A program made the translations under genes and the position numbers. From assembly GCA_038231455.1 (NCBI GenBank), contig JBBRLI010000006.1, positions 32,001 to 96,000 of the forward strand: a DNA stretch of 64,000 bases. The letters run 5' to 3'. This stretch comes from Vulcanimicrobiales bacterium (GTDB lineage Bacteria > Vulcanimicrobiota > Vulcanimicrobiia > Vulcanimicrobiales > Vulcanimicrobiaceae). Below the pieces are notes generated by a model. It was not told the origin of the DNA. It worked only from the letters and a program-made list of their open reading frames with translations, and did not search any database. Below are positions 1 to 64,000 of the stretch, piece after piece (the first letter of the stretch is position 1; the number at the start of each line of letters is the position of its first letter).

Positions 1-283
1 CAAGACCGATCTGGACGACGCGCTCGACGGGGTCGGCGATCGCCGCCAGTGGCCGAAACGAGTTCACGAGCTGCTCGAACGCGTCTTGCATGAGTTCGAC
101 GGCGATTTCGTCGCGACCGGGGAAGTGCAGGTAGATGGTCGCCGGCGAGTATTCGATTGCGTCGGCGACCCGTCGCATCGTGAGCCCTTCGAGGCCGTCC
201 TCGAGCACGATCGCGCGGGCCGCCTCGAGAATCCGCTGACGGAGCTCGGCCTTCTGGCGTTCCTTGCGTTCGGTGATGCCCAT
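1..283 (-). CDS. TetR/AcrR family transcriptional regulator (runs off the left edge; absent from ORF track)
   Basis: Manual minus-strand translation from ATG 283: MGITERKERQKAELRQRILEAARAIVLEDGLEGLTMRRVADAIEYSPATIYLHF, a typical TetR HTH. Confidence 0.92.
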   Translation of the reverse strand, partial: MGITERKERQKAELRQRILEAARAIVLEDGLEGLTMRRVADAIEYSPATIYLHFPGRDEIAVELMQDAFEQLVNSFRPLAAIADPVERVVQIGL

Positions 284-290
284 GGGCGTC

Positions 291-319
291 ACGATACCGC
301 GCAAGAAGACAACTGTCAA
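291..319 (-). promoter_or_regulatory. Sigma70-type promoter of tetR, probably leaderless
   Basis: Minus strand TTGACA (319-314), 17-nt spacer, TATCGT (296-291), 7 nt before ATG 283; no SD. Confidence 0.7.
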
Positions 320-327
320 TATGTTTA

Positions 328-340
328 TGAACGGCGTTCA
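328..340. promoter_or_regulatory. Candidate TetR operator
   Basis: Inverted repeat TGAACG-G-CGTTCA in the divergent intergenic region. Confidence 0.4.
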
Positions 341-385
341 GTGAAAGCGCGAATCGCCCGAGCCCGAAGTCGGGTTTGCGTGGAT

Positions 386-1156
386 ATGAGTCTGGAACAC
401 AATCCGCTCCGAACCGCGTGGGCCGCCTGGCTACCGGGCGCCCTAACGCAGCTCGAAGCTGAGTCGTATAAAGAGGCCCTCGTCGGCTTTCCGCGGCCGG
501 ACCATCCGCCGTTGCCCTTCCTACAAGCGCCGTCGCCTGGGGAACGACGAATCGCCCTGATTACCTCGTCCGGCGCCTACGATACGCAAACCCAGGCGCC
601 GTTTGTCGCGCGCTCGGCAGTCGGCGATATCAGCCATCGGGTTTTCCCGACGTCGCTTCCGGACGAGCGCCTCGGATTCGCGCACGGACACTACGACGAC
701 GAACACGTCCTCGCCGATCGTGAAGTGCTGGTGCCGCGGCGGACCCTCGCAGCCGAAGGCGCGATCCTCACCGAGAATGTCATCTCGACGATGGGATACG
801 CCATCGATTTTCCATCGTTTCTCGAAGCGACGATTCCGCAACTCATCTTGCAAGCGAAAAACGACGGCGCGAATTGCGCGCTGCTGGTCCCCGTTTGACC
901 CATGTGTCACCAGACGGTCCGTCTGGTCGCCGACGCCTTCGAACAAGCGAACATCCCGACCGTTGTTGTCGGAACGATGCACGCGCCGCTCAAAGGATTA
1001 CCGCGCGTGCTCATCTCACGCTATGACCGCGGGCGCAATTTTGGGATGCCGAACGATACGAGCGAACATCACGCGCTCGTGCGCGAAGCGCTCTCGCTCT
1101 TCGATGTCACGGAGCCGACACTGATCGATCACAAGGAGCGCGCCGCGGCCCCGTAG
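386..1156 (+). CDS. Glycine/sarcosine/betaine/D-proline reductase selenoprotein B (GrdB/PrdB)-like protein, Sec at TGA 896-898
   Basis: ORFs 86-898 and 902-1156 are in frame, separated by TGA CCC. Joined sequence reads LLVPV-U-PMCHQTVRLVADAFEQANIPTV (UxxC). RIALITSSG and HGHYD motifs upstream; hairpin at 909-927. Confidence 0.85.
909..927 (+). promoter_or_regulatory. Putative bacterial SECIS hairpin
   Basis: Perfect 8-bp stem ACCAGACG-GTC-CGTCTGGT; loop begins with G, 18 nt after the TGA. Confidence 0.7.
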
Positions 1157-1175
1157 CCGCGACGCGCACGACCGC

Positions 1176-2054
1176 TTGCAACGACCCTCGCAAAATGCGG
1201 CGCTCGGCGCCGCCGCCGCGCTGTTCTACGTCTTCCTATGGGCCTCGGCGTACGTGCCGAGTAAAACCGGCGTCCTCAATTCATCGCCGCTGTGGTTTCT
1301 CGTCGTGCGCTTCGCCGTTTCCGGGGGCGTTTTTCTTGCCGTTGCCTTGGCGCTGGGCGGAAAGCTCCCGCGCTCCGGTCGTGACTGGATCGCGATCGTC
1401 GTGCTCGGCATCACGTCGAACGCGATCTACTTAGGCTGCACCTACGAGGCACTGCGTCACATGGCAGCCGGCATCGGAGCGATCGTTGCGAGTACGAATC
1501 CGCTGGTGCTGGCGTTTGTCGCGCCGTTTCTGTTGCGCGAACGTTTGACATGGATGAAGGTCGCGGGTCTCTTGATGGGATTCGGTGGCGTCGTTGCGAT
1601 CATGATCGTGCGTACCGGAACGGGGAGTGCCCAACCGCTCGATGTGTTGCTCGCGTTCGTCGGTGTCCTTGGGAGCGTGGCCGGAACGATCGTCTTCAAG
1701 AAATATTGTGGCGACTTCGATTTACGAATCGTGACGGCATTGCAGTTGCTCGTCGCGGGCGTTGCGCTGTTCCCGCTTGCCATTCTCACCGAAGGCGCAC
1801 CGCACATGATCTGGGGTCTGCCGATCGTCGAATCGTTCGTGTACGTCGTCGTCGTGATGTCGATCGGCGCATCGACGCTTTGGTTCTGGCTGCTCACGCA
1901 CGGTGAAGCCAGTCGCGTGAGCGCGTACTACTTCCTCACGCCGATTTTCGGTCTCTTTCTCGCGGCGATTCTCTTGCACGAACCGGTGACCGGGCGCGAC
2001 CTCTTCGGACTTGCGGGTATCGCGGTCGGAATCGCACTCGTGCAGCGCGGATGA
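1176..2054 (+). CDS. EamA/DMT family transporter
   Basis: About 10 hydrophobic segments in two repeats; LRERLT and LLHEPVT motifs. Confidence 0.9.
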   Translation: MQRPSQNAALGAAAALFYVFLWASAYVPSKTGVLNSSPLWFLVVRFAVSGGVFLAVALALGGKLPRSGRDWIAIVVLGITSNAIYLGCTYEALRHMAAGIGAIVASTNPLVLAFVAPFLLRERLTWMKVAGLLMGFGGVVAIMIVRTGTGSAQPLDVLLAFVGVLGSVAGTIVFKKYCGDFDLRIVTALQLLVAGVALFPLAILTEGAPHMIWGLPIVESFVYVVVVMSIGASTLWFWLLTHGEASRVSAYYFLTPIFGLFLAAILLHEPVTGRDLFGLAGIAVGIALVQRG

Positions 2055-3250
2055 CGATGCGCTGGCGGATGCTCGCGCTGATGACCGGCTCGCAAGTCGG
2101 CGGCGCGATCGTTCAACAGGGCCTCGGTTCGCTTGCGCCCGTTCTCCTCGTGACCTTCGCGCTCTCCAAAGCACAACTCGGCACGGTGTTCACCGCGCTC
2201 TCGATCGGTAGCGCACTCTTCACCACACTCGCGGGCGTCATCGTCGATCGCTACGGCGAACGCGTCGTCACGCTGTGGGGCGGCGTGCTGCTCGGCGCGA
2301 CGCTGCTTGCGGCATCGGCCGTCGCATCGTATCCGTGGCTCGTCGCGTGCATCTTTCTCTTCGGCATTTCGTACGCCGCGCAAACACCCGCCGGGGGACG
2401 TGCGGTGCTCGCGTGGTTCGATCGCGACCGTGGTCTTGCAATGTCGATTCGCCAAACCGGCGTGCCGCTCGGCGGTGCGATCGGCGGACTGATTCTGCCG
2501 TTTCTCGCGCTGCACTATAACTACCGCGTCGCACTTGCCGTCGGTGGCATCCTCGGCGCGGCCGCAGCGATCGTCGCCGCGCGCTACTACGTCGATCCGC
2601 CGCGGAAAGCGACAACCGTGCGCGGACTCGGTGATGTCCTGCGCGGCATGATGCGGCTGGTGCGCAGTCCGCGTACCATCCTCTTCACACTTGCGTGCAT
2701 GGTGCTCGTGAGCGGACAGACGATCATGAACGCGTTCTTCGCGATCACCGCCATCGCCGACGTGCACGTCAGTGCAGCGGTTGCGGCCGGCGCTTTTGCG
2801 TTCGCACAGATCTGCGCGGTCGCGGGCCGTGTCGTCTGGGGAAAACTGAGCGACACGCTGTACCGCGGCGATCGCGCGCTGCCGATCGCGACGATCGGCG
2901 CGATCCTTACCGTATGCGCCTGGACGATCGCGCACATCGCACCGGGCGCCGTGTTCGAACTCTTCATCGTCGGCGGATTACTCGGGTTTTCGGCATCGAG
3001 TTGGAACGGCGTCATGGCAACGGCGATGGCCGAGATCGGTGGCCCCGAGTACGCGGGCAGCGTGCTAGGCGTCGCCCTCACGTTTATCTTCGCGGCCGCG
3101 GGCGCCGCGCCGCTGATCTTCGGCTCGCTCGCCGACGCACATTCGCTACGCCTCGCGTGGATGGTCCTCGCGGCGGTCGCTGCGCTTGGAATCGTTCCCG
3201 CACTCGGTGCGGCGTTTCTCGCGCGACGCGAAGCAACGTTTGCACGCTAG
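2051..3250 (+). CDS. MFS transporter
   Basis: About 12 TM segments; motif A-like GVIVDRYGER and GKLSDTL; ATGA overlap with upstream gene. Confidence 0.9.
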   Translation: MTMRWRMLALMTGSQVGGAIVQQGLGSLAPVLLVTFALSKAQLGTVFTALSIGSALFTTLAGVIVDRYGERVVTLWGGVLLGATLLAASAVASYPWLVACIFLFGISYAAQTPAGGRAVLAWFDRDRGLAMSIRQTGVPLGGAIGGLILPFLALHYNYRVALAVGGILGAAAAIVAARYYVDPPRKATTVRGLGDVLRGMMRLVRSPRTILFTLACMVLVSGQTIMNAFFAITAIADVHVSAAVAAGAFAFAQICAVAGRVVWGKLSDTLYRGDRALPIATIGAILTVCAWTIAHIAPGAVFELFIVGGLLGFSASSWNGVMATAMAEIGGPEYAGSVLGVALTFIFAAAGAAPLIFGSLADAHSLRLAWMVLAAVAALGIVPALGAAFLARREATFAR

Positions 3251-3294
3251 CAAACAGGCCGCGCGCAGCGAAACGCCTAATCGGAGCCAGCCGT

Positions 3295-3381
3295 GCCCAG
3301 GTGGCGGAATTGGTAGACGCGCTAGTTTCAGGTATTAGTAGCCGCAAGGCTGTGGGGGTTCGAGTCCCTTCCTGGGCACCA
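3295..3381 (+). tRNA. tRNA-Leu (anticodon CAG)
   Basis: GCCCAGG/CCTGGGC acceptor stem, anticodon arm CTAGT-TTCAGGT-ATTAG, long variable arm, GGTTCGAGT T-loop, encoded CCA. Confidence 0.97.
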
Positions 3382-3388
3382 AAAAATG

Positions 3389-3413
3389 AAAGACGCGAAA
3401 CGCGTCTTTTTTT
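3389..3413 (+). terminator. Intrinsic terminator after tRNA-Leu
   Basis: AAAGACGCG-AAA-CGCGTCTTT followed by a T-run. Confidence 0.85.
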
Positions 3414-3592
3414 CTTGCTTGATGAGGTGAGAATACGTACAAGCGATCACTCTTCGGCTGGCTGGCCGCTGGTCGTCTCGGGCCCCAAGACGCTGCTCGA
3501 AGCCGGCCGCCTGTTCAAACGCCGGGTCGCTGATGGACGCCCGGTGATTTCCGCCACGGCGCGGCCACCCACTTGAACGCTACGATCGTGGC

Positions 3593-3853
3593 ATGCAACA
3601 GCTTTACGCCGATGGCTCGATCGCCTTTTCCGCCGATTCCTGGACTCATGAGGCCCGGACGGCGTGTTATTCGGTCGCCGATCTCCACGCCCGGACTGGC
3701 TGTTTGCTTCGCGTCGAGATGGCCGACGGCGATGTCTTTACCGGTATTTTCCGCACGGAGATCCTCAGCGCGCGATCGCTGAGCGTTTATATTGCGGGAC
3801 CGCGCAGCGCAACGCTCACGATCGATGAGATCGTCTCGATCGACTCGCTCTGA
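3593..3853 (+). CDS. Small hypothetical protein (86 aa)
   Basis: Protein-like composition; TACGAT -10 box 6 nt before the ATG; hairpins downstream. Confidence 0.6.
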   Translation: MQQLYADGSIAFSADSWTHEARTACYSVADLHARTGCLLRVEMADGDVFTGIFRTEILSARSLSVYIAGPRSATLTIDEIVSIDSL

Positions 3854-3917
3854 GGTAGAACGGGCCTTGCGGCCCGCTTCTGTGGTGAAAGACGGGACCC
3901 AAGCGGGGCCCGTTTCT

Positions 3918-4325
3918 TTATTTAACCGTGACCGTCGCGCGCATGAATGCGTGGTAGGCGCAGAAGTACGGGTACACTCCGGCCTTTGCGTAGGTCTTGC
4001 TCCAGGTCTGGCCCTTGGCCATGTAGCCTGAATCGTAGCTCTTGTCATCCGCCGTCACCGTGTGCGCCGACTCGTCGTCGTTGATGAACTGGATCGTGTC
4101 GCCGACCTTGACGACGGCGTCCTTGGGCGAATAGGCGAAGTCTTTCATATGGACGACGAGCGCTGGGGTCGGCTGCGGCGAGGGGCTCGCGGCCGGTGAG
4201 GCCGGCGCCGAGGGCATGCTCACCTGGGGCATGCTGGGGCTGGGGCCTGGTGCGGGCTGGGCGAGCGCGACCGAGGTCGTCAGGGCGAGGACTATCCAAA
4301 GCGGAGCGATCAAGCGAAATCCCAT
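3918..4325 (-). CDS. Secreted cupredoxin (plastocyanin/amicyanin-like)
   Basis: Signal peptide, Pro-rich linker, type-1 Cu ligands HTVT...FCAYHAFM; start could be 4346. Confidence 0.9.
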   Translation of the reverse strand: MGFRLIAPLWIVLALTTSVALAQPAPGPSPSMPQVSMPSAPASPAASPSPQPTPALVVHMKDFAYSPKDAVVKVGDTIQFINDDESAHTVTADDKSYDSGYMAKGQTWSKTYAKAGVYPYFCAYHAFMRATVTVK

Positions 4326-4493
4326 CGTAGTCTTGTGAACGAACAAATCGCTAACGGCATTTCATCTTGGCCGGATGCCGGTTAAGCGCCCCTTTGGACG
4401 CCGCGTGCGGTACGACAATCGTCGCGCAGGCCGAAAACATGGTTGACCGAAGCCTGTTGTGTTGAATGTGTCGCGTCGTGGAGTGGTGGTTTC

Positions 4494-7400
4494 GTGCTCG
4501 AATCGTTGGTGAAAGTTGCTCTTCCGGAACTCGGGGAGTCCGTCACCGAAGGCTCAATCGTCGAGTGGCGCAAGAAAGTCGGCCAGTGGGTCGCTGAAGG
4601 CGATACGATCGTCGATGTGACGACCGACAAAGTCGATGTCGAAGTGCCCGCGACGGTATCCGGTGTGATCACCGCGCTGTACGGCGGCGAAGGCGATACG
4701 GTTGCCGTCGGCGCGACGCTTGCCGAGATCGACACATCCGCGGCAAAACCGGAAGGCGGCCCCGAAGCCGCATCATCATCCGCTGCTGCGGCGCCTGCCG
4801 CAACAGGGACGAAGGCCCCCGCCGACGTCGTCACGCCATCATCGTATGGCGCGGCCGGCAGTGCCGCCACGCCGCCGACGATGACAAACGGCAACGGCAA
4901 AACCGGTGGCACCGCCTCCGCGCACGCGCGCCGTCTTGCCGAACGGTATCACGTCGACATCGCAAGCATTCGCGGAACCGGTCCCGATGGGTTGATCGTG
5001 CGCGAAGATGTCGAACACGCGATCGCGTCGGGTTCGGCCAAGCCTGCCTCAAACGGTGCGAGCGCTCCGGCGATCAACTTCCCCGCGCCGTCCGCGCAAG
5101 CAACGATCACGACGCTCAAAGGCCCGCAGGCCGTGCTTGCGACGTACATGGATCAGTCGCTCTCGATTCCCACCGCGACGTCGTTCCGGACGCTCTCGGT
5201 TGGTGCGCTCGAAGCGCGACGTGCCGAGCTCAACGGCGCGCTCAAAGCCGCCGGCAAATCGGACAAGATTTCGTTCACGCATCTCATTGCCTACGCACTC
5301 GTCGTCGCAGCAAACGAAGCACCCGCGATCACCGCGAGTTTCCGCCGCGACGGCGCGACCGTGCAGAAGATCGAAGCCGGCGTGCATCTTGGCATCGCCG
5401 TCGACATGACGCGTAAAGATGGTTCGCGATCGCTGGTCGTGCCCGTAATCAAAGGCGCAGCGTCGATGGATTTCGTCGCGTTCCGCGCGGCGTACGAAGC
5501 GCTGATTGTGAAAGCCCGCGATGGCAAACTGACCGCCGACGAACTTTCCGGCGCAACGTTCACGCTAACGAATCCCGGCGGCATCGGAACCATCGCCTCC
5601 GTGCCGCGTTTGATGGTCGGCCAAGGCGCGATCATCGCCGCTGGCGCGATCGCGTATCCGCCCGGCTTCGCGCACGCGCCCGATTCGACGTTAAAACAGC
5701 TCGGCATCGAAAAAGTCATGACCATGACCTCGACCTACGATCATCGCGTGATCCAAGGTGCGCAGTCGGGTGAATTCCTCAAACGCGTCGATGAGTTGCT
5801 CGCAGGCGCAAGTGAATTTTACGAAGGCGTCTTCCGCGCGTACGGTCTTGCCTCACCCCGTGTGATGGCGACCGCCGTAACGACGAACGCGCGTCCGACG
5901 AGTTCGGCGAATGCAGCGGCTCCGGCTGCCGCCGGAACGGCCGCATCCTCGCAAACGGCGGGCGCAACCTCGGAAGAGATGCTGCGCGCGATCGCCGCCG
6001 GGATGGCGATGGTCTCATCGTATCGCCGTCACGGCCACCTTGCCGCGACGCTCGATCCGCTTGGGAAAGAACCCGTCGGCGACCCATCGCTCGATCCACG
6101 CAATTACAGCCTCACGCCCGCGCTGATGAGTGCGATCCCCGCATCGGTGCTGCGCGTCAAAGTGCCCGGCGGCACGATGGCCGACGTCTTGCCGGCACTC
6201 CGCGAAACGTACAGCGGCACGATCGCCTACGAAGTCGAGCACATCTCCAATACGCAGCAGCGTGAATGGCTGCGCGAATATATCGAGAGCGGCATGCATC
6301 GTACGCCGCTCACCGCGCAGCGCAAAGTGCAAGTCCTCCAGCGTCTCACCAAAGTCGAGACGATGGAACGGTATTTCCGTAAACAGTTCATGTCGCAGAA
6401 GACGTTCTCGATCGAAGGCCTCGACGTGATGGTTCCGATGATCGAAGAGATGATTTCAATGCTTGCCGAAGACGGCACCAAAACGGCCGTTCTCGGCATG
6501 GCACATCGCGGACGCCTCTCGACGATCGCGCACGTCGTCAACCGGCCGTACGAAGAACTACTCGCCGAATTTGAGGCGGGCTCGATGAAGACGGCGCTTA
6601 GCGACGGCGATGAATCCGACGACGCAACCGGCGATGTGAAATACCATCACGGCGCCGATGGAATCTATGCAACGTCGATGGGCACGCAGATCGCGGTTAA
6701 ACTCGCGAACAACCCGAGTCACCTCGAGGCCGTCGACGGTGTCGTCGAAGGCATCACGCGTTCGCTGCAAACCGATCACGCGCAAAACATCGCGCGCATG
6801 GACTTCACGGCAGCAGCCCCCATCCTCATCCACGGCGACTCGGCCTTCCCGGGTCAAGGCGTGGTAAGCGAAGTCCTCAACCTGCAGGCCCTCGTCGGCT
6901 ATGCGACCGGCGGCACGATCCATATCATTTCGAACAATCAAGTCGGTTTCACGACCGATCCGAACGAGAGCCGCTCGACGCGTTATGCATCGGATCTTGC
7001 CAAAGGTTTCGACGTGCCGATCGTGCACGTCAACGCCGATGACGTCGATGCGTGCATCGCCGCGGTGCATTTCGCCATCGACTATCGCCGTAAATTCGGC
7101 CGCGATACCGTGATCGATCTGATCGGCTATCGCCGCTTCGGTCACAACGAACAAGACGAGCCGATGTACACTCAGCCGGGGATGTACGAGACGATCAAGG
7201 CGCATCCGACGGTGCGCGAACTTTTTGCCGCGAATCTCGTCGCGCAAGGCGTGCTCAGTGCCGATCAAGTGAGCGAACTGCAAGATGACGCGCAGGCGCG
7301 TATCGCCGAGGCGCACGCAAACGTCAAGAACGGCAACATCGCCAAGCTCATCGGCGCGGATAAAGTCAAGATCCACATCGATGAAAAGCCGGCTTCGACC

Positions 7401-8567
7401 GGTATCGAGAAGCGGAAATTGCTGGCGTGGGCAGACGCCCTCGTCGCAACGCCCGAGGGATTTACGCCGAACAAGAAACTCGTCTCGCAATTCGACAAGC
7501 GCAAAAAAGCGTTGCAAGCCGAAGGCGAAGTCGACTGGGGCCTAGCCGAGGGCCTGGCGTTCGCATCGCTGATCGATGAGGGGACGCCCGTGCGTCTCAC
7601 CGGTCAAGACTCCGAGCGCGGGACGTTTAGCCACCGTCACGCGGTGCTTCACGATGCCCTTACCGGCGAGAAGTACGCGCCGCTCCAGCATCTGCCCGGC
7701 GCTAAAGCGTCGTTTGAAATTCATAACAGCCCGCTCTCCGAGTACGCGTGTCTTGGCTTTGAGTACGGCTACTCGACCGGGTTGCCCGAGGCGATGGTGC
7801 TGTGGGAAGCGCAATTCGGTGACTTCAATAATGGCGCCCAGATCATCATCGATCAGTTTATCGCATCGGGTGCGGCGAAGTGGGGTCAAACCACGCGTTT
7901 GACGCTGCTCTTGCCGCACGGCTACGAGGGTGCAGGTCCCGAACATTCGAGCGCGCGTTTGGAACGCTTCCTGCAACTCTCGGCCGAAGGCAATATTCGG
8001 ATCGCGAACTGCACGACGGCGGCCCAGTATTTCCACTTGCTGCGCCAGCAGGCGCGCGCGAAGGCGGCCTATCCGCTCGTCGTGCTCACGCCCAAGAGTC
8101 TCTTGCGTAACCGCGCTGCCTACGGAAAGATCGACGATCTTGCATCCGGTTCGTTCCGGGAAACGATCGACGATGCGAAGTTCGCAAGCGATAAAGGGGC
8201 CGTCACGCGCATCTTACTTTGCAGCGGGAAAATCTATCACGATTTGATCGCATCGCCGCTCTACGCGCAAACGAAGTCGACCGCGATCGTGCGCGTTGAA
8301 TTGCTCTCGCCGCTGCCGAAGGTCGCGATCCTCGAGACCATCGCGTCCTACCCCAATGCCAAACACGTCATTTGGGTTCAGGAAGAGCCCAAGAACATGG
8401 GCGCTCGCGCGCACGTGCGCCGTCGTTTAGTCGAAGAACTCGCGCCCCAGGTTGCGGATGTCGAGTACGTCGGTCGGCCCTACCGCGCGTCTCCCTCGGA
8501 AGGCTATCCGGGCGCGCACGCCGTCGAGCAAGAGCGGATCATCCGCACGGCGCTGACCGAAAATTAG
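4494..8567 (+). CDS. kgd: Multifunctional 2-oxoglutarate dehydrogenase (lipoyl + E3-binding + E2 catalytic + E1), Kgd/SucA-like
   Basis: Lipoyl TDKVDVEVPA; E3-binding ARRLAERYHVDIASIRGTGPDGLI; E2 TYDHRVIQGA; E1 GMAHRGRL, GDVKYHHG, HGDSAF, WEAQFGDF, GPEHSSARLERFLQ; start approximate. Confidence 0.93.
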   Translation: MLESLVKVALPELGESVTEGSIVEWRKKVGQWVAEGDTIVDVTTDKVDVEVPATVSGVITALYGGEGDTVAVGATLAEIDTSAAKPEGGPEAASSSAAAAPAATGTKAPADVVTPSSYGAAGSAATPPTMTNGNGKTGGTASAHARRLAERYHVDIASIRGTGPDGLIVREDVEHAIASGSAKPASNGASAPAINFPAPSAQATITTLKGPQAVLATYMDQSLSIPTATSFRTLSVGALEARRAELNGALKAAGKSDKISFTHLIAYALVVAANEAPAITASFRRDGATVQKIEAGVHLGIAVDMTRKDGSRSLVVPVIKGAASMDFVAFRAAYEALIVKARDGKLTADELSGATFTLTNPGGIGTIASVPRLMVGQGAIIAAGAIAYPPGFAHAPDSTLKQLGIEKVMTMTSTYDHRVIQGAQSGEFLKRVDELLAGASEFYEGVFRAYGLASPRVMATAVTTNARPTSSANAAAPAAAGTAASSQTAGATSEEMLRAIAAGMAMVSSYRRHGHLAATLDPLGKEPVGDPSLDPRNYSLTPALMSAIPASVLRVKVPGGTMADVLPALRETYSGTIAYEVEHISNTQQREWLREYIESGMHRTPLTAQRKVQVLQRLTKVETMERYFRKQFMSQKTFSIEGLDVMVPMIEEMISMLAEDGTKTAVLGMAHRGRLSTIAHVVNRPYEELLAEFEAGSMKTALSDGDESDDATGDVKYHHGADGIYATSMGTQIAVKLANNPSHLEAVDGVVEGITRSLQTDHAQNIARMDFTAAAPILIHGDSAFPGQGVVSEVLNLQALVGYATGGTIHIISNNQVGFTTDPNESRSTRYASDLAKGFDVPIVHVNADDVDACIAAVHFAIDYRRKFGRDTVIDLIGYRRFGHNEQDEPMYTQPGMYETIKAHPTVRELFAANLVAQGVLSADQVSELQDDAQARIAEAHANVKNGNIAKLIGADKVKIHIDEKPASTGIEKRKLLAWADALVATPEGFTPNKKLVSQFDKRKKALQAEGEVDWGLAEGLAFASLIDEGTPVRLTGQDSERGTFSHRHAVLHDALTGEKYAPLQHLPGAKASFEIHNSPLSEYACLGFEYGYSTGLPEAMVLWEAQFGDFNNGAQIIIDQFIASGAAKWGQTTRLTLLLPHGYEGAGPEHSSARLERFLQLSAEGNIRIANCTTAAQYFHLLRQQARAKAAYPLVVLTPKSLLRNRAAYGKIDDLASGSFRETIDDAKFASDKGAVTRILLCSGKIYHDLIASPLYAQTKSTAIVRVELLSPLPKVAILETIASYPNAKHVIWVQEEPKNMGARAHVRRRLVEELAPQVADVEYVGRPYRASPSEGYPGAHAVEQERIIRTALTEN

Positions 8568-8583
8568 CTTTTCTTTGTAAATT

Positions 8584-10980
8584 TTGCGCGTAGAGGGCGT
8601 GTCCGCCCCCGACGCGCAAACCCGAGGCGTGGGAACACGCATCCGCGAGCGCGTGGCGCTGTTGTTCGCGATTCCATTTCTGCTCTTAGCCCTTATTCTC
8701 GGCGGGGCTCTTTGGCTTGTCGTCGTCTCCGATGCAACAGCGCGTGAAGGGCAGAACGCAACGACGGTGATCACGGCTGCAGAAGCCGTGCTCGCCAACC
8801 TGCTCGATGACGAAACGGGCGCGCGCGGCTACGTCCTCACGCAAAACCCGCAGTTTCTCGGCCCGTACTCCTTGGCTCGGCGAGAACTCGATGTGCGGCT
8901 CACCGAGCTCCGGCATATGGTGGATGCGAATGAGTCGATCGGACCGGCGGTGGAGGCGATCGGCGCCTCGGCGGGCAGCGAACTCTCGATTCTCGACTAT
9001 TATGTGAAACTTCAGAGAACCGGACATCACGCGGCTGCCGTTTCAGCCGTTGCCTCGCGCGGCGGGATGCTCGAGATGGAACGCTTGCGTGTGCTCGTCA
9101 AAGCGATTGCCGATCGCGAATATGCACATCGTTTCGATGCCCGCTCGCGCCTTGCCATCGAGCAGCGGCTTGCGATCGTCGTGCTCGCCCTCGCAACGGT
9201 GCTTGGATTCGTGCTGGTACTCGTGCTCAATGGGACGGTAGCGCGACTCATCGTCGGACGCATCGAGCGCATCGCTGCCAACACCAAGCGCTTCTCGGCG
9301 GGCGAGGAGATGTCGCCGCCGCTTGCCGGAAATGACGAGATCGCGCAACTCGATGCCTCATTGCACGCAATGGCCGCGCTCCTTCGCGATCGGCAACGGG
9401 CCGTGGATGCGGCCCTCGAAGAAGCCGTTTCGGCTTCGCGTCTCAAAAGCGAATTTGTTGCAACGATGAGTCACGAGATTCGCACCCCGATGAACGGCGT
9501 GATCGGCATGACCGAACTCTTGCTCGAAACCGATCTTTCATCCGAACAGCGCGAATTCGCTATTACGGTTCGCGATTCGGGTCAAGCCCTCTTACGCGTC
9601 ATCAACGACATCCTGGACTTCTCGAAAATCGAAGCCGGCCACCTCGAGCTCGAAGAAGCGGATTTCGAGGTCATTAGTACGGTCGAATCGGTTGCCGCAC
9701 TCCTCATGCCGCAAGCGAATGCCAAGAACGTCGTCCTCACAACGCACTTCGAGGCCGCCGTGCCGCCGGTCGTCGGCGGCGATCCGGGACGTGTTCGGCA
9801 AGTCCTTCTCAATCTTGTCGGCAATGCGATTAAGTTCACCGATCGCGGGAGCGTCGTCGTCTCGGTGTCGCTTGCCGAGCAGACGATCCGTTACACGACC
9901 TTGCGATTTACGATCAAAGACAGCGGTATCGGAATCAATCGCGAAACGCGCGAACTCTTATTCGAACCATTCCGTCAAGTCGACGGTACGACGACGCGCC
10001 GTTACGGCGGGACGGGCCTCGGCCTTTCGATCTCCAAACGTTTGGTGGAATTGATGGGCGGCGAAATCGTCGTCGAGAGTTTGCCGGGAATGGGATCGAC
10101 GTTTTCGTTTGCGGTGCGCTTCCGAAGTCGCGATGCGACATCCGTGCCGCGCACCTCAGCCGACGTCCGCGGTCTGCGCGCAATCGTCATCGATGACGAT
10201 GCGGCCTCACGCGAGGTGCTCGCAAGCTACCTCAAGGCGTGGGGGCTCCGCGCCGAGTCCTTCGGCGAGCCGAGCGTGGGTCTCGAGCGCATGCGCGCGC
10301 GTGCGGCGGATGGGGAGCCGTTCGATATCGGCGTGATCGATTACGCGATGCCGGAGCTTGATGGTTTCGCACTCGCCGCGACGATCCGCGAGGATGTGAA
10401 CCTTCGGGCGATGCGGCTCATCCTTGCAACAGCGCATGACGAAGAAGGTTTGGGCTCGCGGACGCGCGCGGCCGGCTTCTCCGCCTGTCTCATTAAACCG
10501 GTCCGTCAGTCGCAGCTCTTCGATGCGATCGTGAGTGCGCGAACGCCACGCGCGCTAAGCGACGTGCCCGCGTTCCTTCCGACGATCTCCTTACATGCAA
10601 AATCGCCCGGCGCGCGTATTCTGCTCGTTGAGGACAACCTCGTCAATCAGCGTGTCGCCATGCGTCAGTTGCAGCGCTTCGGGTATTCGGCCGACATCGT
10701 CGACAATGGGCGTGCGGCCGTCGATGCACTCGTCGCACAATCGTACGATTTGATTTTGATGGATTGCCATATGCCCGAGATGGACGGCTTTGAGGCGACC
10801 GTCGCGATCCGCAAACGCGAAGTGCAATCGAAACGCCGCGTGCCGATCGTTGCGATGACGGCAAACGCGCGCCGTGAAGATCGCGACGCGTGTCTTGCGG
10901 TGGGGATGGACGACTATCTTGCCAAACCCGTTGCGCTTGCGGATCTGCAGCGGATCCTCGAAGCGTGGCTGCCGACGTAA
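8584..10980 (+). CDS. Hybrid sensor histidine kinase (CHASE3-HAMP-HisKA-HATPase-REC-REC)
   Basis: [10 protein letters not shown] (CHASE3), [28 protein letters not shown], two receiver domains. Confidence 0.95.
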
Positions 10981-10983
10981 GGG

Positions 10984-11409
10984 CTAGAAACGCAGGCGTT
11001 GTTTTGCGGAGAGCTTCACGATGACCGCATGCATCTCGATAATCGTGCGCTTATCGGGGAGTTCGATCTCGCGCATCACTGCGCGACACCGTGCCAGGAC
11101 GCTCCGATAGTCGGCGTTGAGCGTCTCGTTGCCCCATGCCGGTGAGATACGGAGTGGTTCGTCGATTTCGATCGTGCAGTGTGGGTCACGCGCGAGCAGT
11201 GAGGCAAGTCGACCGCTGCGCGAGAAATTCATCACGAATGCACGGCCGTCGAAGCGATAGGATTGGGCGACCACATAGGGCCAGGTGTCGTCGTTGACGC
11301 CGATGCGGCACACGCGCTCGCGTTCGACGAAGGCGCGAACCTCGGGCCAATCGTTCCAGGCAAGGTCTTCGCGGCGCGTGTCGCTCTCAAAAAAATCAGG
11401 GACCGCCAT
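10984..11409 (-). CDS. Pyridoxamine 5'-phosphate oxidase-like (FMN split-barrel) protein
   Basis: VCRIG...PYVV...DYRSVL...LSAK pattern. Confidence 0.7.
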   Translation of the reverse strand: MAVPDFFESDTRREDLAWNDWPEVRAFVERERVCRIGVNDDTWPYVVAQSYRFDGRAFVMNFSRSGRLASLLARDPHCTIEIDEPLRISPAWGNETLNADYRSVLARCRAVMREIELPDKRTIIEMHAVIVKLSAKQRLRF

Positions 11410-11418
11410 ACGTCGCCT

Positions 11419-12453
11419 TTAGGCGCTCGCTCGTGGCCTACCCGTTGATTGGCGGATGCGGAGTTCGACGGAAATCGATTCGATCAGTGGTTCTGGGGTT
11501 GCTTCGTGAAGTGCGCGAGACATCGCGCGAGCACCGAGTTCGCGCAGCGGAACGTGGACCGTCGTCAGACCTGGCGTGACGTCGCCCGCCGCCGGAATGT
11601 CGTCGAAACCGCAGAGCGACATCTGCTCGGGCACGCTGATTCCGCGTTCGCGGAGGTCGAGGAGCGCGCCGATCGCCATCTCGTCGTTGAGTGCGAGAAG
11701 TGCGGTAATTGTCGGATCGTGATCGAGCAGCGTCATCGCCGCCGCGCGTCCGGAATCGCGCGTGAAGTCACCATCGACGATGTGATCCGGTGCGAGGACG
11801 ATTCCCGCGCGTACGAATGCATCGCGCACGCCGTCGAGGCGGTCGTGGCTGGTCGTGAGAATCGGCGGGCCGCCGATCACGCCGATGTTGCGATGACCCA
11901 GATCCAGGAGATGTTGCGCGATCGCACGACCGCCGGCAACGTTATCTGGGACGATGGCATCGGCTGCTGCGTGGTGTCGGCCAATCAGCACGGCGCGTCC
12001 GCCCGAGGCGGTAAATCCCTCGAGTGCATCGAGAATCTGCTGGTTGTAATCGAAGTCGTGCAAACCGGACCCCGCCATGATCAGGGCACTCGCGCGGTGC
12101 GCTTGCATCAAGGTGACGTAGTCGATTTCGCGTGCCGGTTCGCGATGGCTATTGCACACCAGGAGCGACCGTCCCGCGGCTTCGGCCATGCTCTCGATGC
12201 CGCGCAAGACTTCGCTGAAGTACGGGCCGCCGATATCGTGGACAATGACGCCGACGATGGATGAGCGCGAGCGGGCGAGGGCCTGCGCGTTCGCGTTACG
12301 GACGTAGTGCATCGCGCGCGCGGCAACCATGACCTGCTCGCGAAGCGGCCCGCTGACCTTACGATCGCTGCCGTTGATGACGCGTGAAGCCGTCGCGAGT
12401 GATACACCCGCGAGTTTGGCCACGTCCATAAGCGTGACCGGTCCCTTATTCAT
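11419..12453 (-). CDS. LacI family transcriptional regulator
   Basis: TLMDVAKLAGVSLATASRVING HTH; GFDD, LTTV motifs. Confidence 0.96.
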   Translation of the reverse strand: MNKGPVTLMDVAKLAGVSLATASRVINGSDRKVSGPLREQVMVAARAMHYVRNANAQALARSRSSIVGVIVHDIGGPYFSEVLRGIESMAEAAGRSLLVCNSHREPAREIDYVTLMQAHRASALIMAGSGLHDFDYNQQILDALEGFTASGGRAVLIGRHHAAADAIVPDNVAGGRAIAQHLLDLGHRNIGVIGGPPILTTSHDRLDGVRDAFVRAGIVLAPDHIVDGDFTRDSGRAAAMTLLDHDPTITALLALNDEMAIGALLDLRERGISVPEQMSLCGFDDIPAAGDVTPGLTTVHVPLRELGARAMSRALHEATPEPLIESISVELRIRQSTGRPRASA

Positions 12454-12481
12454 GCGGCGTCCTTCGACGCTCGCTTGCTAC

Positions 12482-13015
12482 TTACCGCGTGATGGAGGCC
12501 ATGAATTCTGAGATTGTCCTGGTGACCTGGATTATTAACCGATTTCTCATGTTGACAAACCCGTCTTCGACCGCCCGGTCGAACATGGCGATCAAGGGCT
12601 CGTAGTACCCGTTGACGTCGAGCAAGTAGCACGGCTTGGCTTGGATCCCGAGTTGAACCCAGGTCACGGCCTCGCAAAACTCTTCGAACGTCCCAAATCC
12701 CCCCGGCAACGCGACGAAGCCGTCGGAGAGGTCGGCCATGAGGGCTTTGCGCTCGTGCATGGACTCCACGACATGCAACTGCGTAAGCCCCGCATGCGCG
12801 ACTTCACGCTCGGCGAGCGTCCGCGGGATCACCCCGATGACCGTACCACCGGCGGCTAAGACCGCATCGGCAACCGCGCCCATCAAACCGACATGGCCCC
12901 CGCCGTAGACGAGTTCGATCTTCGCAGCGGCGAGCGCCGTACCGAGTTCGATCGCGGCGGCGCGGTAGACCGGATTCGTGCCGGCGCTCGAACCGCAAAA
13001 AACGCACCAGCGCAT
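12482..13015 (-). CDS. LOG family nucleotide phosphoribohydrolase
   Basis: VYGGGHVGLMG, MHERKALM, PGGFGTFEE. Confidence 0.95.
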   Translation of the reverse strand: MRWCVFCGSSAGTNPVYRAAAIELGTALAAAKIELVYGGGHVGLMGAVADAVLAAGGTVIGVIPRTLAEREVAHAGLTQLHVVESMHERKALMADLSDGFVALPGGFGTFEEFCEAVTWVQLGIQAKPCYLLDVNGYYEPLIAMFDRAVEDGFVNMRNRLIIQVTRTISEFMASITR

Positions 13016-13306
13016 CTAGTCTCCGATCGGTTCGCAAAGCACGACGACGCGGTTTGTCGCAAGCGTGCGAATACCATTGATACCGAGTTCTTTGAAATGC
13101 GGTTCTTCATAGTGCGCGTCGAGCGCCGCTCGATCGCGCCACTGCTCGTACAAGAAAAACGTCGACGGTTCGGTCGTGCTTCGATGCACGACATACATGA
13201 GGCAACCCGCTTCTTTGCGCGAAGCGGCGCCGAGCTTGCGAAAGAGTTCGATCGCGGCGTCGCTGTGCATCTCCGGAATCGTGTAGGTGACGGCGTTGAC
13301 GAGCAC
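13016..13306 (-). CDS. ABM-family (putative quinol) monooxygenase
   Basis: SRKEAGCLMY...FFLYEQW...AALDAH...PHF. Confidence 0.88.
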   Translation of the reverse strand: MLVNAVTYTIPEMHSDAAIELFRKLGAASRKEAGCLMYVVHRSTTEPSTFFLYEQWRDRAALDAHYEEPHFKELGINGIRTLATNRVVVLCEPIGD

Positions 13307-13319
13307 GGAGGTCTCCCGT

Positions 13320-13349
13320 AAAAAAGCGAGGCGCTTGCGCGCCTCGCTT
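13320..13349 (-). terminator. Intrinsic terminator downstream of kamA
   Basis: Minus strand AAGCGAGGCGC-GCAA-GCGCCTCGCTT plus T-run. Confidence 0.85.
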
Positions 13350-13380
13350 GCCTACCCAGCCCAAGTAGGGAAACCCTGCG

Positions 13381-14742
13381 CTAAACGAGCGCTTCGATGT
13401 TTCCGCCCGCGCGTGCGAGGGCGTCGGCGATCATGGCTTCTTGGATCTGCGGCGACTGCCAGCGCGCTTGCGCTGCAAGCGAGAGCGTGTCGATCGGATC
13501 GAAGTAGAGAAAATACTTCCCGGGCTTGACGCTCGGCGCGGTATACACCGCGATCCCGTTTTCGCGATCGTAATAGTCGAAGCTGTGCACGTCGCGTTTG
13601 CCGCCGCCGCCGGGCGCATCGCAGATGAACGTGGGCGTGTTGAAACCGGCGGTCGATCCGCGCACGAATTTCTCGATGTCGACCGACGTCTGGATCGAGG
13701 TGCGCAGCTCCTCAACGCCCTTAACGAGGTCGTGCATGTAGACGTAATACGGATGCACGTTGATGTAACTCAATCGTTTGACGAGCTGCTGCATCACGTA
13801 TTTATCGTCGTTGACGCCGCGGATGAGCACGCTCTGATTGCGCACGTACACGCCGCGCTCGAAGAGCACGCGCATCGCCCGCTCGGTGATCCAGCTGATT
13901 TCATTTGGCGAGTTGAAGTGCGTATGCAGCACGACTTCTTTGCCGAGCGCGCGACCCTGATCGACGATCGAAACGAGCGCGTCCGTCCACGCCGTATCGG
14001 TGAGAATTTTCATCGGCATCACGGCCGGCCCTTTGGTCGCAAAACGCATGCGCCGCACGTGCGGGATTGCAAGCAAGGCTTCGCCGATCATCTTGAGCGA
14101 CTTCGGGGCGAGCTGATACGTATCGCCGCCCGAGATCACGATGTCTTCGAGTTCCGGCCGGGAGGCGATGTAGTCGAAGGCGTCTTGCCAATCTTTGGGC
14201 GTCTTCGCCAGCGGCACTTTGTCGACGGTATCGGTATCGGCGCCGATTGCATACGAACGCGTGCAAAAGCGGCAGTAGACCGGGCACACGTTGAGCGGCA
14301 AGAAGAGCGCTTTGTCGACATACCGGTGGACGAGGCCCGGCACCGGGGAGTCGTCTTGTTCGTGCAGCGAGTCGAGGGCCAGACGCGGGTGATCGGTCAG
14401 CAGCATCGATGCGACCGGAATGAACTGCGTGCGGATCGGATCGGTGTACGGATGCGCCCAATCGATGGAGGCGATCAGATACGGCGAGACGCGTACGGCC
14501 ATCGGCGCGCGATGAAAGCCTTCGCGCACGTCGTCGAAAAATTCCGGCGCGACGAGATCTTTGATCGTATCGAGCAACTCGTCCGTCGTCTTGACCGAAT
14601 TTTGACCCTGCCAGATGTGGCTTAGGAACGTTGCCTCATCGATCTGCGCGTACTTGGGGATCGTGCGCCAGAACTCACCTTGGCGCAGATTCCGATGATC
14701 GAGGGTGGCCGGATCGATAGGCGGTTTGACGACGTGGTTCAC
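13381..14742 (-). CDS. kamA: Lysine 2,3-aminomutase (KamA family radical SAM/PLP)
   Basis: GLVHRY, CPVYCRFCTR, SGGD, NQSVLIRGVND, DAPGGGGK (PLP lysine). Confidence 0.9.
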   Translation of the reverse strand: MNHVVKPPIDPATLDHRNLRQGEFWRTIPKYAQIDEATFLSHIWQGQNSVKTTDELLDTIKDLVAPEFFDDVREGFHRAPMAVRVSPYLIASIDWAHPYTDPIRTQFIPVASMLLTDHPRLALDSLHEQDDSPVPGLVHRYVDKALFLPLNVCPVYCRFCTRSYAIGADTDTVDKVPLAKTPKDWQDAFDYIASRPELEDIVISGGDTYQLAPKSLKMIGEALLAIPHVRRMRFATKGPAVMPMKILTDTAWTDALVSIVDQGRALGKEVVLHTHFNSPNEISWITERAMRVLFERGVYVRNQSVLIRGVNDDKYVMQQLVKRLSYINVHPYYVYMHDLVKGVEELRTSIQTSVDIEKFVRGSTAGFNTPTFICDAPGGGGKRDVHSFDYYDRENGIAVYTAPSVKPGKYFLYFDPIDTLSLAAQARWQSPQIQEAMIADALARAGGNIEALV

Positions 14743-15815
14743 AAGCGAGCTCCATACCGTGTCGAGAAATAGGCCAGGATAGCGGGGTGGTCGCGCAGCG
14801 TCTGGAGGGCGACTGCGGCGTGATTTTTGGCGTAGCCGTTGCCGACGATCATGGTCACGTCTTTTCCAACACCTTCGGCACCCAGTGCGGCTGCGGTGAA
14901 CGACGTGCTCATCGAAAAGAAATAGACTGTGCCTTCATCTTTGGCACACAGGATCGACGTGAGTTCGGTCCCGGCAACGTTGACGCAGTTGACGACGAGG
15001 TCGGCGAGTTCGGGCAGTACGTTTGGTATGACGTCGAGCATCGCGATTGCATCGCGCGCGTCAAGCTCGACCAGCTCGTCGACGTAGCCGCCCGCGAGAA
15101 GCAGCTGCGCGGACTCCGTCGCGCGGCTCGGAACGATGCCGACTACCCGACCATCGAAGCCAACGCGATCGCGCGCTTGGACGCAGGAAAGCAAGCCGCT
15201 TTTTCCATCCGCACCGATGACGACAACGGTTTGGCCGGGTTTTGCGAGGCGACGCACTTGCGCCGGCGCGCCCGCTACATCGAGTGTGGCAAGCGCAACG
15301 TCGGTTGGAATATCGTTTGGTAACTTTGCGTAGAGGCCGGTTGCAAAAAGAATCGCATAACCGCGAATCCACACGCGACCCGTGGCGGTATCGACGCCGA
15401 GCACTTCGTCGATATGCAGCGGCGTAAGCGTGAGCGAGACGAGCGATGCAATGCGGTCGCCGATCGCGATGCCGCTCCCGGGAAAATCTGCGCCGAGTGC
15501 GGCGATGCGTCCGACGAACATTCCGCCACTGCCGGTGACGGGGTTGTGCTGTTTGCCGCGCGCGCGCACGTTCGCCGCAATGTGCTCGCCGATTGCCGCG
15601 CCGTCGCCGCTACACGCTTCGCTGATCTGTCGGAACGACGCGCTATCGATGTTGAGCGCTTCGACTTCACACAGCATCTCGTTTGCGTGCGGCAGGGGTG
15701 TATTGTCCAGCCGCCAAGCGACTTGCGGCAACGCGCCGCGCGGTTCGAGAACGCGGTGCGACCCGAGGCGACAAATGCGCTCCGGCACGAACGGAAGCGT
15801 TGCCTCGTCGATCAT
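14739..15815 (-). CDS. kdd: L-erythro-3,5-diaminohexanoate dehydrogenase
   Basis: HRVLEPRGALPQ, LNIDSASF, RGKQHNPVTGSGGM, LDVAGAPAQV, FSMSTSFTAAALGAEGVGKD. Confidence 0.9.
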   Translation of the reverse strand: MIDEATLPFVPERICRLGSHRVLEPRGALPQVAWRLDNTPLPHANEMLCEVEALNIDSASFRQISEACSGDGAAIGEHIAANVRARGKQHNPVTGSGGMFVGRIAALGADFPGSGIAIGDRIASLVSLTLTPLHIDEVLGVDTATGRVWIRGYAILFATGLYAKLPNDIPTDVALATLDVAGAPAQVRRLAKPGQTVVVIGADGKSGLLSCVQARDRVGFDGRVVGIVPSRATESAQLLLAGGYVDELVELDARDAIAMLDVIPNVLPELADLVVNCVNVAGTELTSILCAKDEGTVYFFSMSTSFTAAALGAEGVGKDVTMIVGNGYAKNHAAVALQTLRDHPAILAYFSTRYGARL

Positions 15816-16285
15816 ACAATGTTCGCAACGGCGATGCCGCCGCGCTCGAACGGAGTGGAGAGAACGATCGTCGTTTTCGTGCGCGCCATGCCCGGGATAC
15901 GTTTCAGGCGCGAAAGCAAATCGTCGAGATGGTCGGTCGAGCGCGTGATGACCTTGAGGACGAATGACTCGTCACCGGCGACACTGTGCACCTCGACCAC
16001 TTCGGGGAGCGAGGCCACCGCCGTCGTGAAATCCTCGTAGCTCGTTTCGGGTCCGGTGAAGGCGCTCACGAACGCCGTCAACTCGTACCCCAGACGGCGG
16101 TTGTCGAGTTGTGCTGCGTAGCCCCGGAGGTAGCCCCGGCCCTCCATACGCTTCACGCGTTCGTGAACGGCGGGGGCTTTGAGCCCGACGAGCGTCCCGA
16201 GTTCCGCGAACGTCGAACGAGCGTTCTTCTGCAAGGCTTCAAGCAGTTGCAAGTCGAGACGGTCGAGCTCCGGATTCGCAATCAT
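15812..16285 (-). CDS. Lrp/AsnC family regulator
   Basis: LDRLDLQLLEALQKNAR...ERVKRME HTH; 4-nt overlap with kdd. Confidence 0.95.
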   Translation of the reverse strand: MIANPELDRLDLQLLEALQKNARSTFAELGTLVGLKAPAVHERVKRMEGRGYLRGYAAQLDNRRLGYELTAFVSAFTGPETSYEDFTTAVASLPEVVEVHSVAGDESFVLKVITRSTDHLDDLLSRLKRIPGMARTKTTIVLSTPFERGGIAVANIV

Positions 16286-16417
16286 CGTCGGTGTGACCGC
16301 CTATTGAACGGCAATTCGTTCGGCAAAGTAGGAGAGATGGGGCGTATCTGTTCGGCGCTGCTCCCCGAGGAACCTTGCCCCGGCAGGCTTTGGAGAACGC
16401 TGGAAAAAGTGCCGGAA

Positions 16418-17155
16418 ATGCCTTTGAAGATGCGCCTCTCACCGTTGATCTCGGTCCTCTCGCTTGCCGTCTCGATCATCCCGCCCTCGCTCCCGGCGCC
16501 GAGCCCGGACGAGACGCCGGCGCCGGCGCCCGCGCACTTTACGGTCGACGGTTCTTTTATCGCGGGCAGCTCGTCGACGATTTACGGAACCGGTCTCCAG
16601 TCAGCGGGGGCGACGTATCGTCTCTCGGCGACCGGCCGCTTCCCCAAACGAGACCGCAGCGATGGGCTCTATCTCAGTGGCGAGTACGACAATCAAAAAT
16701 TCTTGAACCAGCAAACGGGCGCGACGAGTTCGGATGCGTTCACCGAAGTCCGGGGCGGCGTTGCGATCCCAAGTGTCGGCGTGTACGTCGGTGCGGGCTA
16801 CCTCAACGAAAATCTCGGCGGCGGCTTCCCGCTCTCGGCGAACGGGGTGGGTCTTGGCTTTGAGAAATTGACCGAGATTCGGGCGCCGTTCACGTATTAT
16901 TTCAGCGCCTTCTATTATCCCAATCTCGCGGCGACGTCGGGTGCGCAAACGATCGGGGCAACCACATTTCCGGCGTCGAGCGTGAGCTTCAAACTGCTGC
17001 GCTACGGCATCGGCACGGTACTGAATTTCGGCCGCAGTCCGCTCTATTTCAATCTCGGCACGACGTACAATCAGGAGACGGTGAAAGGCTTCCCCAACGG
17101 CCGCGGTGACAACACGCGCTCGATCCAGTACGCGGGGCTGGGCCTCCGCTTCTGA
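16418..17155 (+). CDS. Putative outer-membrane beta-barrel protein
   Basis: Signal peptide, Pro linker, amphipathic Tyr/Gly-rich strands, C-terminal YAGLGLRF; start 16418 or 16430. Confidence 0.65.
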   Translation: MPLKMRLSPLISVLSLAVSIIPPSLPAPSPDETPAPAPAHFTVDGSFIAGSSSTIYGTGLQSAGATYRLSATGRFPKRDRSDGLYLSGEYDNQKFLNQQTGATSSDAFTEVRGGVAIPSVGVYVGAGYLNENLGGGFPLSANGVGLGFEKLTEIRAPFTYYFSAFYYPNLAATSGAQTIGATTFPASSVSFKLLRYGIGTVLNFGRSPLYFNLGTTYNQETVKGFPNGRGDNTRSIQYAGLGLRF

Positions 17156-17168
17156 TCGACACGTCGCA

Positions 17169-18800
17169 ATGAACGCGTTCGAACGCATCGCTCGTACCTT
17201 GCTCGCGTGCGCCATCGCCTCAGGTGTCGCGGCCTGTTCCCGCATCGCTTCTCCCAGCGGCGGTACCGCGCATGCAGACGGCGTTCGCTTCACGGTCACG
17301 AGCGATCCGGGAACGCTCGATCCGCTTTTCGCGCATGCCGACGCGAACGGCGTCGAAGCGCAACTCGCGCGCCTCGCGTTCGAGCCGTTCGTCGACATCG
17401 ACGAACGCGGTCAGCCCATTCCGATTCTGATCGAATCGATTCCGACGAAAACGAACGGTGGAATCTCGAGCGACGGCCTGACGCTCACCTATCATCTGCG
17501 GCACGGTGTGCGCTGGCACGATGGGCCCGAGGTGACGGCCGCGGATGTGCTCTTCACGCTGCGCGCGATTCGCGATGACCGCAATCCGATTCGCTCGCGC
17601 GCGGGCTACGACCGCATCGCAAAGGCGACATCACCCGATCCGTACACGGTGATCGTGCAACTCAAAGCGCCGTGGGCGCCGGCGGTGGCAACGCTGTTCT
17701 CCTATGGCACGGCGCCGCAGTACGTCTTGCCGGCACATCTCCTCGGAAAAGAACCCGATCTTGCGAAGAGCGCGTTCGGCGCGCACCCGATCGGCAACGG
17801 GCCGTATCGATTCGTCGCATGGCAACGCGGCGAGAGCGTGCGGTACGAAGCCAATCCGTCGTATTGGCGCGGCGCGCCGAAGATCGCGAAGATCGAAGCG
17901 CACATTGTCTCGGATCCCGGCACGAATCTCACGTTGCTCCGGACGGGCGAAGTCGATTGGAATTTGATCGCGCCCATCCAGCAGCAGACACTCGTCGGTC
18001 GCACCGATTTGCACTACCGGTACGTTCCGCTCGCGGTCGTCTTCGGGATCACGATCAATACGACGCACCCGCCCTTCGATGACGTGCGCGTCCGGCGAGC
18101 GCTGGCTGCATCGATCGATCGCGCTGGCATCTCGAAGAAGATCACATACGGCCGGTATCCGGTGATCGACACCGCGCAGCCGCTCTCGTCCTGGGCGCGC
18201 GATCCACTGGTAAAGCTTCCCGCGTACGACCCGCGCGCGGCCGATGCCCTGCTCGATGTGGCGGGTTGGCGACGCGGAGCCGACGGCATGCGTGCGAAGA
18301 ACGGCAAGCCGCTCTCGCCCTCGTACGTGCAATTCCCCGAGAGTACGACGGGGGTGCGCGCGGCAACCGTCATCCAAGCCGAACTCAAATTGCGCGGAAT
18401 CGCGATGAGCATCCGGTCCGTGCCCAACGCCCAGCTCTTCTTACCAAAATCACAGGGCGGGACGCTTGCCACGGGCGCGTACGACCTTGCCTACGTGCCG
18501 TGGCCGATGGGCGCCGATCCCGATGATAGCTTCATGTTTACGTGCGATGGCGCAGCCAATTACATGCGCTACTGTAACCGGACTGTCGATGCGCTTGAGA
18601 AGCGCGCCGTTGCCGCTTCGAGTCCCGACGAACGCAAGAGCCTCTACGCGAAGATCGAACGCCAGATCGCAAGCGACGTTCCCGTCGTCTATCTTTTCAA
18701 TCCATCTTACATCTACGCGTACCGTGATGGCCTCGGCGGTTTCTGGCCGAACGCATTCTCACCGACGTGGAACGCCGTCGACTGGAACAAACGACCGTGA
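17169..18800 (+). CDS. Peptide ABC transporter substrate-binding lipoprotein (family 5)
   Basis: Lipobox VAAC; LRHGVRWHDG, PIGNGPYRF, DVRVRRAL. Confidence 0.93.
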   Translation: MNAFERIARTLLACAIASGVAACSRIASPSGGTAHADGVRFTVTSDPGTLDPLFAHADANGVEAQLARLAFEPFVDIDERGQPIPILIESIPTKTNGGISSDGLTLTYHLRHGVRWHDGPEVTAADVLFTLRAIRDDRNPIRSRAGYDRIAKATSPDPYTVIVQLKAPWAPAVATLFSYGTAPQYVLPAHLLGKEPDLAKSAFGAHPIGNGPYRFVAWQRGESVRYEANPSYWRGAPKIAKIEAHIVSDPGTNLTLLRTGEVDWNLIAPIQQQTLVGRTDLHYRYVPLAVVFGITINTTHPPFDDVRVRRALAASIDRAGISKKITYGRYPVIDTAQPLSSWARDPLVKLPAYDPRAADALLDVAGWRRGADGMRAKNGKPLSPSYVQFPESTTGVRAATVIQAELKLRGIAMSIRSVPNAQLFLPKSQGGTLATGAYDLAYVPWPMGADPDDSFMFTCDGAANYMRYCNRTVDALEKRAVAASSPDERKSLYAKIERQIASDVPVVYLFNPSYIYAYRDGLGGFWPNAFSPTWNAVDWNKRP

Positions 18801-19063
18801 TCGCACGCATCATCGAAGCCGGCTATCTCTACGAACTCATCGGCCTCGGTTACTATATCTCGTTTCTCATCATGCAGCGACCAAAAAACCGCGAGCGCTT
18901 TTCGGTCCGCTCGCGGATTCTCACATTCGGCGCGTCTTTTGCGCTTGTGGCCTCGGTGCCGTTCGGCTACGCGCGCAGCACGCCGATCATCGGTCTTGTC
19001 ATCGTAGTTGCACTCGCCGCCATCGTCTCGACGTTCCTCGACGCACGCGGCGTCGCGCGCTAA
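18797..19063 (+). CDS. Small membrane protein
   Basis: GTGA overlap with upstream stop; three hydrophobic segments. Confidence 0.6.
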   Translation: MIARIIEAGYLYELIGLGYYISFLIMQRPKNRERFSVRSRILTFGASFALVASVPFGYARSTPIIGLVIVVALAAIVSTFLDARGVAR

Positions 19064-19069
19064 GCGCGC

Positions 19070-20446
19070 ATGGCAATTTCGGAACCCCTCAATTTTGCGC
19101 CGACCAGAGCCATGCTCGGCGCGGCACTGGACGAACTCGAGGAACTCGGTACGCAGAGCGGTAGCGCCGTCGCTCCGGCGAACCGCCGCAGCGCGCTCGA
19201 TGCGTATCTTGCCGCGCCTGCACAGCGCGCTACGCCGCCGACGTGGCGCCACGATTACGCGCGGTTGTCCTTTGCGGATCTCGCGTGGTCGACCGGTCGC
19301 ATGCGCGTGCCGACGCTTCCCCCGCAGCCCGCACGTCCTGCCGCTCCGCGTGAACTCGACGAGCAAGACGCGCCGGCGCTCGCGGTCGAGAACGCCGGGG
19401 GGCTGGTGCATCTCGGTAGCACCTACCTTGAACCGCAAGAGCGGCGCGGCGATGCGCGCGTCGCGATGCTCGCGCTCGCCGACGCAAAACGGCAGAAACC
19501 GGCCGCCGTCGCCGCGATTCACGGCACGATCGTTGCACCCGCGGTCGATCGATTTACCGCACTTGCGACGGCGTTTCAGAACTGCGGTGCGTTCGTTGAC
19601 ATCCCGGCGGGCGTGGTGCTCGATGCGCCGCTGCAACTCGTGTGGGCTTCGCGACCGGGTGAAGCGAGCGCCGTGTTCCCACACACGGTCGTGCGCGTGG
19701 GCGCGAATGCGCAGGCGACGATCATCGAGCGCTTCGTTGGTGAGACGGAAGCGTTCATCTCAGCAATCGTCGAGGTCGACCTCGAAGCGGGCGCGCGTTT
19801 GGATTACGTCGCGATCCAGCAAACCGATGAGGGCGCTCGCCTCGTGACGTATCGCGGTGCCCGCTGTGCCGAAGGGGCAACGATCGGCTGGCACGTCGCT
19901 GACTTAGGCGGTGCGCTCGCGCGCGACACGCTTATCGCCGACCTTGTTGCGCGGCGCGCGAGCGCCGAGATCAACGCGTTCTTTTTCGTTCGCGGGTTCG
20001 CGCACGCCGAGCTTACCGTGGCGTGTCGCCACGATGCTTCGGAGACGCAGTCGGCGACCGTCGTACGGAGCGCGGCGGCCGATCGTGGACACGGCCGTTT
20101 TACGGGCGAGATCGCGATCGCCGCGAGTACCCGGGGCGCCCGCGCGTCGATGCGCGACGATGCCTTGATCCTCTCGCGCGATGCGTATTTAGATGCAACG
20201 CCGGCACTGGAAATCGGGTCGAACGAAGCATCGGCGTACCACGCCGCAACGGTCGGTTCGCTCGATGAAGAAGCGCTTTTTTACGTCCAGTCGCGCGGCA
20301 TCCCACGCGGCATCGCCGAACGAATGATGTCGCTGGCCTTTTTCGAGGGGGCGATCGCCGGGTTTCCGGGCGAAGCGGTTCGCGACGAAGTCCGAACGGC
20401 GCTCGACGCCGCCCTCGATGCCATCCCGGAAACGTTCCTCACCTAG
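19070..20446 (+). CDS. sufD: SufD-family Fe-S cluster assembly protein
   Basis: C-terminal PALEI...HAATVGSLDEEALFYVQSRGI. Confidence 0.8.
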   Translation: MAISEPLNFAPTRAMLGAALDELEELGTQSGSAVAPANRRSALDAYLAAPAQRATPPTWRHDYARLSFADLAWSTGRMRVPTLPPQPARPAAPRELDEQDAPALAVENAGGLVHLGSTYLEPQERRGDARVAMLALADAKRQKPAAVAAIHGTIVAPAVDRFTALATAFQNCGAFVDIPAGVVLDAPLQLVWASRPGEASAVFPHTVVRVGANAQATIIERFVGETEAFISAIVEVDLEAGARLDYVAIQQTDEGARLVTYRGARCAEGATIGWHVADLGGALARDTLIADLVARRASAEINAFFFVRGFAHAELTVACRHDASETQSATVVRSAAADRGHGRFTGEIAIAASTRGARASMRDDALILSRDAYLDATPALEIGSNEASAYHAATVGSLDEEALFYVQSRGIPRGIAERMMSLAFFEGAIAGFPGEAVRDEVRTALDAALDAIPETFLT

Positions 20447-20455
20447 GAGTACCCG

Positions 20456-21499
20456 ATGGGCGTCGTTCTGAAAACCGAGCTCGATCCGCCGACCGTGAAG
20501 CGTCCGCCGGAGATCCTCAAAGCGCATTGGTATATCGCTGCCTGGAGCGATGAGGTCGGCCGCGAGCCGTTCGCGCGCCGCATCGCGGGCGAGCCGCTCG
20601 TGTTTTATCGAACGGAATCGGGTCAAGTCGCGGTGCTCGCAGACCGCTGTCCACACCGTCGCTTCCCGCTCTCGCGCGGGACGGTCGTCGGCGACAACCT
20701 GCAGTGCGGCTATCACGGCTTCACCTTCGAGTCCGGTGGCGGCTGCGTGAGCGTCCCGGGTCAAGAAAAAATTCCGGCCTCGGCACGCGTGCGCGCCTTT
20801 CCGGTCGTCGAACGCAGCGGCGTGATCTGGGTGTTTCCCGGCGACCCGGCGCGCGCCGATGTTGCGAAGATTCCCATAACTCCGTGGATAGCGGAGTGGA
20901 CGACGATTACCGGCTACGCGCACATCCGATCGCGCGCGACGCTCTTGATGGACAATTTGCTCGATCTCTCGCACGAGACGTATCTGCATCCATCGAGCAT
21001 CGGAACGAGCGACGTCGCGGAAACGCCGATTGCCGTCGAACAAGACGGTGACGTTTTGCACGTGCGCAAAGAAATGATCGCGGCTGAATGCCCGCCGTTC
21101 TATCGCAATTCAACCGGCATCACAACGAAGATCGATCGCACGCAGAATATCGACTATACGCCGCCCGGCTACTATCAACTCAACATCCGGGTCGCGCCGA
21201 CCGGTTCGGATGAACGAGGCTATCTGCTCAAAGTGATCTACGGACTCACGCCGGAGACGGCGACCACGACCCACGACTTTTGGGCGGTGTGTCGCGATTT
21301 CTCGCGCGATGACCTCGCGATGAGCGAGTCGCTCCGCAAGCAGCAAACCTTTGTGGTGCAAGAAGACGTCGATGCGCTCGACGCGCTCGAAGCCGCGATT
21401 ACCGCCGACGATTCAAATGCGCCCGAGGTGAGCATCGGCATCGACCGCGGTGGTCTTATGGCCCGTCGTATGATCGCCGCCCTGACGCGCGCGGAGTAG
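20456..21499 (+). CDS. Rieske non-heme iron oxygenase (vanillate O-demethylase-like)
   Basis: CPHR...CGYHG Rieske motif; DNLLDLSHETYLH iron motif. Confidence 0.92.
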   Translation: MGVVLKTELDPPTVKRPPEILKAHWYIAAWSDEVGREPFARRIAGEPLVFYRTESGQVAVLADRCPHRRFPLSRGTVVGDNLQCGYHGFTFESGGGCVSVPGQEKIPASARVRAFPVVERSGVIWVFPGDPARADVAKIPITPWIAEWTTITGYAHIRSRATLLMDNLLDLSHETYLHPSSIGTSDVAETPIAVEQDGDVLHVRKEMIAAECPPFYRNSTGITTKIDRTQNIDYTPPGYYQLNIRVAPTGSDERGYLLKVIYGLTPETATTTHDFWAVCRDFSRDDLAMSESLRKQQTFVVQEDVDALDALEAAITADDSNAPEVSIGIDRGGLMARRMIAALTRAE

Positions 21500-22616
21500 C
21501 CGGCGCTTTCACCGAACAGCGACGAGGGTTATGAGATTCACAGGGATCGAGCACGTGCAGATGCGCGAGCAGGTCGAACGCGCTGCCGTCTGCTTCGGTG
21601 ATATTATCTGAGGTGAGATGATAGATGCGGCGGCCGGTGATGTCGGTGTACCAGTAGCGCATATTCGCTGCGGCCCGCGCGCCGAGCGCATCGAACGTGC
21701 CCGCGACAATTGCGGGCGCTTGCGAGACGGGTGTCCACTCTACGTTTAAGGTGAACTGGTTTGCGTTGGTATCCTCGACATACGCGCCATAATCGTGCAG
21801 TGCGTAGAGCACGGTTTTCTGATCGTGCACCATGTTGCCTAAGCGATCGATCTGCGCGTGTGTGAGATCGAACCACAGATGCGCGCCGAGTGGAATGTCC
21901 TGCTCCGGCTGCGGGTCGTCGTGCCGACATCGCTGCTGAGCGTGGCCGAGCGCCGGATAGATCGACGTGTTCCCGCCGCACGGCGTCGAAACGGCGAGCG
22001 CGTGCCGAATTCCACCGGGGCCGCGTGCGAGTTCGGCAGCCGTAACCGCACCGCCGAAGAGCGATGCGCCAGCCGCATTGGCGATAATGGCGGGATGCCA
22101 ACCGTCACCGCTCGCGAGACTTTGGACGATGCCGCCAAAGCCAACCCGGTAGGTATGTCCGTCTTTCCAATCGCCACTCGTGCGGACCTCATACAGTTCG
22201 ACGGCGGCGCCGCTTGGCTGAATGCTTACCAGATGCGCATCGCCACGCCCGGCGCCTTGCGACATGGCTTTCGCCGGCATACGAATCGTGCGCCCCGCAA
22301 ACGGGCAAGCAAAATACGTCTCAAAGCAAGTCAGCCGCACGAGCGGATCTCTCACCGTCGTATGGTAAATCGGGATGCTCTCGTCGTGTGCGTTATCGTA
22401 AGGAACGCTCACACGCGGAGACCAAAAAAAGTTGCCGAGCCCTTGCGCGCGCAGCCAATCAATTTTCGTGCGGTCATTCGCAGCGAGTCGCGGCCAGGAG
22501 ATCAGGCGCGTATTCCACGGTGAGTGCCCTTGCACGAACGGTCGCGCGCTTGCAGGCAGCGCTATGCCGAGCGTGCACGCGAACGCCAGAATGACCCATC
22601 GGGCAAAAAATCCCAC
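21456..22616 (-). CDS. Secreted hypothetical protein
   Basis: Signal peptide (FFARWVILAFACTLGIALPASA); TACGAT 6 nt before GTG 22616; 3' end overlaps the Rieske gene. Confidence 0.7.
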   Translation of the reverse strand: MGFFARWVILAFACTLGIALPASARPFVQGHSPWNTRLISWPRLAANDRTKIDWLRAQGLGNFFWSPRVSVPYDNAHDESIPIYHTTVRDPLVRLTCFETYFACPFAGRTIRMPAKAMSQGAGRGDAHLVSIQPSGAAVELYEVRTSGDWKDGHTYRVGFGGIVQSLASGDGWHPAIIANAAGASLFGGAVTAAELARGPGGIRHALAVSTPCGGNTSIYPALGHAQQRCRHDDPQPEQDIPLGAHLWFDLTHAQIDRLGNMVHDQKTVLYALHDYGAYVEDTNANQFTLNVEWTPVSQAPAIVAGTFDALGARAAANMRYWYTDITGRRIYHLTSDNITEADGSAFDLLAHLHVLDPCESHNPRRCSVKAPATPRASGRRSYDGP

Positions 22617-22645
22617 GGCAGAATCGTACCCGCCAAGCGGCCGTA

Positions 22646-23374
22646 TTATCGGCCCAGGAGCGCAGCCCGACCGAGCGGCCAAAAGCGCACGAACGCATGA
22701 CCCGTGAACGAGGCGCGTTGCCCTTCGCGCGGGCCGCTGTGAAACGTCCCGCCGGTCTGCGCGAAGCCCCAGAGATGTGAATCATCCGAGCGGTTACGAT
22801 TGTCGCCGAGCATCAGGTAACAGCCATCGGGGATCCGATCGGGCGCCGACCATAGCGCGCGCGCTGGGAAGTTCGCACTTGCGGGATCGAGCGCAACGCC
22901 GTCGACGATAATGTGATAGTCTTTGATTGCGAGTTCGTAGTTCGGCTTTTCCGCAACGTACGGCTCGGCAAGCGCGAGCCCGTTGCGATAGACGATTCCA
23001 TTGTGAACGCGGATCGTGTCGCCCGGGACGCCGATCGTGCGTTTGATGAAATCATCGGTGCTTGGGATCGGCGGCACGAAGATCGCGATGTCGCCGGATT
23101 TTGGCGCGCCCAGGCGATACTCGAATTCATTGGCCATCAAGACATCGTGAATCTTGAGCGTCGGCACCATCGACTCGCTTGGGATGAAGAACGGCCGGAT
23201 CAGAAACGTGACGAGCACGAGCGCGACGAGACCCGCGACGATGAACGCATCGAGATACTCGCGGACGACGAGGCGCGTGCGCGCGGCCGGTAGCGTAATG
23301 CCCGGCCGCATGCTGATGCCGATCCGCACGAGCGAAAACGTAGCAACGAGTGCGAGTAACTCAAGCGGTGTCAA
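22646..23374 (-). CDS. lepB: Signal peptidase I
   Basis: IPSESMVPTL, FIKRTIGVPGD, LGDNRNRSDDSH. Confidence 0.95.
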   Translation of the reverse strand: MTPLELLALVATFSLVRIGISMRPGITLPAARTRLVVREYLDAFIVAGLVALVLVTFLIRPFFIPSESMVPTLKIHDVLMANEFEYRLGAPKSGDIAIFVPPIPSTDDFIKRTIGVPGDTIRVHNGIVYRNGLALAEPYVAEKPNYELAIKDYHIIVDGVALDPASANFPARALWSAPDRIPDGCYLMLGDNRNRSDDSHLWGFAQTGGTFHSGPREGQRASFTGHAFVRFWPLGRAALLGR

Positions 23375-23412
23375 AAAAAATCCCCCACGGTCGGCCGAAC
23401 CGACGTGGGGGA
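23373..23412 (-). terminator. Intrinsic terminator after pntB, abutting the lepB start
   Basis: Minus strand TCCCCCACGTCGG-TTCGG-CCGACCGTGGGGGA followed by T8. Confidence 0.75.
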
Positions 23413-23441
23413 CGTACTTCGCTTTTGAGGCGTGGTTTCAG

Positions 23442-24842
23442 CTAGAGCGCTTTGACCGCCGTCACAACCGCGTCGATCGACTTCTTTGCATCCCCAAAGA
23501 GCATTGCGGTTTTTGGATCGTCATAGAGCGGGTTGTCGATCCCGGCGAAGCCCGGCTTCATCGAACGTTTGAGGACGATGATGTTCGCTGCTTTGTCGAC
23601 ATCGAGAATCGGCATGCCGTAGATCGGCGAGGATTTATCACTTCGTGCCGCGGGGTTGGTCACGTCGTTTGCACCGATGATGAGCGCAACGTCGGTGCGC
23701 GAAAATTCGGGGTTGATTTCGTCCATGTCGTAGAGCGCTGGATACGGCACGTTCGCCTCGGCGAGAAGCACGTTCATATGACCCGGCATGCGACCGGCGA
23801 CGGGATGAATTGCGTATTTCACTTCGACGCCGCGCTTTTCCAGCTGGTCGGCGAGTTCGCGTACGCTGTGCTGTGCTTGCGCGACAGCCATACCGTAACC
23901 CGGCACGATGATCACTTGACTTGCATACGCGAGCATCGCGCCAACATCGTCCGCGGATAGTGAACGCACGTTTTGGCCTGCCGTGCTGGACGAGCCGCCC
24001 GTGGCGGTCTGCACGCTGCCGAACGCGCCGAAGAGGACGTTGGTGATGGAGCGATTCATCGCTTTGCCCATCATCAAGGTGAGCAGCGTGCCGGATGCAC
24101 CGACAAGCGCACCCGAGATGATGAGCACGTTGTTTGCGAGCACGAAACCCGTAAGCGCGGCGGCAAGCCCCGTAAACGAGTTGAGCAGCGAGACGATGAC
24201 CGGCATATCGGCGCCGCCGATCGGCAGCACGAAGAGGACGCCCAGCACCAGCGCCGCGACCAGCGCGACCCAGAACCACGTAGTGATGTTGAGGTTTGCG
24301 ATCACCATTGCTGCTGCGCCGAGTACGATGAGTAAGATCGCCGCGTTGACGACTTGCTGGCCCGGATAGACGATCGGACGGCCGGTCATCACTTCTTGTA
24401 ATTTGAGGAACGCGATGATGGAACCGGAGAAACTCAGCGCGCCGATGGCGCTCGTAAGGACGATGGTAAACGTTTGATCGAACGGTAGCCACGCGCCCGG
24501 ACTTGCATTCAGAAGTTTGAGCAGTTCGCCCGCAGCGACGAGAGCCGCCGCGCCGCCGCCCGCGCCGTTGAAGAGCGCGACCATCTGCGGCATCGCGGTC
24601 ATTTTCACGACGCGGCCGGAGTAGATTCCGATACTCGCGCCGATGACGACGCCGATGGCGAGCACCCACCACTGCACGATGCCTTGCGTGAGGACGGCGA
24701 TGAGTGCGACGAGCATGCCGAGTGCGGCTAAGCGATTTCCCAGGCGCGCCGTTTTCGGCGAGCTGAGATAGCGTAGTCCGAGAATGAAGAGAACGCCGGT
24801 GATGAGATAGGCGACGTTGACGGGACTCGCAGCGATCGCCAT
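23442..24842 (-). CDS. pntB: NAD(P) transhydrogenase beta subunit
   Basis: MTAMPQMVALFNG, IGGADMP, PGYGMAVAQAQ, HPVAGRMPGHMNVLLAEA. Confidence 0.97.
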   Translation of the reverse strand: MAIAASPVNVAYLITGVLFILGLRYLSSPKTARLGNRLAALGMLVALIAVLTQGIVQWWVLAIGVVIGASIGIYSGRVVKMTAMPQMVALFNGAGGGAAALVAAGELLKLLNASPGAWLPFDQTFTIVLTSAIGALSFSGSIIAFLKLQEVMTGRPIVYPGQQVVNAAILLIVLGAAAMVIANLNITTWFWVALVAALVLGVLFVLPIGGADMPVIVSLLNSFTGLAAALTGFVLANNVLIISGALVGASGTLLTLMMGKAMNRSITNVLFGAFGSVQTATGGSSSTAGQNVRSLSADDVGAMLAYASQVIIVPGYGMAVAQAQHSVRELADQLEKRGVEVKYAIHPVAGRMPGHMNVLLAEANVPYPALYDMDEINPEFSRTDVALIIGANDVTNPAARSDKSSPIYGMPILDVDKAANIIVLKRSMKPGFAGIDNPLYDDPKTAMLFGDAKKSIDAVVTAVKAL

Positions 24843-25151
24843 CTAGTCGGTCTCTTTCTTCGCAACGATCGGTCGCGGTTTGAACATTTCGAGCATGCGT
24901 TCGGTGACGGTGAAGCCGCCGAAGACGTTGAGCGATGCGAGGATCACAAGGATAACGCCGATGACGGCTTGGAAGGGCGCATCGAGCGTACCCGTCACGA
25001 GGATCGCGCCGACGAGGACGATTCCGTGAATGGCGTTGGTCGCCGACATCAGCGGCGTGTGCAAGGTAGAGGGGACTTTCGAGATCACTTCGATCCCGAC
25101 GAACACCGATAACACGAAGACGGTGAGTTCGGTAAGGAGCTGTTCGCTCAC
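24843..25151 (-). CDS. pntA: NAD(P) transhydrogenase alpha subunit, membrane part
   Basis: LHTPLMSATNAIHG, NVFGGFTVTERMLEMF. Confidence 0.95.
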   Translation of the reverse strand: MSEQLLTELTVFVLSVFVGIEVISKVPSTLHTPLMSATNAIHGIVLVGAILVTGTLDAPFQAVIGVILVILASLNVFGGFTVTERMLEMFKPRPIVAKKETD

Positions 25152-26287
25152 GCGCGGCCTCCGGTTAGGGCGGAAAGAGTGGGTTCGTGGACGATCTCGC
25201 CGTCTTTAACGATCGTCGTACCGCGCACGATTTCATCGGTCATGTCGAGGACGAGGACGCCGTCTTTAATGATGTAATCGAGCAGCGTCTGCACGTTGCG
25301 CGAGTACAACTGACTTGCGTGCGTGGCGACGGTCGAGGTGAGGTTCAGCGGACCCACGATGTTTACGCCGTTCGCACTCACGACGGTTTCGCCGGCTTTG
25401 GTGAGTTCGCAATTCCCACCGGTCTCGGCGGCGATGTCGATCACGACGCTGCCGGGCGCCATCGCCGCGACCGCTTGCGCGGTTACGAGAATCGGCGCTT
25501 TACGACCGGGGATCGCGGCTGTGGTAATCACGACGTCGGCGGCGCCGATCGCCTTCACCATACCGGCGCGCTGTTTTTCAACGGCTTCTGGCGAAAGCTC
25601 TTTTGCGTAGCCGCCCGTGCCTTCAGCCGATTCGCCGAGATCGATCTCGAGAAATTTTGCTCCGAGCGACTGCACTTGTTCTTTCACCGCTGCGCGCACA
25701 TCGTAGCCGATGACGACGGCGCCGAGGCGGCGCGCCGTTGCGATCGCTTGCAAACCGGCGACGCCCGCACCGAGCACGAGCACGTGCGCCGGTTTGATCG
25801 TCCCGGCAGCCGTGGTGAGCATGGGGAAATACTTCGCGAGCGTATCGGCTGCGAGAATCACGGCTTTATAGCCGGCGATATTTGCTTGCGAGGAGAGCGC
25901 GTCCATCGACTGGGCTTTGGTCGTACGCGGGATCGCATCCATACTGAGCGCCGTGAGTTTGCGCTTCGCGTACCGCTCGACTGAGGGCGCATCGCCGAGC
26001 GGCGCGAGGAAGCCCACGATCGTCGTGCCCGGGGCGAGGCCCTCGAGTTCGGCATCGGTGGGTTTGCCGACGCGCGCGACCAAGTCCGCGCCGCCGTAGA
26101 GCGCTCCGCCATCGACGATCGTCGCGCCGGCGGCTTCGTACGCGGCATCGGGATACGCGGCTTGGACGCCGGCTCCGCGTTCGACGACGACGGAAATCCC
26201 CGCTTTGACGAACTTCGCGACGGTTTCGGGGATCAGCGCGACGCGGCGTTCGCCGCTCGCGCGTTCTTTCGGAATGGCGATTTTCAC
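25148..26287 (-). CDS. pntA: NAD(P) transhydrogenase alpha subunit, NAD(H)-binding part
   Basis: GERRVALIPE, AQSMDALSSQANIAGY, GAGVAGLQAI, GGYAKE. Confidence 0.96.
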   Translation of the reverse strand: MKIAIPKERASGERRVALIPETVAKFVKAGISVVVERGAGVQAAYPDAAYEAAGATIVDGGALYGGADLVARVGKPTDAELEGLAPGTTIVGFLAPLGDAPSVERYAKRKLTALSMDAIPRTTKAQSMDALSSQANIAGYKAVILAADTLAKYFPMLTTAAGTIKPAHVLVLGAGVAGLQAIATARRLGAVVIGYDVRAAVKEQVQSLGAKFLEIDLGESAEGTGGYAKELSPEAVEKQRAGMVKAIGAADVVITTAAIPGRKAPILVTAQAVAAMAPGSVVIDIAAETGGNCELTKAGETVVSANGVNIVGPLNLTSTVATHASQLYSRNVQTLLDYIIKDGVLVLDMTDEIVRGTTIVKDGEIVHEPTLSALTGGRA

Positions 26288-26355
26288 GGGAGTTTACCTA
26301 CGGTGGCTTGAGGTTGTGCTACTAATCGTTCTCGACAACCATCGGACCTGCGATT

Positions 26356-26724
26356 CTAAAGGCCGAAGTAGATCGCGAGGGATGCAACGAGGCACCCAGC
26401 CCCCCCGACGATGTGCGTGAGATAGCTCTTCCGCGCGGCTGCGCCGCGTTCGCGATTGACGATCATCGCGTCGATAATCGCGATTACGGCAGAAAACGAG
26501 AGGGTGAAGAGAATCGCGAAGTGCGCTTTGCCAAGGACGAGCCCGAGCAGGATGAAGCCGAGGGCGAAATCTCGCACTCCAAGCGCTCGGACGAGTGCGA
26601 GCGCGAACGGTTCGGTCGACGGTAACCCGTATTGTTCGGACGAGGTCTTCGGTGCAACCAGTGCGGCGATCCCGATCGCGATAAACGCGATCGCCCCCAG
26701 AAGCGCAAGTGTCATGCCGATCAT
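26356..26724 (-). CDS. DUF4267-like membrane protein
   Basis: Four TM segments; YGLP, GVRD, conserved D and H. Confidence 0.7.
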
Positions 26725-26778
26725 GCGGTAATTCCCATACGAAGAACCTTGGACGCCGCTGTGCGGTCGAACGATGCG

Positions 26779-26925
26779 ATGCGCGGCGTCAAGAAAGCAA
26801 ACTTACCGACCAAGAACTGCGCGCAATGCGGGTTATCTTTCACTTGGCGCAAAAAATGGACTTTGAACTGGGACGACGTTCGCTATTGCAGCGAGCGCTG
26901 CCGCCGGGCGAAGCCGCAGCGCTAG
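26779..26925 (+). CDS. DUF2256-like small protein (48 aa)
   Basis: [33 protein letters not shown]. Confidence 0.88.
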
Positions 26926-26937
26926 CGCCACGCGGCG

Positions 26938-27117
26938 CTAGTCGTCCTTCTCGACGATCACGGCGGTTGCGATGTCGAAGTCGTGCCATTCGCCGCACTG
27001 ATCGCACCGGATCCGATTCTCGACACCAAGTTCGTCGAGCGCCTCGAGCGTGCGAATCCGCACGCGTGGTGAAGCGAGCTTGTTCGTGCGCGGACAGCGA
27101 ACCGTCAGGTACGGCAT
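26938..27117 (-). CDS. 59-aa putative zinc-ribbon protein (absent from ORF track)
   Basis: MPYLTVRCPRTNK...IRCDQCGEWHDFDIATAVIVEKDD; ATG directly follows the upstream TAA. Confidence 0.7.
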   Translation of the reverse strand: MPYLTVRCPRTNKLASPRVRIRTLEALDELGVENRIRCDQCGEWHDFDIATAVIVEKDD

Positions 27118-28080
27118 TTACACGGCGGCGATGAGGCGCTGCGCGGGCAGCGGACCGTATTTGATGAAGCCGTCGTAGATGAATTCGTTCTGAATGTCGA
27201 GCACGGTCGTGCGGTCGACGCGCAGATCCGCTTTGAAATCGTAGCGGTCGGCCTTCTTGATGAGGTCGATCGGTTGTTTTGTGTATTTGGCGTACGCTTC
27301 GAGATTCTCCGGATTGTAGTATCCCGCGCCGGCAATTTCAGCGGCGGCCTTGCGGAGCGCGCCCATCACGCCTTTGGCGACGGCCGCATCTTTGAACATC
27401 GAGGGCCCGAAGAAGATCCCCGTGCCCGCGATCCCCGAGTGAACGGAACCGATGATGTGCGCGAGTTTCTTCTCTTCAAATATCGACGTAAAGGGGGCGG
27501 AGAGGAATGCGCCGTCGATGGCTTTCTTCGTGAGCGCGACTTCCATGTCGGCGTTCGCAATATTGGTACCCTCGACATCGCTTAACTTGAGGCCGACTTC
27601 GCGTAAAATACGCGCCACGTAGTAGCTCGACGTCGCGCCGGCGCCGCCGATCCAACCGATTTTCTTGCCTTTGAGGTCTTTTGGCGACTTCATGCCGCTC
27701 TCGAAGAGATCTTCACGAATCATCAGCGCCGTTGGGTGACCTTTGGCGGGTTGGTAACCGGTCGATGCAACGAAGCGCACGTCGAGTCCGCGATTGACCG
27801 CATTATAAAACGATGCCGCGATGCCGGCAGCAATGAAATCGAGTTGGCCTTGCGCGGCGAGCACCAGTGCATCTTGGCCCGCGACGATCGGCGAGAGTTC
27901 GCAGTTAAAGCCGGCAGCGGTCAGGTAACCGCGTTCCTGCGCGACGAAGAGCGGCGCGAACAGCGTCGATGGGACGAATCCCACTTTGAGCGTCCGGCTC
28001 TGGGCGCGGACGATGGCCGGGGCTGCGACGAACGCGGCACTTCCGGCAAGTCCGGTGAGGAATCGGCTGCGTGTGGTCAA
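27118..28080 (-). CDS. ABC transporter substrate-binding protein (NitT/TauT/SsuA-like) with Tat-like signal
   Basis: TRSRFL signal; PLFVAQERGY; DLKGKKIG. Confidence 0.85.
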   Translation of the reverse strand: MTTRSRFLTGLAGSAAFVAAPAIVRAQSRTLKVGFVPSTLFAPLFVAQERGYLTAAGFNCELSPIVAGQDALVLAAQGQLDFIAAGIAASFYNAVNRGLDVRFVASTGYQPAKGHPTALMIREDLFESGMKSPKDLKGKKIGWIGGAGATSSYYVARILREVGLKLSDVEGTNIANADMEVALTKKAIDGAFLSAPFTSIFEEKKLAHIIGSVHSGIAGTGIFFGPSMFKDAAVAKGVMGALRKAAAEIAGAGYYNPENLEAYAKYTKQPIDLIKKADRYDFKADLRVDRTTVLDIQNEFIYDGFIKYGPLPAQRLIAAV

Positions 28081-28188
28081 GAGTGGCTCCTTTTACGTGG
28101 TGTTCGGTTCGTTCCGATGCTTCGCGGCAAGGTCCTCGATGGAGGCCTATCAGAAACGTTATCGGCAATTCGAAAGCGAGGGCCACCG

Positions 28189-29445
28189 ATGGATCTGCTG
28201 CGTCGCGATATCGAGCTTGACTGGCACCCCGACGCCTGCGCGCGCGTCCCATACGCCCTCTACACCGATCGCGCGATTTACGAACGCGAACTCGATCGGC
28301 TGTTTTATCGCGGTCACTGGTGCTATGTCGGCCTCGAATGCGAGATTCCAAATTTCGGCGATTTTAAGCGCACGTCGATCGGCGAACGCGACGTGATCGT
28401 CGTGCGTGACAAGAGCGGCGCGATCAATGTGGTCGAAAACCGCTGCGCGCATCGCGGCGTTCAGTTTTGTCAAAAATCGTTCGGCCAAACGAAAACGTTC
28501 GTGTGTCCGTACCACCAGTGGAGTTACGACCTGCGTGGCAACCTCATCGGTCTGCCGTTTCGCAAAGGCGTCAAGCAAGGCGAGAAAGTCAACGGCGGCA
28601 TGCCGCCGGATTTCGATCTTGCCGATCATTCGCTGACGACGCTCGCGGTTGAGTCCTGGAACGGCGTCATTTTCGCCTCGTTCGATCGCGATGTCGCGCC
28701 GCTCCGTTCGTTTGTCGGACCCGAAGTTGGGAACTACATGGATCGCATCTTCGATGGCCGCGAGCTCACGCTGCTTGGCTATTCACGTCAGCGCATTCCG
28801 GGCAACTGGAAGCTCATGCAAGAGAATATCAAGGATCCGTACCATCCGGGTCTCTTGCATACGTGGTTCGTTACGTTCGGCTTGTGGCGCGCGGATCAGC
28901 AGTCACAGATGGTCGTCGATGCGCGCGGTCGTCACGCGGCGATGGTTTCGCGCAAGAACGATGGTGGCAAGAGCGATGCAGTAACTGCCGGTGTGACGAG
29001 TTTCAAAGAAAACATGGTGCTGCAAGATGACCGGGTGCTCGACGTGGTGATCGAACCGTGGTGGAACGGGCCGACCGTCACGATGCTCACGCTCTTTCCG
29101 AGCTTGATCGTGCAGCAGCAAGTCAACTCGCTCTCGACGCGCCAGATCATCCCGACCGGAACCGACACCTTCGATTTTGTCTGGACGCACTTCGGATTCA
29201 AAGATGACGATGCGGAAATGACGCGGCGTCGCTTACGTCAAGCCAATCTCTTCGGCCCCGCGGGATATGTCTCGGCAGACGATGGTGAGGTGATCGAACT
29301 CTCGCAGCGCGGCTTCGATCAGCACGGCGATCTTGCAACGGTGTGTGAACTCGATGGCCGCGGGATGGGCGGCGCCGATCACAACGTCACCGAGACGCTC
29401 ATTCGGTCGATGTACGGCTACTATCGCGAGGTGATGGAACTATGA
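28189..29445 (+). CDS. nagG: Salicylate 5-hydroxylase-like Rieske oxygenase, large subunit
   Basis: CAHRG...CPYHQW; NWKLMQENIKDPYHPGLLHTWF; QANLFGPAGYVSADDGEVIE, all recalled from NagG. Confidence 0.88.
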   Translation: MDLLRRDIELDWHPDACARVPYALYTDRAIYERELDRLFYRGHWCYVGLECEIPNFGDFKRTSIGERDVIVVRDKSGAINVVENRCAHRGVQFCQKSFGQTKTFVCPYHQWSYDLRGNLIGLPFRKGVKQGEKVNGGMPPDFDLADHSLTTLAVESWNGVIFASFDRDVAPLRSFVGPEVGNYMDRIFDGRELTLLGYSRQRIPGNWKLMQENIKDPYHPGLLHTWFVTFGLWRADQQSQMVVDARGRHAAMVSRKNDGGKSDAVTAGVTSFKENMVLQDDRVLDVVIEPWWNGPTVTMLTLFPSLIVQQQVNSLSTRQIIPTGTDTFDFVWTHFGFKDDDAEMTRRRLRQANLFGPAGYVSADDGEVIELSQRGFDQHGDLATVCELDGRGMGGADHNVTETLIRSMYGYYREVMEL

Positions 29446-29927
29446 TTGCCGCTCCCGTCGTGTCGGTCGCCGACCGCTTGCGGATCGAAGACCTCTATGC
29501 CGAATACTCCGCATGTTTAGATGAGGGGCGCTACGATGCGTGGCCCGAGTTTTTCACCATCGATTGTTCGTACCGAATCGTCGCGCGCGAAAATTACGAT
29601 CGCGGGCTGCCGCTCGCGCTCTTATCGTTCGAAAGCCGCGGAATGCTGATCGACCGCGTGTACGGCATTACGCAAACGCTCTTCCACGAGCCGTACTATC
29701 AGCGCCACATCGTCTCGGGCTTTATCGTCAAGCCGGACGGCAATGCGTTCGCGGTCCGTGCGAATTATCTCGTCGTGCGGACGAAAGCGGCGGCCTTGCC
29801 GGAAGTGTATAGCGTCGGGCGCTACGTGGACCGGATCGTCGAACACGACGGCTCGCTGCGATTCGCAGAAAAAATCTGCATCTTCGATAGCGAGCTCATC
29901 GCAAACTCGATGATCTATCCGATCTAG
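29442..29927 (+). CDS. nagH: Salicylate 5-hydroxylase-like small subunit
   Basis: RENYDRGLPL, LSFESRGMLIDRVYGI, PYYQRHIV, FDSELIANSMIYPI. Confidence 0.88.
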   Translation: MIAAPVVSVADRLRIEDLYAEYSACLDEGRYDAWPEFFTIDCSYRIVARENYDRGLPLALLSFESRGMLIDRVYGITQTLFHEPYYQRHIVSGFIVKPDGNAFAVRANYLVVRTKAAALPEVYSVGRYVDRIVEHDGSLRFAEKICIFDSELIANSMIYPI

Positions 29928-30806
29928 CTAGCGCACCGCGCCAACGGGTGCGCCGATGCGGACCGCGTTGCGTAGGATGCCGATCTTTTGGATCTCGACT
30001 TCCATCACGTCGCCGTCTTTGAGGAACTCGGGAGGCGTGCGCGCAAAGCCGACGCCTTCGGGCGTTCCCGTTGCGATAACGTCGCCCGGTTCGAGCGTGA
30101 GACCGTGCGAGAGGCTCGCGATGATACGACGCAGGTTGAAGATCATCGCGGCGGTGTTGGCCGACTGTTTCACATCGCCGTTGACGCGCAGCGCGATATC
30201 GAGCGTCTGCGGATCGCCGATCTCGGCTGCATCCACGATCCAAGGGCCAATCGGGCACGAGTTGTCGAGCGTCTTGCCTTTGAACCACTGCACGTGTTTA
30301 TTTTGGAGGTCGCGCGCGGTAATGTCGTTCAGGCACGCGTAGCCAAAGATGACATCGAGGGCGTCCGCTTCGCTGACGTTCTTGCATTTTTTGCCGATGA
30401 CGACCGCGAGCTCCGCTTCCCAATCGTACTGGCTCGAAACATCGGCCATCAGTTCGAGCGTTTGATCGGGGTCGGCGACCGCAGTCGGCGCCTTGGAAAA
30501 GAACGTGGGAACGTCCGGAAGCTTGAGCTCGACGCCGCGTACGCGTGCGCCCTCTTCGGCGTGCGCGAGATAGTTGCGGCCGACGCAGAAAATGTTCTTC
30601 CGCGGTGTCACCGGCGCATGCAGATGCGCCGATGCAAGCGGGACCGCGGGACTCAAGGCGCCGAGCGCTGCTTTGCGGTCGGCTGCATCCATCGCGATGA
30701 ATTCTTCAAGGCGCGTGACCGCCTCCGCGAACGGGCGAATCGAATCGCCTTCGAGCACCCCGGGGCGCCGAGCGCTGCCGCCGGTGCTGAACGTTACGTA
30801 TCGCAT
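29928..30806 (-). CDS. Fumarylacetoacetate hydrolase family protein
   Basis: CVGRNY, DWEAEL, NDITARD, GDVIATGTPEGVG; SD GAAGGAGA before ATG 30806. Confidence 0.92.
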   Translation of the reverse strand: MRYVTFSTGGSARRPGVLEGDSIRPFAEAVTRLEEFIAMDAADRKAALGALSPAVPLASAHLHAPVTPRKNIFCVGRNYLAHAEEGARVRGVELKLPDVPTFFSKAPTAVADPDQTLELMADVSSQYDWEAELAVVIGKKCKNVSEADALDVIFGYACLNDITARDLQNKHVQWFKGKTLDNSCPIGPWIVDAAEIGDPQTLDIALRVNGDVKQSANTAAMIFNLRRIIASLSHGLTLEPGDVIATGTPEGVGFARTPPEFLKDGDVMEVEIQKIGILRNAVRIGAPVGAVR

Positions 30807-30895
30807 ACTGTCTCCTTCGATGCGCATCTCGCGGGTCGCGGCGCGGGTCGAAACGTATCACCGGGGTATCGCCTATTCCTGCGAGAGGACGTTCC

Positions 30896-31834
30896 ATGAT
30901 CGCCGCCGATTCGCTCGACCAAGTTCTGAGGGCAGCCCAGGTCCATGCCGCGCAGCCGCTCTGGACGGTCATGGACGCAATGGTGCCGCCGGCGCCGAAT
31001 CCGCGCGCGGTTCCCCACCTCTGGCGGTATGCCGACCTCCGTCCGCTGTTGCTTCGCGCGGGCGAACTCGTCGGCACCGAAGAGGCCGAGCGTCGCGTGT
31101 TCATGCTGGTGAATCCGGCCATGCGGGCGCCGTTCACGACCGATACGCTGTATGCGGGCCTACAGTACATTCGCCCGGGCGAAGTCGCACGGGCACATCG
31201 GCACATGGCGTTCGCACTGCGCTTTATTGTCGAAGGCGACGGTGCGTACACGGCGGTCGGCGGCGAGAAGGTCACGATGGAACGCGGCGACGTGATCCTC
31301 ACGCCAACGTGGGATTTTCACGATCACGGGCATGAGGGCAAGCAAGGAATGATCTGGCTCGACGGCCTGGATCTGCCGCTCTTTCAGTGGCTACCGACCA
31401 ATTTTGCGCAGCCGTATCACGAGCCGCGTTATCCCTCGGAACCGTCGACTGCCGATTCTCACTTGAAATATCCGTGGGCCGAGATGCAAGCCAAACTCGA
31501 CGCGCACGTGGGGCCGTTTGCCGAAGAACGCTACGCACACCGGCACACGGGCGGTCATATCTCGAAGACGCTCGGAGCTGCAGCCGAGCGCCTTGCGGCC
31601 GGCGCCACCTCGCCGAAGCGACGCGAAACCGCAAGCTCGGTCTACCACGTGCATAGCGGCACGGGCATGACGACCATCGGCGAGACGACGCTGCACTGGG
31701 AATCCGGTGATACGATCGCGATTCCGGCGTGGATGCCATTCGAACATCACGCAACGGATGCGACGTATTTCTTCCGGTTCGATGACAAACCGATGCTCGA
31801 TGCTCTCGGCTACTACAAGCGCGAGGACGGCTAA
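30896..31834 (+). CDS. Gentisate 1,2-dioxygenase-like bicupin
   Basis: AERRVFMLVNP, TLYAGLQ, AHRH...ALRFI, HDHG, WLDGLDLP. Confidence 0.87.
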   Translation: MIAADSLDQVLRAAQVHAAQPLWTVMDAMVPPAPNPRAVPHLWRYADLRPLLLRAGELVGTEEAERRVFMLVNPAMRAPFTTDTLYAGLQYIRPGEVARAHRHMAFALRFIVEGDGAYTAVGGEKVTMERGDVILTPTWDFHDHGHEGKQGMIWLDGLDLPLFQWLPTNFAQPYHEPRYPSEPSTADSHLKYPWAEMQAKLDAHVGPFAEERYAHRHTGGHISKTLGAAAERLAAGATSPKRRETASSVYHVHSGTGMTTIGETTLHWESGDTIAIPAWMPFEHHATDATYFFRFDDKPMLDALGYYKREDG

Positions 31835-32322
31835 TGGATTCGGTCATCGATGCGAGTCTGCCGTTTCCCGAAGCGGATCTGCGCGATCATCCGCCGCGCA
31901 ACGCGCGCGTGATGCTCGGCGGCTTGTATTTTCTTGCGCGCACGATCGATAAAGCCAAAGCGAAAATCAACGGCACGCTCGGCGAGTACAAGATCGGCCC
32001 CGGTATTTCGATGTATCTCTTCGAGTGGCTCGGCATCGGCGATGCGGATTTCGTCGATGCGGTACGCACGCTCAAAACCGACGAGGCGATCGTCGCCTGG
32101 ATTCACGAACGTACCGATGCAACGCAGTACGACGATATCAATATGCGCCTTTCGACGCGTGCGATTCGCGATGACGAACACTTTGAGGCGGTGCTTCCGG
32201 CCTACCCGTTACTGAACGAACATCCGCACTTGCGAAATTGGTTTGAGATTTTCGATCTCGACGATGAGTGGATTTTCGATCAGAAAAACCGCAAACACGT
32301 GCCGAGCGGTCAGTACGACTAG
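31834..32322 (+). CDS. DUF5069-like protein
   Basis: DLRDHPPR...LGGLYFLARTIDKAKA...GTLGEY; TAATG overlap. Confidence 0.75.
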   Translation: MDSVIDASLPFPEADLRDHPPRNARVMLGGLYFLARTIDKAKAKINGTLGEYKIGPGISMYLFEWLGIGDADFVDAVRTLKTDEAIVAWIHERTDATQYDDINMRLSTRAIRDDEHFEAVLPAYPLLNEHPHLRNWFEIFDLDDEWIFDQKNRKHVPSGQYD

Positions 32323-32861
32323 TGGAGCTACCGCAAGTCGGCGAGCACGCGCCGGACGTCGTCCTCGCATTGCCGATTCCGCGGCCCGCGCTCGTCTTGT
32401 GGCTGCGGCACGTCGGTTGACGATTCTTCGCTGAGCCGCTCGCGCAGTTGCGCGAACTCGACCGGGACTTCGCCGCACTCGGCGTGAGCGTACGCGCGAT
32501 CACGATCGGCTCGCAAGACAAAGCCGAGAGATTTTGCGCGATTCACAACCCCGAGGCGATCTGCATCGGCGATGTCGACATGCACACGTATAAGGCGATG
32601 GGGTTCGATGATTTCGATCTGACGAAACTCAAGACGACGCCCGCGCTCACCGCACGTCGCGCAGAAAATGAAGCCGCCGGATTCGTTCAAAACTGGGACG
32701 AAACGAAAATCGAGGATGCCGCGCAAAATCCGGGAGCCGCACTCATCGATCGCGACGGCGTGCTGCGCTGGATCTACCGCGGCGTCCATCCCGGCGATTT
32801 GCCCGCGCTAAAGGCGATGTTCGACGTGACGAAACGGTCGATCGAACCGGGTCGGACGTAG
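32322..32861 (+). CDS. AhpC/TSA (peroxiredoxin-like, thioredoxin-fold) selenoprotein, Sec at TGA 32418-32420
   Basis: GTG 32322 overlaps the upstream TAG and is in frame with ORF 32448-32861. Reads PQVGEHAPD...VLWLRHVG-U-RFFAEPLAQLRE; C-terminal QNPGAALIDRDGVLRWIY. Confidence 0.78.
32440..32455 (+). promoter_or_regulatory. Putative SECIS hairpin
   Basis: TCGCGC-AGTT-GCGCGA; loop starts 25 nt after the TGA, G at loop position 2. Confidence 0.55.
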
Positions 32862-33137
32862 CTAGTCGTCGATGATTTCCGGGCGCGCCGACGTGGGTCG
32901 GCGCGTGAGATGCCAGAAGCCGCAGTACGTGCACTCATAGGTCGAGAGCTTCATGCCGTTCATCGCGGCGATCGCTCGTGCTTCGCCTTCGCTCTTGTAC
33001 GGCTGCTTCGATGCGCAACTGCGCGCGATGTCTTTGTCTTGATCCGCTTCGATGTTCGTGCGGTTACGTAGGTAAAACGCCATGAGCGATTCGGGCTCGC
33101 TCGGCGTCTTGCTGCGACCGGGTTTCCGGCGCGCCAC
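32862..33137 (-). CDS. Small putative Zn-binding protein
   Basis: C..K..Y...EAR...YECTYCGFWHLT motif. Confidence 0.72.
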   Translation of the reverse strand: MARRKPGRSKTPSEPESLMAFYLRNRTNIEADQDKDIARSCASKQPYKSEGEARAIAAMNGMKLSTYECTYCGFWHLTRRPTSARPEIIDD

Positions 33138-33143
33138 GTGGGC

Positions 33144-33758
33144 TTAGAGCCAGCGAACGGCGTCGTCGAGCGAGCGGCGCTCTTTGCGCGCGGCAACGAG
33201 CGGCTGCATCGGATTTCCGACGACGAGACTCGTGAATATTTTGAATCCCGGCTCGACGCCGAGCAGGGCCATCATCTCTTTTTGAAAGGCGAGTCCGCGC
33301 GTCCAACTTGTAAATTGGCTCGCAAGGCCCGCGGCCGTCGCCTCGAGCGACATCGCCATGAGCGCACACGCGCAGGCCTCGGATGATTCGGGATACCGGT
33401 CGTCTTGCAATACGACGATAGCGATGCCGTTTTCCGGCAGCACGTGACCGGAAGCTTGGCGTTGGAGGCCGGCTTCGTATTCGGGGTTTTTCAGGCGCTT
33501 ATTCATCGCACCGAAGAGTCCGCGCATCTTCATGAACGTGTCGCGCGATTTGTTCGCACCGGCGCGGAGCTGTTCGTACTTCTCACGGTCGCGCACCACG
33601 ACGAAACGGAACGGCTGCGTGTTGAAGAGTGATGGCGCATTCCGGCCCGCATCGAGAACCCGGCGTAGCGCCATCGGCGGGAGCGGCCCCGGCGCGAATG
33701 CTCGAGCGTGGCTGGTCCGTTCGAGGAGCGCAAGGGCGCCCGGAACGGCGGGGGTCAT
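33144..33758 (-). CDS. Nitroreductase family protein
   Basis: RTSHARAF, APSLFNTQPFRFVVV. Confidence 0.88.
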   Translation of the reverse strand: MTPAVPGALALLERTSHARAFAPGPLPPMALRRVLDAGRNAPSLFNTQPFRFVVVRDREKYEQLRAGANKSRDTFMKMRGLFGAMNKRLKNPEYEAGLQRQASGHVLPENGIAIVVLQDDRYPESSEACACALMAMSLEATAAGLASQFTSWTRGLAFQKEMMALLGVEPGFKIFTSLVVGNPMQPLVAARKERRSLDDAVRWL

Positions 33759-34282
33759 GGCGTGGGTTTTGGCCTCGGTGTCGATTTGGTGATGTCCTTG
33801 AGATCGGGCAGAGTGACCGATTTCTGCTTCTGGGCATCGAGTTCAGCCCGGCGCGAGGCCTTGTGCTCCATATTGAGCGCGGCGCCTTCGGCATTCGGGT
33901 CGACGCCGCCGGCCGAGACCAGTTTGACGTCGCGCGTCACGCCACCGTGGGCGGGCGTGTAGTCGTAGGAGAGCCGGTAGACGCCCGAGATCGCGCTGCC
34001 GTCTTCTTTGCGGATAAACGCCTGCAAGACGTTTCCGTAGGTGCGGGCGTTGAACCCGACGTCCTTGCACGGCTTGACCGAGCGGACTTTCGTTACCTGA
34101 CCGAGTTTATTGACCTCGACCGTGTATTCCGTGTGCAACGGAACCTTGGGCAGTACCGACTTTGGCTGGGCTTTCGTCAGGTTGATCGGAGCCGCGGCTG
34201 GCGCTGGCGAGGCGGCCTCTGCCGATCCGGCGCCGAGCCAAGCGAGCGCGGCTGCCGCCGCGAGGATGCGCAGCGCGTTCAA
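33755..34282 (-). CDS. Secreted hypothetical protein
   Basis: Signal peptide; ATGA overlap with the nitroreductase. Confidence 0.72.
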   Translation of the reverse strand: MNALRILAAAAALAWLGAGSAEAASPAPAAAPINLTKAQPKSVLPKVPLHTEYTVEVNKLGQVTKVRSVKPCKDVGFNARTYGNVLQAFIRKEDGSAISGVYRLSYDYTPAHGGVTRDVKLVSAGGVDPNAEGAALNMEHKASRRAELDAQKQKSVTLPDLKDITKSTPRPKPTP

Positions 34283-34455
34283 TTACGTGAAATCGCCGCA
34301 AACGCAGCGCCACAGGAAGCGCACGCAACGATCACTTGGAACGTTGCCGCGGCTGCGCGTAATTCTCGGACATTCTTATCGTGTTCATCGCACCCACAGT
34401 AACGACACGGTATCGATGTCGAGTTCCCTTTTGGCCGTTCGTCGTCCACATCCAC
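34279..34455 (-). CDS. Small CxxC...CxxC zinc-ribbon-like protein
   Basis: PCRYCGC...VACASCG; stop overlaps the TTG of the next gene; start uncertain. Confidence 0.55.
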   Translation of the reverse strand: MDVDDERPKGNSTSIPCRYCGCDEHDKNVRELRAAAATFQVIVACASCGAAFAAISRN

Positions 34456-34523
34456 GCGATTTCCCGCTGATGGATATGTGCCCTCTCGCGGGATGGCGTC
34501 GCGTTCCAAGCGAACTTAGGGCG

Positions 34524-34940
34524 ATGTTCAAACGTGTTGCGCTCGTTCTTTCGCTTGTGGTTTTGCTTGCCGGCTGCAAGGAGAGCAAGCCCGGATCCGC
34601 CGTGTCGTTCGTCGGCATCGGCAGTACGGTGATTACCGATACGACGATCGTTCCCAGCAGCGATGCCAATCCGACGCTCTCCGGCACGAGTGTGAACTAC
34701 CTGATCATGAAGATCACCTACACGAATGATGGGAACGTCGATACGACGCCGCTCATCAACCACTTTATTTTGACGGACAACTCGGGCAACCGGATCGCCG
34801 CGACCGATCAGGGATCGGGCGCTCTCACGGGTATCTCGAACTACGTCGGGATCGTGAAGAAGGGCGACAAGCACGACTACACGATTGCCTTCCGCGCGCA
34901 AACCTCGACGCTTGCGGGAACGGTCGGCTACGAACCGTAG
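34524..34940 (+). CDS. Lipoprotein (DUF4352/Ig-like)
   Basis: MFKRVALVLSLVVLLAGC lipobox; F.LTD.SG motif. Confidence 0.75.
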   Translation: MFKRVALVLSLVVLLAGCKESKPGSAVSFVGIGSTVITDTTIVPSSDANPTLSGTSVNYLIMKITYTNDGNVDTTPLINHFILTDNSGNRIAATDQGSGALTGISNYVGIVKKGDKHDYTIAFRAQTSTLAGTVGYEP

Positions 34941-37308
34941 ATTTGGGGCGCTAATCGGAGCGCTGGTGCTGCTGCTTGCAACACCGGCCGGCGCGGCGCG
35001 GCCGCTGCTCGATTCGCACCAGTGGGATTCGTATTTCGCGCTGTACGCTCGAGACGCAAGCGTGCCATGGAAGCACCCTGCCGTTCGGCTCGATACGTTC
35101 TCCGGCGCCCCGGTCGAATTTGCCGCATACGCAGCGGATCCGGCGGACGTGATCGTCGCGGGGGCGTATGCGAAGCCGCGTCCGCTCGATGTGTCGCATC
35201 GCGTGCCCGTTACGCGCTGGAAGTTTACGCCGCCGCCGGGCTATCAATTCGAAGCAAACGACGTCGAGCTGCCGCTCACCGATCGCGAAGGGTTCTACGT
35301 GATCGAAGCGCGGCGCGGCGATGCAACGCAGCAAGTGTGGGTGAATCTCTCCCGCATCGCGCTCCTCACCAAAGAATCGCCGGGCGGAACGCTGGTCTAC
35401 GCGACGGATTTACGGACGGGTCGCGCGATGCGCGCGATGTCGGTCTCGTATCTCGTCGGTTCGACACTCGTGCCGGGCAAAACCGACGAGCAAGGCATCT
35501 CTCGTCTTCCCTCCGGCACGCGAGCGCGTTTTGCGCTCGCACAATCCGGTAAGTCCTGGGCGTTTGTGTCGTTCTTGCCGCAATCGCCGGTGCCGACGAG
35601 CCTGGTGGGTGTGCGCGTGGAGCGCGGTGTCGTGCGTGCAGGCGATCGCGTGCGTGCAATCGGGTTCGCACGCAAACGTGTCGGCCCGACATTCCGGCCC
35701 GCAACGGGCGAGGCGAAAGTGTCGCTGCTCGTGCGCGGCCGCGCGATTGCGACGGCACTCTCCAAACTCGATAGTGCGGGTGCGTTTTCCGCTGAGGTGA
35801 CCGTCCCCGCTGATGTCTCAACGGGCGAAGCGGTGGTACTCGCGACGAGCGGCAGCGCAACGGGCGGTGCGACCGTGCGGATCGAGGGCGGCGGCGATCT
35901 GACACTTGCAATCGTTGCGCCGTGCACGACATCGTGCCCCGCAGAAAGCGCCTTTCCGATCACGGTAAGCGCGCATCGCGCGAACGTTGCGGTACCGAAT
36001 GCCGACGTGCATGTGAAGATCGCGCGCACACCGCATATTTTGCCGCCCGGCGAACCCGAAGAGACGGTCCATTGGGGCACGACGACCGTCTTCGATCAAA
36101 CCGTCCGCACCGATGCCGCGGGCAACGCGAGGGTGACGATTCCGGCCAACAGCGACGGGCTCGCGTCGACGTACGGTATCGCTGCCTCGACGTCCTCGAC
36201 GATCGCACAGTCGCAGATCTCCGCGCCAACGGCCAAAATCGCGCTGTCGGTCGATCCGCTCAAAGAAGCGATCGACGTCGGCGAGGCCGCCGCGATCGAC
36301 GTGCGCGCGTTCGACGCGCTGGACGGCAATCCGACGCCGAATATAACGGTCAATGTCAAGCTGACGCACGGCGTGACCGTCCAGGTCGATCGCGTGAAAC
36401 TCGACGCGCAAGGTCGCGGTCGAGCGACCTTTCACGACGTTGCGCTCGGCACGAATTTCGTGACGGCCGATGTCGATATCGAGGGGCGTCATGCCTTTGA
36501 TGCGGCATCCGTGACCGTCGCTCCGAGCGCGCTCGGAGCGACGACGACTTTGCGCAGTTCGGAGATCGCGCTCGTCCCGGATAAGGCGCGCTACAAACCC
36601 GGTGAGAAGCTCAACCTCAGCGCGGTTCTCGCGGGCGCGACGGGTGATGCGATCCTCACGCTCGAGGGTGCGCGGCCGTACGAGGCCCATACGGTCACCA
36701 CGCGCGACGGTCGGGCGACGGCGTCATTCACGGTGCCGGAGAGTTTCGGCGATTGCTATATCGGCGCGGCGTTCGTCAAAGACGGCGCTCTCGCATACAG
36801 TACGCTCAAGATCGCGATCGACGGGCCGGGGCATCCGCGCCTGACCGCGCTCTCCGCGGATAAAGCTTCTTACGCGCCGGGTGAGGTTGCGAAGATCACC
36901 GTGCACGACGGCGATTTCAAAGGGACGTCGACAATCGCGGTGCGCCTTGCCGACGGCCGCTCGGCGCGCAGCGCAAGTTTTGACGATGCACCGGGACTGC
37001 TCGCGGTCGCCGGAACGACGTCGCAAGATATTGCCTCGATCGATCCCACCTGGCACGCGTATGTGGCACCCGCAAAATCGACCGCCGGTGATATCTTCGC
37101 CTTCGATCGTCCCCGTGCGCGTGTCGCGCCCGAAAGCGCGCTTGCGGTCGCTGCACCGCGGAACTTCGTGTGGAAAATCGAACGCGTCGAACGCGAAACG
37201 ATCGACGTCACGCTTCCCAAAGAAAAAGGCCGCTTCGTGCTCTCACTTCTCAAGCTCACCGATGACGGCGATGTTGGCGCTGCGACCATTCCGATCGTGG
37301 TGCAGTAG
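34912..37308 (+). CDS. Secreted alpha-2-macroglobulin-like MG-domain protein
   Basis: Signal peptide; TDEQGI, DKARYKPGE, DKASYAPGE MG signatures; no CxEQ; start uncertain. Confidence 0.65.
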   Translation: MRERSATNRRFGALIGALVLLLATPAGAARPLLDSHQWDSYFALYARDASVPWKHPAVRLDTFSGAPVEFAAYAADPADVIVAGAYAKPRPLDVSHRVPVTRWKFTPPPGYQFEANDVELPLTDREGFYVIEARRGDATQQVWVNLSRIALLTKESPGGTLVYATDLRTGRAMRAMSVSYLVGSTLVPGKTDEQGISRLPSGTRARFALAQSGKSWAFVSFLPQSPVPTSLVGVRVERGVVRAGDRVRAIGFARKRVGPTFRPATGEAKVSLLVRGRAIATALSKLDSAGAFSAEVTVPADVSTGEAVVLATSGSATGGATVRIEGGGDLTLAIVAPCTTSCPAESAFPITVSAHRANVAVPNADVHVKIARTPHILPPGEPEETVHWGTTTVFDQTVRTDAAGNARVTIPANSDGLASTYGIAASTSSTIAQSQISAPTAKIALSVDPLKEAIDVGEAAAIDVRAFDALDGNPTPNITVNVKLTHGVTVQVDRVKLDAQGRGRATFHDVALGTNFVTADVDIEGRHAFDAASVTVAPSALGATTTLRSSEIALVPDKARYKPGEKLNLSAVLAGATGDAILTLEGARPYEAHTVTTRDGRATASFTVPESFGDCYIGAAFVKDGALAYSTLKIAIDGPGHPRLTALSADKASYAPGEVAKITVHDGDFKGTSTIAVRLADGRSARSASFDDAPGLLAVAGTTSQDIASIDPTWHAYVAPAKSTAGDIFAFDRPRARVAPESALAVAAPRNFVWKIERVERETIDVTLPKEKGRFVLSLLKLTDDGDVGAATIPIVVQ

Positions 37309-39959
37309 TGCAGCAAGAGATGGAACTCGGGTCAACCGTGCCGCCGCCCGAGAGCGCACGGCTCATGCTGCTCGATACGTACGGGCTCGTGTACCGCGCG
37401 TTCTTCGCGCTGCCAATGCTCACAACAGTCGCGGGAATGCCGATCAACGCGGCCTACGGTTTCACGATGATGCTCACCAAGATCATCGCCGACGAGAAGC
37501 CGACGCACGTGATCGCGGCGTTCGACAAAGGCTTGCCGGCGGCACGCATCAAGCTCTATCCCGAATATAAAGCGCAACGCGAATCGACGCCCGACGAACT
37601 GCGCCCGCAGTTCGCACTCGTGCGCAAGATTCTCGGCACGTACAAGATCCCGATCATCGAAGTGGACGGCGAAGAAGCCGATGACGTAATCGCGACGCTC
37701 GCGCGGCAAGCGGGGGAAGCGTTGCAGCACGTTGCCGTCGTGACAGGGGATCTCGATCTCTTGCAAATCGTCGACGAGCGCACGACCGTGCTCACGACGC
37801 GGCGCGGTATCACGGATCTCGGCCGGTACGACACGGCCGCCGTGCGCGAGCGCTTCGACCTCGAGCCGCTGCAATTGCCCGACTATCGCGGTCTCAAAGG
37901 CGATCCGTCCGATAATTTGCCGGGGATTCCGGGCGTGGGTGAAAAGACGGCGATCAAATTGATCAAAGCGGCGGGCTCGCTCGATGCGTTGCTCGCCGAT
38001 CCGAACCTTGCCGGCAAAGAGAAGCTCGCAAATCTGATTCGCGAATATGGCGCGCAGGCAAAAGTGTGCCGCGATGTCTCGGTCATCGGACGCGACCTCC
38101 CGATTTCGATCGACTGGGCACACGCGACGTTCACGCAGCCGCCGGCAGACGATCTCTATCATCTCTACCGCGAACTCGAGTTCAAGACGCTGCTGAATAA
38201 GCTCGATGTGACGCCGAGCGCCGAGGCCGCTCCCACCGAAGAGCGGCTGCACGGAAACTACGCGACGTTCGTAAACGCGACGGATCCGCCGGACTTCGTT
38301 AAACTCCGCGAACTGCTCGACGCCGCAGGTTCTGCGGATCGTGTCGCGGTTGCCATGCACGATGAGACGATCGGTATCTCAACGCAAGACGGCACCGGTT
38401 TTTCTTTTCTTGCAAGCGCCCTCGCACAAGCGCCCGTTCGCGCATCCTTCGAACGGGTTTGGACGACGGGTGGCGCGCTCGTCACGCACGACGTGAAGAT
38501 GCTGATCGTCAAACTTGGGCTCGAGCCGCGCTACGCGCACGATGACGTGATGATCGCCGCGCATTTACTCGATGGGCGTTCGTTTGCAAAGCTCGATGAT
38601 GCCGCGCGCGCGTTTCTGAGTGTTGGCTTGCCCGATGAAGTGGCGGCGTTTGCCGATGCCACCTACCGATTAGCGTTTGTCTTGCGCGCGGAACTCGAAC
38701 GTCGCGACCAGCTCGCTCTCTATACCGATGTGGAGCTTCCGCTAGCAACGGTGCTGGCGAAGTGCGAGCTCGCCGGAATCGCACTCGACCCCGCCGCGCT
38801 CGGCGATCTCTCCGCGACGGTCGATGCCGCCGTCGAACGTCTTGCCGCCGAAATTTACGATATCGCCGGCGAAACATTCAACATCGGGTCGCCGCAGCAA
38901 CTCGGACGGATCCTCTTCGACCAATTGGGACTGCCGCACGGCGGCAAGAACAAAACCGGCTATGCGACGGGCGTCGAAGTGCTGCAGGGACTTGCGCGCA
39001 TCTACCCGGTTGCGGCAAAGGTGCTCGAATACCGCGAAGTTACCAAACTCAAGAATACCTACATCGACGTTCTGCCAACGCTTGTCGATGCGCACTCGCG
39101 CGTCCACACCTTCTTCAATCAAACCTCGACTGCGACCGGACGTCTTTCATCGACGAATCCGAATTTGCAAAACATCCCCGTGCGCAGCGATCTTGGGCGC
39201 CAAGTGCGGCTTGCGTTCGTGGCACCGCGGGCCGACCGGATTCTGCTCGCCGCCGACTACTCGCAGATCGAACTGCGGCTCATGGCGCACCTCTCGGGTG
39301 ATGAGGCGATGCGTGCGGCTTTTCACGAAGGTCAGGACATCCACGACTTCACCGCGCGCCGCATCTTCGATATCGGACCGTTTGCAGAAGTCTCGCCCAA
39401 TCAGCGGCGCATGGCGAAGGCCGTCAATTTTGGATTGCTCTACGGCATGTCCGATTTTGGTTTAGCGCAGCGTTTGGAGATCGAGCGGGCCGAAGCAAAA
39501 GCGATTAGCACGGCCTACTTCGCGCGCTTTCCCGGCGTCCGCGCCTACATCGACGCGTGTTTGGAAGAGGGACGCGACCGAGGCTACGTGAGCACACTAC
39601 TCGGTCGGCGGCGATTCATGCCCGATCTTCGCGCGCGCAACTACGGCCTGCGCGCCGCCGCCGAACGCGAGGCAACAAACGCCCCGCTTCAAGGCAGCGC
39701 GGCCGATCTCATGAAGCTCGCGATGGTGCGCCTCGATCGGCGACTCGCAAACGAATCGGTCGATGCCCAGATGCTCTTGCAAATTCACGACGAGTTGATC
39801 TTTGAGGTCGCGATCGCCGATGTCGATGCCGTGGCTCGTATCGTGAAGACGGAGATGGAAGGCTCGATTGCTCTAAGCGTGCCGATCGAAGTGACCCTGA
39901 AGACGGGAAGTACGTGGTACGACGTTCAGAATTTCGAGGCAGCGGACGATGATGCGTAG
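37308..39959 (+). CDS. polA: DNA polymerase I
   Basis: EADDVIATL, GDPSDNLPGIPGVGEKTA, TGRLSSTNPNLQNIP, ADYSQIELR, QIHDEL. Confidence 0.98.
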   Translation: MQQEMELGSTVPPPESARLMLLDTYGLVYRAFFALPMLTTVAGMPINAAYGFTMMLTKIIADEKPTHVIAAFDKGLPAARIKLYPEYKAQRESTPDELRPQFALVRKILGTYKIPIIEVDGEEADDVIATLARQAGEALQHVAVVTGDLDLLQIVDERTTVLTTRRGITDLGRYDTAAVRERFDLEPLQLPDYRGLKGDPSDNLPGIPGVGEKTAIKLIKAAGSLDALLADPNLAGKEKLANLIREYGAQAKVCRDVSVIGRDLPISIDWAHATFTQPPADDLYHLYRELEFKTLLNKLDVTPSAEAAPTEERLHGNYATFVNATDPPDFVKLRELLDAAGSADRVAVAMHDETIGISTQDGTGFSFLASALAQAPVRASFERVWTTGGALVTHDVKMLIVKLGLEPRYAHDDVMIAAHLLDGRSFAKLDDAARAFLSVGLPDEVAAFADATYRLAFVLRAELERRDQLALYTDVELPLATVLAKCELAGIALDPAALGDLSATVDAAVERLAAEIYDIAGETFNIGSPQQLGRILFDQLGLPHGGKNKTGYATGVEVLQGLARIYPVAAKVLEYREVTKLKNTYIDVLPTLVDAHSRVHTFFNQTSTATGRLSSTNPNLQNIPVRSDLGRQVRLAFVAPRADRILLAADYSQIELRLMAHLSGDEAMRAAFHEGQDIHDFTARRIFDIGPFAEVSPNQRRMAKAVNFGLLYGMSDFGLAQRLEIERAEAKAISTAYFARFPGVRAYIDACLEEGRDRGYVSTLLGRRRFMPDLRARNYGLRAAAEREATNAPLQGSAADLMKLAMVRLDRRLANESVDAQMLLQIHDELIFEVAIADVDAVARIVKTEMEGSIALSVPIEVTLKTGSTWYDVQNFEAADDDA

Positions 39960-40449
39960 CCTGGTGTTGCCGATGCTCGTGCTCGTGCTCGCGTGCGCCG
40001 GCGCCGCGCGTGCCGATGATCCCGCGTGCGCGACGGCGACGCCGTATCCGACCAGCGGCGCGACGACGATCGAACTCACCGCTCCGCACGCGAAACTGCA
40101 CGTGCAAGTCGTCGCTAGCTACGCAACGCGCGAACGCGGGCTCATGTGTATCACCGCACTGCCGGAAAATGTCGGCATGATCTTTGTTTTTCCCACCCCG
40201 GGTAAACTGAATTTCTGGATGAAAGATACGCGCATTCCGCTCGACATGGTGTGGGTCGCAAGCGATGGCGTCGTGACGGCCGTCGCGGCAAAGGTTCCGC
40301 GCACGAAGCCGGGCACGCCGGATGACGAGATCGCAACGCGGCAAGGCGAGGGCCGCTATGTGATCGAGCTCGCCGCGGGCGCCGCGGCACGCGCGGGTAT
40401 CAAGCGCGGGACGAAACTCACGCTACCGCCACTTTCCGCGAGCGACTGA
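39949..40449 (+). CDS. DUF192 family protein
   Basis: RERGLM, GMIFVF, FWMKDTRIPLD, YVIELAAG. Confidence 0.92.
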   Translation: MMRSLVLPMLVLVLACAGAARADDPACATATPYPTSGATTIELTAPHAKLHVQVVASYATRERGLMCITALPENVGMIFVFPTPGKLNFWMKDTRIPLDMVWVASDGVVTAVAAKVPRTKPGTPDDEIATRQGEGRYVIELAAGAAARAGIKRGTKLTLPPLSASD

Positions 40450-41279
40450 TGCACGGCCGAACGCTCCTCGGCGCGTTTGCCGCGGCGTTCGTTCTCACCG
40501 CGCGCGCCAGCGCGCAGACCGATGCCGATCTGAGGCCCGACCAGCTACTCGTGCGCGCGAAGCTGACGTACCACGCGCATCCGCTTCCGCCGTTCGTCGT
40601 CTATACACTCGAACGACACGAACGCTCTGAGGGCACGATCGATTTTGCCGACACGTACAACTTGCGGCTCTGGTGTCGCACGAGCGATAACTCGTGCCTT
40701 GCGCGACGGCTGGTGAACGGTCGCGTGAGCGGCCCGCTCGAAAATCTGTTTCCGCGATTTAACGCCCCGATCGATCCCGGTCCGCCGACCGTCGATCTCT
40801 TCGAACCGCCACCGCCCGCAAAGACGGTCCTACCCAAGCCGGCCGAGGCCGCACCTGCCGCGAATATTCCGTCGATCGGCACGGTGCGGGTCACGACGGA
40901 ATTTGATTTTCGTGCGCGCGGCGCGCGTCGCCTCGGCGAGACGATCGAACTTTCGGTCGAACCCCGACGTGACCCCGATCGCAACCGTGCGCAGACGATG
41001 ATCGTCGATGCCAAGTCGTTTGAATTGCGCCAAGTCATCGCACGCGATCGCCTGTACTTCCTGGGAAGCCCCACGAGCTATCCCGAGACCTTTACGATCG
41101 ATTTGCAAATGCTGGGCGGCCGGCCGGTTCTCAAGATGATCCACGGCCGGACCGGTGAGGGTCTCGATTCGGAAGTCACCTATCTCTACCGAGACATTTC
41201 GTTCCCGGCTACGTTACCGGACTGGTATTTCGTTCCCGCGACCTACGGCGCGCATGTCGCCGATGCTCCCGAAAGCTAA
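40449..41279 (+). CDS. Secreted hypothetical protein, paralog of 41288-42142
   Basis: Signal peptide; shares motifs with the next gene. Confidence 0.8.
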   Translation: MHGRTLLGAFAAAFVLTARASAQTDADLRPDQLLVRAKLTYHAHPLPPFVVYTLERHERSEGTIDFADTYNLRLWCRTSDNSCLARRLVNGRVSGPLENLFPRFNAPIDPGPPTVDLFEPPPPAKTVLPKPAEAAPAANIPSIGTVRVTTEFDFRARGARRLGETIELSVEPRRDPDRNRAQTMIVDAKSFELRQVIARDRLYFLGSPTSYPETFTIDLQMLGGRPVLKMIHGRTGEGLDSEVTYLYRDISFPATLPDWYFVPATYGAHVADAPES

Positions 41280-41287
41280 CCGAACGC

Positions 41288-42142
41288 ATGATGAAAACCG
41301 GAGCCGCGCTTCTCGCGCTCGCGCTCACCGCCGCTTCTCCCGCGCCCGAGGTGACGCCCTCACCCACGCCGCAGCGCGTCCTCGCGATCATCCGCAACCA
41401 ATTTCGCTTGCATCGCCCGCCGCCGCCGTTTATTCAATACACGATCCAGCGCGTTCAGAAGACGGACCGTGGCTATCCCGACTACTCCGCGAGCTATACC
41501 GAGAAACTCTGGACGCGCAACCTCGATCGCGCCGCGCTCAAGCGTCGCGTCTTCCCGTACGGGGGGCTGGGACCGCCGGAGTTCGAGCGCCCGGCTTTCA
41601 ACGAAGACCGCGATCCAGGTCCGCCCACAGCCGACATCTTCGAACCGGCGCCAAAGAAGCCGACCAAAGTATCCGACGTTCCGACTCCGGAGCCGAACGC
41701 CACGGTGTTCAAGACGATCGGAACCGTCACGGCGACCGGCGAATACGACTACTACGTGGACGATCTCAAGATCGAAGCAAACCTCGTACACTTGACGCTG
41801 CGTCCGGTGCGCGATCCGGAGCGTAACCGGCTACGCGAAGTTTACGCCAACAAAGACACCTTCGAAGTCACGCGACTCATCGCGCACGATCGGCTTTTCG
41901 TCCAAGGCGATAAAATCTACGATACGACCTTCGACATTCGTGTGGGCTCGCTTGAGGGTCACCCGGTCGTCACGAGCATTCACGGCGAAGTCGGTAAGGC
42001 AAGCGACGGCAGCGACTACATCGGCGACGGGAAAACCGTCGACTACACGTTCACGGAGATCAAGTTTCCAGCGACGATGCCGGATTGGTATTTTAACAAC
42101 CGAACGTATGCGCAGCACCAACAAGAAGTCCCGAGCAAATAA
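41288..42142 (+). CDS. Secreted hypothetical protein, paralog of 40449-41279
   Basis: Signal peptide; DPGPPTAD, RDPERNR, FPATMPDWYF. Confidence 0.8.
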   Translation: MMKTGAALLALALTAASPAPEVTPSPTPQRVLAIIRNQFRLHRPPPPFIQYTIQRVQKTDRGYPDYSASYTEKLWTRNLDRAALKRRVFPYGGLGPPEFERPAFNEDRDPGPPTADIFEPAPKKPTKVSDVPTPEPNATVFKTIGTVTATGEYDYYVDDLKIEANLVHLTLRPVRDPERNRLREVYANKDTFEVTRLIAHDRLFVQGDKIYDTTFDIRVGSLEGHPVVTSIHGEVGKASDGSDYIGDGKTVDYTFTEIKFPATMPDWYFNNRTYAQHQQEVPSK

Positions 42143-42173
42143 AAAAAGAGAGACGATTTCGTCTCTCTTTTTT
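42141..42173. terminator. Bidirectional intrinsic terminator
   Basis: AAAAAAAGAGAGACG-ATTT-CGTCTCTCTTTTTT between convergent genes. Confidence 0.85.
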
Positions 42174-42187
42174 AACCAGTTCGAAAA

Positions 42188-43027
42188 CTAGTGAGCGAGT
42201 TGGTCCAGCATCGCCGGGATCGCTGCAAGCTCCGCAGCGGTTGCGGGGCGCACCGTGCGTGGTTGCACGGCCATCGTCTGGCGCTTCACATCGAACGCCG
42301 TTGCGGCGTTGACGCTAAACGATGAGATGTTGAGGAGCGTTCCGCTGATGGTAAGATTTGCAAATCCGACTCCGCGTGCAAAACCGAACCCGAAGCTACT
42401 CGTACTCTGCGTTAGCACTTCTTGCGCCACGTTGTTGATCGTCGTATTCGCACCGAGGGTCTGCGTACCGCCGACCGATGTGATATTCGATGTCGCCGGA
42501 TATGCCGACGAACCCGCGCCCGCGGCAAAGCCGAACGATTCACCGGCCGTCGGCGCATCGTCGATAACGACGACGCCCGGGACCTTCCCGTCGAGTGAAT
42601 ACTCCAAGGTCAGAACCGTGTTGCCGCCGTCTTGTGAGAGGCCGGTGAAATACGTTACCGCATGTCCCGCATAGGTGCCGCTCGGGTAGCTGCCTTTGGA
42701 GTAGTAGAAGATCCCGGATTGCACGCCGGCCGGCGAGTACAAGCCGATGCCTTCGGTTTTTATGCCTTGGATCGCGCAGCCATTGCACGAAAGACTGATC
42801 GAACCGAGATCCCGCATCGTACCGCCGCTGGTGTACGTCCACGTATTCCCCGCGGTGAGCGGCAAGTATTGGGTTGCGGACGTATTCGCTACCGTGTTCG
42901 GCGGCGCGGTCGGCGTGGAGACCGGCGAACTTCCACCGCCGCCGCCGCCGCATGCCGTGAGCGGAACGAACAAAGCGAAAGCAGCACCCATCAAAGCGCG
43001 ACGCGCCAGGATTGAAATTTTTGTCAC
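42188..43027 (-). CDS. Hypothetical lipoprotein
   Basis: LTAC lipobox followed by poly-Gly; YLPLTAGNTWTY. Confidence 0.75.
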   Translation of the reverse strand: MTKISILARRALMGAAFALFVPLTACGGGGGGSSPVSTPTAPPNTVANTSATQYLPLTAGNTWTYTSGGTMRDLGSISLSCNGCAIQGIKTEGIGLYSPAGVQSGIFYYSKGSYPSGTYAGHAVTYFTGLSQDGGNTVLTLEYSLDGKVPGVVVIDDAPTAGESFGFAAGAGSSAYPATSNITSVGGTQTLGANTTINNVAQEVLTQSTSSFGFGFARGVGFANLTISGTLLNISSFSVNAATAFDVKRQTMAVQPRTVRPATAAELAAIPAMLDQLAH

Positions 43028-43141
43028 CCGAGTACACCCCTATGCGTGCGGCCACGTGCAAAAGGCACGGAGCCAGTATTGAGTTGTCGTTCGCCACGGA
43101 ACCGGAGCGAATCTCTTTCGAGCCGCATCGGTTTCTCGTAG

Positions 43142-43960
43142 ATGGTGCCTGAATTACCGGAAGTCGAGACGATCGCGCGTGGACTCGCAAACAACATCGT
43201 CGGCAAGACGATCGAGACCGCCGAGGTCTTCATGTTGAAGATCGTCGTCCATCCGCCGGGGCAGAGTTTGAACGACCACCTCGCCGGCGAGACAATCGCC
43301 GCCGTCGGTCGGCGCGCGAAATTCGTCGTTATGACGCTCGTGTCGGGTCGTAAAATTACGGTTCATTTGCGAATGACCGGTCGCTTGATCGTCCAGCCTG
43401 CGGGCACCCGGGAACCCGAGCCGTACACCCACGTTTTACTCACGTTTACCGACGAAACGCGCCTGTGCTTTGCCGATATGCGGCAGTTTGGGCGGATGCG
43501 GCTCTTAGAGCGGGGCGATCCGTGGGACGCGGACGGTGGGATCGAGCCCCTTTCCGAGGGGTTTACCTCGGAACGGTTTGTGAGTATGCTGGACGGACGC
43601 AGGACTCCCATCAAAAGCTTTTTGCTCGATCAAAAGCAGATCGCTGGGATTGGGAACATCTATGCGTGTGAAGCGCTCTGGGCGGCGGGGATTCGTCCCA
43701 CCCGGCCAGCGCACAAACTCACCAAACCGGCTCGCCGGCGTCTCCACGAAGCCTTACGCACCGTTCTGTCCGTGGCATGTGAAATGCGCGGAACGAGCGT
43801 CGACGACTATGTCGATGCCGAGGGCCTCAAAGGGGGCTTCCAAAACGTCTTAACCGTCTATGGCCGCCTTGGCGAGCCATGTCCACGCTGCGGGCAACCA
43901 ATCGTGCGGACGGTCCTCGGACAACGCGGAACCTGGTGGTGCCGCGGATGCCAAAAATAA
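43142..43960 (+). CDS. mutM: Formamidopyrimidine-DNA glycosylase
   Basis: PELPEVET, HLRMTG, GIGNIYACE, CPRCG...CRGCQ zinc finger; real start probably GTG 43145. Confidence 0.97.
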   Translation: MVPELPEVETIARGLANNIVGKTIETAEVFMLKIVVHPPGQSLNDHLAGETIAAVGRRAKFVVMTLVSGRKITVHLRMTGRLIVQPAGTREPEPYTHVLLTFTDETRLCFADMRQFGRMRLLERGDPWDADGGIEPLSEGFTSERFVSMLDGRRTPIKSFLLDQKQIAGIGNIYACEALWAAGIRPTRPAHKLTKPARRRLHEALRTVLSVACEMRGTSVDDYVDAEGLKGGFQNVLTVYGRLGEPCPRCGQPIVRTVLGQRGTWWCRGCQK

Positions 43961-44137
43961 CAAGAATCACTCGGGCTACTTTTGTCCCCTTCGGACCCCC
44001 TCGCGAGCGATCGTGAAGCCGAATTGGACCCGGGCCCAGAGTTTGGGGGACTTGCGTGAACCCACGCAAGTGGTCCGTCGCTCATCCGAAGCATGCGACT
44101 TCATCGAACGACGCGACCGATTTATGAGGAAACACTT

Positions 44138-45298
44138 ATCACTACCGAATTAGCGCCTGCCCCGGTCATCGAAGAAGAAGAAGACCAGCTCGCTCTCGAG
44201 CAGCGCCTCTACGAAGAGAGCCTCAAAGTTCTCGACGAAGGCCAGGTCCTGACCGGCGTCATCGTCGCAAAATACCAAGACGAATTGCTCGTCGACATCG
44301 GCGGCAAGTCCGAAGGTACGCTTCCCTTCCGCGAGCTGTCGCTTGCGATCGAACCAAAAGAACTCAAAGTCGGTGACACCCTCGAAGTCATGATCCACCG
44401 GATCGATGACCAAGATGGTTCCTTATTCCTGAGCGAACGCCGCGCGCGCGCACTCAAGACGTGGGAAAAAGTTATCGCAGCGCACGACAACGATGAAGTG
44501 ATCGAAGCAACGGTCACGCAAGTCGTCAAGGGCGGCGTTCTGGTCGACCTCGGCATGCGCGGCTTCGTCCCCGCATCGCAGATCCGTCGTCAGCCCGTCG
44601 GCAACCTCGACGAACTCGTCGGCAAACGTCTGCGCCTCAAAGTGATCGACCTCGATCACAAACGCCATCGGGTCGTGCTCTCGCAGCGCCAAGTTCTGGA
44701 AGAAGAACTCAACCAGAAGAAACAGGAACTGCTCGGCACCCTGACCGTCGGTCAGATCCGCGAAGGCGTCGTCGTTCGTCTTGCAGAGTTCGGCGCATTC
44801 GTCGACCTCGGCGGCATCGACGGCCTCATCCACAACAGCGAACTCTCGTACGCCCGCATCAAGCACCCCTCAGAGGTGGTGAAGATCGGCGACGTCGTCT
44901 CGGTCGAAGTGATGAAGTTCGATCCCGACGCGAAGAAAGTTTCGCTCTCGCTCAAGCACGCGTTGCCCGACCCGTGGGTCGAGCACGCCGACAAGCTGTT
45001 CGAATCGAACAAGCTCGTCGCGCAAATCGTCAAAGTCACCCCGAACTATCTTCTGGTCGAGATCGTCCCCGGTGTGCTCGCGATGGTGCCCAAAGGCGAA
45101 TTCGATCCGGCCAAGCAGTATAGCCCCGGCGAAGAAGTCGACGTTACGCTGCTCACGATCAATCAGGGAACGCGCCGTATCACCGGCTCGATCCAACACG
45201 TCGCGGACGTTGCGCCCGAAGAACTCGATTACGTTGCCGAAGAACTCGGCGGCGGATTCGGAACCCTCGGCGCGGAGTTGGCAGCTCAGAACGTCTAA
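44138..45298 (+). CDS. rpsA: 30S ribosomal protein S1 (short, about four S1 domains)
   Basis: [37 protein letters not shown]; start placed at ATC 44138 from the SD (ORF track gives 44093). Confidence 0.9.
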
Positions 45299-45299
45299 G

Positions 45300-45905
45300 C
45301 TGCGCGTCGGTCTCACCGGCGGAATAGGTTCGGGGAAGAACGCGGTCGCCGCGTTCTTTTCTGATTCTGGCGCCACCATCATCGACGCCGACGCGCTCGC
45401 GCGCGATGTCGTCGCGCCCGGGACCGGCGGTCTTACCGAAATCGCGCGCTTCTGGCCGCAGACCATCGTCGAGGGCGCGCTCGATCGGGCGAAACTCTCG
45501 GCGGTCGTTTTTTCCGATCCACATGCACGCGAGACGCTTGAGGCAATCGTGCATCCGCGCGTCCGCGCTCGCGCCGCCGACCTCGAGGCGCAAGCGCCTT
45601 CGAACAGCATCGTCGTGCACATGATCCCGCTACTCTTCGAGGGCGACTACTGGCGGGAGTGTGATGTGAACGTGCTGGTGTATGCGCCAATCGAAGATCG
45701 GATTGCGCGCGTGATGAAACGCGACGGCCTCTCGCGGGCCGAGATTGAAGCGCGCATGGTGGCGCAAATCGATCAAGAGAAAGCCCGGAAGATGGCCGAT
45801 TACGTGATCGAAAACGACGAGGATCTCGCGACGCTCATTCAGCGCGCGGCCGACGTGCTCGGGGCGCTTTCGATGTTCCGTCAGAAACCGGGCGAACGCA
45901 ACTGA
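45300..45905 (+). CDS. coaE: Dephospho-CoA kinase
   Basis: RVGLTGGIGSGK, IIDAD, LDRAKL, IVHP, IPLLFE, ADYVIEN; probable CTG start. Confidence 0.93.
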   Translation: MRVGLTGGIGSGKNAVAAFFSDSGATIIDADALARDVVAPGTGGLTEIARFWPQTIVEGALDRAKLSAVVFSDPHARETLEAIVHPRVRARAADLEAQAPSNSIVVHMIPLLFEGDYWRECDVNVLVYAPIEDRIARVMKRDGLSRAEIEARMVAQIDQEKARKMADYVIENDEDLATLIQRAADVLGALSMFRQKPGERN

Positions 45906-45918
45906 AGGCATCCCTTGC

Positions 45919-46584
45919 ATGGTCCCTTTCGCGACGCTCGAAGAGAGCCGCATGATCGCGCGGGAGTCGATAGAGCTCAACGTTTTCGAGACGGCCTATT
46001 CGCTGAAGTTTCCCGAGCGGGCGCCCGGGCATCTCGATGAATTTAAACACATGCTGCCGCCGGGACCCGACGCTGCGGGTGTGCCGATTCACGTCGAACC
46101 GCAAGGTCGGCAAGAATGGGTGCTCGTCGTTAATGGACTCGTGCCGGACGGGGCGCCCGAGAGCGAACTCGCCGTCGTCGCGTTGCCGCGCACCGATACG
46201 TTTCTCGTCGCGGCGCGCGGCGGTGAAGCGTACGGCGTGTACGTCGATCGTCCCGGCCAGTATTTGCCGCTGACCAAAGGCGTCACCGGCATTCGGCCGA
46301 TGCGCAGCCGCGAGTGCGTGCTCTTCACGACGACGGCCGGTGTTGAGTGTTGGGCGCGCACCGGTAAACGCTGGTCGGTCCCATTCAAAGGCTTCCCCGA
46401 TATCCGCATTGTCGATGCGACGCAGGCCGACGTCGTCGTCTACGGACACGACACGACCCGCTCGAATACGCCGGTGTGGTATGCAATCGGCATCAGCGAC
46501 GGGCGTTCCAAGCCCATCAATCCGCTGCCCGATATCAAAACCGATGGGCTGCCGTTCCTCGATAAGCGGAACGCCCTCAACTAG
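45919..46584 (+). CDS. Hypothetical protein
   Basis: 221-aa ORF co-oriented in the gap, protein-like composition. Confidence 0.65.
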   Translation: MVPFATLEESRMIARESIELNVFETAYSLKFPERAPGHLDEFKHMLPPGPDAAGVPIHVEPQGRQEWVLVVNGLVPDGAPESELAVVALPRTDTFLVAARGGEAYGVYVDRPGQYLPLTKGVTGIRPMRSRECVLFTTTAGVECWARTGKRWSVPFKGFPDIRIVDATQADVVVYGHDTTRSNTPVWYAIGISDGRSKPINPLPDIKTDGLPFLDKRNALN

Positions 46585-46628
46585 AGAGACGAAGCGGAAG
46601 TGGCGGAGTGCATCGCGTAGACGCGCCG

Positions 46629-48354
46629 ATGATCATACGCCGTCTCGCCGCCATCGTTGCCGCCATGCTAGTTGCATCGTCGCCTCGCACCGGCGCGAGC
46701 CGCGACGCCTCTTGCGGAACTTGAGTCGCAGTACTATCGCGCACGATGGGCGATGGAACCGACGAGCGCGACCGGGGCCGGGATTCATGATTTCGATGCG
46801 CAGCTGGCGGACTACAGCGCGCAAGGCTATGCGCAACGAACGGCGTTCGCGCACAGCTGGCTAAAGCGGTTGAGCGGCTTGAACGAAGCAACGTTTGCAG
46901 CCGACGATCGGTATGACATCGCGATTTGGAAAGGTTCGCTCGAGCGCGATCTGATGGACCTCGAAGAATCACAGACGTGGCGCCACAACCCCGCATCGTA
47001 CACAAGCGCTGCATCGTACGCGATTTACGGCCTTTTCTCGCGAGACTTTGCGCCGCTCGCCGATCGCATGCGGTCGGCTCTGGCGCGCGAACGCGCGATC
47101 CCGGCGATGCTCGCCGCTGCTGCGACCAACGTGACGACGGTCGACCCGATCACGGCGAAACTCGCCGCTGCAAACATGCGCGGTACGTTGAGGTTTTTCC
47201 GCGATACCGTTCCAGCGGCGTTTGCCGACGTGAAGGACGATACGCTGCAAGCGCAATTCAAACCCGTTAACGATGCGGTCGTCGCTTCGGTCCAGAAGTA
47301 CATCGACGCGGAGACCGCAGGCTCCCTCGCGCATCCGAGCGGCACGTTCGCGATTGGCGCCGATCAGTTCGCCCGTCGTCTTGCCCTGCAAGAAGGTCGC
47401 GCGCTACCGCTTGCGACCTACGAGCGCGTCGGAATCGCGGCGCTCACGGCGACGAAAGATCAGTTCATCGCGCTCGCAAAGCAAATCGATCCGAGCAAAA
47501 CTCCGCAAGAAGTCGCCGATGCACTTGGTGCCGATCATCCCGCCGCAGACGATCTCGTCGGGACGGCACAGCGCGAAATCGCTACCTTGCGCGCGTTCGT
47601 CCAAGCAAAGCATCTCGTTACGCTGCCCACGGAAAACAACGTCCTCGTTCGTGAGACGCCGATCTTCAATCGCGAAACGTCGTTTGCATCGATGAACACG
47701 CCGGGCGCGTTCGAGAAGAACGCGACCCAAGCGTACTACTACGTTACGCCGGTCGATCCGACGTGGACCGCCTCGCAGACCGCATCGCATCTGGGCTTCT
47801 TCAACAACTATGCATTCCCGATCGTCACCGCGCACGAAGTGATGCCGGGACACTACATCAACTTCGTCTTGGACAAAACGCAAGGTCTCTCGATGGTACG
47901 CGCGCTCTCGGGCAACCCGTCGTATAGCGAAGGTTGGGCGCACTACTGCGAGCAGATGATGGTCGACGATGGCTGGGGCAACGGCGATCCGAAAGTGCGA
48001 CTCTCGCAACTCCAACAAGCTTTGCAGCGCGAAGCCCGATATATCATTGGCTTACGCGAGCACACGCAAGGCATGACGGTCGAGCAAGCCGCGGCGTTCT
48101 TTCACGAGAGCACGTTCTATGGCGAGGCTCCCTCACAGCGCGAAGCGCTGCGCGGAACGCAAGATCCGCTCTACGGCTACTACACGCTGGGAAAACTGGA
48201 GATCCTCAAACTGCGCGCGGACTATCAAAAGAAATTGGGCGCGGCATATACGCTCCAAGGCTTCCACGACGCGTTCCTCGCGCACGGCAACCCGCCGATC
48301 GGCATCATGCGCCAAATTCTCCTTGGCAAAGACGACGACGGAGCGTTACTCTAG
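46629..48354 (+). CDS. DUF885 family protein; signal peptide out of frame (frameshift near 46683)
   Basis: HEVMPGH, SEGWAHYCE, YTLGKLEILKLR, FHDAFL; ATG 46629 signal-like peptide is in another frame. Confidence 0.85.
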
Positions 48355-48458
48355 CCGCTTTATTGGATTTTCGTTGCTCGCGTTATGTCACTATCCTGAC
48401 TCGCAGAGAGAGGAGCTTGCGGGAGTGAAATGCGGACCGCTGCGACGAGAAGTGACCG

Positions 48459-49205
48459 CTACGGCGTGGGCGTGGCCGTGGGCGTTGGCTCCGGCGTTTC
48501 GTCCGGGTCGCGTAGCGGCATGAAGCGCGCGACGGAAAACTGCGTGCCCAGCTCGTTGATGTCGACGTAGCCGTGGACGGCGTAAATGCCGACGGCGCCG
48601 ATGCCGAGTGCGCGTGAGAGGTGGATTGCGCCCGTGCCATCGGAGAGGGTGGTGATCCCCTTCGCTACCGACGGCGTGCCGACGATCGTTGCGATCGTGC
48701 CGTTCTTTGCCTTGAGTGCGCGGTCGATCGGCAGTGGCGGTGCGTAGACGAGCGTTCGATCCACAATCGGCGAGAACGTTTTTCCGAGCATCACAACGTG
48801 AACGGTGTACGATCCGCTCGCGAGCGCATGACGGTCGTTGGTCGTTCCTTCGAGCACATAGTTGGCGAGTTGATACACGCCCGGGGCAACCGAAATCGTG
48901 CGGCCGATTTCGATCGGTTTGTGCTCGAATGCGGACGACCAGAGCACGTGGTCTTGCTCGCGAATTTCAAGCAGAAACGTTTCCGCGTTCGCGAAGGCGA
49001 CATCGATTGATTTGAGCGAGCGGTTACGAATCCCGATGCGCACCGTCACCGGCGAGAGCACATCGATCGGCCCGTTCGGCACGAGCACGATTTCGGGGGA
49101 AAGCAACGGGGTGATATTTGGCGGGTGCGGCGCGGTTGTCGCGCGCGCGGTTACGCCGAGCGACGAGGCAAGCGAACCGAGAAGAAACGTCGCGCGATCG
49201 ATCAT
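48459..49205 (-). CDS. Exported hypothetical protein with Ig-like region
   Basis: MIDRATFLLG Tat-like leader; GSYTVHV; Pro/Thr tail. Confidence 0.65.
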   Translation of the reverse strand: MIDRATFLLGSLASSLGVTARATTAPHPPNITPLLSPEIVLVPNGPIDVLSPVTVRIGIRNRSLKSIDVAFANAETFLLEIREQDHVLWSSAFEHKPIEIGRTISVAPGVYQLANYVLEGTTNDRHALASGSYTVHVVMLGKTFSPIVDRTLVYAPPLPIDRALKAKNGTIATIVGTPSVAKGITTLSDGTGAIHLSRALGIGAVGIYAVHGYVDINELGTQFSVARFMPLRDPDETPEPTPTATPTP

Positions 49206-49217
49206 GTTCGTTTTATC

Positions 49218-49880
49218 TTACTCGCGTTTGCATGCGAAGGGAAATGCACGCGGCTGAACGAGCGTGATCGTTCGCTGTGCGACGCGGAGTAATCCGACAT
49301 CGGCGAGGACGCTGAGTTCCTTCGTGAGTGTCTCGCGGCTGGTGCCGATTAGGTCGGCGAGGTCTTTATGCGTGAGATTGAGTGCGATGCGAAGCGTCCC
49401 GTCGGGCTCTTCGACGCCGTGTTCGCCAGCAAGCTTGCCAAGGACGTCGACGAGACGGCCGGGCACACTCTTGCCGGCGAGTTCCGTGAGTTCTTGTTCG
49501 GCGCTGGTGAGCCGACGGGCGATTCCGCGCGCAAAGGCGCGTGCGATGATGGCATCGGATCGCAGGAGTTTCTCGAACGGGGCGGCAGGGATCGTCGCTA
49601 CGTCACTTGCTTCGATCGCGATTGCGCTTGTCGCGCGGCGCTGCGGATCGCTCATCCAGGTGAGTTCGCCGAAAATATCGCCGGCGCTGCGAATCCCGAC
49701 GATCGCCTCCGAACCGGTAGCCGACGTGCGCACGATTTTCACGCGTCCCGCGATCACGAAGTGTACGCCTTCGGCTTTATCGTCGGAGGCATACAATGTC
49801 TCGCCGCGTGCGATTTTGCGCGAACGGGACAGTGCGACGATCTCGGCGCGCTGCATCTCGGGAAGATCGCTGAGATTCAT
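49218..49880 (-). CDS. Crp/Fnr family transcriptional regulator
   Basis: GDIFGEL, LTHKDLADLIGTSRETLTK; ATG 49880 overlaps the upstream TGA. Confidence 0.95.
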   Translation of the reverse strand: MNLSDLPEMQRAEIVALSRSRKIARGETLYASDDKAEGVHFVIAGRVKIVRTSATGSEAIVGIRSAGDIFGELTWMSDPQRRATSAIAIEASDVATIPAAPFEKLLRSDAIIARAFARGIARRLTSAEQELTELAGKSVPGRLVDVLGKLAGEHGVEEPDGTLRIALNLTHKDLADLIGTSRETLTKELSVLADVGLLRVAQRTITLVQPRAFPFACKRE

Positions 49881-51469
49881 CCGCCGCCTCGTAGTGCGCG
49901 CCCCGGTCGCGCTCGCGTCGCTTCGCCGTTCCGAACGACGGCTTGCCCATTGACGAACACATCCCGAATCCCCGTCGGGCGCGCATACGGCCGTTCGTAA
50001 GTCGCGGTGTCGCGCACGGTCAGCGGATCGAAAACGACGAGGTCGGCGTATGCACCGACGGCGATCGTCCCGCGGTCGCGCAGTCCAAAGATCTGCGCGG
50101 GGAGTGCGGTCATCCGGCGCACCGCTTCTTCGAGTGCGAAGGTGCGGCGCTCGCGCACGTAGCGACCGAAGACGCGCGGGAAGCAACCGTACGTGCGCGG
50201 GTGCGGGACACCGCGTGCCGTTATGCCCTCGAAGGCACGAGCCGATGCATCGCTGCCGATACAGGTAAACTCCGCACCCATCACGGTTGCGACATCATCT
50301 TCACTCATCGTGAAGAACGCACACTGCACGTCGAGGTCTTCCTCATCGAGCAGTCGCAGCGCGGCGCGCGCGGGAGAGAGCCGCCACTGCTCGGCGATTT
50401 CATCGATACGCATTCCGGCGACCCAAGCGTTGCGTTCGGATGCGACATCGGTCACGAGAATGTCGTGCCAAGTATCGCCGCCGGAAAGATTGCGCTGCAG
50501 GTTGAGTCCGAGCATCACGGAGACGGCGATTTCGGGATCGCGCAGGCGCTCGAGCGTTGCCGCCGTTCCGCCGCTTCGTATTGCATCCGGCAAAATGGTG
50601 GCAAGCTCGGTCCAACTCGCAACGTACGGATACACATCGGTATGCACGGACATCCCGCGCGCACGCGCACGGTCGATCAGTTCGAGCGATTGGTGTACTT
50701 TGCCCCAATTCTTGCGACCTGCGGCTTTGTGATGCGAACATTGCACCGCAACGTCTGCACCCTCCCCGATTGCAAGCGCCTCTTCGACCGCTTCGATCAA
50801 ATCATCACCTTCGTTACGAATATGCGAGGCGTACAGCGGTTTGCCGGCTTCGCGCGCCGCACGCGCACAAGCGATGAGTTCGGCACGATCGGCATACCGG
50901 CCGGGTTCGTAAATGAGGCCGCTCGAAATGCCGAGCGCACCTTGCTCGACGCTCTCGTAGATGAGGCGTGTGAGCGCCCGGAGTTCGAAGTCCTCGAGCC
51001 GTCGGTCGTCGGGACCGCTGATTACCGCGCGTGCGCTGCCAAGACCGATAAGCGTGGCAACGTTGAGCGCGACGCCGTTCTTCTCAACGAGCTCGAAGAA
51101 TTCGTGCAAGTCGGACCAGTCGACGTCCGCGCGGTACGTTTTCATTTCCGCACGCGCTTTTTCTAGTGCCAACCCGCCTAGGGGAGCAACCGACGTGCCG
51201 CAGTTGCCGCCAATGTCCGTTGTCACACCTTGATAAATTTTGCCTAAAGCACGCCCATCGATGAGCCAAAGTCCATCAGAGTGGGAATGAACGTCGATAT
51301 AACCCGGTGAGACGGCAAGCCCCGAACACGCGATACGCTCCACGGCATCGCGCTCGCGAGCATCACCGATGTGCACGATTCGATCGCCCGCAAGCGCGAT
51401 ATCGGTCACAAACGGTGCACTACCGCTTCCGTCATAAATCGCTGCAGATTCAAAAATAGTCGTTAACAA
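49877..51469 (-). CDS. N-acyl-D-amino-acid deacylase (D-aminoacylase)
   Basis: PGYIDVHSHSD, GNCG, SHIRNE, SHHK, PHPRTYGCFPRV. Confidence 0.92.
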   Translation of the reverse strand: MLTTIFESAAIYDGSGSAPFVTDIALAGDRIVHIGDARERDAVERIACSGLAVSPGYIDVHSHSDGLWLIDGRALGKIYQGVTTDIGGNCGTSVAPLGGLALEKARAEMKTYRADVDWSDLHEFFELVEKNGVALNVATLIGLGSARAVISGPDDRRLEDFELRALTRLIYESVEQGALGISSGLIYEPGRYADRAELIACARAAREAGKPLYASHIRNEGDDLIEAVEEALAIGEGADVAVQCSHHKAAGRKNWGKVHQSLELIDRARARGMSVHTDVYPYVASWTELATILPDAIRSGGTAATLERLRDPEIAVSVMLGLNLQRNLSGGDTWHDILVTDVASERNAWVAGMRIDEIAEQWRLSPARAALRLLDEEDLDVQCAFFTMSEDDVATVMGAEFTCIGSDASARAFEGITARGVPHPRTYGCFPRVFGRYVRERRTFALEEAVRRMTALPAQIFGLRDRGTIAVGAYADLVVFDPLTVRDTATYERPYARPTGIRDVFVNGQAVVRNGEATRARPGRALRGGG

Positions 51470-51473
51470 CCGA

Positions 51474-51498
51474 GTTTAACCTAGTCCTGCCAGGGTAC
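51474..51498 (+). promoter_or_regulatory. SigB/SigF-type general stress promoter
   Basis: GTTTAA-N13-GGGTAC upstream of the KGG genes. Confidence 0.7.
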
Positions 51499-51544
51499 GA
51501 ACGTACCGATGGCCCGATAGCTCGAAGGGGGTTCGTACCAAGCC

Positions 51545-51775
51545 ATGTCAACAGAAGATAAAGCCACAGTCAATACCGGCGGCATGAGTGTCCGCGAAGC
51601 CGGCAAGCGCGGCGGCGATCGCGTCAAAGCCAAATACGGTTCGGAGTTTTACGAAACGATCGGACGTAAAGGCGGAGAAGCGACCAAAGAAAAGTATGGC
51701 CCGTCGTTTTACGAAGAGATCGGCCAAAAAGGCGGCCAAAAACTGAAACGTCCGGCCGGAGAGCCCACGAAGTAA
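51545..51775 (+). CDS. KGG-repeat (GsiB/Em-like) stress protein
   Basis: MSVREAGKRGG plus two 20-aa FYEEIGxKGG-type repeats. Confidence 0.9.
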   Translation: MSTEDKATVNTGGMSVREAGKRGGDRVKAKYGSEFYETIGRKGGEATKEKYGPSFYEEIGQKGGQKLKRPAGEPTK

Positions 51776-51778
51776 GGG

Positions 51779-52168
51779 ATGGCAGATTCGAAGAAACCAG
51801 CCACCGCACGCAAGGCGGCCGCGGGCGTCGCTGCGCCCCCGGCCAAAGATGGCGTCGCTAAAGAACCCGGTGGGGAAATGTCGGTACGCGAAGCCGGCAA
51901 AAAAGGCGGCGACACGGTCCGTGACCGTTATGGTTCCGGTTTCTACGAAGAGATTGGCCGCAAGGGCGGTCAGGCGACGCGCGAGCGTCACGGCGCCGAG
52001 TTCTACGAAGCAATCGGTCAAAAAGGCGGCAAGGTCGTCAAAGAAAAATATGGCGCCGACTTCTACGAGCAAATCGGACACAAGGGTGGACAGAAGGTCA
52101 AGAAGCTGATCGCCGACGCGAAAAAAAGCGCGGCCGAGGCGGAAGCAAAAGCCAAACAAAAAGACTAG
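51779..52168 (+). CDS. KGG-repeat (GsiB/Em-like) stress protein
   Basis: MSVREAGKKGG plus three FYExIGxKGG repeats. Confidence 0.9.
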   Translation: MADSKKPATARKAAAGVAAPPAKDGVAKEPGGEMSVREAGKKGGDTVRDRYGSGFYEEIGRKGGQATRERHGAEFYEAIGQKGGKVVKEKYGADFYEQIGHKGGQKVKKLIADAKKSAAEAEAKAKQKD

Positions 52169-52677
52169 CGGCAAATGCCGCGGCGCACGAGACGGCGGAA
52201 TTCCGCCGCCATCGCGCGTCGGTCGGCGTTGAAGTCGGGTTGCAGCGTCATCACAAGGCCGCGCGGCGTCGACCAAATGTAGCCGTTTGCGCGCTGGGCG
52301 TGCAACGTTGGGAAGGTGTGCACATCCGTGCATTCGCCTTCTTTTTTTGCGCTCGCGTAGGCGACGAGCGATTGGCCACGCTGCGGCCACTCGGAGAGCG
52401 CAAATCGTTTTCCATTCATCGCGTACTCGAGGCCGATGCCCCAGTTTTTCGGGTTATCGCCGCCAAAGAATGCGGGCAACATCGCAACGTCGATATAGTC
52501 GCGCGCCGGCAAGTACGGCCGGAAGGCGACTTTGCGGCGTGCTTCATCGAGCGAGAATGTTTTTCCGCGACTACCGATGAGGGTTGGCTCGGGTGTTGCG
52601 ACCGGGGCAGCGGCTTTCGCCGTGCAACCGGCGCACGCGATGATGAGGACCGCTGCGAGAAAAGCACGCGCGTTCAT
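52165..52677 (-). CDS. Hypothetical lipoprotein
   Basis: MNARAFLAAVLIIACAGC lipobox-like signal. Confidence 0.7.
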   Translation of the reverse strand: MNARAFLAAVLIIACAGCTAKAAAPVATPEPTLIGSRGKTFSLDEARRKVAFRPYLPARDYIDVAMLPAFFGGDNPKNWGIGLEYAMNGKRFALSEWPQRGQSLVAYASAKKEGECTDVHTFPTLHAQRANGYIWSTPRGLVMTLQPDFNADRRAMAAEFRRLVRRGICR

Positions 52678-52702
52678 AGAGAGAGCCGCTTCGGAGCCGG
52701 GA

Positions 52703-53245
52703 CTACATCGTCCCGCGGATTTTTCCGAGCTTGGTTTCGCCGGTCTTCACATTCCAGCTAAGATGGTCGACGTGGAGCACGATGTCGCCCTGGGTGAAGG
52801 TGCTTGGGTGCGCGAGCACCAGCGTTTGGCTAAATGAGTTCCAGACGGCCGAATCGCTTGTGAACGTGCGCACTTTGCCGTTCTCGGGGGCTTGGATCGT
52901 GACCGGCCCGGTCAGCGAGAAATCGTTCGAAGCGGTGTTGATCGTTGCGTGTTGTGCCTGGAGGCGCACGGGAGGCTTCCCTTTGCGGAAAAGCTTGCCG
53001 TCGCGGATGCCGTCGAGGTCTGCCGTTACCTGATCGGTGCTCATGCGGATCCGGTCGTAATCCAGCGACCACGAGCGGCCGTCGAGCCGGTGTCCCTCGG
53101 CCTGACCGTGCTGGATCGTTGTCGGTTGGAGCGTAGGCGCCGCCGGCGTATCGAGGCCCGCCTGGTAGATGCCGAGCCCGAAACCGATGACCGCGATGAG
53201 GCCGACCGTCCAGGCGACGGGCTTGAACCAGCGCGGCAGCGTCAT
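52703..53245 (-). CDS. LptC-like LPS export protein
   Basis: One N-terminal TM then beta-rich jellyroll-like domain; near lptD/lptFG-like genes. Confidence 0.6.
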   Translation of the reverse strand: MTLPRWFKPVAWTVGLIAVIGFGLGIYQAGLDTPAAPTLQPTTIQHGQAEGHRLDGRSWSLDYDRIRMSTDQVTADLDGIRDGKLFRKGKPPVRLQAQHATINTASNDFSLTGPVTIQAPENGKVRTFTSDSAVWNSFSQTLVLAHPSTFTQGDIVLHVDHLSWNVKTGETKLGKIRGTM

Positions 53246-54735
53246 GCCTTACGCCGTACGAGGAATGGGCCGAGTGCCAAAACCAGGAGCGCGAATCCGA
53301 TTGGCTGCGGGCCGATGTTCGCGTACGGGCCGGGCTGTGGTACCCCGACGGTGCCGACGACGACGGTTTGCGTGTCGAGTTCCGAGGCTTGGGTGTAGCG
53401 GCCGTCCGGCGCGATGATCCCCGAGACGCCGGTGGACGCCGCTCGCAGAACCCAGCGTCCCGTCTCGATCGCGCGAAGCGAGGCGATTTGCGCGTGTTGG
53501 TAGGGGCCGGCAGACTCGCCGAACCACGCATCGTCGGTTGCGACGGTAAGCAACTGTGACCCGTGCTGCGCCTGATCGACCGCCAGACCTCCGAACATCG
53601 ACTCCCAGCAGATGAGCGGCGAGAACGCCAGACCGTTCGGATCGATGATGCCGCGATCGGTCCCGCGCGAAAAATCGGAGATGAGATTCGTAAAAGGCAA
53701 ACTTCGCAGCGCCGCACCGCCGGGAAGAAACTCGGCGAACGGAACGAGTTGGCGTTTGCGATAGATCGCCATCGGCGCGCCGCCGGTGCCGTACACCCAG
53801 AGCGCGTTGTAGTAGCCTGCGGTATCTGCTTGAAACGCACCGACGACGAGCATCGCGTCGAGCGATTTTGCTAGCGCCCCGAATTGCATGGAAAGTCCGG
53901 CGTTCGCGGGGTTTCCAAGATCCGTTGTGATAACGGTCTCGGGCCAGAGAATCAACCGCACGTGCTGGTTTGCAAGCGTTTTCGTTCGTGTGGTGTAGCG
54001 GTCGATCGCGAGCTTAAGCGATTCGCCGGAATGTTCGTTCTTGAGTGACTGCTTGATATCGCCTTGTACGGCTGCAACGCGTGTGGTCGGCGTGAGGATT
54101 GCGCGAGCGGGCCACGCGAAATTCGCCGCGACCGTCGCGACGATCACCGTACCGACGACGACCGCACATGCGCGCACGCGTTCGCGCGAACGATCGAGTA
54201 CCGCCGCAGCTGCATACGCCGCCGATATCGCCACCGCGAACGTGAGTCCATACCCGCCGACGAATGCCGCAAGCGGCGCAAGCGGTGTGGACACGAACGG
54301 AGGAGCAATCTGTCCGAGCGGCACGCCGAGCGTTCCACTGCTGCGTAGCCATTCGAACACCACGAACGCCGCCGCGGCGACGAGCGGCACCAGCGGCGCG
54401 GCAACGTGGCGCACGGCATACGCCGTGACCAAGCCCGCAAGCGCGAAGGCAAAGGCCTCGGCTACGGCAGGCCCGCACGAGAGCAGAAAGGCGAAAGGCC
54501 CAAGAAACGCGCCGGCCGTCTCACCGAACCACGAAAAGCAGAGCGCGAAGTACAAAAATCCCGCAACATATCCTAGGCCAAAGGCGGCTTTGGGTTTTGC
54601 GCGCATCCAAACGGCAAAGAGACCCGTAAGTGCAACGGGGCTTAGCCAAGCCGCGTTCAGCTTGGGGAAGGCCGCCGCAAGAGCGAGCGCACACAACAAA
54701 ACGACGGCGATCGGCGCCGCGCGTGAGGGATTCAT
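53242..54735 (-). CDS. lnt: Apolipoprotein N-acyltransferase
   Basis: WPET, YRKRQLVPFAE, ICWES, DAWFG, QHAQIASLRAIE; start 54735 or 54765. Confidence 0.95.
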   Translation of the reverse strand: MNPSRAAPIAVVLLCALALAAAFPKLNAAWLSPVALTGLFAVWMRAKPKAAFGLGYVAGFLYFALCFSWFGETAGAFLGPFAFLLSCGPAVAEAFAFALAGLVTAYAVRHVAAPLVPLVAAAAFVVFEWLRSSGTLGVPLGQIAPPFVSTPLAPLAAFVGGYGLTFAVAISAAYAAAAVLDRSRERVRACAVVVGTVIVATVAANFAWPARAILTPTTRVAAVQGDIKQSLKNEHSGESLKLAIDRYTTRTKTLANQHVRLILWPETVITTDLGNPANAGLSMQFGALAKSLDAMLVVGAFQADTAGYYNALWVYGTGGAPMAIYRKRQLVPFAEFLPGGAALRSLPFTNLISDFSRGTDRGIIDPNGLAFSPLICWESMFGGLAVDQAQHGSQLLTVATDDAWFGESAGPYQHAQIASLRAIETGRWVLRAASTGVSGIIAPDGRYTQASELDTQTVVVGTVGVPQPGPYANIGPQPIGFALLVLALGPFLVRRKA

Positions 54736-55516
54736 GGTTCGTACACTTGCTCTAGTCGTCGTCATGTTCTCGCTGATGCTTGCGGCGTGTGGCCGTCAGG
54801 TGACCGGACTCAATGGTTCGGGGACGACCAACTCGATTCCAAGCGGTCAGATGCTGATCCGCTTTCGGACGCTTGCGCCCCTCGACCTCACGGCCAACCG
54901 CTACGTGATTGTCTTCAACACGATCGGTAACGGGCAGCAGCCCTATGCGAACGGGTTCATAACGGGCCTCACCAACTATTCGTTCACGTTCGTCGTCGGC
55001 GCGACCGGCGGTGTCGCGCAGTTCCCGCTCCTCAACGAGTACTATTTCCCGCCCGGCTCGCAGCAAGCACAGTCATTCAGCGTGCCGATTAACTCGCAGC
55101 AAGTGCAGTTCAACCCCAATTCCAACGGCAGCGGCACGGAGTTCACGCTGACCTTCCAGCGCACCGCCCTCCTGTGTGCACCCGTCCCGAACCCTGCGGC
55201 ATCGCCGTCGGCCACACCCTCCGCGACCCCCACGCCCGCACCGACCGGAACGGGCGCAACGCCGGCCCCGTCCCCCACGCCCGCCTGCGCGACGCTCGGC
55301 GGTCGCTCGTCGACCTGGAATATCAACTTCATCACAACAGACGCGAATAGTCTGCCGATCGATGCGCTCGGTGCCTCGGGCAAAGACGACGTGTCCTTCC
55401 AGCTGCAAGTCGACACGACGACCTCCTTCGATAAGCAGATTCAGCGCGCAACGCAGCTTCAGATCAACCCGCAAAGCGCGCAGATCGCCGGCGGCGAAAT
55501 CATCAATTCACCGTAG
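54734..55516 (+). CDS. Hypothetical lipoprotein with Pro/Thr/Ala insert
   Basis: MVRTLALVVVMFSLMLAAC lipobox; PT-rich loop flanked by two Cys. Confidence 0.75.
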   Translation: MVRTLALVVVMFSLMLAACGRQVTGLNGSGTTNSIPSGQMLIRFRTLAPLDLTANRYVIVFNTIGNGQQPYANGFITGLTNYSFTFVVGATGGVAQFPLLNEYYFPPGSQQAQSFSVPINSQQVQFNPNSNGSGTEFTLTFQRTALLCAPVPNPAASPSATPSATPTPAPTGTGATPAPSPTPACATLGGRSSTWNINFITTDANSLPIDALGASGKDDVSFQLQVDTTTSFDKQIQRATQLQINPQSAQIAGGEIINSP

Positions 55517-55545
55517 CTCCCCGCGAAAGCGGGTAAGGACTTCCT

Positions 55546-55713
55546 ATGAGCACACACACCCAACCGTGCGAACACGCGGAATGTCACTGCGTCGTCGTGG
55601 GTCCCGTCGAGGGCGCCTCATACTGCAGCGACGTTTGCCGCGAGCGCGACAATCAAAGCGAAGAGATGGAAGTCGGCTGCGAGTGCGGCCACTCACCCTG
55701 CGACTCGGAGTAG
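55546..55713 (+). CDS. Bacterial metallothionein-like protein (55 aa, absent from ORF track)
   Basis: MSTHTQPCEHAECHC...YCSDVC...CECGHSPCDSE; 8 Cys, 4 His; SD AAGGA. Confidence 0.8.
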   Translation: MSTHTQPCEHAECHCVVVGPVEGASYCSDVCRERDNQSEEMEVGCECGHSPCDSE

Positions 55714-55714
55714 C

Positions 55715-58309
55715 TTAGTAGTTTCCGAAGGATTGCGGAATGATCGGTCCTTGGCTCCCGAGGCCGAAGTTTGCAGAGCGGCTCGGGAACGCTAAGAGTT
55801 CGATTCCCACGTTGACCGTTTTGAGGCTCTGGTTGTACTGGAGCCGCACTTCGTAACAATTCCCGACGATGTGGCTGTAATAGATCGTCTTGTTCTCGAG
55901 TCGGCCGCGCGCTTTCCAATTCACGTTGGTGAAGAACTGCAATTCACTATCGCGCCCGAAGGGCGTGAGAATCTGTACGTTGGTCGTGGCAAAACCGTTG
56001 CCGGGTCCTGGCACGTACGCGCCGCCGAGCGCGACGGAGGAGCGGCGCGAGGGACGGGCGCTCAGCTGATAGCTCAACGGCTGTGCTTGGCGGTTGAAGA
56101 ACGTGCCGTCCGAGAGCGTGAGCACGTACGAATCGCCATTGAAGATGCGCAGCACGTCTTGCGCCCCATGCGATGCTCCCGAGATAATCTCGTAGGTTTT
56201 GAACGGTTCGGCCTGCGGCCCGTTGGAGTTGTTCTCGTTGTATTGGATGAGGTTACTGAAATGCGTGCCTAGCGGCGTCGTCAGCGTCATATTCTGCGCG
56301 ACTGATGCTTTGAGATCGCCGGTCCCGAACGCGTCTTGCTTGACGTTTACACCGGCGGAGAAATCACTGCGACCGAGGTGTAAGAGCGCGGGACCGAAGT
56401 TGAACGCCCCTTCGTAAGCTTCGGTCGCGATGCCGGTTTGGCGTTCGCTGTATTCGCCGATCGTAAACTGGGTGCTGATCGGAAACGCGCGGAAGCGCGG
56501 CAAGAGGTTATTTGGGCGGATCTGCAATTCGGGAAGCTTGTCGATGCCCGAGGGTGCGGCCGATTCCGTCTTGTCGATCGTCAGATCGTAGCTTGCGCCG
56601 AGACTCTGCAAGTGCGTGAGCGTATTGAAGTGCAGCGTGTCGATCTTCGTTTTGGCCGTCGTCGTCGTGGCGTTGGTGGTGTTGGTGGTGTAGCTGATGT
56701 TCTCGGCTTGCGTGAGGTTCTGCGTGATCGTGCGCTGATCGACAAAGCCGAAGTTGTTCGAACTCTGATAGCCGCTCGTTTGATTGCGCTGGAACGTGTA
56801 GGACTGCGAGGTCTTCCCCGCCGCGTGCGCGACCGATCCGTTGTAATTGTAGTTTGGTGGGAGGCTGATGCCCGTCCCGTAGTTGCCCGTGTAGGCGGCG
56901 CTAAATTGTCCGCGCAACGTTGGCGAGAAATTCTCGGACTCATCGACATTCAGGTTCGTCGCCGTCGAATTCGAGTACCCGCGATATTTGCGCGAGAAGA
57001 CGTTAACGTTCGCGAGGCGCTTGTTGTTCTTGCGTTTGAACGTCGCGACGTAGCCCAAACCGTAGCCGGTCTTTTGATAATATTCCAGGCGATAGTAGCC
57101 GAAGTAATCGTCGCTCGGAGCAAATCCCAAACGCGCGCGAACGTAGACGCCGTCGACCTGTGAGTAACCGATCTCCGGGATGAAGCCGGCGGCTTTATTC
57201 GGACCTTGATCGTGTTTGAGCGGAATGATCAGCACGGGGATATAGAGGATCGCGAGTGCTCCAAGAAAGAGCACGGCGCTGCGCGCGATGAGTTTGTCAT
57301 CGGGCTTGAGGTCGATGCTCTTGGCTTCGACGTGATAGCCGCCGCGCGGATTCTCGCACGTCGTAAACGACGCACGGTCACCGTGTGAATTGCCGTTGCG
57401 ATCGGTCGTAAGCGTCTTTGCTTTGAAATAAAATTTGCCGCGCTCGACGCCTTGCGTGGTCTCGCCATGCCCGTTGAGCAGCGTGGCTTTGCGCGTGACC
57501 GTATCGAAGCGAATCGAATCGGCGTAGATGACCGAGTCTTCAAGCTTATTGCGGATGTACGGGTGCCCGGTCATATCGATATAGCGCTTGCCGTCATAGT
57601 GCGCGTGGTCGGCGACGATGACGCCATCGGTATAGAGCAAGTTGACGTTGCCATCCGCATCGGCGGGTTCGCCGTCGTTCGTATTTCCGGTTACTTGATC
57701 GGCGAGAATCGCAAACTCGCTAATGCCGAGCGTTGGCACGGGCTTCGGCGTGTCGCTTGGCGTAGCGCTCGGCGCCGCGCTTGCGGATGCCGATGCGCCC
57801 GTCGCTGGTGAGCCGCTTGGACTTGGACTCGGCGTCGGTGTGACGCGTTGGAGTAAAACGGGACCTGATGATGCGCTAGCACTTGGCGAGGGCGTGGGAA
57901 TCGGCGGTGGAGACGGGGCGCCCGGTGTCGGCGTCGGTAGCGGAATGAGCAACTGCGTCGGCCCATTGGGTGCGCGTGGCACGGGGATGAGTGTCGGCGA
58001 CGGACTCGGACTAGGTGATGCGCTCGCGCTCGCAGTTGGACTTGCGCTTGCACCCTCACTCGGAACGGGCGAGGGGCTCGTCACTTGCGCGACCGTAAGC
58101 GGTTCGCGCGTCTCGCGCGTGTCGCGCGTGTCGCGCGTCGCGTGTGTGGCGCACGAATGCGAGGCGAGCAGGTCGAGCGCTCGATTCGCGTCTGCGGACG
58201 TCGAATCAGCCGCAGCCGGGGCGGCGGATGCGGGCAGCGTATGTCCGAGAACGAGCACGAGCGCAACGAACGTGGCGAGCCACGCGCGTGCGGGAGCGAT
58301 TCGAATCAA
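55715..58309 (-). CDS. LptD-like LPS assembly outer-membrane protein
   Basis: Signal peptide, PS-rich linker, jellyroll region with FTTCE, beta-barrel-like C-terminus; TTG 58309 follows the upstream stop. Confidence 0.72.
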   Translation of the reverse strand: MIRIAPARAWLATFVALVLVLGHTLPASAAPAAADSTSADANRALDLLASHSCATHATRDTRDTRETREPLTVAQVTSPSPVPSEGASASPTASASASPSPSPSPTLIPVPRAPNGPTQLLIPLPTPTPGAPSPPPIPTPSPSASASSGPVLLQRVTPTPSPSPSGSPATGASASASAAPSATPSDTPKPVPTLGISEFAILADQVTGNTNDGEPADADGNVNLLYTDGVIVADHAHYDGKRYIDMTGHPYIRNKLEDSVIYADSIRFDTVTRKATLLNGHGETTQGVERGKFYFKAKTLTTDRNGNSHGDRASFTTCENPRGGYHVEAKSIDLKPDDKLIARSAVLFLGALAILYIPVLIIPLKHDQGPNKAAGFIPEIGYSQVDGVYVRARLGFAPSDDYFGYYRLEYYQKTGYGLGYVATFKRKNNKRLANVNVFSRKYRGYSNSTATNLNVDESENFSPTLRGQFSAAYTGNYGTGISLPPNYNYNGSVAHAAGKTSQSYTFQRNQTSGYQSSNNFGFVDQRTITQNLTQAENISYTTNTTNATTTTAKTKIDTLHFNTLTHLQSLGASYDLTIDKTESAAPSGIDKLPELQIRPNNLLPRFRAFPISTQFTIGEYSERQTGIATEAYEGAFNFGPALLHLGRSDFSAGVNVKQDAFGTGDLKASVAQNMTLTTPLGTHFSNLIQYNENNSNGPQAEPFKTYEIISGASHGAQDVLRIFNGDSYVLTLSDGTFFNRQAQPLSYQLSARPSRRSSVALGGAYVPGPGNGFATTNVQILTPFGRDSELQFFTNVNWKARGRLENKTIYYSHIVGNCYEVRLQYNQSLKTVNVGIELLAFPSRSANFGLGSQGPIIPQSFGNY
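58103..58138. repeat. Four copies of a 9-bp tandem repeat NTCGCGCGT (TRD-TRD-TRE-TRE)
   Basis: ttcgcgcgt ctcgcgcgt gtcgcgcgt gtcgcgcgt. Confidence 0.85.
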
Positions 58310-58311
58310 CC

Positions 58312-59484
58312 TTACCGGTCTTCTTGAAAGATGAGAATCCCGCCCGCGATTGCGAGCACGATATTCGGTGTCCATGCAGCAACGTACGGATCGAGCACAT
58401 TGTTCTTCGCAAGTGCGGCGGTCGTTGCCGAGAGTGCGTAGTAAACGAAGAGCATTAGCCCCGAGAGCGTCATGCCGAGCGCCCGGCCTTTTTTGCCGAA
58501 CTTCACCGCGAGCGGCAGCGCGATAATGATCGAGATCATTGCCGCAAACGGATAGGCAAGCTTCTGCGCCAGGGTTATTTTGCGCAAGACAAGATCGGGT
58601 CCACCGAAGCCCGTTTGCTCGCGCACCTTGATATCTTTACTGAGCGTCTTGCTGTCCATGGTGTACGGGTCTTGCGAAGACGAACTCAGGAACTCGTTTT
58701 GCATTTCGCCGAGGGGTAAGCCGATCGAGACGTCTTGGCCAACAACGACACCCGCAACGTTGCCGGTGGGGCCATACGTTGTTATGCGCGTGTCGAGCAG
58801 CTTCAACGTCGAGCCCTCGATGTATGCTTTTTGAGCCGTAGTCGTTTTGATAAAATTCGATGTCCGACCGCGTTCGAAGATCATGACGTCGTTCATCGTC
58901 TTCTTGTCGGTTGCTGCATCGACCGCGACATGGCCGACGTAAAACGTACGGCCCGTCATCGGATCCTGGCGGAAAATTTGCGGATCGATCGGCAACGTCG
59001 TCGTCTTGTACACAATTTGATAGAACGTGCGCGTCGAGAGGTCCGTCGTGACCGGCACGAGTTTCTCGTCGATTGCGTAGGAGAGTCCGAAGATCGCGAT
59101 GCCCATGATCAGCGGTGTGCGTGCGATGCGCCAAAATGGGACACCCGATGTACGCAAAGCGGTCATCTCGTTGTCGGCGACGAGTCGGCCGAACGCGATG
59201 AGCGTGCCGAAGAGACACGCGAACGGAAAGGCAAGTGGCGTCGCTTGCGGCACGCGGAAGAGCAAGAAGCGCATCACGAGAAAAAACGGCGCGCCTTTGT
59301 TGATGATGTAGTCGGCGGCGACGAAAAAGATGTTGATGAACCAGAAGAGCAAGAACGCGCCGAACCCATAGACCAGCGGCGGCCACATCTCGTTCAGAAT
59401 ATATTGGTCGAGAATCGGCAGCAATCTGCCAAGTGGTGAGATCGGGGCGAAGGCGACGTTGCGCCGCGCCGGGATCGAAGCCAT
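58312..59484 (-). CDS. LptF/LptG family permease
   Basis: ILDQYI, GRLVADNEMTALRTSGV, KLAYPFA, AAWTPN. Confidence 0.92.
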   Translation of the reverse strand: MASIPARRNVAFAPISPLGRLLPILDQYILNEMWPPLVYGFGAFLLFWFINIFFVAADYIINKGAPFFLVMRFLLFRVPQATPLAFPFACLFGTLIAFGRLVADNEMTALRTSGVPFWRIARTPLIMGIAIFGLSYAIDEKLVPVTTDLSTRTFYQIVYKTTTLPIDPQIFRQDPMTGRTFYVGHVAVDAATDKKTMNDVMIFERGRTSNFIKTTTAQKAYIEGSTLKLLDTRITTYGPTGNVAGVVVGQDVSIGLPLGEMQNEFLSSSSQDPYTMDSKTLSKDIKVREQTGFGGPDLVLRKITLAQKLAYPFAAMISIIIALPLAVKFGKKGRALGMTLSGLMLFVYYALSATTAALAKNNVLDPYVAAWTPNIVLAIAGGILIFQEDR

Positions 59485-59491
59485 CAGCGAA

Positions 59492-59965
59492 CTATTTTCC
59501 GCCGAACGCCGCCGTCACACGGGCGACGTACGCGCGCGTCTCGGCGAAGTTCGGGACGCCGTGCGCGGCATCGACGGCCCCGGGGCCTGCGTTATACGCC
59601 GCGACGGCAAGGGTGACGTTGCCGCGATAGCGCGCGAGTAAATCGTGGAGGTAGCGCGTGCCGCCGCTGACGTTGGCCCACGGGTCAAACGGGTTGCCGA
59701 CGCCGTACTGAGCAGCCGTGCCCGGCATGAGCTGCATGAGCCCTTGCGCCCCGGAACGCGAGATGGCACTTGGATCGCCATTGGATTCCGCCGAAATCAT
59801 CGCAGAGACGAGGCGCTCCGGCACGTCGTTTGCAAGTGACTCCTGGTGGACGATCGTCTGAAGCGTCCCGGGGGCCACCGAGTGGGTGCCGCCGGGCACA
59901 AGGCCATTCGAGCCGCACCCGAAGAGTGAGCCAAGGAGAACGGCGATAAGGAGACGGCGCTTCAC
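59492..59965 (-). CDS. Lytic transglycosylase (SLT domain) lipoprotein
   Basis: AESNG, GAQGLMQLMP, AAYNAGPG, ETRAYV; LFGC lipobox. Confidence 0.93.
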   Translation of the reverse strand: MKRRLLIAVLLGSLFGCGSNGLVPGGTHSVAPGTLQTIVHQESLANDVPERLVSAMISAESNGDPSAISRSGAQGLMQLMPGTAAQYGVGNPFDPWANVSGGTRYLHDLLARYRGNVTLAVAAYNAGPGAVDAAHGVPNFAETRAYVARVTAAFGGK

Positions 59966-60067
59966 AGATGAGCTTCTTTCGGGTGGTTCAAAAAAGCCGC
60001 CTCTCGGAACGAGTCGACTCTCCTTAGTATCGGCAACGTGCTCCGGCAGAAAGAGTTCCCCGAACGC

Positions 60068-60229
60068 TCACTTTGAGGCGCGCCTTGACGAATCGAGCCC
60101 GACAAATACGGCATAGAACGTGCCGAGTGACAAGCAGGCGCACGATCCGATCGCGATCGCGAGGGCGAAGGGACCGACCCAGAGTGCCATGACCGCCGCG
60201 ATTTCCACAAGGAGCGCTGTGCCGATCAA
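60068..60229 (-). CDS. Possible small 2-TM protein
   Basis: Manual translation LIGTALLVEIAAVMALWVGPFALAIAIGSCACLSLGTFYAVFVGLDSSRRASK; start uncertain. Confidence 0.4.
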   Translation of the reverse strand: MIGTALLVEIAAVMALWVGPFALAIAIGSCACLSLGTFYAVFVGLDSSRRASK

Positions 60230-60354
60230 CCATGCCGTTCTTGAGATGGGCCCCCCGGGAGTTTCAGCGGAAAGGATATGATGGTATTGCGCGTTCTACT
60301 GTCCAAGCGCGACTGGAGCCGCTATCCGGCGGTCGGCCCAACGTTGGAGGTTTG

Positions 60355-60933
60355 TTGAAACGTTTCATTGCGGCCGGTTTTTTCTCAGCCTTGCTGCTCG
60401 CCTCAAGCGTGTGCTCGGCTGCCGAGCCGCTCTCCGACGAGCAACGTCTTGCGGAACAGCGCACGGCAATGATGCGTTTCGCGTTGCTGGATGGCGTCTG
60501 GCGCGGTCCGGCAACGACGACGCTTCGCGACGGAACCCGGCGAACAATCACGCAGACGGAACGCATCGGACCATTTCTCGACGGAACGGTACGCGTAATC
60601 GAAGGCCGCGGATATGACGAAAACGGCGTCGTCCGTTTCAATGCTTTCGGAACGATCTCATACGATCCCTCAACGCAAGCGTTCACGCTGCATTCTTACG
60701 CCCAGAGCTACGTTGGCGATTATCCGTTTCTAGCAACGGCCGATGGCTACGAGTGGACGTTCCCGGCGGGACCCGTGCGCATCCGCTACACGGCAAAAAT
60801 CGCCGATGGAAATTTTCGCGAAATTGGGGAGCGGATTCTTCCCGGCGCTCCGACGGTAACGATTTTTGAGATGAACCTCCGACGGATCGCGGATGCGACC
60901 TGGCCGGCAGGTGGGGCAGTCGCTCCGCGCTGA
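60355..60933 (+). CDS. Secreted DUF1579-like protein
   Basis: SD GGAGG, signal peptide, LDGVWRG, ITQTERIGPFL, FNAFGTISYD. Confidence 0.75.
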   Translation: MKRFIAAGFFSALLLASSVCSAAEPLSDEQRLAEQRTAMMRFALLDGVWRGPATTTLRDGTRRTITQTERIGPFLDGTVRVIEGRGYDENGVVRFNAFGTISYDPSTQAFTLHSYAQSYVGDYPFLATADGYEWTFPAGPVRIRYTAKIADGNFREIGERILPGAPTVTIFEMNLRRIADATWPAGGAVAPR

Positions 60934-60994
60934 GCCAGTGACCGTGTCGGAGGATGCACGCCTGCCGTGGAACCGGTGACCAACCGGTCCCGCT

Positions 60995-62179
60995 TTAAGC
61001 CACGGTCGTCCGCAAGCTCTCGATCGAATGGACGTGGCGATACAATTGATCGCGCAGAAGCTCCGGCTTGCCCGCCTCGCGCAGCGATTTGACGGTTTCG
61101 TTTCCGAACCAATACGATGCGAGAAACGGGCCGCGGAATGGATGGAGTGCCATCCCGGTGCGCACCGTTGACCAGGATTCTTGAGCGAATCCGACGTCGC
61201 ACAGATACGCGATCGATTGCGCTTTGGTCCACCCGCTCACGTGCAAATGCCACGCGGCGTTCGTACCGACGGCCGTTTGCAGGCGCCGAACGCCGATTTG
61301 CGCGGCGTCGTTGTCATCTTCAACCCAGTCGATGAGATCGATGCCTTGATCGCCGATGCCCTCCTGCACCGCGCCCGTCACGGCATTCGCCGTGCAGAGG
61401 AGCGCATCGGGTGGCGACTCGCCACGCTCGGCGACTGCACGCGTTGAGAGCAACTGCGTCGAATGGCCCGGGAACACTTCGTGCGCGACTAAGTGTTTGA
61501 GCGCCGCGCGCGTTACGCGCACGTCGAGATTGATATCCATGTTGCCGTCTTCGAACGAGCATCGGCCCGCGTACGGAACGTTGCGCACGGCGTTGAGTCG
61601 CATCGTGTAATCGCCGGTCGGCCAGATCATCGCATCGGTTCGCCGCTGGGCTTCGGCCATCAATTCTTCGAAGACCGCCGGGATCGCCTCGGGCTCGAGA
61701 TACCGTCCCGTTTGCCACGTCCGCACGCGTTCGCCAAGCGTTCCGGTCGTGTAGCCGAGCCGCACCAGCAACGCGTCGAGTTCGTCGTGAAGCGCAGCGA
61801 TGGTTGCATCGGGGACCGGTTCTGCGGGAACGCCGACAAGGTCCGTAAGCTTTTCTTGAAAGCTCAACTGTTCGCCTGAAAAAAGACGCACGGCGGCGCG
61901 CAGCGAGCGCACCATCCCGAACAAGAACGTCTTGCGCGCCGCACGCGAAATGTCCGCGATGCGTGCTTCGAGCGAATCGAGCGCGTGATGAGCGGATTGC
62001 CAACTTGCAAGTGTCGCGCCCGGCACGATGTCCTTGCCGAGATAGATGGGAACGAGCCCCTCGGTATCGAGTGCTCCCTCGCCTTTGCTGATCGAACGTT
62101 CGAGCGCGTCGATGCCGAGCGTCATCGCGGTCAGTTCGCGTCCGAGTTCGAAATCAAGGGCGTCTTCGTCGGTGGTCAA
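60995..62179 (-). CDS. Hypothetical zincin-like protein (DUF885-related)
   Basis: AHEVFPGH with downstream QEG; no signal peptide. Confidence 0.7.
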   Translation of the reverse strand: MTTDEDALDFELGRELTAMTLGIDALERSISKGEGALDTEGLVPIYLGKDIVPGATLASWQSAHHALDSLEARIADISRAARKTFLFGMVRSLRAAVRLFSGEQLSFQEKLTDLVGVPAEPVPDATIAALHDELDALLVRLGYTTGTLGERVRTWQTGRYLEPEAIPAVFEELMAEAQRRTDAMIWPTGDYTMRLNAVRNVPYAGRCSFEDGNMDINLDVRVTRAALKHLVAHEVFPGHSTQLLSTRAVAERGESPPDALLCTANAVTGAVQEGIGDQGIDLIDWVEDDNDAAQIGVRRLQTAVGTNAAWHLHVSGWTKAQSIAYLCDVGFAQESWSTVRTGMALHPFRGPFLASYWFGNETVKSLREAGKPELLRDQLYRHVHSIESLRTTVA

Positions 62180-62266
62180 AACGTCATCCGTCGCGATCCT
62201 AGCTGAACAAGGCGTTCATCGAACTTTAGGCAACCGAACCCTTGATGTCAAGGAGCGTTTTGTAAG

Positions 62267-63208
62267 GTGCCCTCATCGCAAAAGCGACCGCATGGCGTAT
62301 GCGCGGCCGCCCTCACGCCGCTGACCGCAGATCTTCTCCCCGACACCGGTGCCGCCGTCGCGCACATCCGCCGTTTGCTCGCGGCGGGGTGCGATGCGAT
62401 CAATCTGCTCGGGACGACGGGCGAAGCTTCGTCGTTTTCACTGCGGCAGCGCTTGAGCATCATGGAGGCGGTCGCCGCTGCCGGATTACCGCTCGATGTC
62501 ATCATGGTCGGCACGGGAGCGCCCTCGCTTGACGATACCCTCGCATTAACACGCGCGGCGATCGACCTCGGTTATGCCGGGCAACTCGTCATTCCGCCGT
62601 ACTACTTCAAGGGGATCATCGATGACGGAATCGTGCGCTACTACACGACGTTAATCGAGCGGATCGCCGACGCGCGGTTCCGGCTGTATCTCTACCATTT
62701 TCCGCAGGTCAGCTCGGTCGGCTTCTCGCCCGCCGTTGTGGCGCGAATCGCAGCGGCATATCCCGAAGCGCTTGCTGGGCTCAAAGACAGTTCCGGCGTC
62801 GCCGGCTATCCCGAGTCGATCGTTGCGGTTGCCCCGAGGATCGATGTGTTTCCGAGTTCGGAGGCGCTCCTCTCGGTTTGTCGCACGCGTGGTTTTGCCG
62901 GTGTCATCTCCGCAACACTCAACGTCACAGCGCCGCTCGCGGGGCGCGTGTGGGCGCAGTCGATTGCGGGGCCTGAGGCTGCCGCTGACTTGCAAGATGC
63001 GCTCGGTGCCATTCGCGCGGCGATCGCGCAGCACCAACTCGTGCCGGCCCTGCGTGCCGTAATCGCTGCGATGCTTGCCGACGATGCGTGGCTGCGCGTG
63101 CTCCCGCCCCTCGTTGAAATCGACCACGTCTCATCGGCGGCGCTGCTGTCCAAGCTCGCCGCCATCCCGCATTTCAACGAACTCAGAGCAACACTCGCGT
63201 GCGCGTAA
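62267..63208 (+). CDS. DapA-family (dihydrodipicolinate synthase-like) aldolase
   Basis: GTTGE, PPYYF, LYLYHFP, GLKDSSG. Confidence 0.92.
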   Translation: MPSSQKRPHGVCAAALTPLTADLLPDTGAAVAHIRRLLAAGCDAINLLGTTGEASSFSLRQRLSIMEAVAAAGLPLDVIMVGTGAPSLDDTLALTRAAIDLGYAGQLVIPPYYFKGIIDDGIVRYYTTLIERIADARFRLYLYHFPQVSSVGFSPAVVARIAAAYPEALAGLKDSSGVAGYPESIVAVAPRIDVFPSSEALLSVCRTRGFAGVISATLNVTAPLAGRVWAQSIAGPEAAADLQDALGAIRAAIAQHQLVPALRAVIAAMLADDAWLRVLPPLVEIDHVSSAALLSKLAAIPHFNELRATLACA

Positions 63209-64000
63209 CCATCATCGGGGCCGGCGCGATCGGCGGCCTCGCGGGCGCCTATATGACGAAGGCCGGACATGATGTCGTGCTCGTCGATCGCTGGAAAGAA
63301 CACGTCGATGCGCTCAACGCACAGGGCGTGTTTATCGATGGGATACGCGGTGAGATGCGCGTTCCGGTACGCGCGCTCTTGCCCGAACAACTTGACGGGA
63401 CACTCGAGGCAATTTTGATTGCAACGAAATCGCAACATACAGCAGATGCCGTGCGGCAGCTGTTGCCGCGCTTTGACGATAACACGTTTGTCGTTTCGTT
63501 TCAGAACGGATTCAACGAACCGATGATCGCCGATATCCTGAGCGAAGCGGGGATCGGCGGCATGGAACGCGTGATCGGCTCGATTCCAAATTATGGCGGC
63601 GCGCTCGTGGATCCGGGACATCTCGAACACGTCCATGAGGGGGCGATCCAGCTTGGCGAAATGACCGGTGCGCGCACGGCGCGACTAAGCGAACTCGCCG
63701 CGATGCTCGGCTCGCTGACGAACGTTCAGCTCTCGGACAACGTGTGGGGACAGATTTGGGCGAAGGAAGTGTACTCGGCGCAAGTCGTCTTCTCGGCGCT
63801 CGTCGATGCCTCGATCGGCGAATCGCTCGGTAACGAACGCTATGCACGCATTGCCGGAGCGGTCGTCCGAGAAGCGTTGGAAATCGCTGAAGCGAGTGGC
63901 ATCGCCGTCGAAGCATTCGATTTTTTCGACCCCGCGAACTATCGGCCAAAAACCCCGGACGACACGAAAAAACTGATCGCGAACATCAATCATGCCATTT
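63199..64000 (+). CDS. Ketopantoate reductase family protein (runs off the right edge; absent from ORF track)
   Basis: Manual translation MRVTIIGAGAIGGLAGAYM...ATKSQHT...SFQNG...IWAK. Confidence 0.88.
   Translation, partial: MRVTIIGAGAIGGLAGAYMTKAGHDVVLVDRWKEHVDALNAQGVFIDGIRGEMRVPVRALLPEQLDGTLEAILIATKSQHTADAVRQLLPRFDDNTFVVSFQNGFNEPMIADILSEAGIGGMERVIGSIPNYGGALVDPGHLEHVHEGAIQLGEMTGARTARLSELAAMLGSLTNVQLSDNVWGQIWAKEVYSAQVVFSALVDASIGESLGNERYARIAGAVVREALEIAEASGIAVEAFDFFDPANYRPKTPDDTKKLIANINHAI

Follow-up and report, generated by a model that had tools for sequence, protein, structure and literature searches.

A gentisate dioxygenase gene coupled to DUF5069 in a predicted salicylate/gentisate locus of the Vulcanimicrobiota

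Overview of the locus

A locus in a metagenome-assembled genome of the Vulcanimicrobiota (Eremiobacterota/WPS-2) is best explained, with a probability of roughly 0.7, as a salicylate/gentisate ring-cleavage locus that is typical of one family of this phylum and that carries a selenoprotein gene as a passenger. The conserved core would be a divergent pair, with a gene for an FAH-family hydrolase on the minus strand and genes for a gentisate 1,2-dioxygenase-like bicupin (GDO) and a DUF5069 protein on the plus strand. A NagGH-like salicylate 5-hydroxylase pair would be an optional extra beside this core, with its orientation inverted in this genus. The Vulcanimicrobiota are an uncultured phylum, widespread in soil, peat and sediment; the genome is 93.7% complete. 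The window, i.e. the whole stretch of DNA analysed, is 64,000 nucleotides in length, and the features listed here are numbered by their positions in it.

28189..29445, plus strand: salicylate 5-hydroxylase-like Rieske oxygenase large (alpha) subunit, NagG-like (PF00355, PF00848)
29442..29927, plus strand: Rieske oxygenase small (beta) subunit, NagH-like (PF00866, SnoaL_4)
29928..30827, minus strand: FAH-family hydrolase, long form with an N-terminal domain, candidate maleyl- or fumarylpyruvate hydrolase (PF01557)
30896..31834, plus strand: gentisate 1,2-dioxygenase-like bicupin, GDO (TIGR02272, solved GDO relatives)
31834..32322, plus strand: DUF5069 protein of a Cys-less, GDO-linked clade (PF16798)
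32322..32861, plus strand: predicted selenoprotein, peroxiredoxin-like 2/SelL-related, motif HVG-U-RFF (GTG start, translated with TGA as U)
32418..32420, plus strand: UGA (Sec) codon 33, a single in-frame TGA
32439..32455, plus strand: SECIS-like hairpin, stem CGCGC..., loop AGUU, starting 18 nt after the UGA

The NagGH-like hydroxylase, GDO and FAH genes named in the initial annotation are all present, and their identities stand; the minus strand of the FAH gene is a detail left unstated there. The TAATG (31832-31836) and TAGTG (32320-32324) overlaps that it described can be read directly in the sequence. As an interpretation, its gene cluster, missing isomerase and DUF5069-dioxygenase coupling hold up, but the proposed coupling of the selenoprotein, and with it the selenol nucleophile, does not.

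The oxygenase and hydrolase genes

The Rieske large subunit aligns over residues 11-416 with the large component of a solved salicylate 5-hydroxylase (7c8z; 623 bits, E 3e-186), the next-best solved chain or family scoring 313 bits. Like NagGH, the pair thus combines an alpha subunit closest to a characterised salicylate 5-hydroxylase with a beta subunit; the two genes overlap by 4 nt, at the start of the beta gene. Scores against the NCBIfam models AndAc (large subunit, 388 bits) and AndAd (small subunit, 129 bits) are under the cut-offs of 750 and 230 respectively. The pair is inverted relative to 83-86% identical orthologues elsewhere, which lie on the FAH strand. A Pfam scan of 57 window ORFs revealed no ferredoxin or reductase partners; related loci display a PF12831 FAD oxidoreductase in place of a dedicated ferredoxin/reductase.

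The GDO is a bicupin with two Cupin_2 stretches and the three-His signature. The residues His101, His103 and His142 do not vary among 29 orthologues and, as in GDO structures, are presumably the iron ligands of the N-terminal cupin. Its best solved relatives are all GDOs or salicylate dioxygenases, headed by the E. coli GDO (2d40) at 238 bits. The score against TIGR02272 is 278.4 bits, under the curated equivalog cut-off of 442.1, and the substrate may therefore differ from gentisate.

The FAH-family protein matches the PF01557 catalytic domain over the full profile with 249.9 bits and is a member of that family. Among solved chains, YisK (8sky) scores 221 bits, the maleylpyruvate hydrolase 6jvv (303 aa) a moderate 142 bits and the putative fumarylpyruvate hydrolase 4maq 92 bits. 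Since the best solved relative is YisK, an oxaloacetate decarboxylase, the substrate cannot be read from the sequence.

The GDO-DUF5069 pair in related genomes

Gene order was compared in two sets of loci from the same phylum, which probably overlap: 46 related loci seeded with DUF5069 (L053-L098) and 31 loci seeded with GDO orthologues of at least 62% identity. GDO is directly upstream of DUF5069 on the same strand in 37/46 loci of the first set, and DUF5069 is directly downstream of GDO in 27/31 loci of the second (26/30 without the unpublished G365). The spacing does not exceed 72 nt in any of the 37 loci. In five of these 37, as well as in G014, the two are fused in one frame; fusions are seen in L046, L091-L094 and L097 and in the database proteins P0004 and P0005, and in one clade DUF5069 is C-terminal to the dioxygenase. 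An FAH orthologue is found in 40/46 DUF5069-seeded loci, and four of the six misses are at contig ends.

The pair also appears outside its usual surroundings. In L095 it is found in a different neighbourhood (ADH-ALDH-GDO-DUF5069-flavin hydroxylase), without FAH, and in L095/L146 it moves as a unit. L096, yet another neighbourhood, has overlapping DUF5069 and FAH genes on one strand. DUF5069 is absent from 4/31 GDO orthologue loci and GDO from 9/46 DUF5069 loci; thus, none of GDO, DUF5069 and FAH strictly requires the others to be adjacent. With GDO paralogues at 52-60% identity, 17 of 18 have no DUF5069, and paralogous GDO-FAH pairs that lack the third gene are found in the same phylum (L145, L148, L155, L157, L158).

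Accordingly, the coupling of DUF5069 to the dioxygenase, first suggested by the overlapping reading frames, is borne out by adjacency and by fusion, and it is new. Because DUF5069 keeps its place, travels with either enzyme and is fused to the dioxygenase in one clade, comparison of these loci indicates that it is a true functional partner of the dioxygenase/hydrolase pair. Perhaps it would assist GDO itself or the hand-over of the GDO product.

This raises the question of whether the adjacency is merely an inherited gene order of one family, devoid of functional meaning. Most related loci belong to one syntenic block (pntAB ... polA) of a single family, nearly all being flanked by pntAB on one side and by orf91-orf175-A2M-polA on the other, and all 47 genomes with a GDO of this type fall into one family (f1); the loci are thus related by descent, and counts drawn from them cannot be treated as independent. 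In addition, DUF5069 is a multi-copy gene, with 2-8 copies per genome in 41/41 genomes. Inheritance alone is nevertheless considered quite improbable in view of the in-frame fusions, the uniformly tight spacing and the relocated GDO-DUF5069 and DUF5069-FAH units, and also because 28 columns are invariant among the GDO-linked DUF5069 copies, which form a sequence clade of their own.

The DUF5069 protein

The DUF5069 protein scores 72.2 bits against PF16798 (cut-off 27) and is thereby a member of the family. It displays the motif GEYK-IGP-GIS, where canonical copies have GEYH-YNC-PMD. The family Cys (G-E-Y-x-Y-x-C-P-x-D) is found in 23/27 aligned rows, or 18/22 without unpublished genomes; the window protein and its orthologues have Pro at this position. 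Residues invariant in the GDO-linked clade include Arg17, Arg22, Arg36, Arg109, His19, Lys40, Tyr52, Ser59 and Tyr61. An AF2 model (pLDDT 88.9) has a single structural relative in the PDB, 3omd, a DUF5069 protein of Leptospirillum rubarum, with which it shares an all-alpha fold (VIA Z 16, rmsd 3.1 over 137 residues, Foldseek E 2.5e-7). The GDO-linked clade differs from 3omd and the family at large in having P-G-[IL]-S in place of C-P-M-D, and from 3omd in being fused to, or translationally coupled with, a dioxygenase. No paper on the family was found under that name in the full-text collection searched. DUF5069 paralogues are also seen in unrelated contexts (a hut operon, CBS/CGL genes, arginase), and in P0003, closely related to the Cys-less clade, the fusion partner is a formyltransferase-like domain.

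The maleylpyruvate step

Gentisate pathways are classed by their handling of maleylpyruvate, which is isomerised by a GSH-, mycothiol- or Cys-dependent enzyme or is hydrolysed directly. The initial annotation recognised no isomerase in the window, and no canonical one was found in the genome either. GST-type and DinB-type isomerases are found neither among the 16 + 41 window ORFs (Pfam) nor in the genome: there is no match in the 93.7%-complete assembly to the NagL/maiA GST model (TIGR01262) and none to MDMPI_N (PF11716; 23 candidates scored), and the single genome match to DinB_2 (PF12867) is under the cut-off at 24 bits. Markers of low-molecular-weight thiol synthesis give a similar picture, with no genome match to GshB or BshC and only a sub-cut-off match to MshC (315 vs 485 bits). 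A maleate-handling gene was not identified either, in a PF17645 search whose control likewise gave no signal. With no known isomerase or thiol marker, the candidates are direct hydrolysis by the long-form FAH protein or an activity of DUF5069. The ring-fission product would most likely be cleaved directly by the long-form FAH.

Alternatively, the Cys-less DUF5069 might be a cofactor-independent maleylpyruvate isomerase (or tautomerase) in a thiol-free pathway, docked on GDO or tethered to it by fusion, as in one clade, and acting after GDO and ahead of an FAH hydrolase of the fumarylpyruvate type. Its slot between GDO and FAH is suggestive, as is its pairing with each separately: with GDO in L095, which is without FAH, and with FAH in L096 and seven GDO-less loci. 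A full-score GDO is encoded elsewhere in four of the five GDO-less genomes tested, and in the three loci examined these distant GDOs have no adjoining hydrolase or isomerase. The fusions to GDO in several genomes and the lack of matches to known isomerases and thiol markers fit as well, and the four invariant Arg residues, with His19, Lys40, Tyr52, Ser59 and Tyr61, would suit a polyanionic substrate. Such an activity is without precedent, however; the fold has no recognised catalytic motif, its sole relative 3omd is functionally uncharacterised, and the clade lacks the family Cys that could act as nucleophile. Paralogues in unrelated contexts, the different fusion partner of P0003, the four GDO loci that lack DUF5069 and the GDO-FAH pairs that do without it also speak against isomerisation by DUF5069, which is thus regarded as unlikely. 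If true, it would be the first function for PF16798 and a fourth way to achieve the isomerisation.

The selenoprotein

Four orthologues of the Sec protein, at 51-60% identity, have one in-frame TGA each at the identical site, so that the codon is conserved in 5/5 sequences. Seventeen consecutive nucleotides that form the hairpin are invariant in these five orthologues, third codon positions included. For the 66-nt stretch with the predicted hairpin, single-sequence folding gives a z-score of only 0.22, and the SECIS case therefore rests on conservation; as the stem is invariant, it displays no covariation. selA, selB, selD and tRNA-Sec are all present in the genome. The conserved UGA, the hairpin downstream of it and the Sec machinery together mark the reading frame, at the level of prediction, as a genuine selenoprotein gene.

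The protein scores 32.8 bits against PF13911 (AhpC-TSA_2; cut-off 27) and 77.6 bits against the SelL-related redox protein model NF040769, under its cut-off of 120. None of the 73 homologue clusters found in the database extends over more than 76% of the query, and the six of them that were read start at or after the Sec codon. Public gene calls thus cut this protein group short at the UGA. A peroxiredoxin-like selenoprotein family (AhpC/TSA family, cd02970, UxxS) is listed in a May 2026 review of the prokaryotic selenoproteome (PMC13188914). By description, the window protein resembles that family and NF040769 in its AhpC-TSA_2 thioredoxin fold, with a single Sec first in the redox motif; it differs from the reviewed family in that the motif is U-[RT]-F-F, without a resolving Cys or Ser.

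A link between this protein and the gentisate genes, as initially proposed, is not seen in other genomes, an outcome that the initial annotation itself listed as refuting its idea. The Sec gene is carried by 0/46 related DUF5069/GDO loci, and no Sec homologue occurs in the 57 loci of a wider set. Conversely, GDO, DUF5069, FAH and Rieske genes are found at 0/4 Sec orthologue loci in related genomes and gentisate genes at 0/2 metagenome Sec loci (72% identity). Sec orthologues elsewhere adjoin beta-oxidation genes, selA-selB, DLH/PadR or MmyB/MFS genes. Among 41 genomes searched, the Sec gene is found in five and a GDO of this type in three, with both in G000 only, and G014 has an intact fused GDO-DUF5069 together with FAH, but its genome yielded no Sec homologue at all. 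The Sec gene adjoins DUF5069 only in this genus and, judged by these distributions, is a passenger. Between DUF5069 and orf91 the gene content is variable, other genomes having a glyoxalase, a PQQ propeller, phage-like genes or unknowns there.

In the sister species G001, an 85-100-nt remnant of the 5′ end of the Sec gene is found; the gene is otherwise lost, as is the Rieske pair, and GDO is frameshifted, with FAH and DUF5069 intact. Such joint decay is also what one might see if the Sec gene were functionally tied, locally, to the oxygenases.

The proposal that maleylpyruvate undergoes cis-trans isomerisation through a selenol nucleophile from the Sec protein, acting by itself or together with DUF5069, could draw on the TAGTG overlap, which suggests translational coupling to DUF5069, on the missing Cys of that DUF5069 clade, on the lack of canonical isomerase and thiol-synthesis markers in the genome and on the losses in G001. 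It is unsupported because the linkage is not conserved, and is highly improbable given the intact module of G014, the unrelated neighbours of the orthologues, the thioredoxin-fold AhpC-TSA_2 character of the protein and the earlier listing of a peroxiredoxin-like UxxS family in the review above. Somewhat more credible, if still on the unlikely side, is a non-catalytic role in which the protein was recruited in this genus only and is co-expressed as a guard that detoxifies peroxides or quinones for the oxygenase genes. The start/stop overlap with DUF5069, the absence of any spacing to the convergent orf91, the peroxiredoxin-like family and the joint decay in G001 would agree with such a guard; it would be confined to a single lineage, however, and the slot that it occupies holds unrelated genes in other genomes. 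In the preferred reading, that of a passenger, the Sec protein is probably co-translated here and would be a general selenol peroxidase/reductase, not a pathway enzyme.

Comparison with known gentisate pathways

The nag genes of Ralstonia sp. U2 encode the salicylate 5-hydroxylase NagGH, the GDO NagI, the GSH-dependent isomerase NagL and the fumarylpyruvate hydrolase NagK. The window likewise has a NagG-like large subunit with a small subunit, a GDO-family bicupin and an FAH-family hydrolase. It differs from the Ralstonia set in that the genome gives no match to a NagL-type GST or to GshB, NagAa/NagAb electron-transfer genes are not found nearby, the hydrolase is the long form of ∼300 aa and a DUF5069 gene follows GDO. 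The direct-hydrolysis branch of the gentisate pathway reportedly includes HbzF of Pseudomonas alcaligenes NCIMB 9867. The locus resembles that branch (HbzF; PDB 6jvv/6jvw) in having a long-form FAH-family hydrolase and no isomerase, although YisK is the better match to the hydrolase than 6jvv. Published lengths are ∼235 aa for NagK and ∼285 aa for HbzF (PMC11705938).

Thus, in a phylum where no known isomerase or thiol markers were found for the pathway, the dioxygenase has a conserved and sometimes fused partner from a family that has had no function assigned to it. The selenoprotein does not appear to be the key to this locus; GDO, DUF5069 and FAH would instead constitute a concrete three-protein system.

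Gene content and surroundings

The window is positions 32001-96000 of contig C6 in a 3.71 Mb metagenome-assembled genome (MAG) that is 93.7% complete. The gene set described in the initial annotation is real, and the TAATG and TAGTG overlaps that were said to chain its last three genes are present; the minus-strand position of the FAH-family hydrolase gene had gone unmentioned. The features are as follows.

28189-29445, plus strand: Rieske oxygenase alpha subunit; 623 bits, full length, against 7c8z (solved structure, large subunit of salicylate 5-hydroxylase)
29442-29927: Rieske beta subunit, directly after alpha
29928-30827, minus strand: FAH-family gene, convergent with the Rieske pair and divergent from the dioxygenase gene
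30896-31834: gentisate 1,2-dioxygenase-like bicupin (GDO); TIGR02272 at 278 bits, under the 442 cut-off
31834-32322: DUF5069 (PF16798), above the Pfam cut-off
32322-32861: selenoprotein gene; 179 residues with TGA read as U, AhpC-TSA_2/SelL-related, motif HVG-U-RFF

For the Rieske alpha subunit, the runner-up family among solved chains reaches 313 bits versus 623 for 7c8z. The solved chains closest to the GDO are exclusively gentisate or salicylate dioxygenases, and His101, His103 and His142 are unchanged across 29 orthologues. Scans of the 27-34.5 kb region for promoters, terminators and inverted repeats gave no signal beyond chance. A search of sequencing runs turned up no RNA run with this DNA and a single DNA run, probably of the source sample.

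In the genus of the window the Rieske pair (28189-29927) has the opposite orientation to that in 12 or more further genomes (loci L054, L055 and L059 among them), where FAH, RieskeA and RieskeB all lie on one strand; there is no conspicuous inverted repeat at the flanks of the inverted pair. A VanA-type (vanillate O-demethylase) Rieske oxygenase is found 7 kb upstream at 20456-21499 on the plus strand, adjoining a SufBD-like gene. The plus-strand open reading frame at 4443-8567 (1374 amino acids) encodes a lipoyl, an E2 acyltransferase and an E1 2-oxoglutarate dehydrogenase domain in one protein, an E2-E1 fusion like that of actinobacterial OdhA/Kgd.

The conserved FAH and GDO-DUF5069 core

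The proposed coupling of DUF5069 to the dioxygenase holds, both in gene order and in fusions. Searches seeded with DUF5069 retrieved 57 loci, 46 of them at 43% identity or more. The common order in these 46 is pntB-pntA-(SBP)-(RieskeB-RieskeA)-FAH on one strand and GDO-DUF5069 on the opposite strand, followed by orf91-orf175-A2M-polA. GDO is immediately upstream of DUF5069 in 37/46 loci, and in all 37 the gap is 72 nt or less. FAH is found in 40 of the 46; four of the six misses are contig ends, and the absence is genuine in L085 and L095. Searches seeded with GDO covered 401 genomes of the phylum, of which 47, all from one family, gave matches. At 62% identity or more, DUF5069 is next downstream in 27/31 loci (26/30 without the unpublished genome G365), whereas GDO paralogues at 52-60% identity have it downstream in 1/18. 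These counts are not independent: the loci are related by descent, and the DUF5069 and GDO searches probably have loci in common.

Three observations exceed what mere inherited gene order would give. First, GDO and DUF5069 form a single reading frame in 5 of the 37 loci (L091-L094 and L097), and also in the related genome G014 and the database proteins P0004 and P0005. Second, in loci L095 and L146 the pair is found among genes for ADH, ALDH and a flavin hydroxylase, with FAH absent. Third, DUF5069 overlaps FAH on the same strand in L096, in a further different context.

Seven loci that have lost GDO retain FAH and DUF5069, ∼70 nt apart. Four of five such genomes tested have a full-score GDO elsewhere, and at the three of these GDO loci that were examined no hydrolase or isomerase adjoins. 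An IclR regulator lies between FAH and GDO in six loci, a PF12831 FAD oxidoreductase is another recurrent neighbour of related loci, and gene content between DUF5069 and orf91 varies. In L093 (CAWJPK010000006.1; 4039-6684 and 8008-12265) the contig carries two mutually inverted copies of the FAH-GDO/DUF5069-orf91 block, the result of either a true palindromic duplication or a faulty assembly.

The DUF5069 family

The DUF5069 family is expanded in this lineage, with 2-8 copies in 41/41 genomes (37/37 without four unpublished ones) versus 0/14 model genomes. The genome of the window has five copies, whose neighbours are unrelated: the hut operon, CBS/CGL genes, arginase plus an AI-2E transporter, and methyltransferases. 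Those outside the window are at the following positions.

C20:23896-24345: DUF5069 copy
C1:289559-290221: DUF5069 copy
C5:55994-56356: DUF5069 copy
C4:38337-38852: DUF5069 copy

The canonical motif is G-E-Y-H-Y-N-C-P-M-D, with the Cys kept in 23/27 aligned rows; in the GDO-linked clade this stretch reads G-E-Y-K-I-G-P-G-I-S. Fold searches with the AF2 model (pLDDT 88.9) returned 3omd, of unknown function, as the sole match; they gave no lead to a function, and the lack of further matches is no proof of a new fold. A full-text literature search found no paper on the family. A predicted complex of GDO (alignment A2) and DUF5069 (A3) scored 0.00, which counts neither for nor against binding, and AF2 modelling of the naturally fused G014 protein, of moderate confidence (pLDDT 79, pTM 0.78), is uninformative on docking. 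Among database proteins, P0003 (316 aa) has Formyl_trans_N fused to a DUF5069 domain closely related (63% identity) to the GDO-linked clade, and P0006 (433 aa) consists of three tandem Cys-less DUF5069 domains.

The selenoprotein

The window protein is a genuine selenoprotein. The genome encodes selA and selB (contig C28), selD and tRNA-Sec. The selD gene (C7:149899-150819) has one in-frame TGA of its own, and its product is therefore probably a Sec-containing SelD. Four orthologues of the window protein were found among 40 related genomes, at 51-60% identity, each with a single in-frame TGA at the same site. A 17-nt run, CTCGCGCAGTTGCGCGA, which begins 18 nt past the UGA, does not differ between the five genes even at third codon positions, and folds as a hairpin of 6-7 bp with an AGUU loop. 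As the stem is invariant it displays no covariation, and the single-sequence folding z-score is an unremarkable 0.22; the case for the hairpin thus rests on its conservation. That the TGA is an error of sequencing, or the stop of a pseudogene, is rejected, since it is conserved with the invariant hairpin in five genera.

In the protein database, each of the 73 homologue clusters (P0007-P0079) spans 76% of the query or less, and six homologues inspected start at or just past the UGA. Cys forms were not encountered among the database homologues. With gene calls truncated at the UGA and no Cys form, the clade looks like an obligate-Sec one, systematically mis-annotated by N-terminal truncation. 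Solved structures include no sequence relative at E ≤ 0.01. A peroxiredoxin-like (cd02970) family with the motif UxxS is already on record in a May 2026 review of the prokaryotic selenoproteome (PMC13188914). The window protein is thus of a known kind, either as a member or as a variant.

The initial annotation had coupled the selenoprotein to the gentisate genes and proposed that its selenol was a nucleophile for cis-trans isomerization. The linkage is not conserved, and the mechanism is not supported. GDO, DUF5069, FAH and Rieske genes are all absent from the four orthologue loci, which instead hold beta-oxidation genes, selA-selB, DLH/PadR/AcrB, or MmyB/MFS/STAND genes; in one of them (L019, G018:C218, 4483-9397) a single unknown gene separates the orthologue from selA-selB. 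A metagenome scan gave three loci in all, two of which, at 72% identity, likewise lack gentisate genes. None of the 57 loci retrieved by the DUF5069 alignment has a homologue (0/57). Among 41 genomes searched, five have the selenoprotein gene and three a window-type GDO, and only the genome of the window has both.

In the sister species (G001), ∼85-100 nt of the 137-nt spacer after DUF5069 shares homology with the 5′ end of the selenoprotein gene, with GTG changed to GCG. The gene was therefore present at the site in the ancestor of the genus and was later deleted in the sister species. There, too, the Rieske pair is mostly lost (∼260 nt of the alpha gene is left) and GDO is frameshifted, but neither FAH nor DUF5069 is damaged. 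This joint decay is the sole hint of a local tie between the selenoprotein gene and the oxygenases.

The step after ring opening

No canonical maleylpyruvate isomerase was found in the 93.7%-complete genome, in line with what had been noted for the window: profile searches for maiA/NagL and MDMPI_N, and for the thiol-synthesis markers GshB and BshC, were all without match, and DinB_2 and MshC gave sub-cut-off matches only. Since isomerase and thiol-marker searches gave nothing above cut-off, known thiol-dependent isomerization is unlikely here. PF17645 (maleate isomerase/Amdase) gave no match, nor did its control, which makes this search uninformative.

The ring-fission product may instead be hydrolysed directly by the candidate FAH hydrolase. 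Maleylpyruvate hydrolases of solved structure belong to the FAH family and have ∼300 residues; the window protein has 299 aa, with an N-terminal domain. It matches maleylpyruvate hydrolase 6jvv at 142 bits, versus 92 bits for a putative fumarylpyruvate hydrolase, although its top solved match is the oxaloacetate decarboxylase YisK. The same phylum also has GDO-FAH pairs that stand without a third gene. Given the size, the 6jvv match, these pairs and the improbability of a thiol-dependent route, direct hydrolysis is tentatively favoured, with a probability of about 0.45. DUF5069, with its place beside the dioxygenase, is a candidate new isomerase; this is a live alternative to direct hydrolysis, but a rather improbable one, and the pairs that lack a third gene favour hydrolysis. 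The pathway itself is known; what is new is a conserved, sometimes fused GDO-DUF5069 pair within a thiol-poor phylum.

Follow-up and report, generated by a model that had tools for sequence, protein, structure and literature searches.

We propose that positions 32322-32861 of the window, by which we mean the whole stretch of 64,000 nucleotides analyzed, form one gene encoding a selenoprotein of 179 residues. According to this reading, to which we assign a probability of roughly 85%, selenocysteine (Sec, U) would be inserted by a SelB-type system at an in-frame UGA, Sec33 would be a redox residue of the peroxiredoxin type that is resolved distally or externally, and the active site would have evolved in the order CxxC, Cxx(F/Y) and UxxF. 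The gene, its parts and the upstream DUF5069 gene all lie on the + strand. The gene comprises 179 codons and a TAG stop codon, and its assignment draws on the translation with TGA read as Sec, on the PF13911 and NF040769 models and on an AlphaFold2 model. It starts with GTG at 32322-32324, which overlaps by one base the TAG stop codon (32320-32322) of the upstream DUF5069 gene (31834-32322; Pfam PF16798, 72.2 bits), and 32 codons precede the Sec codon, TGA at 32418-32420. In the window, the frame reads ...WLRHVG-TGA-RFFAEPLAQLRE and is open until the TAG at 32859-32861; the residues translated around Sec33 are P-ALVLWLRHVG-U-RFF. The overlapping GTG, the in-frame TGA, the 179-residue read-through product and a hairpin at 32440-32455 had been described in an earlier note on this DNA, and we found each of them in place. 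In most relatives, a start codon (ATG or GTG) is present 23 to 35 codons 5' of the TGA; three loci have one only at -40 to -42, and one locus has none. An alternative GTG at 32268 (-50) in the window has no counterpart in the relatives.

The recoded codon was compared across relatives. All 30 loci of a first set have TGA at the aligned position, as do 17 of 20 further loci, which gives 47 of 50, and TGA was flagged in 47 of the 51 match rows. The loci without TGA are two Cys forms (L051 and L067) and one locus cut by a contig end. L051, which has TGC at this codon, comes from the same bacterial family as the window genome. The TGA-bearing relatives reach down to 25-37% identity; 42 of the 47 TGA loci encode U-[T/R]-F-F and the other five U-x-F-C. 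Among the 139 database representatives that cover the column, 137 have Cys, one has Trp (P0179) and one has Ser (P0077); therefore, judging from P0077, the nucleophile at this position is not universally kept. The earlier note had named relatives with a sense codon other than Cys as an objection to Sec, and this objection was not borne out by L051, L067 and the 137 representatives.

Residues P22, R29, H30, G32, Sec33, F35, D84 and G120 do not vary among the 45 sequences compared. In the codons 5' of the TGA, the residue is kept while synonymous codons vary: for example, five codons are used for Leu-9, five for Arg-4 and four for Pro-11. A second objection, that the 32-codon N-terminal part might be unconserved, is answered by this variation and by the invariant residues that precede Sec33. 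Moreover, the ORFs of Cys forms such as L051 and P0075 span the full length without a break. Apparent damage was seen in three of the 47 TGA loci, with an internal TAG in L029 and L068 and a frameshift in L053. Comparison of dozens of genomes shows, by the pattern of codon changes, that selection at the protein level acts on one and the same frame before and after the TGA. Given this, and given the Cys of the sense-codon relatives, the UGA at 32418 must be read as a sense codon.

A putative SECIS-type stem-loop with a register of 7 bp is located at 32439-32456 and was recognized by its pairing, double changes and frozen synonymous sites. In the window, the hairpin is TCGCGC-AGTT-GCGCGA at 32440-32455, with 6 bp (arms 32440-32445 and 32450-32455) and a 4-nt loop (AGUU, 32446-32449); the seventh pair of the relatives is a C/A mismatch here (32439/32456). 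Counted from the U of UGA, the G+C-rich stem lies at +22 to +39. In the bSECISearch model, the bacterial SECIS is reportedly a stem-loop shortly 3' of the UGA with G or U in the apical loop. By a criterion of this type, the stem-loop fits bacterial SECIS geometry, although its energy alone is unexceptional: folding of the 55 nt that begin with the TGA gave -15.7 kcal/mol (z = 0.36), a value equaled or bettered by 123 of 200 shuffles. A search of positions 32200-32700 against Rfam gave no match at E up to 1.

A loose rule (TGA, at least 25 open codons before it and at least 40 after it, a stem of at least 6 bp and G early in the loop) matches 36 sites in the window. The earlier note had held that two TGA-plus-hairpin cases in 64 kb support each other. 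The putative second recoded gene, a PrdB-like ORF with TGA at 896, does exist and was found by the hairpin screen, but with 36 such sites TGA plus hairpin alone is unexceptional. It should be added that a first screen for recoded genes (a GC3 filter and a minimum of 110 codons, followed by Pfam) gave no Pfam domain spanning the TGA among 47 read-through ORFs and missed the PrdB-like gene, and that a stricter GC3 screen missed even the selenoprotein gene at 32322-32861.

The comparison across genomes gave a clearer result. In 43 sequences, 98.7% of 301 cells are paired, and none of 500 shuffles reached this value; slid registers of the same sequences pair at 4-70%. Compensatory double changes were found in three of the seven stem pairs, each pair's change resting on a single sequence. 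Covariation of the hairpin, proposed earlier as a check, is consequently seen in pairing and in double changes. Codons +7 to +12 are near-frozen (CTC in 40 of 41, GCG in 38 of 39, CAG and TTG each in 41 of 41, and GAG in 40 of 41); the codon +11 slot has CGC in 30 and CGT in 10 of 40, and the CGT change retains a G-U pair. Among these hairpins, that of the window is the weakest: it has 6 bp, and its codon +12 is GAA, which occurs in one of 41 loci. Another stem, with GUU, is present at this distance in the UxxC relatives L065 and L066, which are distinguished by the change of a T-A to a C-G pair. No hairpin was observed at the stem-loop site in L051, the one Cys form whose DNA was compared. 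As judged from these alignments, the combination of TGA and hairpin is far beyond chance across genomes and not on the window alone. The motif L-A-Q-L-R-E is held by the RNA stem, so that the SECIS constrains the protein sequence. It offers a clean case of a SECIS shaping a protein: one of the compensatory pairs, that of L053, is paid for with two residue replacements (A to V and R to H).

The genome contains the selenocysteine machinery, and the earlier concern that Sec genes might be absent can be set aside. The selA (520 bits) and selB (275 bits) genes are adjacent on C28 of the same genome, selD (385 bits) carries its own in-frame TGA in GAGU..K, and tRNA-Sec scored 71.6 bits and was called tRNA-SeC with anticodon TCA by ARAGORN; all four are above their cut-offs. 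In the phylum, 341 of 401 genomes have a selA match, and apparently so does every genome bearing the selenoprotein gene except G360. A conserved TGA, Cys homologues, frame conservation on both sides, a stem-loop shortly 3' of the UGA and full machinery, as expected of a bacterial SelB-dependent selenoprotein gene, are all present. By the established bacterial pathway, SelB with Sec-tRNA(Sec) would be recruited by the conserved stem-loop and would insert Sec at UGA 32418.

The gene could instead be the 137-aa ORF that the table 11 ORF list begins at TTG 32448. This TTG (32448-32450) is Leu43, codon +10, and spans the final two loop bases and the first base of the 3' arm. If it were the start, the 32 codons and the TGA would be an untranslated leader, and the hairpin would regulate initiation at the TTG in its loop. 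In favor of this reading, none of the 41 loci compared departs from TTG, and all 73 database proteins matched are N-terminally short, covering at most 76% of the query. However, the upstream codons keep their amino acids and vary synonymously, the upstream part forms strand 23-30 and the active-site turn, which are modeled at pLDDT 94-98, the alignments to NF040769 and to human prostamide/PGF synthase (PGFS) cross the TGA, and L051 and P0075 run uninterrupted through their full length. Furthermore, the short product would be without the R-H-x-G-C/U motif that is invariant in the family. We therefore consider the short gene very improbable. A nonsense pseudogene, or a UGA read by a non-Sec route such as near-cognate Trp or Cys, would be in keeping with the three damaged loci among the 47 and with the Trp of P0179 at the Sec column. 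To this we attach hardly any weight, because the same codon is kept in 47 loci down to 25-37% identity with both flanks under protein selection, and the conservation of the hairpin, the complete set of Sec genes and the alternation of Sec and Cys all fit Sec.

Returning to the 179-residue selenoprotein, the database entries of 130-137 aa represent only the back two thirds of the protein, from a false TTG start. Because all 73 matches are truncated entries, function, fold predictions and selenoproteome counts for the phylum are wrong at this gene. We did not find the UxxF subfamily among the 119 families of a 2026 review (PMC13188914), and found no mention of NF040769 or "SelL-related" in the literature searched. 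The name Eremiobacterota has 0 occurrences among the rows listed of the BSepDB supplement, which says little.

The product is a member of Pfam PF13911 (AhpC-TSA_2; 32.8 bits versus a cut-off of 27, E 9.7e-08, residues 43-154). With NCBIfam NF040769 (SelL-related redox protein), it scored 77.6 bits over residues 20-168, under the cut-off of 120. Scores of 69-87 bits were obtained with this model for the window protein, for four further proteins of its clade and for L051, a Cys form, and UxxC relatives of the same phylum pass it (L063, 154 bits; L064, 124 bits). SelL-related membership was rejected on this score and on the motif, which is U-R-F-F and not C/U-x-x-C. Peroxiredoxin membership was also rejected (PF00578, 18.5 versus 26 bits; no PxxxTxxC motif), as was eukaryotic selenoprotein L, since the gene has one TGA only and TTC (Phe) at +3, and not UxxU, in which two Sec residues can form a diselenide. 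The Pfam scan of the product gave no match to the glutathione peroxidase (GPx) family.

The AlphaFold2 model has a pLDDT of 94.8 over the whole length and a pTM of 0.90. Its fold matches include Bcp4 (3hjp, Z 16.4), Prx6-type 1-Cys peroxiredoxin (Z about 15.3-15.5) and human PGFS (9usa, Z 15.0, rmsd 2.7 over 148 residues). In a sequence profile search of the PDB, PGFS (9us9) was the top match (E 7.9e-11, profile positions 13-170), and its GCVVC was aligned to GU-TFF. In the predicted structure, Sec33 follows strand 23-30, at the opening of helix 34-52. The model and the profiles indicate that the product is a peroxiredoxin-type thioredoxin fold of the AhpC-TSA_2 / PRX-like-2 / SelL-related superfamily, and the earlier description of a thioredoxin-fold, AhpC/TSA-like selenoprotein agrees with the PF13911 score, this fold and the R-H-x-G-[C/U] site.

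In the alignments, Sec33 falls on the first Cys of CxxC (C44 of human PGFS), and Phe36 (TTC, 32427-32429) takes the slot of the second, resolving Cys (C47). When residues 33 and 36 were tabulated in relatives, the Sec33 column was U or Cys apart from P0077 (Ser) and P0179 (Trp), and the Phe36 column was Cys in 120 of 139 database representatives. Within the 40 clade rows, the +3 column has F in 39 and Y in one, and it is C in five of five xxC rows. The replacement of the resolving Cys by Phe, as claimed before, is confirmed by these columns. The clade has other cysteines: C72 (TGC, 32535-32537; predicted helix 65-75) is present in 38 of 40 rows, being missing in L043 and L045, and C81 (TGC, 32562-32564; predicted strand 80-83) in 40 of 40; neither is found in any of the five xxC rows. 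The expression "lone Sec" used in the earlier note is therefore only partly right: a Cys at +3 is lacking in 40 of 40 clade rows, but the clade does conserve C72 and C81. The invariant Gly120 is followed by a loop motif specific to the clade (GF-x-Q-N/D-W), which is Gln123-Asn124-Trp125 in the window (32688-32696); Q123 and W125 are each present in 40 of 40 clade rows, and W125 corresponds to a gap in four of the five xxC rows. Five Cys-form members of the F/Y clade are without C72 and C81, yet they have a Cys at column 121 beside the invariant G120. This column-121 Cys looks like a resolving cysteine placed elsewhere.

The alignments point to a redox nucleophile at the CxxC position, and beyond that we infer the mechanism. 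Sec33 is the counterpart of the first, attacking Cys of CxxC. The selenolate would attack a peroxide, endoperoxide or disulfide substrate, and the resulting selenenic acid or selenenylsulfide could not be resolved at +3. Because the +3 Cys is Phe, resolution may fall to a distal Cys of the same protein, for which C72, as a relocated resolving Cys, is the best candidate, next to C81. Alternatively, thioredoxin or an external thiol may take this role, by analogy with 1-Cys peroxiredoxins and glutathione peroxidases.

A true one-nucleophile enzyme, in which an external thiol, either thioredoxin or one of low molecular weight, reduces the oxidized Sec without the help of an internal cysteine, as in GPx and 1-Cys peroxiredoxin (Prx), and in which C72 and C81 are structural, is a serious alternative with somewhat less than even odds. 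It is consistent with the lack of a +3 Cys in all 40 rows, with P0075, a Cys form nested in the Sec clade that has neither C72 nor C81, with the lack of C72 in L043 and L045, and with the position of C81 in a predicted inner strand. On the other hand, C72 and C81 are kept in exactly the clade that is without the +3 Cys, and the five F/Y-clade Cys forms without both of them carry the column-121 Cys instead. A further proposal goes beyond the relay itself. One lineage of Eremiobacterota might have put Sec on a PRX-like-2 scaffold that was already without the second Cys, and added a new surround, namely the Gln123-Asn/Asp124-Trp125 loop by Gly120 and the relocated resolving Cys72. The outcome would be a convergent GPx-like Sec/Gln/Trp/Asn site or a PrxQ-like distal-Cys relay. 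To our knowledge, the PRX-like-2 scaffold family is otherwise known only for CxxC, UxxC or UxxU chemistry. We regard this proposal as unlikely.

The order of events in our preferred reading comes from the tree. A 51-row clade (SH-aLRT 99) contains all F/Y forms, and the Sec forms make up a 40-row clade (97) within it, with a CxxY/SxxF pair as sister group. An apparent reversion to CxxF is seen once, and P0218, the one CxxS representative in the tree, falls among the CxxC forms, outside the F/Y clade. This result suggests that the second Cys was lost before Sec arose, in the order CxxC, Cxx(F/Y) and UxxF; because the tree was rooted at the midpoint only, this order rests on parsimony. Sec would then have replaced Cys in a lineage that already used a single motif nucleophile. 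The gene is patchy: of the 296 genomes sampled from the family, 41 were found to have it, and it was not found in the single same-genus genome (92% complete).

The neighborhood of the gene is variable. By tblastn, DUF5069 was found in one of 50 loci, the window's own, and hence the adjacency is not a conserved unit. Neighbors were taken as the longest ORF within 500 nt, a rule that can miss short genes. Among the 76 of 90 picks that were scanned, the flanking ORFs have no conserved partner, and their families are unrelated apart from local patterns. These patterns are SurE and ClpX in one genus, an aldehyde dehydrogenase at three loci and ABC-F at two loci. The neighbors offer no clue to the substrate.

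The 42 UxxF loci, all from one family of Eremiobacterota, add a well-supported selenoprotein subfamily that scores below the cut-off of the nearest named NCBI model, NF040769. From its sequence, the window gene is a new UxxF form of an already known selenoprotein type. CxxC, Cxx(F/Y), UxxF and the apparent CxxF reversion form a natural series in which one can ask what Sec brings once the resolving Cys is lost.

The window protein is homologous to NF040769 over residues 20-168, and the R-H-x-G-[C/U] site is present in both. In contrast to NF040769 and SelL, the window clade has UxxF, and not UxxC, CxxC or the UxxU of SelL, and it adds the GF-x-Q-N/D-W loop and C72/C81. Published accounts describe SelL as a selenoprotein that is Prx-like and occurs in fish, invertebrates and marine bacteria (PMC2397514, PMC2398784). 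A predicted bacterial PRX-like-2 selenoprotein without the +3 Cys is listed as cd02970, "Peroxiredoxin-like family protein, UxxS", in Table 1 of PMC13188914, where ref. 60, on a symbiont of a marine worm, is credited with the first report of the UxxS form. As far as this table entry goes, the UxxS and UxxF forms are both without the +3 Cys and differ in motif.

Human PGFS (PRXL2B; 9us9, 9usa) is the best solved relative by sequence, with C44 corresponding to Sec33. The identity is 18%, and PGFS has CVVC whereas the window protein has Sec first and Phe second. PGFS reduces an endoperoxide with thioredoxin. BCP/PrxQ, 1-Cys Prx and GPx are working analogues of the window protein and do not imply membership, although the peroxiredoxins share its overall fold. 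These analogues provide the concept of a single peroxidatic Cys or Sec whose resolution depends on a distal Cys or on an external thiol, and PrxQ forms exist that have the resolving Cys in helix alpha-3. By the CxxC alignment, Sec33 would be placed three residues before the slot that a Prx Cys would take.

The gene under study starts with a GTG (32322-32324, forward strand), which has one base in common with the TAG stop of a DUF5069 ORF (31834-32322, forward; Pfam PF16798, 72.2 bits). After 32 codons, an in-frame TGA (32418-32420, forward) would be read as residue 33, selenocysteine (Sec), in the context P-A-L-V-L-W-L-R-H-V-G-TGA-R-F-F-A-E-P-L-A-Q-L-R-E, and the frame ends at a TAG stop (32859-32861, forward). 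Translation with the TGA as a sense codon gives a product of 179 residues. With table 11, the same frame is broken in two: an ORF of 50 codons that stops at the TGA, and one of 137 aa that begins with TTG 32448. A hairpin, TCGCGC-AGTT-GCGCGA, lies at 32440-32455 (forward). The start codon, TGA, 179-aa frame and hairpin described in the earlier note were all confirmed in the window sequence. Seen in the window alone, a TGA followed by a hairpin is no more than chance. In the 64 kb, 36 sites satisfy a loose rule (TGA, frame open on both sides and a G+C-rich hairpin after it). Folding of the 55 nt from the TGA gave -15.7 kcal/mol, a z of 0.36, with 123 of the 200 shuffles equal or better. Rfam gave no match to the hairpin region of the gene.

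We searched 401 genomes from the same phylum in six frames. Matches were found in 48 genomes, the window's own included, and the TGA was present in 47 of 51 match rows. Reading locus by locus, a first set of 30 loci all had the TGA at this codon, and 17 of 20 further loci did too, making 47 of 50 in total; these tallies count locus L029 from the unpublished genome G360, and leaving it out gives 29 of 29 for the first set and 46 of 49 overall. The three exceptions are L051 (TGC), L067 (TGC in a CxxC motif) and L070, where the contig start cuts just after the site. The earlier note had read the TGA as Sec, and the relatives with a sense codon at this site, L051 and L067, carry Cys. The motif W-[L/P/V]-R-H-x-G-U-[T/R]-F-F occurs in 42 loci and R-H-x-G-U-x-F-C in 5. 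Across 45 aligned full-length sequences, P22, R29, H30, G32, residue 33, F35, D84 and G120 are invariant; the first four show that the N-terminal 32 codons are conserved as protein. On the 5′ side of the TGA, residues are constant and their codons vary (five codons for Leu-9, five for Arg-4 and four for Pro-11 in 41 loci). An ATG or GTG is present 23-35 codons 5′ of the TGA in most loci (-32 for the window GTG); in three loci the only one is at -40 to -42, and a fourth lacks any. Because the N-terminal residues are kept with synonymous variation and start codons are in place, the first 32 codons must share one translated frame with the remainder of the gene. Three TGA-bearing copies look damaged: in L029 a TAG falls in the 3′ hairpin arm, L053 (genome G168) has a frameshift near the C-terminus and L068 (genome G120) an internal TAG.

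Counting from the U of UGA, the stem-loop of the relatives, CUCGCGC-AGUU-GCGCGAG, occupies positions 22-39 and has seven pairs; the outermost (7th) pair is a C/A mismatch in the window. The stem codons, +7 to +12, encode L-A-Q-L-R-E, and their synonymous sites are nearly frozen (CTC 40/41, GCG 38/39, CAG 41/41, TTG 41/41, CGC 30 and CGT 10 of 40, GAG 40/41). The C to T change in the Arg codon retains a G-U pair. Covariation, a check proposed in the earlier note, was found: among 43 sequences, 98.7% of 301 cells are paired and double changes occur in three of the seven pairs, in a single sequence per pair. No shuffle out of 500 reached these values, and slid registers were 4-70% paired. The covariation is thin because the stem hardly varies. 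In L053, with the stem CUCGUGC...GCACGAG, keeping the pair replaces Ala by Val and Arg by His in the protein. UxxC relatives possess another stem (L065, CGGUCCG-GUU-CGGAUCG; L066, CGGCCCG-GUU-CGGGUCG): these two differ by one compensatory pair, and their GUU is at the same distance from UGA as in the UxxF loci. L051, the one Cys form for which DNA could be compared, has no hairpin at the stem-loop position. We take the conserved stem-loop to be a SECIS, to which SelB would bind as in the known bacterial pathway.

The earlier note had asked for Sec genes in the genome, which is 93.7% complete, and all were found: selA (520 bits) and selB (275 bits; 305 with a C-terminal piece), neighbours on contig C28, selD (385 bits), and a tRNA-Sec (71.6 bits; called tRNA-SeC with anticodon TCA by ARAGORN). 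In the phylum, selA is present in 341 of 401 genomes, a tally that takes in 13 unpublished genomes, none with the UxxF gene. By reading of the match tables, all gene-bearing genomes have selA except G360 (87% complete). Because the base rate is 85% and related genomes are not independent, this co-occurrence is weak support. Two more predicted Sec genes of the genome, selD and a PrdB-like gene, also have G-U-loop hairpins after the TGA. The selD (L010, G000:C7, locus position 1531) is itself a selenoprotein gene, with its TGA in G-A-G-U-A-S-K (G-A-G-U-x-x-K). Two hairpins follow, the second being GGCGCAG-GUU-CUGCGCC, with a GUU loop as in the AGUU of the target gene. The PrdB-like ORF of 256 codons (386-1156, forward) is probably what the earlier note called the first recoded gene. 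Its in-frame TGA (896-898, forward) lies in L-V-P-V-U-P-M-C, a UxxC motif, and a perfect 8 bp hairpin, ACCAGACG-GTC-CGTCTGGT (ACCAGACG-GUC-CGUCUGGU as RNA), begins 13 nt 3′ of this codon. The NCBIfam model for D-proline reductase PrdB, TIGR04483, matches residues 53-239, on both sides of the TGA, with 73.6 bits (cut-off 300). This ORF is PrdB-like and not a PrdB equivalog.

A maximum-likelihood tree of 184 rows, with midpoint rooting only, places all forms with Phe or Tyr at motif position +3 in one 51-row clade (SH-aLRT 99; 39 UxxF, 6 CxxY, 5 CxxF and 1 SxxF). It is separate from 131 rows, mostly CxxC and UxxC, and its nearest neighbours are two CxxC rows. The Sec forms group within it in a subclade of 40 rows (support 97), whose sister is L051 (CxxY) with P0077 (SxxF). 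The database protein P0075 (CxxF) is nested inside the Sec clade, and the UxxC rows are found in three distinct positions within the CxxC forms. The simplest reading is that the second Cys was lost first, that Cys then changed to Sec once in this clade and that one line returned to Cys; Sec would have arisen separately in the CxxC branch. Two TGA-containing paralogues occur in genome G146: L026 on contig C90 (70% identical to the window protein) and L069 on C43 (58%). The tree puts them in separate subclades within the Sec clade.

The distribution of the gene is patchy. Of the 296 family genomes sampled, 41 have it: two genera carry it in 9/9 and 5/6 genomes and another in 3/80. It was not found in the one other genome of the same genus as the window's (92% complete). 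No conserved neighbour was found: DUF5069 adjoins the gene in one locus of the 50, and scanned flanking ORFs belong to unrelated families. In one genus (L054-L062, 9/9 genomes), the gene overlaps or abuts the end of surE on the same strand (upstream ORF scanned in three loci) and faces clpX downstream, an arrangement not seen in other genera.

With the read-through query, 73 database proteins were found, each covering at most 76% of the query and most being 130-137 aa. Entries that carry a name are "hypothetical protein", "AhpC/TSA family protein" or "peroxiredoxin", and come from Candidatus Eremiobacteraeota, Baltobacteraceae, Velthaea and Elarobacter. The gene callers' start is TTG 32448-32450, the invariant Leu codon (41/41), which reaches from the SECIS loop to the first base of the 3′ arm. 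Taking this TTG in the hairpin as the start would explain the 130-137-aa entries without the active site. Among the papers searched, we found none joining "selenoprotein" with "Eremiobacterota" or naming "NF040769" or "SelL-related". We found no SelL-related and no UxxF entry among the 119 prokaryotic selenoprotein families tabulated in a 2026 review (PMC13188914). SelL is described from fish, invertebrates and marine bacteria (PMC2397514); thus, the superfamily is already a known home of selenoproteins. A description of the UxxF clade was not found in the literature searched or in the passages on deep-Sep and BSepDB examined; BSepDB may have further entries.

The protein scores above the cut-off for Pfam AhpC-TSA_2 (32.8 bits; cut-off 27) and under those for Redoxin and AhpC-TSA. 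NCBIfam NF040769, "SelL-related redox protein", scores 77.6 bits over residues 20-168, below its cut-off of 120. Five other clade members scanned, the Cys form L051 among them, gave 69-87 bits, and the UxxC relatives L063 (154) and L064 (124) passed. AlphaFold2 with the 45-sequence alignment (pLDDT 94.8, pTM 0.90) predicted strands at 23-30, 56-62, 80-83, 138-142 and 147-153 and helices at 34-52, 65-75, 107-118 and 163-174. We searched 1.84 billion representatives with a profile, which yielded 4546 matches at E up to 0.001, and tallied 139 stretches covering the site among the best 150 of these. At residue 33, 137 have Cys, one has Ser and one has Trp. At +3, 120 have Cys, and the others have Phe (6), Tyr (5), Ala (3), Gly (2), Ser (1) or Thr (1); therefore, Phe36 stands in for the second Cys of the CxxC motif, as the earlier note had proposed. 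The Ser belongs to P0077 (G-S-R-F-F), otherwise a close relative of L051. The Trp of P0179 (R-H-L-G-W-I-F-C) may be a TGA translated by the gene caller under another code, so P0179 may be another hidden UxxC selenoprotein.

Sec33 is at the predicted strand end and long-helix start, where the CxxC motif of the family has its attacking Cys. Its selenolate would attack a peroxide, endoperoxide or disulfide, and the oxidised Sec would then be resolved elsewhere than +3, where the window protein has no thiol. The earlier note's "lone Sec" is only partly right, since C81 (40/40 rows) and C72 (38/40) are conserved in the protein's clade. Both are absent from five of five related rows with Cys at +3. 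Q123 and W125, in the loop after invariant G120, are each present in 40/40 and likewise specific to this clade. Five Cys-form members of the Phe/Tyr clade are without C72 and C81 but have Cys at column 121, beside G120. The resolving cysteine changes place among peroxiredoxins, and the pattern here looks like one that moved. We put an internal relay via C72 or C81 at a probability of roughly 0.35-0.4. Direct reduction of the oxidised Sec by an external thiol or thioredoxin, which suits the vacant +3 position and leaves the conservation of C72 and C81 aside, is at least as plausible. Non-redox or other chemistry at Sec33, which the earlier note had also raised, takes the smaller share that is left.

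Among known structures, the model matches the fold of the peroxiredoxin Bcp4 (3hjp), with 147 residues superposed at an rmsd of 2.6 (Z 16.4), and that of human prostamide/prostaglandin F synthase (9usa; Z 15.0). By sequence profile of the PDB, the best solved relative is this synthase (9us9; E 7.9e-11), and its G-C44-V-V-C47 aligns with G-U33-T-F-F36.
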